Positions 1-64,000 of a stretch of 64,000 nt of DNA are shown in pieces. The position numbers were made by a program, and so were the translations under genes. How positions within the stretch are numbered: position 1 is the stretch's first letter; every line of letters starts with the position of its first letter. Origin of the DNA: Calcarisporiella thermophila CBS 279.70 (taxonomy: Eukaryota; Fungi; Calcarisporiellomycota); NCBI RefSeq assembly GCF_041956535.1, contig NW_027192211.1, positions 433,995-497,994 of the forward strand, written 5' to 3'. The notes beneath the pieces are model-generated. The model was not told where the DNA came from and did no database searches. It saw nothing but the letters and a program-made list of their open reading frames with translations.

Positions 1-835
1 TCTGAAAAGCAAGCGCATACCAAGATAAATGCAGGGTAGTCGGTTCTCTCTAGCGATTTCTTGTGCTCTCAAATGTTTTTTTACGGTGATAGGGTAATAT
101 GTTCCACCCTAGAGAAAGGAGGGGTGAGTAAAAATGTCGATATATTTATAGAAACGCTTGTAGCTCACCTTGACTGTAGGATCATTGGCAACAATCATGC
201 ACTCAACTCTATATCATTATTTTTTTTTGTTTTAACATAGGCAACTCCATAATTTCCAAGTATCAAGACAGTTCGTACCCATTTACACGTCCAATTCCGG
301 ATATAATCCCACCAGCAGGAACAGCCTCTTCATATAGTTCATAACCAGCCAATTGCGAGAGCTCTAAGAAAGGAGACCCATTATCTAATAGTCGCTCAAT
401 TCTAGTTTTTGGACAGAAAGGAGGGGAAGTATTAATTCGCTGCCTATGCCAAGTATGCAATGTACAAAAGTCTACCTATCCCGCGGTAATAATTTCTTGC
501 GCGATAAATGACGCTTTCGCGCGTCCTCTCCTCCGCCCATGCGAATCACCGAGATTTTGGACTCGAGATCAGCAACCAATTCAGCCATTTTCGTCGCGTT
601 TCCCTAAAGACGTAAGGGCACGCACATCATCAATTAGTCCAAAATGGTCTCAGTAGGTGTGTGCAAATATAAAGGGTACCTGAAAATCGGGTGAATTGGT
701 GTCGACATTGTTAGGAAGAATATTCGCCTGGAGTTCGTGCATGATATGGTATCCAGCGCGCGGGAGGACACACGTGACAGAACGCATCATGAAAGGCGTT
801 TGCCTCAACGAAGCTCGAGCAAATCTCGGCAGCAT
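1..835 (-). CDS. MCCC2: 3-methylcrotonyl-CoA carboxylase beta subunit, 5' part (multi-exon, runs off the window start)
   Basis: Arg-rich mitochondrial presequence [12 protein letters not shown]; exons encoding ..[89 protein letters not shown], typical of the carboxyl-transferase subunit. Confidence 0.93.
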
Positions 836-1104
836 GATTTCCTTTGTTTTTTATCGCGTGAATTGCGATGGAAATAAGTTATCTATCGAACTTGACGAAA
901 AAGCGGGGGGATGAGCGTGGGAATAATAGTCATGTTGCGGGCAGGCAAATTCATGTTTAATGACTCGATGATACTAAGACGAAAATTAACTTAAAAATAG
1001 CGTATATTTACAAACAGATTAACTGTTTAATGCATTTCTTTAGTAAAGCTAAAGACGAAAATAAAATAAAATGAAATAGACAGAGCCCAGCTGAGAAATA
1101 TAGC

Positions 1105-3727
1105 TCATCTTGACTTGAAAAACTGCGCGACTTGCTCAATAAGCATCATTTTCTTTGCTACAATCCCAAAAAAACATTTAATATCCTATATTGAATCTGT
1201 AAACCAAGTGTTGTCTGAGATACCTTTTGGCTTTGGCTGTAAGCCAACCGACTCTAACCATTGTTTAATCTGAGGAATGGTCAACTTGAAATGCAAAAGT
1301 CAATAGGCTATCTCAAAATTAATGCTAATACTTTGCCACCTACACTATCGAGCATATTTTCCTCATAGAGTGTACGCATATCCAACTCCCCATTTTGTAC
1401 CCGTGCCTTCTTGGTTGACCTACTGTCGTCTTCCTAAACTCAGAAACAATTCAATCAACTCCAACCTATTCAAAGCCAAACCGGTCCAATCCCAAGTAAT
1501 TCGATACCATTTTTCGCTTTCCTCTGAAAATCTCTTCGTCTTCCACTTTTTGAATGTTTGCCTGTTCTCCAACCAGCTCCTTCAGGCGTAGTATATCCTG
1601 GCCAGCTCGCTTGTGAATTGATTCTGCCTTCGGTAAGGTCTTATCCTCAACGTCTTCCTTCTCAAGAGAAAGTGCAATGTTCTGTAGCGTCAGGTAGTGT
1701 TGCTGCAAACCTAACGACAATTTAAAGTCAACATAAGATTCTTTCGATATGTAAAGTTAGAGTCCAAAGCGTATTTACTGGGGTTTTCATATGCCTCCGG
1801 TTTATATCCTCCTCGGATCACAAGCCGATTAACAATCTGTTTCGCTACATCCGTCATTTCGTCATTAGCAATCGGAAGTTCATTGGCAGGAATTGGACGT
1901 ATATCGTCGAGGTAGGGTAGAAAAATCATATTGAATCCTGGAGGCCTTTCTTGAACCCCCTTATCATTTAGGATTTCAGCCTGTCAAAGCACACGAGAGC
2001 AATGAGACTCTGTGGTGGAGACTTCATGCATGGAAACAAACCTGTGGTATCAGCGCAACAAGTCGAGGTGCAACACATTTCCGCCTTACAAATACACATA
2101 GCGCAAAGCGTTGCATTTTGAGCATCACCTGCCAGAATGCAGAAAAGGCCCGTGTACTCCCGGAATATTCAGAATCATCCGGGTAAATGAAAGATGGATG
2201 CGCTACGTTCATGTCAAACGTTAGCAAGTCAAGAGACTTAAATCCGAGGAGTTTGAGCCCCGGCTCACTAAACGTCTTGATTTTCTCGAGCTCTTCCTTG
2301 GAAAAGACGACCTATATAGTAGGTGGTTTATAAGCAAATTGTCCCATGATCATGTTCTAAAAAGAAATAGATCTACCTTTTCAATTCCGAACGGATAGTA
2401 AAACTTTATATCGTTTGGTAGCACCTTTTCTCCCGTATCCTAGGTAATGTTATTTGAGAGTTAGCGTATTTCCATCAGATACATTAAATAAAAAGCATAC
2501 AGCACAAATCCAGTTTGTCACGGCGCATACTTCTTTGGCCTCTCCGTCCAAATTACTTATTAGTTTATACCGTCCTTTTTTCTGCTCATGTAGTAAGTTA
2601 TACAGTCTCACTCCAATGGTCAGATCAGGAGCAATTTCCCATGGCATGCGGAGTAAAGCGCGCTTTTGTGTCTCACGCCTCCGTACTCTAGAAGGGAGCT
2701 CTTCAAGATTGCCTGAAGTGTCGAGAGCTTGACGCTGGATGGGATCTTCGCCATTTGGTTCCATTTGCTCAAGGATTTCCTATATAAACTAATTAGAAAC
2801 ATGTGCTACAATAAGAAAGGGAGTAGGTGCGTACTTTGTAAAAGGCATCGTAATTGAATTTTTTGTCAGCTTTGTCGATTCCGAACAGTTCAATATATAT
2901 TCCAAGCTCAATCAGATCCTAGAGAAAAAAGAAGTATTAACATTGGTCATTAATGATCTAAACATGAACATATATGCTAACTCTAGCTCTTGTTTTTGCC
3001 GCATTCCTCAAATGTGGGCTCATCGAATGCGGATCGTCCTCATTCGTTATCAGAAAAATACGCCTGGTGCCATTCTTTCGCTTGCATTGAGTGAACATAT
3101 CTATACATGTCCATAGAACTTCGCTCATGGCCAATTCTTCAGAGGATGACCCAAAATATTCTTCAAATTTTGTGCGGTCTAATAGATTCAATCCTAAATT
3201 ATGGCTAGACAAGGGCTATATGATTAAGTTGGAATTACCATATTCAATATTGGAGAGCTCGTTAATGCGGTGAACTCCAGGAATGTCTAGTTCCTGAAGA
3301 ACATGTATATGCCGAAAGTTGCTAGAGTTTTTGGATTTCTCCTACATTCGTAAGGGATTAATCAGCATTGAGCAGGTAACTTTCAAACTAAATGTAATCC
3401 ATACCGTGCCATAAAGTAATACGCCAACATAATCCCCTTCGCTTCCGATTACTTTGTTTTTCATAACGGAAATTGCACTTTTAAGAGCGGTATAAAAGGG
3501 TATTTCAGGTTCGCTATCAGAATGCTTGGTTAACATAGAAGGCGAGCAGTCAATTACAAAAAGAATGGAGTCTTTTTTTTCCCATAATGGCTAAAAAAAG
3601 ACGAAAAAAGATTTGAATGCTGATCGGAATTGCATGAAAAAAAAAATACTCTGACAAAGTGTATTACCACAAGGTCTTCGTTTTCATCCTCTTCTAAATC
3701 ATCAAACGGTGTCAGCTGGCTAGCCAT
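1105..3727 (-). CDS. KU70: Ku70 (NHEJ DNA end-binding subunit), multi-exon
   Basis: vWA domain (SILFVIDCSPSM, DYVGVLLYGT, RRIFLITNEDDPH), Ku core (PGLKLLGFK, HPSFIYPDDSEYSGSTRAFSAFW, PPGFNMIFLPYLDDIR, YENP-LQQHY) and C-terminal SAP-like segment (LTIPQIKQWL); ATG 3727, TGA 1105. Confidence 0.95.
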
Positions 3728-4696
3728 TATATATTATTTTAAATTTCACAAATCAACTGAATCTTCAATGTTCTCAAGATTACAGCGTTAAAACGCGTTC
3801 TGGATAATGCAGTCACAACGCGAGATCATTTAATCCATATTAAGAGAGAATTTAGGCAATAGCCAATTTTCGGACCAACTCGGTATTAGGAAGGAAGAAG
3901 AGGGGATTTAGTAGCAAAATTGATTTTTTTTTTTGTTAGGAGGATCTTTATTAAATAGTATCCTTTATTGTTCTTAATAAAGGATATTGATGGATATCAG
4001 AAAACAAGAAATACATGCAAGAATTGGGAGTGTACAGAGAGTGTGTATACCTTTCCTATTTTTTCAAGGAGAAATGTAGAATACGAGAGGGAGAAAGAAA
4101 GAGGATAAAAAAAAAGATAATACGTGTGGTAAGGTATTCGATTTAGCCGTATTGGAGCTAAGTGTTTTGGATGAAGGATATTTCGTCTCCTTGGACTTGT
4201 ATCCATCTTCCCTTACGCCAAAGCTCTTGGAAAATTGATAGAGAAAACTTAGGCACACATTCGAAAATAATAGCTTGTGAATCCATAATTAGTTTCATTA
4301 ACAGAAAGGATTCCTGCAACAATAAAAAGTATGAAATCTAAAGTAGATCTTGACATCAAAATATCATGGATTAAAAGAATAGTTTAATGGCTATTAAGGA
4401 GCATAATACTGTACAGTTTAATATCTTTATTGAAGAGATATGTAGTTAAAGGCCATTAAAATTTCAGCCCACCCCTCATTTAAACGACAATTTAGACACA
4501 AATACTTTTGAGATTAGCTCGTATATCCATATTATTGATCGAATAACAGGTATAGGTAAATATGTTTTACAGTGAATTCTCAATTAGGATGCAGGCCTTA
4601 TACTCTCCTTATTTTACAGTGGTTTTAGTACAATACATGTTCCATTAATTATTGACCCTACCCCAATTTTAGAGGCCTTGTTGACCTTCTCTTCTA

Positions 4697-5839
4697 CTAA
4701 ACTTCTGCGTTCAAAACATTGGAGCTAGTCTCCGGTGCGTCAGTTGAAGAAGTTGAACTACTCCTCAAAGCACTGAAAATCTTGTAGTGTGAGAGAGCCC
4801 GCACGACAGCTGGATTGAGTAGAAACACGATCAAACTTAAGATACCCTGTAGTCCGGATGTGATCGCCTCGACTTGCATGGCTATTAGGCAGGAGGGTGT
4901 GAATCCTTGTTGCAGAATGTAGATCCAGCCATAGCTGATTCCCGCAGGACAACATATCGCGAGAACCACAGGATAGAGTAGGATTCGTAATGTGGAGTAG
5001 GTAAACCGGCGTTCTCTTTTCTGCATTTCCGAGGGCATGGACCCGAGGTTCTCGTGGATAACACGTAGAGATTTAAAAACGCGAAATATGACAGCAAGAA
5101 TGATGATAAATGAATACAAAATAGCGGATATCATCCAGATATCGTAGGCGAGAATTTCAATCAAAAGTCCCGAAGTGGTATCTAAACTATATAAATTATT
5201 TGCTGCATGTATGCGGGCTCTACTTTAGCATTCGTAGTGGCAACTCCAGCACCAGAATAATTCTTACCAATTCTGCATCCCAAATCACATTTCCGACAAT
5301 GGCTACTGGTAGATTTAGTAGTAAACTTGCCAGCATTGTTAAAGGGCAGTACAGCCGCTGAATTGCCTTTATGTTATTGCGTCGACAAAGGAAACCAAGA
5401 TGTAAATCGAGTGCAATTGCAGTGCTAAGAAATGCAAACCACATTGTAAAAAAATAATTCGTAAAGATTAAAAAGCGAGGAGACCAAGGCATTGGTGAGA
5501 TGATGGTGTTCACGATGGAGGGATCGCTACGGACGAGAAAGTTAGACTTCGGAAACAGATAAATAGGCCTCAGTTTCCTGTTCTGAAAAGGTGCGGCAAG
5601 TTAGCTCTTACACGAGAAAATATATCCACGAGCCCTATCCAGAGTGAGAGCTTAAGCGATATTGTGTTCGCGACGGCAGGGTGCTTGCACCGGAGATGTA
5701 TGGCTATTCCCATCATTATAATAGCACATATTATGGATGTAATGTGGAGCCAGTTATAGTGGGCTGGAACTGGTTGAGCGCCATTATGGGTAGACTCAAG
5801 TGCGCTGTTTTGATATTGCACCGAGTTCATATTGTGCAT
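4697..5839 (-). CDS. Seven-transmembrane receptor, fungal Git3/cAMP-receptor-like GPCR (second splice junction not cleanly in frame)
   Basis: Three ORF pieces give about 7 hydrophobic helices with IALDLHL at the end of TM3, RILLYPVVLAIC (TM6) and LQGILSLIVFLLNP (TM7), typical of CRL/Git3-like GPCRs. Confidence 0.75.
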
Positions 5840-6931
5840 GCATACTAGTAACACGAGAGAGCATCATCTAGCTCCGAGGCAAATGGTGGTTGTAAGTGAG
5901 CGCCGAGCCGCTCTGCCAAAAGGTTCCGAAACTAGGCTTGTATGTCTCATATCCAACTTTGGATTTTTCGTTATTAATTCAAAATAGTGCAAAACTTCCC
6001 CTTGCGATGAGAAATATCCTAATCAATATAAGGATGGGCTTCCCTTTTGGGCGCCCTAGGCGAAGGGGTGGGCCGCACATGATTATTGTGTATTGGGGTG
6101 ATGGTGATCTGAACCCTAGATAAAACAATTCGCTGTGTATACTCAGAGGGTCCAACCTGAAGATCATTTCATTATCCAACACATGCAATTTAGGCCTCCG
6201 TGCCACATCCAAACTAATGGTGAGCTAGGTTTCTGGTGGGCAATTTCGCTTAATTTTTTTAGCCCTTTTCCCCAAGGGGGTTGTGGGATTAGATTAAATA
6301 AGCTTAAGAACAAGCAAGGAGACTGGTTAGACGTTGCTCAGACGTGAGAACGCGTAGAGTAAAAATAATACCAATTAGGCTGCATCCGAAATATTTGCCA
6401 TTTTAAGATGCTGCTGGTGAGGGTATAGTAACCTGAGCATCTGTTAAATAAACGGTTGTCCGGATCACAAGTGATATCATTATTTGCCAGCAACGTAAAG
6501 AGCATAGGACAGAATAGCTTCAATCAATTATTTCGTGAGTTCGGCTGAACTTTGATAAAAGACTACTCAGCATTTTTGTGGGAGCTAGCGAGCAGCCTTG
6601 TGGCATTCCAATCTAGATTAAAAATGGGAGTTCTAGCCTGGGAGAATGGGCTTAAGACTTTTTATGATACGAGAGCTAGAGGCTAAAATGATTGTGAAAT
6701 TTAATTTGATGGCGGTAGTACCTGTTTAGATGGTATCCATAAGACTGCACTCCACACATCTAAAAATCAACAGAAATATTGCACATTTCTCTATTGGTGG
6801 TTAGCAGGGTAGCCTCAGTTTAAACATATTTTATAAGCTTTAAAAAGGATCTCATACAAATATAAAAATAACCATCAAATACATTGAGGAAGCGTCAGAC
6901 GCTTTATCTGTTTATTCGTCAGAGATTTATT

Positions 6932-7853
6932 TTAAATCTTCCATCCACGGACTTCTGTCCAACGCCATCCGCTCCATCGCAAACTCCCGAATGATACTCC
7001 CACTGCAAGTCCGCCCACGAATATTAAGCAGGCAATCCAGCCTGGAATCGTAATCTCTCTTTGATACCACCACTTGCCTTCATTCTTTTTCTCGTTATGA
7101 TTTTTCTCGGGTTTTGCAGAGCGCTTTGCATCAGTAAAGCGGTGATGTTCGGTTGCTGAGGAGAGAGGCGAGGACTTAGAGGAAACATGCTCTTCGGCAG
7201 AATGCTCCCCGCTATGTGTGGATGCACGGCTTCCGGGTCGTTTCTGTTCATTAAAATCTTTAGGCATTATAAGATTTATTCTTTCGGAGGCTGCAGTTCC
7301 TGGCTGATACATCCTTGGGGAACTTGTTGCAGGCGATAAGATACGTAAACTCTCATCTGTCACCAGTGAGTTATTAAAGGCGGCTCGTCTACCATAAAAC
7401 TTGGCGTTAATCTCAATTTTAATATATGCATCTTCACATATATATTACATCGCATCCTCCAGCCTCTCCTTCTCTGCGTATTTTCTACTTCCTTCCTCTT
7501 CCTCTCCAGTTACCCCCACAGCAGGAGGTGGAAGTCTGCTCTCTAGCTCTCGCTGCCATTCTCCGGCTATAAGAACTCCACTATTAACAAGTTCAGGGGT
7601 TGGGGCATCGGCAGGGGAAACACTGTCCCATGAACCTTAAAATAAACGTAAGTATGAATAAGTGAAGAAGGACATAATAACTAGAATGGGGCGATTAATT
7701 ACTAGACATTCCGGTGGGAGTTTCGGTTCCGCTGATGCGGATAAAACCAAATGGTGGCGTAGAAGGATCTATCTGTTCCGGGTTTTGCGATTGAGACTGT
7801 CTCTGCCTGTCGCTCGACTGCCAGTTAGGACGTGTGGTGTTGAAGGATTCCAT
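6932..7853 (-). CDS. Tail-anchored, largely disordered protein with an N-terminal WxxV motif (candidate autophagy receptor); 3 exons
   Basis: Spliced model MESFNTTRPNW...TPTGMSSSWDSVSP...; Ser/Pro/acidic body; single C-terminal TM IPGWIACLIFVGGLAVGVSFGSL followed by a short basic tail. Confidence 0.7.
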
Positions 7854-8345
7854 GTTGGCCGTATATATAATGGGAACTATTGCTGACAAAAAGAATTTAT
7901 TGATCCAATAGTTAATAACGGCCAAAAATTAAAATTACTGTTATATCTAAATCTAAACGTCAGTGTCCAACCGCAAATAAGATGAACGAATGGTATGAAT
8001 CGGACAAGAGCGAGATGAGAAAAATGAAGTCCTTATATATGATTTTATCGTGTGTATAAGTAGTGTGAACGCGAGTAATGGAATGATTTCACGGCTAAAG
8101 AAAAATTGCCACTTTGCAGAACTCGTGAAAAAATTGGCGAATAGAATTAAATGTCCCCGTACAGTAACTCTCGAGGAAAAAAATGGCGAAAATGTATAAA
8201 GGAATATCAAGTTTTTGTATAAATATAATTGGAGAAGTAAGAGTATCTTACAAATTCTAAAGATAAAAAACCCAATTATCCACACGTGCAATAAAAACCT
8301 TTAAGAAAAATGATAATCAAAGCTGTTAAGTGGAAAACGAGTGAG

Positions 8346-11258
8346 TTATATAGCTTTTGCTTGTAGTCGCTTTACTTCTTCCGGCGAGAATTTCAGAATG
8401 GTGGCCAATACCGGCACGAGCTGTGGTCGCATCGGCTTTACCTCCAAGAATCTTAGAATGACATGGCGTACATATTCCAAGTTGACCTCTTCTTCCTTAG
8501 TGGTCGGCATGTTGGTTAATAAGGGGGTTGCAGGAGGAGTTCCCTGTTTTCCGCTCCCTCCTGGGAGGGGTGGCGACCCGGATGGAGGCTGGGGAGAGGT
8601 GGTTGTAGAGGATACGGGTGTAGATGAGGAAGGACGATCAGTGTTATTCTGTAGTTTTGAAAGTTTTCGCACTTCCTCTTTTAGCGTTTTGTTGACGGAT
8701 CTGAGATGGCCCTCGCGTACTTTAGATTCCTCGAGATCCTTGGAGAGGGAGTCGCATTTTTTGAATGCCTGTTCCGCTTGTTGACGTGCGGCCTCCTATT
8801 GTTTCCATTTGAAAACCAAAATAGTTAGATTGGCAGAGAAGATAAAAAGATTTAGCCAACTACATACCAATTCTTTTTCCATCTCCGTCGACTGGTTAGC
8901 GAGCTGTGTGATTTTCTCCTCCAATGCTTTGACTTTACCTCGCAATACCTCGCCTCCATTCTTCAATTGCTTCACTTCTTCCGCTCGCCCGATAAGGTCA
9001 CTATTAATCTGATTTATTTTCTCGTCTTTCGCCTCCAGCTCCTGTTTTAAGGCCTCTTTTTCTAATGAGAAGCTATCTTTTAAGCTAGCCATTTCTTTTT
9101 CCGCTACTTCCCGTGCCTCCTTTGCTTCCCGTAATTCCTTTCTAACGCGCATCACGGCAAGTTCGTGGCCACGCTCTACTTCAGAGAGTTTCCTCTGTGC
9201 CTCCTCCACTTCTCGTCCTTTTTCCCCAAGCGATTTTCTCAACTCTGCAATCTCCTCTTCAAAAGCTTGCGCACGATCCGTTGCCTCCTTCAACTGATGG
9301 GAAGTCTCGGTGAGGCGATGCTGAAGATTCTCAAGAGCAGACTGTGATGATTCGAACTCAACTTGCTTCACTTGAAGTTGGTCAACAAGACTTTCCTTTT
9401 CCCTTGTCACTTCGGAGTGCGTAGTCTTTAGCTTGGCCAATTCGGCCTGAACTTGGCTAATCTTATGGTTCAGCCGCGAGGTTTCCTGCTTCAATTGCGC
9501 TTCTGAGTTAATCTCATTCTGTTTTAAGGTTTCCTTAGTTCGTGTTAACTCTTCGATAGCCTCTTGCCGATCCTTCTCAAGCTTCAATATTTGCTTCTTG
9601 GTCTTGTTGAGTAGCGCCATAGAACGGTTCACTTTGTCCTCCTCTTCACCGAGCTGTTTACGCAATTGCTCCGTCTCCGAGGTTTTCTCCTCAAATTGAC
9701 GCTTGAGGGTGTCAATGGATTGTTGGAGCTCTGACTCGCGCGCGGTGACTGCGTTTAATAGCGATTGCGTTTCAGAAAGTGATTCGAGTGCGGACGTCTT
9801 AGCACCGTGCAGTTTCGCAAGATCGGACTCGAGAACGTTCCGCGTTTCTTCCGATTTTGCAAAAGCTTGCCCCAGTCTCTCCACCTCCTTGGTTGCATCT
9901 TCGGCTTTCTTCTGAACAACCCCTAGATCCGACTTTGCCGCGTTGAGTTCCTCCGTTAGCTTAGTGACAATAGTTTGCTTCTCCTCCTCGATACTCTTTA
10001 ATCTCTCTTTGGTGTGAGTGAGCTCCGCTTCAAGCTCACTTAATTTTCTATGTCTCTCTTCTTCACTCCCTTCAAATTCTGTCATTTTGGCTTCAAGGGC
10101 CTTGATTTTTTCGGCACTCTCTTCCCGTTCTGTTTCCATCAATTCTCTCAGTTTTCTCGTTTCTCCTTCAGCATGTCTTACGCGCTCCTGTGCTTCCTTT
10201 AATTCTGTTTCAATCCGGTTCTTTTCCTTCAATAGTTCTTCATTTGCAGCGTTCCCTGATTTAGTAGATTCTTCCTCTAACTTCTTATTTATATCCGAAA
10301 TCTCCTCAAGTTTGGCATTCTTTTCCTCCAACTCAGATTTCAGCTTGTCAAGATGACCAAGTGCCTCGTCTTTTTCAGCCTTAAGAGTGTCGCGCTCACC
10401 GCGAAGTACAGTTCGCTCCTCCTCGACTTGTTGAATTTGTTTTTTGAGATTTCCAAGCTGGACCTCAAGCTCAAGTAATTGGTTTTTAGCGTCATCTCGC
10501 TCCTTCTGAAGAGATTTCAGCTCTTCCGAGTCCACACTTGTTTGCTGGATGCGGTTTTTCAGCGATTCCACTTCATTTTTTGCTTCGTCTCTTTCTGCTT
10601 TTATATCTTCAGTTTGCTTTCGGGACTCGTCGAGTTCTTTTCTTAGCTCCTCTTTAGCCTTATTAAGAGAGGAAATCTGGGATTCCAACTCTTGTGCATT
10701 TTTCTGTGCCTGTTCGTGTGCTTCTCTCTCCTTCAAATGAGCTTCTCGCTCAAGCTCAAGTTCTTGGACACGATGCTTAAGCCCCTCTGCGGTGTCAGCT
10801 AGATCTTTCGCGCGACGCTCCATCTTCTTCATAACTTCTTGCATTTCTTTCTTCGCATCATCCTTCTCCTTGATGGCTTGATCACGAACCCTCTGAACCT
10901 CTTCGAGATTCTTAGTCACTCTATCCTTCTCTGCAACCAATCCTTCATATTCCTTGGTGAATTTTCGCTGGCGTTCCTTAGATTCCTCTAGTTCAAGGCG
11001 AAGTTCGTCACGTGCTTCCTGTAATTTGGTGATGAGGACTTGATATTGCTCTACTTGGGCTTTGGCAGCCCCAAGTTCTTCAATCTGCTTATCACGAGGA
11101 GAATCGTTAGTTGTTTGATCGGGAGGGTGCTCATCTGTGGAGTTTGGAGCAGAGGCGGGGGATGAACTTGCAGCTTCTTCTTTAGACTCCTTACTGGCTC
11201 CCTTTTTGCCCGATTTTTTTGTCATCCTTTGCAACACTACGATCGCGTCTAAGGCCAT
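8346..11258 (-). CDS. GRIP-domain golgin (Imh1-like), long coiled coil; one intron near 8796-8866; start at 11258 or a nearby downstream ATG
   Basis: About 900 aa of E/K/Q/L heptad-rich sequence ending in the GRIP domain VNLEYVRHVILRFLE...LVPVLATILKFSPEE. Confidence 0.88.
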
Positions 11259-11359
11259 ACTTCGAATATATACTTAATGCCTGCGCCACTCATTGCAATA
11301 ACCTCTTACTTTCAAAATCCGTTTTAATTTTTTCTTTTAGTGTCGAGATTTGATAACCA

Positions 11360-14300
11360 ATGATAGCCAACAGCCTCACACCAGATGGGCGCGATCTTCT
11401 AACTTCGAAAGTGAGTACATTTATTAACCTATCTTTCATATTGAAATCGCTAGCTTAAACTTCATGCCCTAGATCTTCGTAGAGGACACAGTGTGCTCCC
11501 TCGCTGACGAGTCACAACTTGGAATTGTGATGCGTTCCTGGCAGTGTCTTGAGCACGAGCACGAAGATTTAGACGAAGAAAATAAGGGGATATTACGCGC
11601 GGAGGTAATATATATTCCCGCTGTAGTTCTACCATAAAAAAGTAAATTCATTTCTACCGTTGCATTTCTGCTCTACCCTCTTTAAGCTACCGAAGGGGCA
11701 TGTAATTGGTACGATTACAAATACGAGAACTCTTTACAATATATGCCGTGGCTAACAGTTTAGTATTTAAGTATCTTGGCTTTCGGGTAGTGCCCCTCAG
11801 ATTATCCGTGAATCAGACCTGAAAGTCCTTGATCGATCACTTATGTACTCAGATATTGTGAAACGGCATCCTCAAGATTCTCAGTCTGGCACAATTATCA
11901 AAGTTGATGTCACAGTAGACCTCGTTAATGTTCTCACTGGTCAAGAGATTAGAGGGGTGAATACACGACGGTTACGCTATAGTCAAGACTATGCCGAGGG
12001 GTCATATGTAATTATGGATGATTGGGTTGGGGTGATAGACGAAGTATATGACTTGATAACATTACGATTTCCTGATGGAGCAGTATGTATGGTGGAGGAA
12101 ACTGATTTTTTGGATATTGATGGCGCTATTCACGAAAATTCATGCTTTTATCCGGTTCGCCTGCCAATTGGACAGGTTGGTGATCAAACAACTGAATCCT
12201 CGAATTTAATCCCCATATATAAGGAGAATATTTGTATGGTATAGGAAGTGTATGCTGCACCAGTCGTGCTTCGGAGTGCACGTTGGATAAAAGGCTCGTA
12301 CGATCCATCTCGACACTGCAAATGTGTTGTGGTTTATACAATACCAATTCGAGCAATAGTGCGGTGGTTATCATGTAACCAAATGGCAAGCATCATTTGC
12401 TCAATGAAAGATTCAAAGTTGTGGATGGATTTTCTAACTATTTTATTTCTTAGAAAACGAGAACTCGGGACTATATTGAAGTGGAGCCTGACGAAGAAAT
12501 TAATTGTTTGGAAGAGCTTAAAGTGTTTAAGAGTTTTGCAGAGCACGCCACTTTTGCCATTGGAGATCACGTTTTTTTTGAGAAAAATGGTAGCAGACAA
12601 TTGTGTGCAAATAATGATCTTACTAACCTTGAGAAACAATTTTTTAGATAACTCACGAAGTTCGGCCACTCCTGATTCGGAAAATGGATCGGAAGAGGAT
12701 GATATAGATTATGATGCCTGCATGCGTGTCATCGGAATACAAAGCAAGGTTGATGTCGAGTGGCAAGATCTTAGCATAGAGCGGGGAATCTCATCATGCG
12801 AACTGGTGCCGTATTTAAATGTGGATGACCAAGATCTCTGGCCTTATGACTATGTAGTCTCAAAAACAATTGAGCACGAGGCGGACTCAAAGGTGGATAC
12901 CAAAGAGAATAACGGCCAAAAATTTGTAAATTCAGAAAGGATAGGAATTGTTCAATCAGTCAATGCCAAGGAGCGCACATGTCGTGTAAAATGGCTAAAC
13001 GAACACAAAGAAAGCGGAATTGAAGTAAATGTCGCATTCGCCGCCCTTTTCGCTTTAATGTGATTCTCTTATCTAATTATATTAGGATAAATCGGAGGAC
13101 CTGAGTCTCTATGAAGTAGCAGCCCACGAAGACCTCCAATTTCGTATCGGTGACAAGGTTTTACTTACACCCCTTGGGGCTCCATTAGCTGTCACTCAAC
13201 AGCTCTCTTCTGCTGCGAATTCGGCAACTAAAAACAACCAAATCGTAACGGACCGTAAAGCCAGCCGAGGTCATCGGAGGAGTATACGATGGTTTGGCGA
13301 AATTGTAGAGATGAAATTGGACCGCCCTACTGTCGTAGTACGGTTTATTGATGGCGAAACCGCGGAAGTATCGGCTGGACAGATTATTGTTGTGGAAGGA
13401 GAGGATGAGAATGGGGCAGAATTGGTGAGCGTAGACCAGGATGAGGACGATGACGAGTTTGATGAGAGTGGGTTTGATGAGAGTGATGCCGAGAGCTGGG
13501 AGACAATCAGTAATACTGAAGATGATGAAAAGAATTTGGAATACAACGAAGGAGTAACTGACGAGGATGGGGACTACAAGGATGACTCTAACGAAGAAAG
13601 TGGAGAGCAAAGCTATGAAGAGGAGAAGAGCGAGACAGAGGATATGAGGTTGCCTGTGCCCCCGTCTTTTACCGACTCTTCTCGCGTAGCTGATTCGGAA
13701 GATAATATTCCTCAACCCCTGGCACCACCCATTGAGGTTCACGAGAATTGGACCCCTTTTCTTGTAGTTGAAGAAGCGCCTGCGGATCATCATTTCTTGA
13801 ACATCCAAAACATGAGCCAAATCCCGGCCTGGATAAAACGTATTAGGCGGGAACACGTGATCATGAATGGCTCACTTCCAGGTATTGATCCAACACTTCC
13901 TTGGTATTTATCAACAACAATTCTTATTTCAACACTTAGATGGGATACTTGTCCGCGCTTTTGCTGATCGCCTGGATTTGTTGAGGGTCCTGATCGTTGG
14001 CCCATCAAATACCCCTTATGAGGATGCGGTATTTATGTTTGATTTCTGCTTTGGAGCCAACTTTCCTTCAGAGCCCCCTCACGCCTACTTCCACAGTTGG
14101 ACAGGTGGGGCTTCCCGAGTGAACCCGAACTTATATGCTGATGGAAAAGGTAACTCATTCCGTGATGCAATGAAGAGAGTAAATATTGGAACTTCTGACA
14201 TGTTCACTTGTACTTCAGTGTGCTTGAGTTTATTGAATACATGGCATGGAAAGGACGAGACTGAGCTCTGGTCTCCTCGTAGCAGTATGCTGCAGTTATT

Positions 14301-14700
14301 AATTTCCCTCCAAGGTCTCGTCCTCGTGCGCGAACCATATTTCAACGAGGCTGGATATGAGAAACTCTATGGGCAACAAGAGTCTGTTCAAAACTCTCTT
14401 CTTTATAACGAAAAGGCATACCTCTTGTCGCTAGGATTCATTGAGCACGTCCTGAGCTCGGCACCCCGGCCATTTAGTGAAGAAATCAAGCATTTTTATT
14501 TCAGTAAAGGCGCGCTAAAGAGAGTTGTAGAGAGGGGGCTAGAACTCGTGCGTTGCTCGGAACTAGATGAGAGAGACAACCCAGGAGAAGTAAAGGGAGG
14601 AAAAGAATTCATACTGAGTTGCGTAAGCCGAGGTGCTTTGAAGCTATTGAGGAAGAGAATAGAAAGCTTGAGAAGATATCTCCAGGAAGATAGTTCATGA
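11360..14700 (+). CDS. UBE2O: Large E2/E3 hybrid ubiquitin-conjugating enzyme, UBE2O (E2-230K) family, multi-exon
   Basis: N-terminal SH3-like regions (WVGVID, VDVEWQD, IGIVQSVNAKERTCRVKW), acidic linker, C-terminal UBC domain RLDLLRVLIVGPSNTPYEDAVFMFD...VNPNLYADGK|VCLSLLNTW with catalytic Cys, EPYFNEAGY. Confidence 0.9.
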
Positions 14701-15043
14701 AGTTTGTTTAGATTTTCTTTCACTTTCTCCTCCCCTTCCTTATTTCACCCTCTAATCGAGATAATAACATGCATTGATCATTATATAATTTAATATTTTA
14801 ACATTTTCAACAAGTTCAAAAAAAAAAAAAAATAGTAGGATGTGGATGGCTAAATTATATCATTCAAGCAGTGCAAGCATCTGGATATCTTAATTAAACC
14901 GCTCATAACGAAGATGCTAAGAATCCGCTCTGTGAAGACAATGCTGTTTTCATCTTGTTGTGACGAAATTAACGTGTCATGCCACATGAGTGTTTCGCGC
15001 ATCATACATGATTAAATAGTATAATACAGGCAAGATGACGCAT

Positions 15044-15631
15044 TTATACAAGTTCTAATTCCATGGCCTCACGCACGCGTTTCCACACTCTAATCCGATC
15101 GCTCATTTCTCGCTCGAGAGCGAAATCGAGTTCTAATACTTCCCATTGCCGTTGCAGTGTCTCTTCACTGCGGTCACCAATGCCCAGATTAAAACGGGTA
15201 ATTAGATCTTTCCTTCTTTCTAGATCGCGGCGGTACAAAGTGGCCATTTTTTGTGCAAATTCTAGGGCCTCCTCTGCCGTGATGCTAGCAACATCGATGG
15301 ATTTCGATCGTAGCCCAACAAATTCGTGTTGTAGCTTCTGCATCTGCCTTACTTCAATTTCCATCTCAGCTGCAGTATCATGAAAAATCGAAAGTGAGAG
15401 ATTAGCCTCTTGACTCTGTTTATAGATAAGACGAGAGAGACACTCAGTTGAGAGCGGGGGACGACGAAAACTACTCATAGTATGTGAGATTTGGGTGGAG
15501 ATGTTAGTGAATGAAGAGAGGAAACGGAGAGATTGGAGGTGAAGATTAGTATATCGTGTCGCATGGTGTTCTAATTTAGAGAGAAGAAGGATGATGCTTT
15601 CTCCACTATGGCCACGCCTGGGTGAATTCAT
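15044..15631 (-). CDS. C1orf109/AIRIM-like (AFG2/SPATA5-interacting ribosome maturation factor), single exon
   Basis: 195 aa helical protein; blocks LSSFTNISTQI, RLIYKQ, ALEFAQKMATLYRRDLERRKDLI, LQRQW align with recalled human C1orf109 blocks LSSLSNLAEQL, RLRRKQ, MLEWLQDIERHYRKSYLKRKYLL, LPKAW. Confidence 0.65.
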   Translation of the reverse strand: MNSPRRGHSGESIILLLSKLEHHATRYTNLHLQSLRFLSSFTNISTQISHTMSSFRRPPLSTECLSRLIYKQSQEANLSLSIFHDTAAEMEIEVRQMQKLQHEFVGLRSKSIDVASITAEEALEFAQKMATLYRRDLERRKDLITRFNLGIGDRSEETLQRQWEVLELDFALEREMSDRIRVWKRVREAMELELV

Positions 15632-15802
15632 TTTAGTGATACTAGGATATGGTGGCCAATTTTTTGAAAATGAAACGTTAACTCTAGATAGATTTCAGAC
15701 CTATTTGTTTAGATTAGTGACTGCTCATACATTTAGCGAAGTAATTGCGGAAGGAGCTTTATATCGAGGTATAATTCACAAAGATTGACTTTTAAACCAA
15801 AG

Positions 15803-18898
<3,096 letters not shown>

Positions 18899-19664
18899 GT
18901 GAATATCTAGGTTCGAGATTTTCTAGAGAAAATTGATGTTCATAGCTATGGACTCTTTAACCAACTAAATATTAAAAGTAATTGAGTTTTATAATATGAA
19001 CTCCAGTAACAAATGGAATTTTAGCCACTAAAAAATAGTAATAGACCAAAGTGTGCAGTTATAGGACTCTTCTTAAAATGCGAACCATATAATAACAAAT
19101 TTACTTTTGTAGCCACAACAAAATTTGCTGTGGTATATTGAGCAAAGTTGTGGAGATACGGGCATTGGATTCCGGAGATTTTATGAACAATATATACTCG
19201 ACTTCAGCTACTCTCTTACCAGTCATACACTACCAAGCCCACTTTAATGCGACGATTAATAAGGTTTTCTAGTGAAGTATCTCTGTTCTGTTGTTGTAGC
19301 AGCCTAAACTAGGTAGATTTTCCCGGATACGATTTGATTTCTTTAGCCATTTATGCTGCTTCTTAGGTAACGGAAGTTCGATTCTCCTAGTGAAATCGTC
19401 ATGAGCAATTGTCCAAATATACACATCGAGCAGCACGCTCCGGTTTATCTCCATCCATATGCGATGCATTGAAGGCACCCCCATCGATAATTCAGATCTG
19501 CTTTTGTAGTATCCGAAACGCAGGTCGCCTTGATTTTTTTCTCACTTCAGTGCTTCCGTCTTGCACTACGCTCAAAATATACAATGTAAATCCATTTATT
19601 AAATTAAATTATAGAAGTTAGAAGAAGCCTAGAATTAAAGTTCATGGCTAAAGCTAATGTCGAA

Positions 19665-19904
19665 TTAACAAGATGCGCCCGTCCCAGTAAACTTCTTACA
19701 ACATGTATCGAATCCCGGTACGTTTTTCTCATCGATCATGCAATTTACTATGATATTATGTATACCTCTATGCGCGATGCAGCAATACAACGTACCGGCC
19801 TCCATTGATAGGTAACTGAGCACGCTCTTTCCTCCACAAACACATCCTTTAGCCGCAGCTAACCCAGGGAGGATAAGTATCGATAATATAGGTAAAATAC
19901 GCAT
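19665..19904 (-). CDS. Small secreted cysteine-rich protein (79 aa, 8 Cys: CxC..CC..C..CC..C)
   Basis: Signal peptide MRILPILSILILPGLAAA, even Cys count, C-terminal Cys, intronless, TATA-like element about 110 bp upstream. Confidence 0.8.
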   Translation of the reverse strand: MRILPILSILILPGLAAAKGCVCGGKSVLSYLSMEAGTLYCCIAHRGIHNIIVNCMIDEKNVPGFDTCCKKFTGTGASC

Positions 19905-21131
19905 GAGGAAAGTAGGGTGTGTTATTTTATGAATTATCCGTACTTCTTAGCAACATAGAGCAAGTTGGGAGGGTGTTGATAGTGCTGCTGGAATGGATCG
20001 ATCATACTATTATATATGGAGCCGTGGAAAATTGTGGCAAATTCGATTGCAATTTGAAACGAAATGGAATACCCTGGGAATTCATACCAAAAAAACCTGT
20101 TCTTAAAATACGTCAGTAGTTGATTACTCACTACAGAGACTGATCATATTTGCTTGAATTTCATCCCTTCATAGTAGCAAAGACGACCGGTGGATACGAT
20201 TTGCAAACCAGATTTATCGAACCCGATGCTTCACGGATATATAACAAACAATCAAAGGTGAAAGAGTAATGAAGCTAAACCAGAACCCAAGATTTTTATG
20301 TAATTTATCACCCTAGAAGCCAAGTATAGAATTTCAAACCACTACATGGGATATTCAGCTCCTGTGTTCGAGTTTAGCAATTTGACACTTTTGGATTGCA
20401 ATAATTGCCCCTAACTGCAAACAGTAAGGGGATGGAAATCCTTAAACTCTTGCAATTACCTCTTTTACTTGTATTAACTTGCAATCTTTTATCTCTAAAA
20501 TAGTGCAGAAAAAACACGCCCATTTTTCACCCACGCGACCGGTACAAACACGAGAAAATTTCCCTGACTCACTCTGATGGTTTGACACAATATCCCCAAG
20601 CAAGATTCGAAATGCAACCCTTGCTCGTTAGCAAATTATTAATTCATCACCAGATTAAATAATGCACATATACACGTCGAAATGAACCGATAAATTTGGA
20701 TATTATATTTAAATATGAATATTTAACTTTGATGTTGTCACCAACCTTCCACCGTAGCTGCTGATCTTCAGCTGCCGGGCCTCGGCACTGGCCTGAATGT
20801 GCCATTATTAGATTATGTGCTATAAACCGGAATTCTTGTGTAAAAATGATATCCTACCTTTCGCCTATGAATGAGGGGTGCCTAGGGCGAAACAGTTCAA
20901 ACTTGGTGCGGATGACCATAGAATAACTAAAATTGGATCATAATGCCTAAGAAATCTATTTAAGTCCATGCTTAGCGTTGAGATATTGAATCCCAATTAA
21001 ATTTCAGCCCAGATTAAACGCTCAACATATTAAAACTTTATTGTGTTTTGAGAGGAACTACACATATTCAATATTATAATACTCTTCAGTTATTTATTTT
21101 TTTCTTTTTTGACAGGTGTTGAGTCGAAAGA

Positions 21132-21356
21132 TCAGCAGCTGAGAGCATTGCATTGGTCACAGGATTTCCTGTATCCATAATCGTGGCAGCCACCGCGAGG
21201 ATTGCACTCATAAACATGGGTCCTGACCCATCCTTCGATCACAGCAGGGTGAGCTCCACAGTACTGACCTTGTGGAGTGCCAACTTTGCACCTGCAGGCG
21301 ACAGCAACTTGCAGCAAGGCCAAGACGACGGTAGCAGTCAAGAAAGTAGCTTTCAT
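21132..21356 (-). CDS. Small secreted cysteine-rich peptide (74 aa, 8 Cys)
   Basis: Signal peptide MKATFLTATVVLALLQVAVA, mature CRCKVG..GQYCG..HVYECNPRGGCHDYGYRKSCDQCNALSC; TATAAAAA about 90 bp upstream. Confidence 0.85.
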   Translation of the reverse strand: MKATFLTATVVLALLQVAVACRCKVGTPQGQYCGAHPAVIEGWVRTHVYECNPRGGCHDYGYRKSCDQCNALSC

Positions 21357-22161
21357 CGTTGAAACGTTTAATTGGTTGGGTGATAGTTTGAAGACGGGTT
21401 GGTGAAGTTGATAGTAGTAAGCATGCTAGAATACTGGCTGCAGTCTTTTTATACCTTGGCCAAGAAGATGAGTAATATCCATGGAATGAAGGATCTGAAG
21501 AAATTACATAAGGTGCTTTTGGAGTTTTCTTTTAACTTTTCATTTACAAGAGCAACTTTCATTGAACTCTATTTTATACTGAATCGAAACTTGAAATAAG
21601 TTTGCAGATTCAACAAATTCGCTGTATTGCTTCGATATTCTTTACTTAATATTGAATCCTCCATTAAATTTTCTGCTTAAAGAATTTTTTTTTATCTTTA
21701 AACATTACTGAAGCGATCATGGGAATTTTCTTACCTAGCGTGGGGTGTCCTGGGGAAATCATATAATCGTTGTTGTAGAATAAGTTTGGGGAGGAGTTAG
21801 ATGGGATGAAGCTAGAGAATCCCTCAAACAAGCATATTGGGCGATGACCCAGTCATTAGGTTCCCTCGTTTTCTCAAAAATAATTGGATGAGTAAAATGG
21901 CAATTTAAAGAACGAGTTTAAATGTGAATAATTTTCAAAGTGTAGTACTCAATCACTTTTGGACTATAGGGGACGGATCGTCTTTGAGAATAGACAATGA
22001 TTCATTGTTTTTTAATTTTATTTGGTGAGGGAAGGAACGTCCATGGGAAGTTTTAGTAGTCACTAAATTACACGATTCGCTTTGGGTGGACTGAACCATG
22101 AGCTGCTGACGCTATTTATGGTTATTTTACATGAGAAAGTGCTTTCGCATTTATATCATAA

Positions 22162-22794
22162 TCAAGCACATGAGCTCGCGCCTGCAGGAGCGGGTTTGAA
22201 TTGGAAAACAGTTGGACCTCCAGATAGCCTTGGACCAGAAACTAGATAATTGTTAAGAATCTGGACGAATTTCACATCAGGTGAGTCTCCGCATGCTTGT
22301 TGACCCCTGCAGCAAGCTGTAATATCACCAGCATCCGTGCTCCTTTGAATATAGTATCCATTATTCTGCGGTGCTGGGATGATATAGAACGCAACTACGT
22401 GATTAAAAAATATCATCCCAGGCTCACGCTCGCTATCAGGAATGCCTCCCTCCAAAATAACATGCCCGGGGGGGAGGAGCATATCACTTTCGGCCCAGTA
22501 TTGATTTCTACTAGTTCCTATTTCAACTCTTTGACCACAACAAAGCTTTGAACCATCCGATTGACCCGGCGCTGCTTTTGTACTTCGAAAGGTGACCGGC
22601 GTATTTAGCAAGGAAGGTAACTTGGAGGAGCTTGTGTTTTCAGGCGAGAGACAATAGGGTTGATTCAGCTTGACCTCCTTACCGTTAGCGTCCAATATTC
22701 TCACGCATTCCGATCCAGTATAACAGCCATAAGCTAACTGCAGAGACAAGCAGAAACAAAAAAGGCAGAGAAGGATACTTGCCTGGGCGGCCAT
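22162..22794 (-). CDS. Secreted Cys-rich protein, putative Kunitz-STI-type beta-trefoil protease inhibitor (210 aa)
   Basis: Signal peptide MAAQASILLCLFCFCLSLQLAYG; ILDANGKEVKLNQPYCL fits the soybean-Kunitz signature as recalled; also PVTF and C-terminal PTVFQFKPA. Confidence 0.6.
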   Translation of the reverse strand: MAAQASILLCLFCFCLSLQLAYGCYTGSECVRILDANGKEVKLNQPYCLSPENTSSSKLPSLLNTPVTFRSTKAAPGQSDGSKLCCGQRVEIGTSRNQYWAESDMLLPPGHVILEGGIPDSEREPGMIFFNHVVAFYIIPAPQNNGYYIQRSTDAGDITACCRGQQACGDSPDVKFVQILNNYLVSGPRLSGGPTVFQFKPAPAGASSCA

Positions 22795-23025
22795 TGCTTG
22801 TGAGAATAGAACCAATATAAGTAATAAAAGTTGAAGACTCTACTGCGTCAACAATATTTCAAAAATGAAAGCGAAAAGGTAAAGCGGGATGCTTAAAAAC
22901 TTAAGATACACCCAATAAAATTATATTCTTTACTACCCTTGTTAAGCATTCGCCTCCTCAATTATATGTTTATTGCCAAATTCGTAAGGCATCGATTATT
23001 AGTCTGGAAAAACTCCGAATATTAA

Positions 23026-23079
23026 ATATACGGCTATCTAACAAATAATAAATTTATTATTTGTTAGATAGCCGTATAT
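23026..23079. repeat. Perfect 54-bp palindrome (27-bp arms, no spacer)
   Basis: atatacggctatctaacaaataataaa followed directly by its exact reverse complement tttattatttgttagatagccgtatat. Confidence 0.97.
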
Positions 23080-23493
23080 ATCTTATGATCGAAATGTTTA
23101 ATGAGAGAAATTTAAAAGGAGAGGGGGTAGAGTCGAAAAAAAAGGAAGCATCAGACCATGCAATATAATTAGTTTATATTTTTTTTTGGCATACCTTCGA
23201 TTCTACTAGCATTTCATAGCACTGAAAATACCAGAAAAACATTGTGTGATGACCTTTTTCATGTGTATACTTATTAAACAAGCTTTCAAATATGAAAAAC
23301 ATTTCTCAACCTTGGGATTTGCGTTTTGAAAGTCTACTCCTAGAAATGCATTTAATACTTGAAAAGCTCATGGAAAGATATTATTTTTATAAAATTATCA
23401 AGAAATAGCTTTTTTTCGATAGTAAAGCCAATGTACAAGACAGCTACCTATTGACCTAGTGTATTCTTGTTCTAAATTGCTATTTAGTGCTAG

Positions 23494-23751
23494 GATGAAG
23501 CTGGGAAAACCATTGGATATGGAAAAGTGAAGTGCGGGTATGCCGATTAACTGTGAAATTTGATCCTATACTACTACAGGGGATTTTAAATTGATTTAAT
23601 ATATAATAAGAAAAATAAATCCAAGGGATCACCTGAGCGAGTTATCTGTGCGTTTCGGTGCGAAAATGACTATTCTAAATGCTCCATATTTCAACTGATA
23701 AGTGTAAGATTCCTATACTATAGTTTACTGTGGAATAGACTAAAAAGCTAA
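23494..23751 (+). pseudogene. Possible decayed fragment of a restriction-endonuclease-like (PD-(D/E)xK) gene
   Basis: One frame reads DEAGKTIGYGKVKCGYAD*L*NLILYYYRGF*IDLIYNKKNKSKGSPERVICAFRCENDYSKCSIFQL, with internal stops; loosely resembles the G[FY]GEVK...ID...AFQ pattern of nuclease-like families expanded in early-diverging fungi. Confidence 0.25.
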
Positions 23752-25173
23752 AATCACATCGTTCAATTTTATAAAGAACACATTTTAGGAAAATACATAG
23801 TCGCAGCCTGATGGCAAAAGTGAAAACTATAGTAAGTAGAATGCATTTTTGTATACCTAGGTTAGGAGAAGATCATCTGTATTATTCATCTTGTAATAGA
23901 TAGTATTGAATCTGCTTTCTTTGTAACAAAATCATCCGAACTCATCGTCTTCATCAGTTAACAGAAAATTTTCCTGTGGCCTGACACTATAATCCAAGTA
24001 AATACGTGATATTTATAATTTCTTTATTAATACGCCATTATCACCCTATTAAATAATGATAATATAGCCCATTTTATATCAATGATGAATCAATCCCTCC
24101 CTTTTTCTGCCTCAAAAACATTTGTGATGTTCTTTTGGCATATCTTAAAGTGTATAAATGGTTTAAACTCGGTATTCTATTGCCACATTAACAGTAACTA
24201 CCAAATATGGCGATAGTGATACAAGGCTATGCTCGAGTTTTGCAAAATATAAGTTCGAAAACTCAAAATGCAGTTTCCCGTTTTGCTTATTCGTAAACAC
24301 CACCATGGTTTAGTGAGTTGCGAAAAGGAGAGAAAGATATCTTTAGTTTTATCTTTGGCACTCCACCCCGGTAACAATTTTTTGCTACATTGAAATCTGA
24401 ATTTTTTAAAGATAAAGTGAAAGAGACGGTTAATGAGGAAGAGCGAGGACGTGTGCAGGGGAAAAAAAAAAAGAAATACTTGGACTTTAATTTCATTCAA
24501 TTTTATCCTAAAAACTGGCTCAAACTTCCCATTTTTCTACTTTGATAAGCCAGCAAGCAATTTGCGAAAGCATCCTATCTGGTTTCACAGAGAATAAACT
24601 AAAAACATAGCCAGTGTGCAATATAGGTATTATGCTCTTTCTTGTTCCTTCGTAGCTTATTTCCATTTACCAGTTATTAAGGCATTGGTTACTCTTGGGT
24701 CGATAAGAACCGACTATCAGTACAGAAAAGATCGAGTTACAGATACTCTTGATGCTTCAAAGGCACCATGGTTTCTTTGTGGTAACTTTGTGCACATTTA
24801 TTTTGCACAGTCCCTTGCTATCGATACATGTAAATATTAAAAAATACTACATCCCTAGAGGCTCCAGCTTGTGTGTAGTTACAGTAAACTGGATCGTGTA
24901 TATGTGGACTTGATCAGCAATTAAAGCATTTATTATTGTTCGTAGAAGAAAACCAAAATAACAAAAGTCTATACCCCGGAAATAAAAATAAACAACCTCC
25001 ATATAGATAGGACTCCCTTAGAAAATAAAAATTAAAAAGATCAATAAAGGCGCACCATCTATCAGTCAAATGTCTTTAGACAAGAAGCTGTCTATGGAAA
25101 AAGAAAAATACATCCAAAACAACATGTTTAATAAACTACAAATGGCCAAATGTCCATTTACACAGTACCCCTC

Positions 25174-26483
25174 TCACTCCACATGCCTCTCGCTCATTCT
25201 CTCGGGCTCCCCCTTGATTGCTATGTTCCACCAATCGATCCATTGTTTCACTTTTTCGTAAACCATGAAGGTGATCGCCTGCCCAGGTGCGACACGGAGC
25301 AGGCGGGGAGTCAAGCCTTTGTAAAAGGCTCGCCACCCCTCATTCTTCAGAATATGCATCGTGACGTTTCGGAAGCGGGTCCAACCACTTTCGTTGGCCA
25401 GATCGCGTGAACGTTGGATTCGCGTCTTGATGGTGTCGATAGGCGCATTAGAAATAGGCCCGAGAGCTCCCGAGAGACCCCCAACAATGAGATGTTGATA
25501 CGAAGGGAGCTCCTCATATTGCGGTTGTAATCTGTGAAGCACCTTCTTGGACTCCTGGTAGACGGTGAAGTTGACGGCTTGATTCGTAGCTGATAAGGAA
25601 ATTAGACCAAGGTGAGAAAGTTGTGTTCAAAGAGTAAATGTGGAGAGCCGAATTCGCTTACCTTGGCGAAGCGCAGTTAGAGTCACTCCCTTATACAGTG
25701 CGCTGACACCCTCCTCCTTTGTTATCACATAGGCAGCATGGGCCGCATTGCGATACTTTGGAATATCGAGTGGATCTGTCATGGAGTGCCGCTGAGCCTG
25801 TAGTCGGATTTTGACGACATCCATTGGCGTTACCACCATGACTGCCTCTGTAACACCAGCCAACAGACCAGCTTTGTATCGCAACCATACCCCGCAAAAA
25901 GAGGAGATTGAAAATCAGAATTAGAAAACATGACGAGGAATTAATCGAGTAGAACGCAGAAGCCAGGGAATTTTTTAACCGTGGGAGGAGAAAAGCACCT
26001 ATCCACACGCGACAAAACAATATAGAAAAGAAAGGAGAAAAAAAATGCTTACCCACAAAAGTACTGGTAGTAGACACCTTGCCCGTCTCCTTGTTTGCCA
26101 ACCAGCCTTTATACATCTCAAAGCTTGAAAAGCGGATGGCCATTTTCGGAACAATACCAGAAACCACGGCACCAAGACCTTTATAAAGCGCTAATGGCGA
26201 TTCTTTACGGACAATATTCATACCAACTCCGATGAAAGTTTGTCTTTTCCCCTATAGAGGAATTCAGGATAAAGGAGGAGGAGATTCTCCAGATGAGTAT
26301 CATGGATGTGTGACAAGAAATGGTTCAATTACAATAGTCTACCTGCTGTTTACCAGATTTCGCAAGTTGCATGCGTACTTTAATGGTGTCGAGTGGATGG
26401 CAGCAACATGCTTCTGCAAGCCCAGCAATCCCACCCGCCACTAGATGGGTTGAAAGAGATTTCTTTTGATCGCTATTGGGCAT
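25174..26483 (-). CDS. SFC1: Mitochondrial succinate-fumarate carrier, 4 exons
   Basis: Three carrier repeats HPLDTIKVRMQ, TPMDVVKIRLQ, APIDTIKTRIQ; SFC1-typical QRHSMTDPLDIPKYRNAAHA and RVAPGQAITF. Confidence 0.92.
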
Positions 26484-27235
26484 TGTGGGGGATGGGATTC
26501 AAGAAATGGAATAAGAAAAAGAGAAGAGCGTGGTTTATACACGGAAAGAATTAGATGAAGAAGAAGGCGAAAATTTTACGTGTGGAGAACCGCAGGAAAA
26601 GCATCCCGGTTAACACGTGAGAGAGAGAAATCATATGTCACTATGAAATGTCAAAATCGTGCATTCAGAGCTTGGGCAGATTTGCGAATTTCTTGTCGCA
26701 TTTGACCCTCTAAGCCATTTTTAAAACCGCCCAGCATAGAGAGCCTACAGATTTGCCAGAGTAACCAGCGGCCCTGTGAGAAGAGCGACAGTATGGGCCC
26801 TCCAAAAGGTGTAAAGCAAGGGGTAAATGATTTTAGCCACTTTCTTTTTCTATATACCACCTCCAATCCTTTTAGCATCTCCACTCACTAGAAATCTAAC
26901 CTCGCTCTCTATTAGGCATTCTGCAGCTAATTAATATGGATTAGGGATGGTTCATGCTATGTGTTCAAATTTCCACCAATTTTAATCAACCACCAGGTAT
27001 ACCAGATAACCTCCTAGTAAATCCGCTCTTTAATTATGAATGACCTCATGGGCGTTGCATAACCCAAAACAGTACACTATTGGATTCCGTTGCATATCGT
27101 TTGAAATATCAAGAAGTCGAGGCAAAACAAGACTGTTTCTCATTTCTTGTACTTGAGTCTCAAATTTGTATCAAGCATCGAAAAACTAGAGTTGGTGGCT
27201 TAGCAAGTAACTTTGACCGACAGCCAACAAAAATA

Positions 27236-29141
27236 ATGTTTCGAAGTAGACATATAGCCAAAATAATGCATTATAATCGATCAATTCCTCGGGTCATTTC
27301 TCCTCCATTGCCACCTAGCAGCCCCACTCCTCGATCCTTGCTCCGGTTTAATCCAGAGCATGAACAGCGCCTCCGTCGGCTTGTACAATATTACTGGAAC
27401 TTTCAGAAGAAGCGAGAAGTATGGGACGAGCTCCATGTTCTGGATCGACTTTATTACCGCAATAAGAGTCAGCATAGGAATAATTTGTACTGGAAAAAAC
27501 TATGTGAGGTAGGTTAATGACAGCTAAGCCTGAAAGACATGGCCATGTTAACCTCGTTATTTAAAGGTTCGTCGATTGATGACGAGATTAAACGAGCTGG
27601 ATCTTGCCGGCAAAATTTCGCAACTACATCAGGCATTTTACCCTAAAAAACAGTACTTTTTTACTCGAGATTCCCTTTCTTCTGCGCTCTAATGAATTTT
27701 TTTTTTGTAATCCATACTTGTGTAGGGGCAAGAAAATGAAAGGACAATGGGAATTCATTCCTGAACGAGAATTAATGTTTTATACCCTGCACTATATTAA
27801 TGCGGGTCACGCGTTGATGCAGAAGGTATGGCATATCCTATTTAATATAATTTGGATCAATGGCTAATCCGCACCACAACTATGATGATAGTCTCTTGAT
27901 GCATTCTTAAAAGCCTATGCGTAAGCCCATCGAACACCTGTTTATAATCCCTCCGTTGACTTAACGTAATATCTTTTTAGTACATTTCAGAACTTGCTTA
28001 GCACTGCCAACTTCATGCCAATGGCCCTACTTTTCATGAGCATTTTAAGCCGAATGCGTGTTTTTATCATTGCATGGAAGCAGGAATTGGAGGAATTATA
28101 CGCCATGCTCTACGAATGGGTTGCCGATTTTCCAGTTAATTCTCCAGCCCTTGCTTTGGCTTTGGTTCTCTACATAGAATTGACGATTTATATATAACCT
28201 AGGAAAAGGATTCGCGCTATCCGCTTAAATACGAGGATTTGCCGCTCTCTTTAAAAGGGGATCTCTCTGAGGACCAAATGGAGGTTGAGAAGGAGGACGC
28301 AAGGTAAATTTACAACATTTTGTGCGTACTTGACGCCCACATCACAAGAGAATGGCGCCATTCATGGCAACCTCTGGGCTAATCACTTTTTGCTAAAGCA
28401 GGATTAGCGAGCCCGAATTTTTAAAGGAGGAGAGCCTGCCTAATACCACTTCAGTCATGGCGGCAAGGAGACGCGTTTTGGAGCTAGAGGATATTGGAGG
28501 TACATCCTATCTATTTGGATTCTATATTGCTTTATAAACGAAAAATCGTCTGTTTAGAATCGATTGATATCGTTTCCATCCCACGCTCGTTTTCCAGGCA
28601 AGGTAGCGCACCCACTGCTCCGAACTCTACGCCCGAAACCACGAGTGCCGATAGGCCTCCACATTCACTGCCAGCGAGAATCATTGAGAATCGGAAACCG
28701 ACAGAGCCGAAATTAGCCGCGGATGAGTTAGCTAATGAAACCAAAAAGACGAAGAAGAAGAAGCGCAAACGCATCATGTCGGTTGCCGAGGAAGCTGACA
28801 AGGCGGTCAAACTCCAGAAGACATTTATGGACGACGATTCTATTTTGGACGAAATCGACTCCATTTTTGGCAAACCCCTCATTCCTTCAGCCATCCCTTC
28901 TGCCTCAAAAACGAATATCACCCAACAGAAAAATCCAAGCAAAACGGCCAATCCAGAAAAGAAATCCATCTCTGAAGAGGGCGAGCCGGGACCAAGGACT
29001 GGCGCTGGAAAACCGCGAGATGCGTATTCGAGCGCTAAGCCACAGGGAAATTGGGATGAAATTGAGAGCATTTTCGGCTCGGGGAAGGAGGATAACAAGA
29101 GACAGGCGACGCTGGGTGTGAGAAAACGTAAGAAGAAATAA
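27236..29141 (+). CDS. NEPRO/RMP64 (DUF4477) / Rmp1-like RNase MRP subunit, multi-exon
   Basis: ELHVLDRLYYRNKSQHR..YWKKLCEV|RRL, FMPMALLFMSILSRM; Lys-rich tail with DEIDSIFG and DEIESIFG motifs. Confidence 0.75.
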
Positions 29142-30837
29142 ACAAATGTAGTGCTTGGAGACATCGGCCCTTTGACGCCGGAGTTTAATGAGCTTGGAGC
29201 AAATCACTTGGTGTTTCTCGCTATTTCATTCATTTCAGAATACATGGAATGAAACTGGCTCTTCAGAGTTGTCATGATTCGCATCCATATTTGAAAGTAG
29301 ATGCGTCGTATTTTCTTTTCCTTCAGAGTCTAGGTTCACCTACAAGAATATTCCCACGAAGGGTGGGTGTCAGATTACATGACCTCAAAGTGGGCAAATG
29401 ATGCTACATGGGACCATAAAAGAAATCTAAGTTGGGCAACTGTGTTGTTGCTTTTTCAAAAGGTGCATTCCAATGAAACCCGAACCGAGCAAGATGGGCA
29501 GAGAAATGCCATCAAGGGGGTGGGAGGGGGAGGGAGGGGATGGTGAAGCCATTCATAAATTGGGAAAGGACAGATCCATGGACAGTGTAGCTTGAACCTC
29601 TTGAATCAAAAGCATCCTAAGAGTGGAGGGAAAATGCACTGATACGATAGCTGCAAGATAAAAAAAGCATTCATATATAGACTAGAACATGTCAAACTTA
29701 TAACTGACAATCTCTAATTTGTATTAATAATTCCTATTCGACTTTAATGAAACGGTATTTCAATTGTCACTTTCTACTCTGGAGGCGAAGGGGAAAAATG
29801 ATCTTTAAGCTCAAACACGTGATAATACGTGTTTTAGACAACCTACAATCCCCCCTCTCCGCTCGGTTTCTGATGCATAGGCTTTTATACAGACAAAGGA
29901 AGCAGATCACTCTCTCCAAGAGAACCGCTTCCAATTGCCGAGTCTATGACTACAAACAAACCAAGGCGCAAAATGGTGTGACAGGTCTGTTCTCAGGAAC
30001 ACAGATATCTGCATCGAGTATCCCCAGGTTTAAAGGCTTTCGGATGCCAATGATATCCGGAGTTTTTAATTGAGAAAATACAAGCACATTAGATAATGCG
30101 TGGAATATGGGTCAAGGAATATTACCAGAGGATAAAAAAAATGAACGTCGTGGGATGCTGCCAAGATCATTGGAAGCATTTGACCAAGGATGTGGCGAGA
30201 GCAAAAAAAAAAGCTAAGATTTATAAATAAGTCATGTTTGACAATCCAATCTGGGAATTTCCTCTCAAATATGGGGAGTCTTGTAACGAACAGACGTGAT
30301 ACCTCGACATGGTTTCACTTCTTTTCTTGGCCCCGAATGTTATCCCGACAGCCCGACCGACTTTCCCCCGGCCACCACCGCAGAATTCAATAGCCCCTAT
30401 ATTCTATACAGCAACGGCCGCGGTTCTCCGATGGAGTCCAGCGTATGATCGATGGTTCAACCCCGGCCGATTTGCCCTCTTGTCTCTGCAGTACCAGTAT
30501 GCTCCATCGATGCTGTGTATCTGCGGAAGCATGTTCTCTTTTTCTCTTGAATTTGGCGGTTTCGTCATCCGCAAAGAAATCTAGGGTAACCTGGGGTTCC
30601 AGAGTGAGGTTGCCAAGGAGTTTCAACCTATCTCCCTCCTTACCTTACTCGTGATCGAGATCAGAACCAATACCAGCCGGCACAAACAAAATTCTAGAGT
30701 GCCCAAATAATGCGAGGACGAAATTAGCAGTTTCATCGAAGAGATATAAGAGCCCCTTCCGACTTCGCGACTTTTAGACGGGTGTTTTTTTCTTTTGGTT
30801 GCTGCTTTTCCTCAGAAAGAACCTGAATAAAAGCTCT

Positions 30838-32359
30838 ATGGCTCTACTCACCCCACAAACGCATCCCTCTCACTACATGCCCTCTTATGAAAGTAAATAT
30901 TTCCAACAGCGCTTCTCGTGTTGCTACTTCCCCCTACAGCTACTGAAGATGAAGAACGAGTCCTGCCAGCAGCAGGTGTGTTCATGTAAACCATGCGCAA
31001 CGAACGAGCTGGTGGACTGCTGCGATGAGTGCTGCCCTCTCACGAAGGGCGAGGGGCCGTACGCGCGGAACTTGCCACACCAGCCGTCCTCCCAGGCCTC
31101 CTCGTCGGGTGGAGCGAGCATGCCACGAACTCCACCGCACCGAATCTCATTGCCGCCACTTAATTTCGGAAAGAGTGGCTTAAAGAGACTCCCACCCGGT
31201 ACCACCCTTCCCCCCATCCCTGACCTGCTATCCGTTCCACAGCCCCCCTTCAACCAAAGAGTGCGCCTGGCGGTTGGCGGGCGACCCTCCGGGGTGCCGG
31301 CGCCTTCCTTCCCATTCTCACGGGATGCATCCGTAGGTGGCGCCAGCGGAGCCAACGACAGCAGCAACTACAGCAGGGCCGGCACGGACCGCCACGCCTA
31401 TAGCACCCACTACGGCAGTCGCAATAGCAGCATCAGCGAAGAGGCAGCTCAGCCCAGCTCCAGCCAGGTCCGCTGCCAGTGGACCACGTGCACCGCGGAG
31501 TTTTTCCATCTGGAGGACCTCGTTATCCACCTCTGCAAGCTGCACGTGTCCCGGCAGCCCTATGGGTCCCGGTGCCGGTGGAGCTCCTGTAACGTCGAGA
31601 AGCCCGAGAACGACGAGCTGCTGCTGCATCTCTGCAGAGACCATCTTGGCACCGACCTGCAGCTGACCTGCCGGTGGGCGGGCTGCACCCGCCTCTTCCA
31701 AACGTTCGAGCAGTTGACGCTGCACATCTGCAGCGACCATATTGGCTCCGGCCTCAGCGAGTACTACTGCCAGTGGGAAGCGTGCGAGCGCCGCTCTAGA
31801 CCCTTCTACCAGCGCCAGAAAATCCTCCGCCACATCAAGACCCACACGGGAGACCGCCCCTACCAGTGCTCGGTGTGCAACAAGCGCTTCAGCGAGCCGA
31901 ACGTGCGGGCGCAGCACATGCGCACGCACACGGGCGAGAAGCCGTACAAGTGCCCCATGGAGGGATGCCACCGATCCTTCTCGATCAAGGCCGCCCTGAC
32001 CATCCACTACCGCGTCCATAGTGGCGAGCGGCCGTTCATCTGCAACTTCGAGGGGTGCGAAAGAAGATTCGCCGAGTCCTCCAACCTTAAGAAGCACGTA
32101 AGTAGCTGCGTTGTCGCTCCTGCCTGCTGAATCTGGACTGACGCCCTTTCCCCCTCCTCCCATGCCCCCACAGTCTCGGATACACACAGGCGAACGCCCC
32201 TTCCGATGCAAGGAGGTCGGGTGCGATAAGGTTGGTTGGACTTGTGACAATTTAAGCCTAATGCCCGTGCCGTCTCATTACTTTGCCTCTTTTGGACATT
32301 AGCGATTCAGCAGATCGGATCAGGCCACAAGACACTGGAAGACTCACCAGCGCCTATGA
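30838..32359 (+). CDS. Multi-C2H2 zinc-finger transcription factor, Zap1/ZafA-like zinc-responsive activator (start uncertain)
   Basis: Cys-rich N-terminus ([18 protein letters not shown]); eight fingers including four CxW-type fingers, [45 protein letters not shown]|[25 protein letters not shown]; TGA 32357-32359. Confidence 0.82.
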
Positions 32360-32787
32360 ACCCAAATCCTATTTTCATTGTAGTTCTAATTTGTACAAAG
32401 CTCTATGCAAACCAATAATATAGTTAAAGTTTTCCTCTTACACTCCCTCCTCCCTCCATTGGTCTTGCTCCGGGTTCCCCTGGCGCCCGCTCCTCCTCCT
32501 CGGAAGGCTGTCCGCCTGCTCCTGATTACTTAAGAATGGCGAGTGGGCGAGAGGGGCAGTGGGCGGGCGGGCGGGGCGATTAAGTAAACACAAGGTTGGA
32601 ACACAACGCGGCTGTCCATCCCGTGATATTTATACGGGCCAAATAGGCCCTTGGGCCGCCGCCTTTTTCCCGCGCACAATCCTTCAGCGCACGAAGGAAA
32701 ACCCGGGAATCGAGAGTGGGACGTCGACCAGCACCACGACCACCGCCGTATCGAATCCGTACACCCCCACCCCCCCCCCCCGAGTGT

Positions 32788-34692
32788 ATGCCGCTTTCCA
32801 CCCCTAAGCGCTGCGTCTTCACCCTGTTTCTGTCGCCCCTGATAGCTGCCCCTTTCTTCATCGGGCCCTCGCCGTCGATAACGGACCCATCGCTGCCGTG
32901 TCTGGCGCCCCTCTGGGTGCATGCGGACCGGGGGGATGGGTGGGCCGCCCAGTTCAAATCGGCGGCGAGCATGGAAGGCTGTAGGTGGGCTCGCCTGGCC
33001 AAGCAAGCCATGGTGGTGAAGCGTGGAGGCAAGGCCGGGGAAAAGCAAGACACGCCAAAGGCCAAGGAGGACAAGCCGGCCCAAAGTGAGAAGAAAGATC
33101 CGGCAAAGCCGGACAATGCATCGGAAAAAGAGAGAGGGGAGGAGAGGCCCAAGGAGGCCAAGGATGGCGAAGCAAAACCCTCCCCAGGCAACGACGGCGG
33201 CGGAAGAGAGAAGGAGGGCTCGAAGCCTGAGACGGGGAAGAAGGGCGAAGAAGGGGCTCCGCCTAGGAACGACGAGCCTCCTGCGAAAGACAAGGAAGGA
33301 AAGGAGAAACCTTCACAGAAGCCTGACATGCCGACTAAGAAAGAAAACCCCGTGCAGGAGGATGCTCCAACCTCGCGTGTGGAAGAGGCTGCAGAGGCCA
33401 GTGCGATAGAGAACAGTAAACCCTCTCCCAAGCCCATGGACCCAAGTTCAGATGCAATGCAGGACCATTCCATGACGGAGAAAAGCGAATCTCCTACTCA
33501 AGTTGTGCCCCCTAGTTCAGAGCGACTTCAAGATGCAAGGTCCAACTCCCGAGAACCGACCCCGTCCTATTCCTCAGGCACTAATGACATCACGAAAGAT
33601 GCATCCGCCATAGATTCACAGATACCTCTTTCTAGTCTCCCCCCTTCCACCCACGACACTTCAGATCCCTCCCCAACCCCCTCTCCAACCTCTGCTTCAC
33701 TCATCTCAACATCTTCATCCTCCACACTGCCCGAATCAACCTCACCTTTACCGTCACAATCTCTCATCCCCATTACCTCAATAGACCCCATCTCCATCTC
33801 CTCCACGCTCCCGTCCTCTACGGGGACCTCAGTATCGTCTTATGGTTATACCACCAACAGCTCTACCCACCCTACCCAACCCGGATACTCTTTCCCGCCA
33901 AGCTCCACTACGGAAAATAGCACGCCAACCGACGCCAGCAACATCAATAGCAGAGCCTCGGACACCAGCAGCAGCAGTAGCAGCACCAGCGGCAAGCGGC
34001 CATTTAACCCAATCGATCGAGAATCGGAAAATACGAGCATCAAGATAACGGACAGCCTAGACTCTTCCTCCACCACACCCCCCCCTCCCACTAGTAGCTC
34101 CTCTTCCGACGAGAATTCTCGCCCCGGCACGTCATCGTCCGCTTCGATTCTCTCCACGTCGACTGGCCCCAGCCCCATAAGCGAAGGGGATAAGCCGTCC
34201 ACGTCGAGCTCGCAATCCACTTCCGGGAACCCTAGCCCCTCCACTGGTAATGACAACTACACCCTACTTTTGCGGTGGTGAACACCCGCTGAAGTTAATG
34301 CTTCTTCCCTAGACCTTAGCAGCGCGCCAACGCCTCCCCTCCTTCGGACCCCTTTCACCTCGCTTTCCACCACCCCCACCCTCTCACCTACCTCCACCGA
34401 CACTCCCAACCCCTCCGCATCTCTCCCCCGTGAGCCTGGCCCCACGGACGGCCAGCCATTCCCCAGCATGCCTCCACCCAAATGCAGCCGATACGACTGC
34501 GAAGGCTCGTTCTCCACGGTGATCATCGTCCCGACCAATGTTCCACCCCCCTCGTCGGTCAAGCCAGTGTTCGTGGTATTCAAGGGGGAGGGGATCGCGG
34601 CTAGATCGGCGGGAAAGTCGATGCAAATGGAGCCCATGATTTGGGGGGTGACGGTGATGGCCGTGATTTTCCAAATCTTTTATTGTACATAA
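32788..34692 (+). CDS. Secreted/cell-surface, probably GPI-anchored, Lys/Glu/Pro-rich then Ser/Thr-rich protein; intron about 34247-34311
   Basis: Hydrophobic N-terminus (CVFTLFLSPLIAAPFFI), mucin-like S/T/P stalk, small Cys pair CSRYDC, C-terminal small residues plus hydrophobic tail MIWGVTVMAVIFQIF. Confidence 0.7.
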
Positions 34693-35112
34693 ACCACTCT
34701 TCTATTTGAGTAGCTGAGCTACCCCTCCTGCACAAGGTATGCCTATTAACTATTGAATCTAATATAATATAATCCACCCAACTTGAGAAAGGCTGCTCCT
34801 TCCTCCCTCCCCCTCCCCCCCCCCCTCCCCTTCCCTTTTTGTCCAATCTATCGATAAATACACATCTATGTATATTTCTTTCATTAACCATGTGCTGAAT
34901 AACATCCAACCAGTGTATGTACGCACAAGCAATAACAATAGCAATACTGATACACTGAAGCATCCAAAACAGGCTCAATCGAATGTGAACTAATGAAGAT
35001 GAAATTACAGAGGATAAATAAACATGCTGATGGGGATACTAATGCCAATAAGGATGAAATCTGAAAACTACAATCGCCACGGCCCCTCGCAGTCCACCCG
35101 CCCCCTGGATCG

Positions 35113-38100
35113 TCAGGGCTTGCCCGAGAGTTCAATGACCAACTTCATATTTCTGTCCAGGAGCTCCGAGTATTCCACTTCCAAGCACCGATTTCTCCCC
35201 TCCAGATCCTTGACATACTCCGACCTCGCCTCCAGCTCTTTCTTGAGGCGCCACACCTCGCCGCGCGCCTCTTGCTCCACCTTGCGCTGGTGACTCAGCT
35301 CGGTGGCCACGACCTCGTGCCGCTTACGCATCCGCTCGACCACGTTGTTCACGTCGGCGGAGAAGGCGTGGAGCACCTCGGTGTGGCGCGCGATGGTCCG
35401 GCCGAGTTCGAACTCGTGATCCGAGGCCTGCTTCTCGAGGCGCTCATGCAACTCGTTCAGCTCGGCCTGGTGGGCCAGTTGGGCTTTTTCGAGCTTCTGG
35501 CGGGCATGGTAAATGGCCTCCTTGAGGCGGGTGAGCTCGGCGCGCAGGCGCGCTACCTCTTCAGCGCTGGCATTGGCACTGGCGCCGCCCTTGGCGCCGC
35601 GTTTATCGTGGACCGGGCCGCTGCGGTTCGTTTCGCCCGAGGAGCCTCGGTCCTTGATGGGAGGCAGCGGTTTTTGAAACTTGCGGAGCGCATTGACCAG
35701 CTCCATGTTGGAGGCCTCAAGGGAAGTGATGCGCTCCTGTAGGCGGCGCTTTTCCTCGTTGACCTCGCCGAGGGTGCGCTCCGTCTCGCGGCGCACGTTC
35801 GCGAGTTGGTGGCGCACGCGTTCTGCAAGCTTCTCTTGCTCCTCGGAGAGGACCATGCCCATCCGCATGCCCTCGTCTCCGGGGGATTCCCCCTCCCACC
35901 CCTTGGATTTCAGGGCCTCGGACAGCTTGTTCTCGAGTTGCGCATGCTGCTCCTGAATCGAGGTCAGCCCGTTCACGGCCGCGGCGTGAGCTTTCCGGGA
36001 CGTCTCGAGCTCCCTGTGACGGTGCCCAATCTTTTTGCGTTCGCCGTCCAGCGCGCTCTTCACCCGCTCGACCTCCGCCTCCGCAACACGAAGTTTCTCG
36101 CGTGCTTCATCGCGCTCCTTTTTCAAAAAGGAGAGTTTGGCGTTGACTTCCTCCAGCTGCCGCTTGGCTCGAATGCTCTCCTGCTCCGCACTCTGCCGCT
36201 CCCTGCGCAACATTTCCGCCTCTCCATCGCGCTCTCGCTGGATCTGCTCCGATGCCCGACGCAAATCGTCCAACTCCTTCTGCACCCTCTCCGGCACCGA
36301 CACCCTATTGCCCTGATCGTCCTGAAGGGACCGCTGTGATCTCTGGGAACGCTGAGAATCCCTCCTTACTTTTTCTATTTCCGCCTCCTTTTCCACCAGC
36401 TGCTCTTTCATCATGTCCCGCTCCTTCGAAACCCGTTTGAGCTCGGCGTGGGCCTCTCCCAGGTCGCTGTGCAGCCTCGCTTGAATAGCCTCACATGCAT
36501 TCTGGAATTGCTCCAGGTCATGTTCCTTTTCGGTGAGTGCATTTTGCATTTGATCGCGCAATTCCTCCGTCGCCCTTCGAAGCTGTTTTTGCGCCTCTTC
36601 CAGCTCTGCACGAAGCGAAGTGACGAGCTCCTCCTTTTCGCGAAGCGAAGCAGCCGACTGCTGTTGGTATGCTGTGAAATCTCGATGCGTCTCAGAGGCA
36701 AGCTGGCGGTGCGCTGCACACTCGTTGCGAAGTGCATCGAGGGCCTTTTCCTTCTCGGCGAGGGACATGGCCAGAACCTCTTGGTTGTGTTTCGATATTT
36801 TAAGAGACTGCCGCGCCTCCTCTAGATCCTTTTGAAGCCGTTCGATGAGCGCGTGCTTTTCGTCAGGCCCTCGGCTATTGCCCTGGGACGCTCCCAGTGC
36901 CCTTTCTTTTTGGGTGATTTCCACTTGCATTTGCTCTAGCTTGGTAGTTTTCTCCTCCAACTCCCTGCGCAGCCTCTCGGTTTCCATGCTAGCGTCCCTC
37001 AAGAGCTCCCCAATTTCCTTCTCTCGCGCTTCTCTTGCTTCATTTGCAGCAGCCGCAGCCTTCTTTTCCGCCTCCTCCTTCATCCTATCTCGTTCGGCCA
37101 CTAAAGCCGCAATTTGCTTCTCTCGGTCCGCTACGGCCCTTCTCACTTCGTCGAGCTCGGTGCGATTTTGCGCCGAGACTTCGTCGCGTATTCGCGCTAT
37201 CTGCTGCTCATGCTCGCGCTTTATGGAATCAAGCATTTTTGCGTGCTCGTCCAACTGCTGGGAGTACTTGGCCTCGCTCGCCTCGACTTCAAGCTTTAGC
37301 CTGGCTATCTCTCCCTCCTTCGCCTCTAACTCGTCGCGAAGCTGTCGAACCACACCGCTCACCTCGCCCTTCTCTTGGGTCATGTCGTCGTATTTCGACT
37401 CCGTGTGGGGGCCTATTCCTGCCAAATCATTCTCCAGGGCTTTACATCTTGCTTCCAACTCCTGCCGCTGCTGCTCCAATCGGGCAACCATCTCTTCCTT
37501 TGCTTCGAGGCGAGAGGTGCTCTCCTTAATCTGGGCCGTTGCTTGAGAGAGGATGTCCCCCTTCTCTGGGTCCAGGTTCACATCGGTGGCAAACTGCCTA
37601 AGCCTTTTGCGAAGCTCCGAGACGGATTCGTCTGCAACTTCCTCGACTGCCGGGGTGCTCCGGCCCCTTGAAGCCTCGCTGTCGGTGGGCACTCGATCCG
37701 AACGCCTCGGCACCTCGCCCAATTCGCGTGATCGATGGTCGGGTGCAGGTTTAGATGAGGCGGGCGGCTCGAAGAAGTGCTGGGAAAAAGGAATCTGCCT
37801 CGGCTTCTGCTTCGGCTCATTGGCCGAGATGTTAGGCGCCAGCGAGGGGGGCGACGGAGAGCGGTGGTTATTCTCTCGCAGTTCGGCGAGCGAGGTCTTG
37901 AGACGCTCGCGCTCGGCCTCCAGCTCGCGGACCCTTTTCCGGATAGGATCATTGTGATGGTCACTCTTCGTTTCGAGCAAAGCCTGGAGACGGCTCCGCA
38001 GATTTTCTTTTTTCTGTGCTCGGGTATTCATGTCCTAGAATTGAAATGGTGAGACGCCCTTCTTCCCTCAAAGCACACATGAGGAAATCAATTCAGGTAC

Positions 38101-38287
38101 TACTAACCTCCCCGGACAAGTCCTGCTCCGCCCGATAGCTCTTGACAGAATCGGATCCCACCGAGGTAGGGTCGGTGCGGGCATCGTCGTCATCTCCGGC
38201 ACCATTGTCGTTGAAAATGTCATCGGCGTCGTACGTATCGGTGTAGGAAGAATTGTTAGTTAACTGACGCTGGCGGGTCGCGGGCAT
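35113..38287 (-). CDS. Large coiled-coil protein of unknown function (about 1030 aa, 2 exons)
   Basis: 972-aa heptad-rich ORF plus an upstream exon MPATRQRQ..SGE with GT-AG intron; no recognisable catalytic domain. Confidence 0.8.
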
Positions 38288-38959
38288 GGCAAGAGTCCAC
38301 TAACAGAGAATGGAGCCCAACAGCAGGGGGTGAAAAGTAAATATCGAGGCAATTAGTGCGTCAATGCCGAGATCCGAGAATGAGATCAGGCGAGGAAATG
38401 GAGAGTGGTATGAAGAGGTAATCTCGAGAGAGCGCTTAGGTTGGGAGGCCCTAGCGGGAGTGCGCAACCCTTCAAAAAAGTCCAGCCCAATACATGCTTT
38501 GAGACCTGAAACTTAAGGCACTACTGAAACCGTATGTGATTTTTTTCTCTTGGAAGCTCAATATTGGTCGACGAATATGGCAACTCCAAGGCCATTCTAT
38601 GACAAAATGAAGAATTTGGTCTTGGGGGGGGCTTGATCCTGAGCGGACGGTGCTACCATGCTGAAGCCAGGAGAGCTGAGGGGAACCCATGCTTTGTCAA
38701 TATGGCCGTGAAGCAGTGTATAACCGGCCGCCCGGGAGCCAGCAGAGCGTGATTAATCTAGGCAATTTGGATTACATTATTAAAAAACCGGGCAAATAGG
38801 ATCGACAACACATGAAATATAGCACAATTAAAATTTGTATGAAATAGAGGAAACAGCAAAATTAGATGAGAGATAGCTATGTATCGGTTTAGGTAGACAT
38901 GGAGATAGGTAGGCATGAATATGGGGAGTCCCCCCCTCCCCCTTTGATCCCGATCCGGC

Positions 38960-40871
38960 TTAATCGCTCCGCCTTCGCTTCTTCTCGGGCTCCTCTTGGG
39001 GGTCATTTCTTAGCTCTGGCTGGGGTAATGGGTGGGGGAGATAGGGCGGCCGTTCACCTAGGCAGGAGGGAAAAGAAATCATAACCCAGGTTAATTTTCG
39101 AGAGTTCTACAAATTGGTTGTCAAAGTGAAATGAGCATGTACCGATTGTGGGGGCCAATGAGGGCAACGCTTTAAGGGAGGTTCTTACGAACGAGTCTCC
39201 AGGACCGGAGCGGAATATACCAGGATTTTGCCCCGGCGCTACGTCTCCATTGGCCATGGTTGGGCTCCCTACCGGTTCTGGGGATTGGCAACGAATAATC
39301 ACACCGCCCCCTTCGCCTGGATTATCTGCCCCTCCCCCGCCCGAGGGGGAGGAGGAGGAGGAGGAGGAGTTGTATGGATATTGGATGGGGGGGAGGGTGA
39401 ATGGCCGCACTGGGTGTTGTGCCTGATGCCCAAGCGGCACTTGAGAGTCGGAAAAACTACGGCCGCTAAGAGCCGGGACTAGCCGGGACTCGTAGCTTGC
39501 CGAGCTGCGAGCAGAGTTAGGCAGAGGCACTGGGCTCAACGCCCCGTCGCTGATGCTCTTCTGCCCCTGTGATCTAAAATGGTGCTGGTGGTGCTGGCGG
39601 TGCTGGTGCTGGTGCGGATGGTGGTGATGATGGTGATGGTGATGGTGATTAGGATGATGGTAGCTGTCAGAAGGCTGCGCTTCAACATGACTCCTTGTCA
39701 TTTCTTGTTGCAACGCAGTAGCTAAAGAGCAACAAGAACATCTCAGCAACTTAAGCAGGAAAAATTAGAGAGAAGAAGGGAGCGATGGTATAGGTTACCT
39801 TCGTGAGATAAACGCTGAGCAATTTTGATGTGATCATGGTTCGCTATGGTTAGGTTTAAATAACAGGACGCATTAGGGGGTGGCGAGTGTGAAACGGGAC
39901 CATATTCAAAGAGGAAAAAGGGAGGGCATCCATACCTTGTTGGCTACACATGAGATTGAGAAGGCTAATCGACTCAGAAAGCAGCTGCATAAAGCCAACG
40001 GTGCGTTAGATCCTCTCCCACTCAAGCCCTAACATCGTCAATGCCCATACCTTTTGTTGTGCCAGAGACATATTCCGCCAAGCAGACGTCTGCATTGCCT
40101 GGTTCTCATGACTCTGCCGGAGCTGCATATACCGTTGCTCCAATTCCCCCAGGTGCTTTACTATGGCATCCAGTCTCTCATCCTGTGCGTTATCCAGCGA
40201 TCCGCCAGCACTGGTCAAGGAGGGCTTGCCCATCCCAAGACTCGACTGCGATTTGGGGCACTTTCGCTTGATGTTGGCAAGCAGTTCGGGACGACCACGA
40301 AGAAAGGAGGGATGCTTGAATTCCCAGCAGGCCGAGTTCTGGGCATCGGGAGAGTTGGAGTGGAAGAGATCGTTGACTTTGTGAAAACCATACACTTTGT
40401 AATGAAGAAAACAAAAACATTAGAAATGCAGCAGGTATCCGGAGCAAATCCATTCGTGGAAGCTTTACTGTTCAGCTGCCTGACAAAGCTCTGCCAGTTG
40501 TTGTGCTTGAAGTATTGAGGAAGGATGGTGCGAGAGAATTCCGTCGGATCGGTTACGAAAAATATATCCCCCATATCGGCCCAACGGATGAGCTCGCTGT
40601 TTCGATCGTCTTCGAGCATACTAAGTTTGGCATGGATGAAAACAAATTAGAAACACAATCGGCTACCCCCTGCGGTGAACTTGTGAATCGGAATAGGAGC
40701 CCATTACCTGTGTAGTTTGTGGACGAATGCAGCCGTTGTTCCGCTCGAATTGGATGATTTGGTGGGCGAGCGAGTCGGCGAGGGTTGCGGCGAGGAGCTG
40801 CGGGCGGCAAATCCATTAAGAGGGGGTGCATCGTGGAGTGGCGGAGGTTTGGATACAAGGGCCTCTGACAT
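38960..40871 (-). CDS. HSF-type DNA-binding transcription factor, Sfl1-like, multi-exon, with a poly-His tract
   Basis: AFVHKL|MLED..LIRW...FSRTILPQYFKHNNWQSFVRQLN|MYGFHKVNDLFH..WEFKHPSFLRG..LLANIKRK followed by a coiled coil; basic C-terminus EKKRRRSD. Confidence 0.85.
39586..39660 (-). repeat. CAT/CAC/CAG trinucleotide tract encoding poly-His/His-Gln
   Basis: Encodes HHPNHHHHHHHHHPHQHQHRQHHQH within the HSF-type gene. Confidence 0.85.
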
Positions 40872-42664
40872 TGTCGCAGCTTTTGATGGAGTGGATGGAG
40901 ATTAGGAAGATGGAAGCGAGGAGAGAAAAAAGCGAGCGAAGGAAAATGGAATAAGACAAAAGCATAGAAGCCGTAGAACTTCCCTGCCTTCTGCTCTAGA
41001 AACCAAAGCATTTTTCTGCTACACAAATCCTAATTCTGTATTTCTGGGCATTGTCCACAGAAATTCCTCCTATTAATAATACCGATGAGTTGTCAAATAC
41101 ATCAAATTCGCTTTTGGTTCCCAGCCGCGGAGGCCCATTCGTTGGCCAAAGCCCCCCCCCCCCCTCTTCAAAGAGATCCTTCCTACCGCTCGGCTCGCCC
41201 TCTGCCCCGTGTGGAAACCCTCTCGATCTTCTAAGCCCACGGCCCACGGTGACCTCACCACTCCCCCTCGCAAGCGCAGAGAATTTGCTGGAAGCCGAGC
41301 ACAGCCTTGCATATTCCGCCGCCCCAAACCCTCTCCAAAATCATGAATTCCTCTTCCCATCCTTGACTCGGCACGGACCCTATCTCCACTGAATAAAGTA
41401 AGACGAGGCTCGCGCGTCGGCCAGGCCCTAGGGCTGCGAGCCCCAAACATGGTCGCTAGCCGCGCCAAACGAGAAGAGTGTCGGAAAATAGGTTAACCGT
41501 AAGGAGCTCCGGGTGTGACACGGTGTTGAGGAGAGAAACCTATCCCAAAGTTCCGAAGGCGTGTGCCGCCAGGAGTGAATCAGGGCCGAGACAAGCTCGG
41601 GTGAATTCAGCGGTTCTCCGAAGCCTACCCCGGGCGGGGAGGCGAGGAGCTGCGACAGCTTTCCTTGCAACCCTGTAAATCTTGCGCAGGACTCCATCCC
41701 TTGCAGCTAAGCATCATAATGAACACTCGCGGTTGCGAAATTGGATAATCTTTTCTCCGGAAGTGGCGAGAAGGGGGTGTCTTCAAATCAAGTTATACAC
41801 GGCATGGCAGTTCGTGAGTCTGGGTCTTGACGCATAAAGCATAATTTGCATCCTCTGCAGTGTCTGATCTTCAACGGAAGATTCAGCATCACGCTCAACA
41901 TTAAAAACTCGTTTCAAAGGTCCTCTTCATTTATACAAGACCTACATTTCTATAACTATTGTCAAGGTATTCGGTCCAGATGCGGCGAAAATGGAGCAGT
42001 TTATTCTTGAAAGATAACCAATGCAGCCCAACCGTTAAGGTTTCTTGAAAGAATTATATCATATGATCCCACATGGCACAAAGTATCGAGAATTCCACCG
42101 AAGAAAGATCTTTTGTAGCAACAAATTCAAATTTTAAGCCTATTCCCCAGATTTGAACCTGAAAACACAAACACTATATAAGAAATGTTTGTGCAAGTGT
42201 CGAACGCTTCAACGATATGAAAAAAAAAGCACAGGCAATCTCGTCAATGTACAATGATGCTTAATCCCAATACGTGTTTAAAGAAAATCACTAGTAAAAA
42301 TACCAGAAAAATCGACGGAATATCTTGGGATATTTTCTATGCTGATTCGATTTTTTAGCTGCCATCCATTTAGCGTCCTCAAGCGTGAATAGCAACGTTA
42401 GCTCCACTTCAGATGGTGTATCGGATTCATCGCTTAATACCTCGTCCTAGTTTGGATTTTTTTATACGATGGATTATTGAAGCAGAGACTTTATGGCAGC
42501 AATTGCTAGGTGTAAGAGTTGCATCAGCTAGAGGTGTGAAAGGGGCATGTTGGAAACATCAAGCCAGCCGGGTTTAATGAAAATAAACAAGAAAAATCGA
42601 CAACACACGCATCCTCTACTGAAACATGACTTTTATGTATATATATATATATGTATGCATGATA

Positions 42665-44417
42665 TCATCCAACTCCTTTTGAGCCCCCCGATTTTGCTCT
42701 CTCTTCCTCGCCAGCATACGTCCCAGATACCACTCTCGACTTTCCCTTTCTCCACCTATTCCTCCGCTTAATATCCAATTGCGAGGAAAGGCCACGACGA
42801 CCCTCCCGTTTATCTTCAGAATCAGCCAAATCAGCCAGGGCAAGCATAGTATCCACATCCACAATTCGACGCCGAATTGCCTCAGGGTGCAGAGACCGGT
42901 CCTCCGACGTGGCATGTGACTGTTGTTGTAGTTGCTGGCGCTGATGGGGCTGTGACTGGGGGCTCTGCTTTAGCTGCTGTGGCTGTCTTCGATTCGGGCT
43001 GGTTCTGACCGCAATCTCGCGCAGCTTCTCAGAGGCATTTGGGTGAGGGCCAGTGGCCTTGAAAGGGGTGGTGGCCGTAGTGGTCAGCGTGGTCCCAAGC
43101 AGGGTCGAATGGCTGGTGGTTGGCATTCGCATATTTTGTTCGTATTGCTGGGCCCATACGACGTGGTCGATCGTAAGGTAGGAAGAAGGCTGATCCGAGC
43201 GCCCACGGTGGAGCGAGAGGACGGGAATGGACTCGGCCACCGACTGCTGTTGACAAAGCTGGTGTAATTTTGGCCAGCGTTGGTAGGCTTTCTTGCTGTT
43301 GAGGTGGTGCTCGGATGGAAGAAGGGCTTCGAGGCGGCGAAGATTTTGAAAGATGTCAGCGAGAGTGTGCTGTGTTTGCTCAACCTGGTCTGCTATTTTG
43401 CTAACTATAGAGAGAAAAATTCGCAAGGAGAAGGGTATTGAGGGTGGAACTAAGTTTTAAAAGCATACCAATGGAGAGCTCCCCTGTATCTATTGCTGTT
43501 CGCTGGATGCAATCATTAATGGTATGCGTCGTCTTAGCTGCTATGTCATCTACATGTTGAATGTCCCTGGCAAGTGAATCCTTTTCATACGGAAGAGAAG
43601 AGAAAAAAAAGTATCGAGGATATAAGCATAGAAAATCTCGTTATTTGTCCCTCCTCCTTACCTGATGCCCACATAGTTCTTCTGAACACCGCTGAAGATG
43701 CATTTGATAGAGATGGAGCATCTCGAATATTGGGTCAGAGTCGAAAAACTCTATTGAACACAAAGTCAGTCCATGGTTGAAGCTGGTTCCAGCAAAAAAA
43801 GATGTACCAACCGTCATCGCTGGTCTTACTTGCAAAGCTCCAGAACCCACTTAATCGAAAGCTGGTATCTTGAGGTTTATAGAAAGGCTCAAACTAGGAA
43901 TCAAGGGGATCCATGTTTTCATATTTTATGTTTATGGTATTTGAACAATGAAGAAGTTACCCTGTACGTTTGATTTAATTTCACCAGGGCTGGATCGAGC
44001 TCTTCACTTGGTCCACTTACGACGGTAACTATGCCCTACTCATTTTAAACAAAAAAAAGGAATATTGAGCGTGGACTCGATAAAAAAAAGAGGGAGGGGG
44101 AGAGGCTCAGGCGGCTGGTCGAGAACGCATACCTCATCGGGCTCCGAAGTGCGGATCGCCTCTCCCTCGGGTATATTCCATGATAACCGTCGCTCAACCA
44201 CGGAAATGGAACGCTTGCCGCGTGAACGGTCAGAGATATGAGGAGGCGGCTTGAGAGAAGTGGGCCGCGGTTTAGAGGGAGTATGCTTGTGGGAATGGGG
44301 GTTGCGACGCGAAGAATTCGCTGAAGATGACTGGTCTTGGCCCTAGGAATGGAATCGATGATTAGAATCAATTCCGCTTTGAATATGGTTGCATCAGAGT
44401 TGGCCAATAGTTACCAT
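42665..44417 (-). CDS. BORCS5: BORC subunit 5 (myrlysin/LOH12CR1) homologue with a low-complexity C-terminal extension; first coding exon is the ATG only
   Basis: Spliced M|GQDQSS (N-myristoylation motif), GIVTVVSG..DPALVKLNQ..|FEPF, FDSDPIFEMLHLYQMHLQRCSEELCGHQ|DSLARDIQHVDD...LRRLEALLPSEHHL; matches recalled human [72 protein letters not shown]. Confidence 0.8.
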
Positions 44418-45328
44418 GACACCTTGAAATTTTCAATGTCTAGTAATACTAAATCTCTGAATACAAGTATTAAGAAGTGTTAAGTCGCGTTTTGCCGTTG
44501 AATATCCCGCAGGATTATTCCACAGGGGATAAAACCAATTTGATTTCTCATTACTATTCGGTGATCAAATCTCCTCGCGTAGCTTTCCATTCGTGAAATA
44601 TCAAGGGACGAGTGTCTGAAGCCGATTATACCTCGAAAGAAATGCGAAGCAAAAAATTTAGTGTCTTTCTATCCTCATGTTGCCGGTTCCCGGTAGCTTA
44701 TCCCTTCTTTCAGCTTCTATCCAGATTACTTAACCGGAGTAGCAAAATTGGACGAGGCTTCCCCTCAAAACGCCATCTGACAACCTATCTCTTACAACCG
44801 TTTTAGAGGCAGGAGAAGAAGCACCAAGTCTGACTAAGTCTGGCTCTATTAGACTCACTTTGCCACCTTTTGACAACTGCACTTTTCGGCCATTGGTTTC
44901 CTAAAACGCTGCTACCACCTCAAGATGACACCCTCAAAAGTGCGTGTTTGCGGGAAAAGTCGCGCCATTGTGTGCGACTCTGTTGCCATACCGTGGAATC
45001 TTATCTTGGTTTGGCCGGCATGGTTGCCAATAGAATTGCCGGGGACTGCGAAAAAAAAAAGCTTTCTCTCGGAAATGTCTTCCGTGAAGAGGTGAGGTTA
45101 TGTATCGACGAATCTGTATTTTAAATCAATGTAAAACAGCGGTAATAAAAAAAAAAATACAAGACATAGCACAAGTTTATGAAAGTTGATAGGCAGAGGG
45201 GAGGAGGGGGAGGGAGAAGAGGGAGGAAAGGGTTGTGGAAATCAGAGTAACAGTCAGATGAGAAGGAGCCTCGCACTAGAAATAAGCCGGCCTGGGAAAC
45301 AGATCCAAACGAGTCAATAGCGGAAACA

Positions 45329-46700
45329 CTAAATTTGTAAATCCCCAAGGGACTCGTCTATGTGCCTCAATCGCAGGAAGACGTCGCAGCCCCACCCATG
45401 TAGCGACACCAGGTCAATGGAGCCTCCGAAGTATTGGGCGTAGATTCTCGCGAGTGGAAGCCCGAACCCAAGCCCGGCAATGGGTCCGCCAATGCCGGTC
45501 TGCATGGAGGTTTTCGTGATGGTGGTGAAGATGTTCTCGCCTCCATCGCCTCCCGCGAGATCATCGGGTTTGACGGTGGTATACGAGTAGTCGAAAATCG
45601 AGGGTAAGTCGCGGGGCTCCACGCCTCCGCCCTGATCCCGCAGACGAATACCAATCTCCTCCGCACCCCGAGACACGGTGACCTCGACGGGCGGGTGATG
45701 GAGCCGGCCCGTTCGCTGCGAGTGCTCTACCGTTGCGCGGAAGCTGTTCTTCAAGAGTTCGCAGATGATGTACTCTAGATGCACGGGGATATAGGTGAAC
45801 TCGGCCTCGGTTTCTCCGGAAATGACAATCTCGGGTGCGGAGCCATAGTGCACGTCGCAAAGGTCCTGGACGAAGTTGGCCGAGGTGCGGATTAACTTGG
45901 CGGGATTGAGTCGGGTATGAATGATGCCGATATGCTCGGGGCCATGGGAGTGATGGAGGGCGATTGTTTGCTCCGCAATCAGCCGAATTCCAATCCGGGC
46001 ACGGATCATCTCGTCGAGAAACGCCTTGATATCTTTTGGAGACATGTATTTCTTGCACTCGAGGAACCCTGAGGGTGAGAATTGGATTAGTACAAAAGCC
46101 AATAGAGGCGGAAGGCATGGTGCGGACAAACTAGTCACCTCGTGCTAATGTGGGGATAATGTTGGCATGTCCCTCCACAAGCCCCTCGAGCATCTCCACA
46201 AATCTCTCGTCCTCCTCCGGGGTGGTCACTTCTGGAAACGCACCAATGGATACTAATGAATCGTAGTACAGTTTATACACATTGCGGATATATGGATTGG
46301 TTCCGACGATAAACGGCAAATTCTGCAAAGCACGCACTCGTCGTGCCAGTCTTACTGGCAGTTCACTTCGAGCATATCGGGCCGAGTCGAGCATTTTCTC
46401 AAATGTTAATGGTGGCTGACCCAGCTGCATTAGCCGCTTGAGAGTCACCGGATGGATTTCCCGTTGGGCATACTGCAAGAGAAATGGCGATGTTAATGTT
46501 AGTTTTCTTGATGATTTGCAATGTCATCATCTAACATGGCTTGTCGGCGATGCCGATTTTACCTTTGCCACCTTGTCATCGTAGAAAGGAATGACTTCCT
46601 TGTGAGATTCTGGTACAGTTGCGGTGGTAAGGGCTCTGCTGAAGGGGAAGGGCTTGAGATGAAAGGCAAGAGCTCGCGATCGATGAACCGCACGTAACAT
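45329..46700 (-). CDS. Mitochondrial alpha-ketoacid dehydrogenase kinase (BCKDK/PDK family), 3 exons
   Basis: Presequence MLRAVHRSR; ELPVRLARRVRALQNLPF, RIGIRLIAEQ, HLEYIICELLKNSFRAT (N box), RDQGGG, IFDYSYTT, IAGLGFGLPLARIYAQYFGG. Confidence 0.93.
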
Positions 46701-47141
46701 TTTTCAGAGGAATGTGCTTTGTAAGGAGGAGAAAAGGTGTGTGGAGGGTGGAAAATCAAGCAGCAAAAAAAAAAATCCCACGATAATTTGACTGCGCACA
46801 AATGCTCATTTTCTGACATATTATGAGCTAAATTATCAAGCTCACGACGGCAGCACAGGATGCAACAATCCATGGGGAGAGGGGGAGTTTGGGATCGGAA
46901 AAGAGACCCTCTCAAGTGGCTCTGGAATGGAGGGCAATAAGGTAGGTTTAATTTAGAAGTACAACAATGGACTCCACACTGACACCAATGCAGCTGAACA
47001 GTCCCGGGCTTCTCCAAGGAAATTCGGCCCAGGTTCCAAAAAAGAGGAGATGCATGGAGCACCCCCGTGTTCCAACCTAATAACCTTTCCCCCCAAAAAG
47101 GCGGGAAGCATTACGAAACCGCTCGACAACTCCCATTCCCA

Positions 47142-50100
47142 CTAAAATAGCCTTCTCGCTATCCCACGGTCATGGCCCATTAGCCTTTGCCTCCTTGGGT
47201 TAACCTTTACGGATCTAGTAGGTTTGGAGCTTAACATGCTTTTCCTGAATTCGAATGAAAAAAATAAAAATCTTACTGGGGCGTCCGCTCTTTCATCCCG
47301 GCGGCGTACAACCACCATGCCAACATAGCACGCTGTTTGATTGCGCGTTCATGGTATGAAGCCGCGTACACCATCTTCCGCTCTGCTTCAAATGTGCGAT
47401 CAGCCATTGCCATTCGCCAGTGCTCGAAAGCCTGCTCGAGGAGAAAATTACGATGCAGCATGTAAGCCTGCTTCCACTGATGTATCCAGTCAGGCTGTGG
47501 TTGCAGTTGAGAAGGCATTTCGAAATGGGATCTGAAGATAGTGAAGGCTTCTTGGAGTAAATCTCGTCGGTAAAAGTCTTGGGCCAACTGTTTCGAAGCT
47601 GTAGGGACAAACCATAAAAAGGGGAGTTAATAAAATAAAAGATGAAGGGAGGAGTGGGAGGAGTATGGTTGGCACCTTGCCATTGTTGATTTTTTTTCCT
47701 CCAACTTTGGAAAGCCTTCGACTTTAACTGCAAGAGTCGAGCTCTTCTCAACGTAGACCAGTGTCGCCAACATCGCAGCACTTCCCGAACTATAACATGG
47801 CCGTGTCGTTTCTCCATAACCGTTCGCCACCGTTCCCAGGCTGCACTGAGATCGACCTTTAATTTGCGGGATTCGAAGTGGGCTCGCATCGCTTCCAGTT
47901 GCTGTTTCCTCTCGAAGACCTGCAACAATTGGCGACGCCGCAATTCTCGACCGAGATAAGTATCTCTCCAGGCATGGATATGCTGCAGCAATACGAGTCT
48001 CGAGCGAGAGGCGATGATATCTTCGCTTATTCGCATCAGCTTACGGAGAGCATAGAATTGAGCCTTCCAATGTACGAAAAAGCGACACTGCGCTCGAAAA
48101 AGGTGTAGCTGTTTTCCGGCATCTACTTCAAGCTTCTGTGCAGTCTCACTCGCTAATCTACCCCGTGATAGCACAATCTCCACCGCCTTCTCGCATCGCC
48201 TTCTTATTGTTATGGCTCGCTCCAGCTTATTCATTACACTTTGCATTATTTGCATTCGCCTTTTTGTTATAATTGTCTCCTCAATCTGTTCGAGTTGCTT
48301 CAGCCGCATTATAAGCTTCCAACGGTCAAAATGGCTCATTAACATCCGATATAAGTATTGACGGTGGGCTGCAATAGAAAGGCGCTGCTCGTTGGCATAT
48401 AGGATACTTTTTTGATTCCAATATTTGAAGCTGATCTTTAGTTTTTCCATGGTGTGCCAGTCCGAAGCACGTCTCCAATTCCGAGCGGTAATGTGGAGAC
48501 GTCTAAACCACTGGTCCATAGATTGTTGCAGTAATCGTTCACGATTAGCCTTCCCTGCTCTTGCTGGCCTAACATCTTGTGACACAACCCATCTTTTCAT
48601 CCAAATTCCAAACGCTCTGCGTTGCTGAGCCGTTCTCAATTTACCTTCAACCTCAGATTCCCTCTTTCTATCCAAGGCTACCTTCTGCCTCCACCTCGAA
48701 AGTGTCTGGCTCTTCAATAAAAGCTCCCAGTTGTTCACTGCTACAGCTCTAAGCTTCGTGCTGGATTTTGTTTTTTCAATACAGATATCAAATGCCATTC
48801 TCGTAACTTCTTTTCTGTGCCGCTCTAGTACATCACGCTCTAGGTTCAACTGCGCTCGATTTATTAAACGCCATTCTGTAAAAGAATTGCGAAGGAGTGC
48901 TCTGTTTCGCTGTTTTGTTTTCTCCTCCAACATCTCTAAAAGTTGGCGTGACTTATTAGAGGCTGTTCGTAAGGCAAGCCAAAGCCTACGTTGAAGAATC
49001 GCCTCCCAGAGATCAGCCGCAAGCTGCTGCTGTTGCTTGCAAACACGAGCGTGAGCGCGTAGTTTAGCCAGGGCAAGCAAAAGTGCACCGTCAGACGAAG
49101 GGATTTTAGCCCTGTTTAAGAGACTTTCCAGTTAATATTCGGTGAAATTTTCAACGCTAAAAGCAGATAGAAGCCTTACCCTGCCCTGAGGGGATATCGT
49201 TCAAAATACTTAATAAGCCATATCTTAATGCACCGATCTATAAGGGTGAGAAAGTAAACCAGTGTATTCAAACAAGAAATGCGAGCCGTGTGGCCATAGT
49301 CCATGCTTCCTTGTGGAAAGGCTTACCAGCCATTCTTCTACGCCAAAATTCCCATGCAACCCGCTCTCTCTCCCGAATCTTAACCTGTCTTTCCCACTTC
49401 TTCATATACACCTTCGTCTTCCAGATACGGGCTTCTTTTTCGCCTCTTCTCGCTACCTCCCTCCATTTCAGGAACCAATGCCGCTGTTTTTCACTCATAT
49501 AATCCTTCAGCTTATGTTGACACCAATAAGTCTGACGCCAAAGATGGAAGCGATAATGCACCGTCATTTCCCGTATAAAGCGATGGGCAGCAAGAGAACG
49601 ACGATGTGAGATATGGAGATTTTGGAACCAGTGGGCAAGGGTACGTCTACAGGTCAAATAGGTGAATAAAGATGCTTAGGAAAATTGCCAATGCCCCCTA
49701 TTTACCTCTCCATAGAAAACCACCGATATACGTGGGCTAATTCTCTCCCATCTCTCATAAAATCATACCGACTTGTCCATTTCATGAAAATTTTCTTCGT
49801 GACAACCTAAGTGTATTAATGTAAGATATCATCAAGTGTAATGGCAGAACGGGTTCAGTATATACCTGCTGACCCTTGAGTTCGAAATCGATGGCAAGGG
49901 CATTCGTAAACTTAAGAGCTCGAGCGCGGGCTCGCCATTCTGAAAGCAGATATAAATCTGTTAATCACAAATGCTACCACATGTAAACTAGAGATCAGAT
50001 CGTACTTTGAAGGGCCCGCCGAAGCTCATCTCGTCGCCGAAGTAATTCCCACTCCCTCTCGAATTTCGATTTATAGCTCGATCTAATTAAAGACCGTCCA

Positions 50101-52273
50101 TTAATCCGACTAATTGCATCGATGCATTTTCGAACAAAGTTCATTACTTTCTCACCCAGCCGTAGAACATATTCCCCAAGAGTGCATAGTAATGAAATCC
50201 ATCTGCCTCTTTCTGCCTCTGGTTAAGAAGTTCCAATTGCACACACCAGAGCCTCATTGTTTTCGAGAGGAGATGCACATCTGATCTAGTCTGAAGATTT
50301 CAAGAAGATAAGTCAATGTAGTAGTAGCTTTAACGCTTAATTTCTTTTACCCTAGATTGAGCACCCTTTTCCCTTCTAGAGACTAACTTCTTGCACCAAT
50401 TAACCCAAGCCGAGCGGAGCAGAAGTTGGTTCGTAGCTGTTTCATGGAAATATTGGCAGGTACATTAAACTCGGAACTCTACCTATAATTCTGATTGCAA
50501 CTACCTTTGGAAGTGAAAGAATGCCTTCGTCTCCAATGCTTAAAACATTTCCTGATGGTTTGCTGGCGAAAAAGCGCTCTTGCCCGCCAAGTTTTAAATC
50601 GAATCTTCATATTGTACACGGCACGCTTCATGACAATGCGATTCGCCTCTAATACTAATTGCTGAAAGTTGTCTTATGCTATTAGCATGCTTGTTGTATT
50701 TCTCAAAAAAAAAAAACATGAACGTACAGTTTGATAATCGGCTCGCTTTCGCCAGTGAGTAAGGTACCGACGAGAAACGGTATAGTCACCAAGCTCCAAG
50801 CCCTCGTTGAAAGATCTCTCTAGATAACCTCTATTTAACAATAAAAACAATGATAGGTGACCAATTTGTAGATTTTACTACACTCGTGTAGCTTACATTT
50901 TATTTTGCCATTTAGCAAACCATTTCTTTTCATATCTACTCAGGGCCGTTGCATTCTGCAGCTGTATTGATCTTGATCGCTGTAGCCATTGCTGAAAGTG
51001 GCATGACATTATGTGGTATAGATTATTTTGTAAGAAAGGGTGTGCCTTTTGGTTGGTATCTAAGATAGCAATATATCTAAATTGCATAGGATTTGTCAAT
51101 ACAGCTTATCGTGGTTGAAATAATATAGTCAAAAATTCAACTATACTTTTGCTCCCAGCGTTGCAGGCAGATGGCTTGGAGACAGGCTCGCTGAAAGCTA
51201 TTTGCCAATCCATACAATTGCACTGTTCACAGATATATATACACCGATAAATTATGTGAGTTAATCCAAGTCAGTAATAGTATGCTTACTTCTATGTTTC
51301 GCCAGAACCCACGTGTTCCATACTCCCCTAATCGAAAAGTAGCTCGCCACCATGCTAGCCTTTTCTGCGTCGTCCATATTCACTAATGCCTTCCTTCTCC
51401 AAGCCTATTTGCAAATTCGAATGAAGCTAAAACCTTTCATTATAACCTCATCAAATCCACTTTGAACTTACCACAAAATATCTCCGAGTCACCTCATCAT
51501 CGTAGCTCTTAGAGATGGATCTTTCCTTCACTCTTCCTCCTTGAACACCCATTTTCCCTCTCCATATTTTAAACGAACGCCTTACTTGCCACGTATTACA
51601 TAGCTCCTCCACGATCAGCTGTTCTCTTTTCACAGCCTCTTTCCATGCTAGCAGCACACGTCCTACTCTGAAATTTTCGATATTCCTGTCTTTGTTCCGC
51701 GTGCGTATAATTGCCATGGTGCGCCATAGAGATAGATAGCGACGGAATAATGTGCGCCGGTGCACTTTTGATGCGAAGAGCCATTGTTGGAGCATATGGG
51801 CACGAATTTGGCGCATTCGTGAGGTATAGCTAATAGGAAGAAATGAACAAATGAGTTAGGGGGAGATAAGTCTCGAAAATGAAACTAACATCTTCCATGC
51901 AATGAAACAGAGCTTTAGTTCATAGTTAGAGGCACGAAATGAATGACTCGCGTCTTGAGAGGTTTGTACTGGACTCCTAAAAACACCAAAACGGAAAGTT
52001 GTAAAGTGAAAAGCAACTCAATGATAAGCACAATTTTCCTCAAGCACATACAGAGACATATCTTCGAGTCCGATCGTTCGAACGCGAGATTGTGCTGCAA
52101 TTAAATGAAATGAGTATTGGTTGCCAACTCCCAATCGAATTTATTAGTATAAAAATACCAGAAGGAGTGCTGTGATTAATGCCATTTCCTTCAATTATAT
52201 AGCTGAATTCGGGGGGAGGTGGATGAGTGAGATGTTCCGCTCCATGATACTCTGGAAGGGGGGATCGCGACAT
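47142..52273 (-). CDS. SFI1: Sfi1-like centrin-binding spindle-pole-body protein, many exons (3' end at 47142 or 47273)
   Basis: Dozens of Sfi1-type repeats A-x7-LL-x3-F/L-x2-W (LLRNSFTEW, LLKSQTLSRW, LLQQSMDQW, LLEQAFEHW, LLRSAWVNW) across about 5 kb. Confidence 0.8.
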
Positions 52274-52460
52274 TATTCTCCATCTCTTTGACGCGATAAG
52301 AGACTTAAGGAAATCTTAACGAGGCACCCGTGGCTGATTTACCATCGAGGACGTCACACAAATTTGACTAGAGTGTGTACCTTATTGCTTGCCAAGTATT
52401 GACGCCTATAGCATATTATGTACACGGTTTTCGTGGAAACCACAGAAAAGGATTAAATTT

Positions 52461-54350
52461 ATGGTAAATCAAAGATCCTATACTCTCATGAAACCCATAG
52501 AGATTCTCACAGATCTCTGTTCAGGCTTCCACAGAGCTTTCGCCGCGAGACGGCCCGATCTCTATCATTGATATGGGCAGTAATGGGATACGCTTTTCTA
52601 TAGTGGCATCCCTTGCCCGACACCTTCCAATTATCTACGAGGAACGCGCCCCGATTTCACTTTTTGAGGCCCAGCAAACCGGAGATCACTCTATTGCTTC
52701 TAGTATTATTGAGGACGTCTTGGTAAGCTTACTCCGGTTTAAAAGAATTGGGGAACAAGCTGGAGTGAAAACGGTGAGACTGATTGCCACTGAGGCGACA
52801 AGGACTGCTTCCAATAGCATGGAGTTCCAGAAAAGAATCATGGACACGACGGGGTGGAAAGTGGAGCTGTTGAGTAAAGAGCAGGAGGCAGAAGTGTCTG
52901 CAATGGGTGTTGTTGGTAATAATGAGTTCTTAAAGGGAGGTTTTAGTACAGACATGGTTAATAGACACTATATAATACCTTCATTTCAGCTTCGTTCTAC
53001 AGTGTGGAGGGGATCGTGATGGATCTAGGCGGTGGCAGCGTCGAGCTAAATTATGTTATCCGAGTCCCGGGAGAACACCCTCTCACCTCCAGTCCAAATG
53101 CATCCTCTCTTCCCTACGGTGCTGCTGCTCTTACCCATAAATTACGGGCATTGACCACTTCGCAGGAGAGAGACGCACTCTTTTCACAAATTGTTGCAGA
53201 CCTTAGGATCGCTTTCGAGGGAATCGGAGTGCCGGAACGGCTAAAAGAAAAAGCACAGAAAGAGTCGGGCTATACACTTTATATGAGTGGGGGAGGGTTT
53301 AGAGCACTCGGCTACATGTGCATGGCTGACCAAAGTAGCTCGGAGAACAAATCCAACGACAGCACAGCAGCTGGAGAGAAGAAGAAGAAAAAGAACCGCG
53401 GCTCATATCCTTTGCCAATCATCAATGGCTATAGTATTCATGCGTCAGAACTTCGCACGCTTGCTGCACGCTTCAGTCATGCAGAACCCGAGACTCTTGC
53501 CGAACGCCTTCGGGTGTTTCGAATCTCGAAGCGAAGAGCAGGGATGATCCCGGCAAGTTGCTTTTTGGTGGCTGCGCTGATGGAGGTGATTCCCATCGAG
53601 CAAATTTACTTCTCCGAAGGGGGTGTACGACAAGGGGTGTGCTATGGGATGATGGAGGACGCGGAGAGAGATAAGGATCCGCTGTTAACCTGCGTGAAGG
53701 GGTACCCTGGCACAAGTTCGATGAAGGAAGAAGAGGAAAAGCGTATGTATGAGCTGGTGTTGGCCGCCATCCCTCCACCTTTGAGGAAGCTCATACCCGG
53801 GTTTGAGAGGCTCTTGCTAGTAGCGCTGCAACTCGCAAATATCACATCACGATATCCAAAAGAATCGCGTGCCTATAACGCCTTCCACATGCCGTTGGCG
53901 GGTGGATTGGTATCCGATGCACCCGGCCTTACCCACCCAGATCGAGCCGCTCTGGCCTTATTGCTTGCTCACCGCCATGGGGGCGATATCCCGGATCCAG
54001 TATTCAACCCCATCAAGAAACTGGTCGAAGGGAAGAGGGCGCGAAAGCTCTGCGAATATGCTGGAAGAGTTATGGAGCTGCTCTTTGCAGCAAGCCCATT
54101 AGCCTACGAGCCCTCGATTGAGTTTCTGACTCTGGGAGGGAAAACGATGGATAACAAAGACGATCGAGCCTCAGTCCCTCAAGTTGGCCTGGTTGTGAAC
54201 CCCAAGGATCCCATGGTCAAGGCTCCGCTAGTGCGCGGAATGATTGAGCGACTAGTGAGTCGGCAGCGTGCGAAGATGAACGAGGAGGAAGAGGAGCCCT
54301 GTACGGAAGAGCTGATGGATCTAGTGCAAGTGACCCTGTTGAGCCGTTAA
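52461..54350 (+). CDS. RTG2: Retrograde regulation protein Rtg2-like (Ppx/GppA, ASKHA family); first coding exon is the ATG only
   Basis: ATG|intron 52464-52524|ASTELSPRDGPISIIDMGSNGIRFSI..RHLPIIYEERAPISLFEAQ, ATEATRTASN, MDLGGGSVEL, SLPYGAAAL, YMSGGGFRALG, FSEGGVRQG. Confidence 0.88.
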
Positions 54351-54875
54351 CCGACGATTTTCATGATTACTCGCCGGAGATAATTTTTGCATTTTTATTT
54401 TACTTGCCCATTTTACTATATTTAATAGACGATAACCATTGCGTTCATCAATAGTATATAGTCGCTGCTTAGATCATGCAGCGATTCGTAGAATAAGAAC
54501 TTCATTTAATTTCAATTTGTTTTTTGGCATTCCCCCGATCTCGAGGGTGACTTAAATTTTAAACTGAAAATGAAAAATGTTCTCTTTTGGACCGAGTCAA
54601 AAATGCCCCGCTTTGGCTTTATAAATATTTCTCTTCCCCACCCTCCTCCCATCATCCCTCCTCCCCCTTTTTTCAACTTGTATATTTTTTTTCTTCCAGC
54701 CTTTTCGAGCTCGACCCTGTTTCTTGTTTGTGTTTATTGTTTTCTTCTCTCTTGAGGAATAGCAGCTTCGCTTCTCTGTTTTAGTCATATTATCTCTCCT
54801 CAAGAAAGAAGGCAATAAAATACAAACGGAAGCGATCCGGTTCCATTGGTAATGAGCAATAGCATCGCGTACACC

Positions 54876-55490
54876 ATGTCCAATTTACCTCCACACAAGC
54901 ACTTTTCACACCACCATAGAGCACCCACGACTTCTCTCGCTACACCCCCCGTTACACCTATTCGCAGAAACTCTTTGATACGGACGGAGAGAGTTCGCAA
55001 ATTACACTCCAGAAGTCATAGTGAACAGGCAAGCGATCCCCTAAGGAACTTTTCTATAAAATCTTTGGAACTAATCTATTTTGTTCACCACTTAGATTCC
55101 AAAAACGCTGTGGGATTTAGTATCCGCCATAGAAGAGGACAGGCGGTTAATGGAGTCGCATGGTGAGATGCAACGGAAACTGCCAGGTATTCAGGGTGAG
55201 GGGAATATATGAATATATATTTTTTAAACCATAGAATCCACCTAACAATGCAATTGTCCTCTATGACGTTCTACTAACTGAATCCAACTTTTTTATTCAC
55301 CCTACAATAGGAGCGCTATCTCTGCTGACCTCTTCGACCTTGATGTAATGCACTTTATTTTACAATATCACACGTCTTATACCATTTCACTAACGATAGA
55401 CTCTGGCCCCAAACAGAGAAACACCACGCCACGCAAAGAGCCATGTCCGTGTCACTTTCCAGGACCCTAACGCCATCAAGGCGCACCTAG
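54876..55490 (+). CDS. Small hypothetical spliced protein (exon structure uncertain; first intron would be GC-AG)
   Basis: ATG-initiated Ser/Thr/Arg-rich ORF followed by intron-like segments with donors, branch sites and acceptors joining to IPKTLWDLVSAIEEDRRL; no recognised domain. Confidence 0.4.
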
Positions 55491-55905
55491 AACTCGCGCG
55501 CAGTTTGGCCAAGACACCCGTCGAGAAAAATGCACTTAATTAATTTATATCTTGGGGACACTTTTTTAAATGGTTTTTCTTTTCACTTGTTTTTTAGACT
55601 TGTCTTCTGCTTCTTCTTCTTCTTCCTCTTGCCTGAATCACCTCGTTTTTATTTGTTGTTTGTTTTTGAATTTGGACTTTTAGGAATACTATTTGCATTT
55701 TGCTACACTTTTCGTTCTTTCACTTAGCATAGTTGGCATTTCCGGTTAATTGCTTCTCTGTAATGTTATCTCGCTCTTTGATCTTTCGCTTTCATAAACC
55801 CTTCTTATGCCTAGCGGAAAAGGGGGTGATCCTCTTGTTTTGAGTTTCTGTTATACATCCAAAAAAAAGCTTTCAAATGAGTATGCAACATGAAATATGC
55901 TACGT

Positions 55906-56937
55906 TCATGACCCCTCATCGCCGTCCTCGTCCTCATCCTCCTCCTTGTACTCTCCTTGGCTCTCCAGCTTGCGCATTACCGCAAAATACAATGGTCCCC
56001 ACCCATGTGAACCCTCTCCACCCGGCTCCTTTTGGTCCGGTAGCACAATCCATCCGACCTTTGTCTCTTCACCTATTGGCCACTGTTTCCTTAGCACCTC
56101 TACGCGTATTTTTCTCTTCTTCAGCACTTTTAATACGACTGCATCGTTTTCTGCATCGCTTATGGAACATGTTGCATACACCACGATTCCACCCACCCTA
56201 ACCGCCTTCAGGGCTTGCGTGAGTAACACTCTTTGCCTCTTGGCATTGTTGACGGTACGTTTGGAAGTCCATTCCGAAAGTTGCTCCTCATCGTGTAGCA
56301 GATGCCTTTCACTGGAACACGGGGCGTCGACCAATGCCTTGTCATACATCTCTGATTCGCCCCAATTGGTACCATCTTTTCCAGTGACCTGAACCCGATT
56401 TTCTTCTGCCGCCGGTAAATAGCTTTCAATGACTTGTCTCAGGCGACGTCTCCGATCGGGGCTGGGCTCGTTGGATGTGAGGGAGAACACATCGTGCTGG
56501 AGCATGCACAGTGACTTACCACCAGGCGCTGCGCATAGGTCAAGAACTCTGTCCCCTTCTTCGAGTTCCAGCGCCTCCGTTGCAAGGATGGAGGCAGCAT
56601 CCATCAAGTAATATGTGCATAATCCGTCCGGATCCCTTGGGGGCGGAGGGAATCGCTCACTATTAGGAGATTCGAGGGCCGCCAATCTGAGATAACTCAC
56701 TTTTTTTGATCCCTCCGGTAGTAGCTGTACACTCTCCTGCACTGCGCTAGGGGAAGCATGGCGATTAAGTAAACACGCGTGACGCGTCGGAGCCTGCAGT
56801 GCGGAATAGAGTGACGGCCACCGGTCTCCCCATTGGCCTTGATAAAAGTTGTTAAAGGCAGCGAGCGAAGAGGCACGACGATCTTCTGTTTTTGCAAGCT
56901 GTTTGATTTTCTTTTTGGAAAGCGGTTTCTTGCCCAT
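55906..56937 (-). CDS. NSUN3/NSUN4-like RNA m5C methyltransferase (RsmB/NOL1/NOP2 family), single exon
   Basis: AFNNFYQGQWGDRWPSL and YYLMDAASILA..L..GDRVLDLCAAPGGKSL (close to recalled NSUN4), VDAPCSSE, VYATCSI..END, GPLYFA. Confidence 0.85.
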   Translation of the reverse strand: MGKKPLSKKKIKQLAKTEDRRASSLAAFNNFYQGQWGDRWPSLYSALQAPTRHACLLNRHASPSAVQESVQLLPEGSKKVSYLRLAALESPNSERFPPPPRDPDGLCTYYLMDAASILATEALELEEGDRVLDLCAAPGGKSLCMLQHDVFSLTSNEPSPDRRRRLRQVIESYLPAAEENRVQVTGKDGTNWGESEMYDKALVDAPCSSERHLLHDEEQLSEWTSKRTVNNAKRQRVLLTQALKAVRVGGIVVYATCSISDAENDAVVLKVLKKRKIRVEVLRKQWPIGEETKVGWIVLPDQKEPGGEGSHGWGPLYFAVMRKLESQGEYKEEDEDEDGDEGS

Positions 56938-57102
56938 AATTCAAAAGGGGTGGTCACGTTAAGTATTGCCATTGTAAGTAGCCACCGACCGAGCAATATT
57001 TATATTGTGACTGCTGTGGCTTGTGTTTCCCCCCGTGAGAATTTTGCGGGGAGGAAGAACTGGTGTGGTTTTCCATTAGTTTCAGGTCAATTTAGACAAG
57101 TC

Positions 57103-57702
57103 ATGACGGAAATTGAGGATCTAGGGAAAAAGCCCTGTGTCGCCATGGTAACTAATGACTCTCGTTGGAATCTACATTAAACGTGCCTGACCTCCCCCTA
57201 TTTTAAAAGTATGGGCCATGCAACATTCGCAACCTCAAAGGAGGCGAAACCAAGCTATGGTGTGCCTGCGGTCTCAGCAAAAATCAGCCGTGGTGCGATG
57301 GTAATGCTTCTTCCCCCTCCCCTCAATTCTCTCTTCTCCCAGTGCATTCATGGATTGTCCATGGATTTGGTAGGAAGTCACAAAGGAACCGGCATCAAAC
57401 CAATGGTGTGGAAAGTCCCGGTGAAGGAGGTGGGCGGCGGAAACCAGACCATGTATGCCCTCTGCGCCTGCAAGTACACGGTATCCCCCCCTTACTGTGA
57501 TGGAACTCGTAAGTCGAGCCTTATTTCCCATTTCTTTCTATGCTGAACCAATGGTGAGATCGCGATGCACTTCTTAGATATCCACCTCCCGATAGAGTAC
57601 CTTAAACAGCAGCAGGAATGCACCGAGGACCATAGTATCAAAGAAAAAATGTGCACTGGGTGTGGATGGAAGCGACCCGAAGAAGAGGAGGAAGCACCCT
57701 AG
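57103..57702 (+). CDS. CISD3: Two-CDGSH-domain 2Fe-2S NEET protein (CISD3/MiNT type), 4 exons
   Basis: Spliced WCACGLSKNQPWCD|GSHK and LCACKYTVSPPYCDGT|H; C-terminal extension CTEDHSIKEKMCTGCGW. Confidence 0.88.
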
Positions 57703-57847
57703 TCCTGAGAGGAGGAAGATAGAATGCACGCTTGTATTATAATGAATTTAGAGTTGGACTTTATTTAATACACTATTCATAAGAGAGCAAATAAAACAAC
57801 ATGTCATATAGAGAACAATATAGATACTAAAAATGTCTAGGATCAGA

Positions 57848-59112
57848 TTAGTTTGGTTGGGATGTGGAAACGAAGCCATCCTTTTGCAGCCCTAAAAACC
57901 GCAGAGCATTCCCTCCCAGCAGCTTCTCCTTCTCCTCCTCCGATAGCCATTCGCACTCCTCGATCATTTTTCCGGGATGATGTTCCCCGAGCGGGAATGG
58001 ATAGTCAGAACCAAGCACTATTCGATCGATTCCAATTTTCTGGATCAAAAACTTCAGCGTGTCCTCATCATGCACCAACGAGTCCGTCCAGATTCTGTCG
58101 AGCTGCTCGAGAGGAGAGGTTTTAGTGCGAATTGCACAAAGATCCGGTCGAACCTTGAACCCATGCTCGATGCGCCCAAGAGTGCCTGGGAACGACCCGC
58201 CTCCATGGGCGAAGCAAATCTTGAGCTTGGGATAGCGTTCCAGCACGCCGCCAAAGACCAAGGAGCAAATAGCGATCGTGGTCTCGCACGGCATTCCTAT
58301 CAGCCAGGGGAACCAGTACTTTTCCAATCGCCCTTGCATCTTGTTCATATCCCATGGATGCACAAACACAGCCGCCCCTAGCTCTTCGCATGCAGCCCAA
58401 ATAGGTTCAAGCTCTGGCGCATCCAGATTCCAGTCGTTAATGTGGGATCCAATTTGAATCCCGGCCAGGCCCAATTCATTAATGCAACGGCGGAGTTCCT
58501 GCACGGCAAGATCGGGGGCCTGCATTGGGAGAGTGCCGAGCCCAACAAAACGACGAGGATTCTCGGCGCACACCTGTGCGATATGATCGTTTAGATAGCG
58601 AGCGAGATCCAAGGTATGCTCAGGCTTCGCAGAGTATGCAAACATGACGGGCACAGTGGAGAGAACCTAGATGAAAAAGAGTTTTCAATTTCATCAGAAA
58701 AAAAGGACCATCAATACGCCAGAATGGATACACCACCTGCACATCAACTTCAGTTTGGCTCATTTCGATTAATCGCTCTTTAGAGGACCAGCAATTGCAC
58801 TCCACCTCTCTGAAGAGCTTGCCGTCAAGCATCATCCTCGCTTTTCCCTATAAAACATTCGAGTTAATGATCCAAGCGTAGTGGATGAAAACTGAGCGAT
58901 GCCTTACTGATTCCTGATGCTCCATATTAATCCACCCTCCGTAGCCATAACGCTTGTTAAGATCGGGCCAGTGTTTGGGAAGTATGTGCCTAAAATGTCA
59001 TATGTGTCAGTGAAAAATAGGCGATGGAATGGAAAAGGGAGAGTAATAAAATAAAGACGAAAGTTTACGTGTGTAGATCTATCTTGAGATATTTTCGCTT
59101 GTTAGTGCTCAT
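57848..59112 (-). CDS. ACMSD: 2-amino-3-carboxymuconate-6-semialdehyde decarboxylase (amidohydrolase fold), 4 exons
   Basis: KIDLHT|HILPKHWPDL..RYGYGGW, LSTVPVMFAY.AKP, GTLPMQAP, FVHPWDM, PWLIGMPCETT, CFAHGGGSFP..GRIEHGF..RPDL, LGSDYPFPLGE. Confidence 0.95.
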
Positions 59113-59650
59113 TTTGAGAGAAAGTGGTAAAGTGAGAAGAGGGGAGGGCGTCCGTGAGAAAATTGGAGGCTTTGTCTTCTTTGTTTAAGATAGGTAGGGG
59201 CAGATTGGTAGCAGTCACAATAAGGTCTTCACGGGCTCTGGAATTTAAATTGTATAATACGTTCCATTGGAGAGGCCAAGAAATCACAGAGAGAAGGGAT
59301 AAGCGCTCTCGAATGTTCGCCCAGCCATTAGATTTAGAATTTTAGATAGTAGCTGCGGGATTCTGTGGTATTTCACCATTACACAGCTCCCTAGGTTTCT
59401 TAATTTGCCAGATTTCATGGAAATGAAATGGAGCGAGCTGGGCGAATAAATAGAGAGAGCCATACAAACTTGGCTAGTCGAGGCGTGTACAGAAGGAAAA
59501 TGGAATAAGCTGAAAGATAAAACACGTTTTACCTCTAAAACATACACACTCACATCTCGCCATTGCTCATCTCTCCCCATTTTCCCTTCACTAACTATCA
59601 CACGGCTTGCCCTCATTTCAACATCACAAAAGCATACGTCAACTTAAGCC

Positions 59651-60640
59651 ATGTCAGAGCCAAATGCATATCAAACACATCCCACACCCCATCCAAGCTC
59701 CAACGTGACCCCGACCCCTGCCGAGGATCACCAGTATTCAGCCTCCTCCGATCTTGAAAAGAGCAACCTTAGTGCCAATGCCAATACCAAACGGCGATGT
59801 CCAGCCTGTTGTTATAATCCGTGTCCGCGATGCTGCGGGTACTGTCCCGTGTGGCTTCGTTGGTCCAGCATCACATGTTGCATTCTAATTATCTTGACGG
59901 CCATTGTTCTTGCGATTCTGTTCGGAACGACGTTCCGCCAGCCAGAGGTCAAGTTCTTGGGGCTGGGCCCGAATCCAAATGGCGCACAGCTCTACGTGGT
60001 GAATGGAACAAGATTTAGCATTAATGTAGGCCTCGTTATGCAAGTGGTGAACCCAAACATTGCGGGGGCGAAGTTTTCTATGATAAAAGCCCAAGTAAAT
60101 ACCGAGTTTCTGTCTTTGTTTCATATCTTCCATTTATATTCCCTCCCAACGCCTCCTTTCTTCCTCCTCTCTGCGCCCTCCCACTTATCCCCCTCTCTGC
60201 TTTTTTGTCTTAGGCAAAATATCCTGATCCACGAGACCCTTCGGCCCCGGGATTCCCCGCGGGAGGCGGCAACCTCACCGACGTCAACATCGGATCCCAT
60301 AGCAACACCACGTTCGTGTTCCCATTCTCCGTCGACTACGACCCCACCATCGATCAAAACAAGGTCATGCTCCGCGATATTGCCGATCGATGCGGCCTAC
60401 TGGGCTCGCCCAAGCGACCGCTCCAGATCAAATACGACCTGACGCTGTTCGTTCACTTGCTGGTGGCGACGATTTCGCCGACCATTCCACTAAGCACCTC
60501 GCTGGACTGTCCGATCCAGGTAAGCAAAGCTCATAGATTATCCGGCTGCAAATCGAGCGGAAGAACTGATCCACGCTTTTTTATAATTCCCCATCCAGAA
60601 CGGCCAGTTGCCCGGAATTGACTCATTGCCACAGCGCTAA
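59651..60640 (+). CDS. Single-pass membrane protein with Cys-rich juxtamembrane segment and LEA_2/TMEM106-like Ig domain, 3 exons
   Basis: CPACCYNPCPRCCGYC before TM ITCCILIILTAIVLAILFG, then PEVKF..VVNPNIAGAKFSMIKA..GGGNL..FPFSVDYDP..DIADRCG..C. Confidence 0.75.
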
Positions 60641-61001
60641 AATGGGTTTGACATGTGGTTGCCTTTATAATTCCGAGTTAATATGGCAAAATAAATCTCG
60701 CAATAATAACTCTAATAAAGTCAGCGGCTAAGTCAGGGTGAAGCATCGATTTGTCAGAAACCCGGTTTCCTTAGATGGAAGCCCGGACAAAATTTTCTAT
60801 GAACTACTCGGATGAATAATTACCAAATTTCCCGGTTTAGCAAAATCTATTCCGATGACCGAGAAGTGCGCGACCATGACTGAGCAAAAGGGTGTCTTCT
60901 ATTACTGTTATTTAAGCGAAGCTCATGCTCTCCGCCTCTCACTTTTTCTTTTTGGTTGAACTTCCAAACCATCAAAAAACAAGATTAAAATTCATCGCGT
61001 A

Positions 61002-61088
61002 ATGGAGCGCAACACTTGTAAACAATGTGGGCAAGGCCCATTCCAGAGCTGGCAGGACTTCCTCGCCCACCGTTGCAAGCCACCTTAG
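61002..61088 (+). CDS. 28-aa micro-ORF encoding a single C2HC-type zinc finger
   Basis: MERNTCKQCGQGPFQSWQDFLAHRCKPP*: C-x2-C-x4-F-x5-F-x2-H-x-C; TATTTAA about 90 bp upstream and an A-rich leader. Confidence 0.55.
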   Translation: MERNTCKQCGQGPFQSWQDFLAHRCKPP

Positions 61089-61571
61089 GCCGTCGCTTTT
61101 GGAGATGGAAAATTGCCTTCTCCATTCTCCCTCAATACTTCTTTCTCAAGACTTGACTTCTCCAATGCAAGCTAATCTTAATTCTGAATGGAACTGATAC
61201 CTGAACGATTCCGACGAATGCGGCTTTCGCCTCTCCCGGCCACCAGTATTATTAAGACATATTTCAAACATTTTTATCTGATTCCGAAAATGTTGTGGCT
61301 GGTGTTGTGATGCTTTGTATCATTATTTTTCTATAATGTGCAGCCTTGGCAAATTACAGCCATCTCATGGGCTTGATCCTTATTCTCATTTTGCTTGTAT
61401 TTCTGCATGGCCATGGTCCATGACTTTTCTTTTGCTCTATATATGTTTCCATATTTGTTTTTCATAATAAACTCCCTCAGGGTTGGGATGCTTTGATTTT
61501 TTTCCTGCTTACCGCGCGTTCCCGAAAGGTCCGGTGCTATTTTTGACTAAGAAACAATCAGATAATAGGCA

Positions 61572-61721
61572 TACGTAAATATCCGATATAAAAAAAAGAA
61601 GATTCACGTAGCGTCACTAATGCAAAACTGCCCCATTAGGCAATTCCTTGATCATCTGCAGCTGACGTCTACGGCCACACGTAAATTTCAGAACTCAAAA
61701 GAGTGTCAATGCCTGACGAAA
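61572..61721. promoter_or_regulatory. Cluster of ACGT/TGACG (CRE/bZIP-like) cores upstream of the 62012 micro-gene
   Basis: TACGTAA, CACGTAG/CGTCA, TGACGTC, CACGTAA and TGACGAA within 150 bp. Confidence 0.35.
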
Positions 61722-61931
61722 CCCAACGCAAGTTGATCGTAGTGGTTGTCATACTTTATCACACCTCCTTCCGAAAGTAAAAATTAAACGAAAAATAGAA
61801 ACAAGTATGGAGGAGTCACCGTCATCTTCTCCTGCTTATATTCTTGGCAATTGAGGTGCTTATTTCTGTTCCGTCTTTTTTCTCTTCTGCTCATCCTTCT
61901 TAGCCTCCCAATTCCATTGAATCCCATTGCT

Positions 61932-61939
61932 TATAAATA
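61932..61939 (+). promoter_or_regulatory. TATA box of the 62012 micro-gene
   Basis: TATAAATA about 75 bp upstream of an ATG in strong context (caatcaacaATGG). Confidence 0.55.
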
Positions 61940-62011
61940 ACAGCACCATTTGCGTCTCGTCATCCCATACTTATATACCCTGTGGTTTTCACCATTACCA
62001 AGCAATCAACA

Positions 62012-62263
62012 ATGGCATACCTTATCCGCGAGTCCCCGAAGCTGTCAAACTGCGAGAGCGAAGAGTGGGTTTGTCCGTGGTGTTTAAAGCGGTACTTATT
62101 TCCGCGCTGGTCGCCTCTTTTTTCATTATGAATTACTCATTGGCGTCCTTCGTCCTTACTAACGCGAGGTTTTTTTTGCGTTTGTTTGTTAATTCATAGC
62201 TTCTGGTCTGTGGAGGAATTAAACTGGCATATTGTTCGGTTACATGATGGACATTGGGGTTGA
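62012..62263 (+). CDS. 38-aa spliced micro-gene encoding a degenerate single C2H2-like finger
   Basis: Exon 62012-62064, intron 62065-62199 (GTGGGT..TACTAAC..CATAG), exon 62200-62263: MAYLIRESPKLSNCESEDFWSVEELNWHIVRLHDGHWG* with C-x4-F-x5-L-x2-H-x4-H. Confidence 0.6.
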
Positions 62264-62845
62264 ATTGCCTCCGAATCGCTCGAGCTTTCGAATTACATGA
62301 CCTGTTAGACGCCTTATCCTTAATTCTATACTATCCATCGGTGGTTATATACATACGACAAAGGTTTTGAATATTAGTACACGAACTCTTTTGAGAATCT
62401 TTATTTTATAGCCTTCTTTTTTCCTTCGGCATATTCTTATATACCCATATAATAACAATTGCTCGTGTTGATCTGATATGAAGCATTTTTTTTTCTTGTT
62501 TTCCAATCCAATTGTTTTCTATTGTTTTGTATATATAACAGCAACAATCTGTTTTATTTCTACTCATTTTGTCATTTTGTATGTGTGCGTGCCTCTTTTT
62601 TTAATAGAAATATAAATTGCTTGATTTTTTCTTTTCCAAGCACTTTCTGTATTCTTTACTTCTTTGGTCTTCTTTTCTTTGGCTGCCAAGTTTTTCGCCT
62701 AGAAGAGAGTTGAGTGGCAAAACATCAAAGCCACTGTTGAGGGTGGCTGTGGCCGGCTCATTAGGACTAGATAAAATTTTTGGAGCATCGATTTCTGCGC
62801 TGATTGACAGCGAGACATTGGAAAAAGCAGGACTAGAGGGAAACC

Positions 62846-63697
62846 ATGTCGGGTATATGTCTAGCTCGCTTACAACAGGAGCGCAAGGATTGGCGCAAAA
62901 ATCATCCTTATGTGAGTGCCCGATTGAGTTACTACATGTAAAAGGCTGCAGTTCCTGAATGCGACCTTTCATGAATAGGGATTCTATGCTCGGCCGGCAA
63001 AGAAGGAGGACGGGACACTGGATCTTATGAACTGGCACTGCGGAATACCAGGAAAGAGTGGGGTAGGCTTAGCTAGCTCTCTTTTATCACCCTAGATAGT
63101 CTACTAAAAGCGGATTGTTTTATTTGGGAGCAGACTTCATGGGAGAATGGTATTTTCAAGCTGCAAATGATTTTTACTGAAGGTAAATAATCGACCTCTA
63201 CACCCTCCTTTCCATGAAGCATTGGATAATAATGTTTGTTTTTTCCCTTTTTCTTCATTGTTTATATCAGAATACCCGAGTCGGCCTCCCAAATGTATGC
63301 GTACACTCCCTAAAGGAAGAATGTACAATCCATTTACCACCGACTTTTCTCAACTAGGTAAATTCACGCCTCCGCTCTTCCACGTCAATGTTTACCCGTC
63401 GGGCACGGTGTGTCTCTCTATTCTTAATGAGGAGGAGGGATGGAAGCCTGCCATTACAATCCGACAAATACTCTTGGGAATTCAGGATCTCCTAGACTCT
63501 CCTAACATGGACAGCCCTGCTCACCCTGATGCATACGCATTATATAGGTAAGCAAATATCCCCAATGAGAGCTATTGGAAAATTTCAAGTGGTCCTTTAA
63601 GAGCTGGTTTATCGAAACGGTTTGTGTGTATAGACGTGACCGGGATGCATATGACAAAAGAATTCGACAGCAGGCGAGGGAGAATGCGCAGCAATAG
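62846..63697 (+). CDS. UBC9: SUMO-conjugating enzyme Ubc9, multi-exon
   Basis: [22 protein letters not shown]|[64 protein letters not shown]. Confidence 0.96.
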
Positions 63698-64000
63698 GTT
63701 TTTTTTTAAATTTGCCACGCTACTTTTTTTTCTTGTTAAATAAGAACTTTACTATCTTTCCACCTGGCGTTTATTCAATTTAATTCACTTGAGACTTAAA
63801 GAAGAAAACTCCTTTTATCTTTGATTTTATCTCTTCCCCTTGCTGAGAAAGGCTAATTCGAGTCGGCAGCGAATATGGCCACTAGTTTCCTATTGTCTGA
63901 TAGCTATGATGCTCTACGTATGTAGAAGTTTAATTTCCCGAAGTCAATGGCCCGCCCGACCTTTTCCAACCAACTTAAAGTCATTTGCAAGCTCGAAAAG

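What the first reader, a model, noticed from the sequence alone, without database searches (positions are those of the whole stretch)
61002..62263. Tandem pair of single-zinc-finger micro-genes (candidate undescribed microprotein system)
The 2.2-kb gap between the LEA_2 gene and UBC9 holds two co-oriented tiny genes too short for the ORF track. Seen in sequence: their peptides align on a shared finger core, CGQGPFQSWQDFLAH versus CESEDFWSVEELNWH (C-x4-F-x-S-x2-D/E-L/F-x2-H), both with four residues between Cys and Phe where classic C2H2 fingers have three. Each has a TATA-like element, an A/C-rich leader and a pyrimidine-rich 3' flank. Established: a lone C2H2-type finger rarely binds DNA stably. 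Inference: these are diverged paralogous microproteins acting as zinc buffers/sensors, ubiquitin- or protein-binding modules, or dominant-negative partners of larger finger proteins.
Basis: partly seen in the sequence, partly recalled or inferred. Interest (0 to 1): 0.8.

Follow-up and report, generated by a model that had tools for sequence, protein, structure and literature searches.

The report
Unannotated one-finger zinc microprotein genes
The gap before UBC9 in this thermophilic fungus (Calcarisporiella thermophila) holds two real but almost wholly unannotated genes for 28- and 47-residue single zinc-finger proteins, which belong to two separate small families kept by selection; what they bind is unknown.

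Summary
Both micro-genes are real.

- **Gene 1** (61002-61088, 28 aa) has eight more copies in the same genome. Similarity stops exactly at the start and stop codons. Flanks are at random identity. dN/dS is 0.04-0.30.
- **Ligand pattern of gene 1** is CX2C-X13-H-X-C, a C2HC variant of the classical finger.
- **Gene 2** is exon 62012-62091, a 108-nt intron, and exon 62200-62263 (47 aa). An intronless paralog on another contig fixes this junction.
- **No kinship shown** between the two families by profile comparison (E 0.18). However, micro-finger genes sit side by side at three loci, more often than chance allows.
- **No relatives elsewhere.** The only outside match is one copy already deposited for this same genome (KAL1923288.1).
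- **No RNA run was listed,** so expression is untested.
- **Function is inferred:** a zinc-folded beta-beta-alpha module that binds a partner, more likely a protein than DNA.

This same stretch was noted before by first readers of this scan (s1-610561, s1-610562). Several other micro-finger ORFs were noted elsewhere in this genome.

The parts
60909..60916 (+). TATA-like element (TATTTAAG), 93 nt before the gene 1 ATG
   Evidence: A TATA-like element lies at -120..-40 in 6 of the 11 family genes, against 10% of background positions. The pattern set was partly chosen after looking at the sequences.
61002..61088 (+). Gene 1: a 28-codon ORF plus TAG. It is a stand-alone C2HC finger (CX2C-X13-H-X-C) and a member of a 9-copy family.
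   Evidence: ORF. (paralogs with the same start and stop). (CDS 61-80% identical, flanks 49%, shuffled 50%). (dN/dS 0.04-0.30). (fold).
61932..61939 (+). TATA box (TATAAATA), 80 nt before the gene 2 ATG
62012..62091 (+). Gene 2 exon 1: 26 codons plus 2 nt of a split Arg codon. It carries the CPWC knuckle.
   Evidence: The junction is fixed by the intronless paralog L012:1414-1560.
62092..62199 (+). Gene 2 intron, 108 nt: GTACTT donor, TACTAAC branch site at 62157-62163, TAG acceptor
   Evidence: Read from the sequence. It has no counterpart in the paralog.
62200..62263 (+). Gene 2 exon 2: last nt of the Arg codon, 20 codons and TGA. It carries the finger helix with His-X4-His and an HDGHWG tail.
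   Evidence: Measured piece by piece, pS is 0.82 against pN 0.20, and flanks are 50-52% identical.

Best explanation
The gap holds two independent, translated micro-genes of Calcarisporiella thermophila. Each encodes nothing but one zinc finger.

Gene 1 (28 aa) belongs to a lineage-restricted family of nine 28-38-aa proteins. Its invariant residues are three Cys and one His (CX2C-X13-H-X-C in the seven canonical copies), a Phe/Phe-Leu core, and an exposed Ser-Trp at the start of the helix.

Gene 2 (47 aa, one intron) belongs to a two-member family with a classical CX2C-X12-H-X4-H finger and a His-rich tail.

Shown: the ORFs are conserved exactly from start to stop, are under strong purifying selection, have their own promoter-like and Kozak-like context, and gene 1 models as a beta-beta-alpha finger.

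Inferred: each peptide folds around one Zn(II) and acts only by binding a partner through the helix face. A protein partner is more likely than DNA, because the peptides carry little or negative net charge and the usual base-contacting positions hold Ser, Gln, Asp or Ala. The two genes are not demonstrably paralogs. Their adjacency fits a recurrent side-by-side arrangement of micro-finger genes in this genome, whether from an old local duplication or from shared regulation.
For: - **Paralogs of gene 1.** Six copies at 59-85% identity, plus a spliced and a divergent copy. All have an ATG 1-3 codons before the conserved block. In the seven canonical copies the stop follows right after the block.
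- **Similarity confined to the ORF.** Flanking 200 nt are 49% identical against 50% for shuffled sequence, while the CDS is 61-80% identical.
- **Selection on gene 1's family.** dN/dS is 0.04-0.30 with pS 0.5-0.96. Variable columns by codon position are 8/10/22 of 28.
- **Gene 2.** The intronless paralog fixes the junction. pS is 0.82 against pN 0.20, and flanks are random.
- **Independent gene model.** The spliced product I read at C4:51492 is identical to the deposited protein KAL1923288.1. That genome was annotated with SnowyOwl, an RNA-seq-guided pipeline (PMC11393059).
- **Translation context.** A at -3 in 10 of 11 genes, P about 2e-5. A TATA-like element at -120..-40 in 6 of 11 against 10% background.
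- **Fold.** The AF2 model has mean pLDDT 80 with one helix over the SW..FL segment. Only 7 of 48,161 chains reach Z>=2. All seven are single zinc-finger domains spanning 27-29 of the 30 residues, among them MOZ CCHC, the NDP52 ubiquitin-binding finger, EEA1 C2H2 and ubi-d4.
- **Family matches.** Weak Pfam C2H2 matches for the gene 2 paralog and the C14 copy. The best PDB sequence matches are PRDM9 and ZNF568 fingers.
- **Charge.** Net charge is 0 to +2 for eight of the nine family-1 members (+4 for the C29 copy) and -2 to -3 for family 2. The six most similar copies have exactly 3 Cys.
- **Not leader ORFs in most cases.** Neighbours are unrelated housekeeping genes, often convergent or more than 1.5 kb away.
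Against: - No expression data. No RNA run was listed for this stretch, so transcription and translation are inferred.
- No Pfam model reaches its cut-off.
- His-X-Cys is an unusual spacing for the last two ligands of a beta-beta-alpha finger. Zinc binding is untested.
- Structural Z-scores are low (2.0-2.5), as expected for 30 residues but weak in themselves.
- No relative outside this genome was found, so selection is measured only between paralogs.
- The choice of partner type rests on composition alone.
Confidence: 0.6

Rival explanations
1. Nucleic-acid-binding mini-fingers. The peptides bind RNA, structured DNA or ribosomal particles, as some lone C2H2 fingers do.
For: - One of the seven structural matches is a finger protein in a pre-60S particle (7uqz_I).
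- Weak zf-met and jaz-type matches for the C14 copy and for atlas neighbours.
- The C29 copy has net charge +4.
Against: - Eight of the nine family-1 members have net charge 0 to +2, and family 2 is acidic.
- Helix positions -1, +2, +3 and +6 carry Ser, Gln/His, Asp/Glu/Ser and Ala/Asn.
- There is no basic tail.
Confidence: 0.15
2. Zinc buffer, sensor or metallochaperone. Many small copies soak up or hand over Zn(II), for instance under heat or metal stress.
For: - In the six most similar copies the only potential metal ligands are the four invariant Cys/His, or those plus one or two extra His.
- The family is multi-copy and the promoters are TATA-type.
- Family 2 has a His-rich tail.
- HSE-like GAAnnTTC units lie upstream of several copies.
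Against: - One metal per 28-47 residues is a poor buffer compared with metallothioneins.
- The strictly conserved exposed Trp, Ser, Asn and Lys are not needed for metal storage.
- No metal-responsive element was found.
Confidence: 0.12
3. Upstream regulatory ORFs. The peptides are leader ORFs that control translation of a downstream gene.
For: The divergent C14 copy ends about 330 nt before an aldehyde dehydrogenase gene on the same strand.
Against: - At C12 and C4 the next gene is convergent.
- At C10 the next gene is more than 1.5 kb away.
- In the window the next gene, 0.9 kb away, is another micro-gene with its own TATA box.
- Conservation of a whole folded-domain motif across 9 unlinked loci is not what leader peptides show.
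Confidence: 0.04
4. Precursors of modified peptides. These would be CaaX-type lipopeptide signals (Cys fourth from the end) or other ribosomal peptide natural products.
For: Cys is the fourth residue from the C-terminus in 6 of 9 copies (CKPP, CVPP twice, CVPL, CEPP, CIPP). The length of 28-30 aa is typical of lipopeptide pheromone precursors (the comparison itself is from my own knowledge).
Against: - Pro at the a2 and X positions is not a prenyl-transferase substrate pattern (own knowledge).
- Three copies lack the spacing.
- The whole peptide is conserved rather than a leader plus a variable core.
- No processing-enzyme neighbours were found.
- Relatives in the zygomycete grade use trisporoids, not peptide pheromones (own knowledge).
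Confidence: 0.03
5. Non-functional sequence: chance ORFs or decaying fragments of larger finger genes.
For: - They are very short.
- Ten of the eleven ORFs are absent from the public protein collection, or in the case of window gene 2 could not be looked up.
- No outside relatives were found.
Against: - Start and stop positions are kept in all copies while flanks are randomised.
- dN/dS is 0.04-0.30 with saturated synonymous sites.
- A at -3 in 10 of 11 genes.
Confidence: 0.03

Closest known systems
Classical C2H2 (beta-beta-alpha) zinc finger, Pfam PF00096 / PF13894
   Same: Gene 2 has the exact CX2C-X3-F-X5-L-X2-H-X4-H pattern. Gene 1 shares the CXXCG knuckle, the Phe, the helix and the His. 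The best PDB sequence matches are PRDM9 and ZNF568 fingers, and the structural matches are single fingers.
   Different: The whole protein is one finger, with no array, linker or effector domain. Gene 1 has 13 residues, not 12, between the second Cys and the His, and ends His-X-Cys. All Pfam scores are below the cut-offs.
Protein-binding CCHC/C2HC and ubiquitin-binding fingers (MOZ CCHC 1m36, NDP52 2mxp, EEA1 3mjh)
   Same: Cys-Cys-His-Cys ligand set, a single autonomous finger, and an exposed hydrophobic helix face. These are among the seven structural matches.
   Different: Those fingers use His-X3-5-Cys. Only the C29 copy does (His-X4-Cys). The acidic residue next to the His that ubiquitin-binding fingers use is absent (own knowledge of the motif; sequences). 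Those fingers are also parts of large proteins.
One-domain zinc-finger micro-proteins of Haloferax volcanii (PMC6562870, PMC11241148)
   Same: Many stand-alone proteins under 70 aa that consist of one zinc-binding module, are encoded by dispersed genes, and are mostly of unknown partner.
   Different: The archaeal ones carry two C(P)XCG knuckles (zinc-ribbon-like, four Cys). These fungal ones have one knuckle plus a helix with His. No sequence relation was found.
Plant microProteins such as mini zinc fingers (PMC9638782)
   Same: A single interaction domain without an effector part, proposed to act by titrating partners.
   Different: microProteins are defined by a larger related protein that they interfere with. 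No larger protein with the family-1 finger was found in this genome.

Membership tests
Classical C2H2 zinc finger (PF00096/PF13894) | Ligand spacing CX2-4C-X12-H-X3-5-H | tested here: met
   Met for gene 2 only: CPWC-X12-H-X4-H across the junction fixed by the paralog. The canonical gene 1 copies do not meet it: CX2C-X13-H-X-C.
Classical C2H2 zinc finger (PF00096/PF13894) | Score above Pfam's gathering cut-off | tested here: not met
   The gene 2 paralog scores 20.1 bits against 27 (PF13894) and 15.6 against 25.2 (PF00096). Gene 1 and the separate exons have no match. The C14 copy scores 16.1 and 15.0 bits. The joined window gene 2 product was not scanned.
Classical C2H2 zinc finger (PF00096/PF13894) | Beta-beta-alpha fold around one zinc | tested here: inconclusive
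   The AF2 model of gene 1 has pLDDT 80 with one helix. All 7 chains with Z>=2 are single fingers, but Z is only 2.0-2.5. Foldseek found nothing. The gene 2 paralog model is poor, pLDDT 60. Metal binding cannot be tested here.
C2HC / CCHC protein-binding fingers | Cys-Cys-His-Cys ligands with His-X3-5-Cys | tested here: not met
   The ligand set is present, but the spacing is His-X-Cys in 8 of 9 copies. Only the C29 copy has His-X4-Cys.
CaaX lipopeptide precursors | C-terminal Cys-aliphatic-aliphatic-X | tested here: not met
   Cys is at -4 in 6 of 9 copies, but it is followed by X-Pro-Pro or X-Pro-Leu. Three copies have other spacings.
microProteins (dominant-negative relatives of larger proteins) | A larger paralog carrying the same domain | tested here: not met
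   Profile searches of the whole genome found only the micro-ORFs. The one hit in a 380-aa frame has no Cys.
Upstream ORFs | Main ORF closely downstream on the same strand and transcript | tested here: not met
   The next genes are convergent or more than 0.9 kb away at most loci. The C14 copy is the exception. Transcript ends are not testable here.
Haloarchaeal zinc-finger micro-proteins | Two C(P)XCG motifs | tested here: not met
   Family 1 has one CXXCG knuckle and family 2 has none.

The most novel reading that the evidence does not exclude
Calcarisporiella thermophila carries a whole hidden population of stand-alone one-finger micro-genes. At least 16 were seen here, in several families, and they often sit in adjacent pairs. 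This would be a eukaryotic counterpart of the haloarchaeal zinc-finger micro-proteome. The genes may be co-regulated through a shared upstream AAATTTC / GAAATTTC (heat-shock-element-like) motif and tied to life at high temperature.
Probability: 0.25. Interest if true: 0.7.

Novelty: new variant of a known kind. Interest (0 to 1): 0.55.

Why it matters
Genes this short are dropped by standard annotation. Of the ten ORFs that could be looked up by reference, only one is in the public protein collection, and the joined gene 2 product could not be looked up.

Here paralog comparison alone gives strong evidence that 28-49-aa finger-only proteins are maintained by selection in a fungus from a phylum with a single sequenced species.

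If confirmed, they would be among the smallest autonomous eukaryotic zinc-finger proteins. They would give a clean system for asking what a lone finger can do, and an unusual CX2C-X13-H-X-C site to study. They are also a reminder that fungal intergenic gaps hold coding genes.

Tried and rejected
- **RNA evidence.** The look-up of sequencing runs listed no run.
- **Pfam on separate pieces.** Blank.
- **Word-index protein search.** Blank with the gene 2 paralog and with the family-1 alignment.
- **Exhaustive profile search.** 133 hits, of which 132 are multi-finger proteins with summed weak scores. The only true family member is from this genome.
- **UBC9 exon search for close relatives and synteny.** No close relative exists in the collection, so cross-species synteny could not be tested.
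- **Foldseek against the PDB.** No match.
- **Structure prediction.** The single-sequence model of the gene 2 paralog was too poor to use.
- **Kinship of the two families.** hhalign E 0.18.
- **Other features in 60600-62850.** Rfam, tRNA and repeat scans found nothing.
- **Neighbouring genes.** The neighbours scanned around the paralogs share no family.
- **Known stress and metal elements upstream.** Nothing convincing.
- **Joined gene 2 product.** Never sent to a search or fold tool. It was handled exon by exon by reference, so that joined step is left out.

Full report
**What is in the sequence**

The window is G000:C21:433995-497994 of a 28.2-Mb fungal genome.

Gene 1 runs from ATG 61002 to TAG 61088 and has 28 codons, with Cys6, Cys9, His23 and Cys25.

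- exon 1 is 62012-62091;
- the intron is 62092-62199, 108 nt, with a GTACTT donor, a perfect TACTAAC branch site at 62157-62163 and a TAG acceptor;
- exon 2 is 62200-62263.

This keeps the CPWC knuckle and gives a 47-residue product with a textbook CX2C-X3-F-X5-L-X2-H-X4-H finger.

**Test of the splice model**

A search of the organism's own genome with exon 2 found one paralog, at C1:981482-981628. It is intronless. It reads without interruption through the sequence that my junction creates in the window copy, and it ends with the same HDGHWG-stop. Taken piece by piece, synonymous sites between the two copies are saturated (pS 0.82) while pN is 0.20. The 200-nt flanks are at random identity, 50-52%. 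The joined window product was never sent to a search or fold tool. It was treated exon by exon by reference, and that joined step is left out.

**Gene 1 is one of nine**

The 28-aa peptide finds six further copies at 59-85% identity, on contigs C12, C10 (two copies 590 bp apart), C4, C16 and C14. A profile of the seven finds two more:
- a copy at C4:51492 split by a 78-nt intron (GTATGT..CTAAT..TAG);
- a 38-aa divergent copy on C29 with His-X4-Cys.

Every copy has an ATG 1-3 codons before the conserved block. In the seven canonical copies the stop follows directly after the block. The invariant residues are Met1, Asn4, Cys6, Lys7, Cys9, Gly10, Phe14, Ser16, Trp17, Phe20, Leu21, His23 and Cys25.

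Similarity ends at the ORF borders:

| Region | Pairwise identity |
|---|---|
| CDS | 61-80% |
| 200 nt upstream | 49% |
| 200 nt downstream | 49% |
| Shuffled controls | 50% |

Nei-Gojobori dN/dS is 0.04-0.30 with pS 0.5-0.96. Variable columns by codon position are 8, 10 and 22 of 28. These are old duplicates held by purifying selection on the peptide. They are neither repeats nor chance ORFs.

**Signals of independent expression**

A TATA-like element lies 40-120 nt before the ATG in 6 of the 11 genes of both families, against 10% of background positions. Part of the pattern set was chosen after I had seen the sequences. The -3 position is A in 10 of 11 genes and G in the other, P about 2e-5.

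Neighbouring genes are unrelated: isocitrate/isopropylmalate dehydrogenase, an amino-acid permease, an MFS transporter, a FYRN protein, an aldehyde dehydrogenase and a GH5 enzyme. They are often convergent or distant, which argues against leader ORFs. The exception is the C14 copy, about 330 nt upstream of the aldehyde dehydrogenase gene.

No RNA run was listed for the stretch, so there is no direct expression evidence.

**Identity of the organism, and an independent gene model**

The exhaustive profile search returned one full-length single-finger hit, P0124 (28 aa, 62 bits). It is letter for letter the spliced product I had inferred for C4:51492. It is KAL1923288.1, VTP21DRAFT_8268, from Calcarisporiella thermophila, on a contig of 1,346,566 bases, which is the length of C4.

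The genome is strain CBS 279.70. The newly sequenced genomes in that study, which this one appears to be among, were annotated with SnowyOwl, a pipeline that selects models with RNA-seq where available (PMC11393059). The species is the only one listed in its phylum in the taxonomy copy.

The nine other ORFs that could be looked up by reference are not in the public protein collection. The joined gene 2 product could not be looked up.

**Relatives elsewhere**

None were found:
- word-index searches;
- two metagenome scans;
- the exhaustive search, whose other 132 hits are multi-finger C2H2 proteins with summed weak per-finger scores.

This absence is weak evidence. ORFs this short are rarely called, no close relative has a genome, and eukaryotic genomes could not be searched in six frames here.

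**What they are**

- Pfam gives only sub-threshold C2H2-type matches.
- The PDB sequence search aligns the family-1 knuckle and helix to PRDM9 and ZNF568 fingers.
- The AF2 model of gene 1, built from 8 sequences, has mean pLDDT 80 and one helix over the Ser-Trp..Phe-Leu segment.
- Of 48,161 PDB representatives, only seven reach Z>=2. All seven are single zinc-finger domains that cover the whole model, among them the MOZ CCHC finger, the NDP52 ubiquitin-binding finger, the EEA1 C2H2 finger bound to Rab5 and the ubi-d4 finger. Z is only 2.0-2.5.
- The language-model atlas places both families next to clusters of 31-54-aa C2H2 proteins.

**How they most likely work**

This part is inference. The six most similar family-1 copies contain exactly three Cys, and all nine keep the finger His. 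One Zn(II) per peptide is therefore the natural reading. The fourth ligand sits on a flexible C-terminal tail, since its position moves between His+2 and His+5 within the family.

On the helix, the positions that classical fingers use to read bases carry Ser, Gln/His/Leu, Asp/Glu/Ser and Ala/Asn/Ser. Net charge is 0 to +2 for eight of the nine family-1 members (+4 for the C29 copy) and -2 to -3 for family 2. Specific DNA binding by a lone finger of this kind is therefore unlikely. The invariant exposed Trp and Leu point instead to a protein contact. I cannot name the partner.

**Are the two genes a pair?**

The profile comparison shows no kinship (E 0.18), and no other family-1 copy has a family-2 neighbour. 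Yet adjacency recurs. The cases are the window pair (0.9 kb apart), the C10 pair (0.6 kb) and a pair on C2 at 197033 and 198632 (1.6 kb, two further kinds of micro-finger ORF).

For 16 genes in 28 Mb, about 0.02 pairs within 2 kb are expected by chance. This count has an ascertainment bias, because the window pair was found by eye. Old local duplication or shared regulation are both possible.

**Wider picture**

A Pfam C2H2 scan of the genome and the profile searches turned up further finger-only ORFs that begin with ATG just before the finger and stop soon after it:
- two 40-aa copies on C2 (63% identical);
- a 30-aa ORF on C2;
- a 34-aa ORF on C3;
- a 30-aa ORF on C32.

Other first readers of this scan noted similar ORFs elsewhere in the genome. 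I did not locate or check those.

**Verdict**

The two genes are genuine, selected, unannotated one-finger microprotein genes from two separate families. The kind (C2H2-type finger, stand-alone zinc micro-protein) is known. The form is new: a 9-copy fungal family of 28-38 aa with CX2C-X13-H-X-C. Function is open.

Noticed in passing
G000:C2:198632-198751 (+) and C2:146313-146417 (-); C2:196962-197033 (-); C3:1342250-1342321 (-); C32:200523-200588 (-): Five more stand-alone single C2H2 micro-ORFs of 30-40 aa, each starting with ATG just before the finger. Four score above the Pfam zf-C2H2 cut-off, and the C32 one was a weak profile hit. The two 40-aa ORFs on C2 are paralogs, 63% identical.
   Followed up: partly
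window 61002-62263; G000:C10:486994-487671; G000:C2:196962-198751: Micro-finger genes lie next to each other at three loci, 0.6-1.6 kb apart, where about 0.02 such pairs are expected by chance for 16 genes in 28 Mb. The count is biased by how the window pair was found.
   Followed up: partly
upstream 130-335 nt of 7 of the 11 family genes, e.g. window 60825-60831 and 61683-61689: The 7-mer AAATTTC or its complement, often as the heat-shock-element-like GAAATTTC, is present upstream of 7 of 11 genes against 7% of background 300-nt chunks. The 8-mer AAATTTCT is present in 5 of 11 against 1.2%. This is borderline after correction for the number of words tested.
   Followed up: partly
L025:1534-1611 (G000:C4:51534-51613) and window 62092-62199: The only two introns in these families both sit immediately before the conserved finger Phe. 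They differ in phase: phase 0 in the C4 copy, and after 2 nt of the preceding Arg codon in window gene 2.
   Followed up: no
L017:4148-5080 (G000:C14): The most divergent canonical family-1 copy ends about 330 nt upstream of an aldehyde dehydrogenase gene on the same strand. It is the one case where a leader-ORF role cannot be excluded.
   Followed up: no
G000:C4:51492-51656: Only this one family member is in the public protein collection (KAL1923288.1, hypothetical protein VTP21DRAFT_8268). The nine other ORFs that could be looked up by reference are absent.
   Followed up: yes
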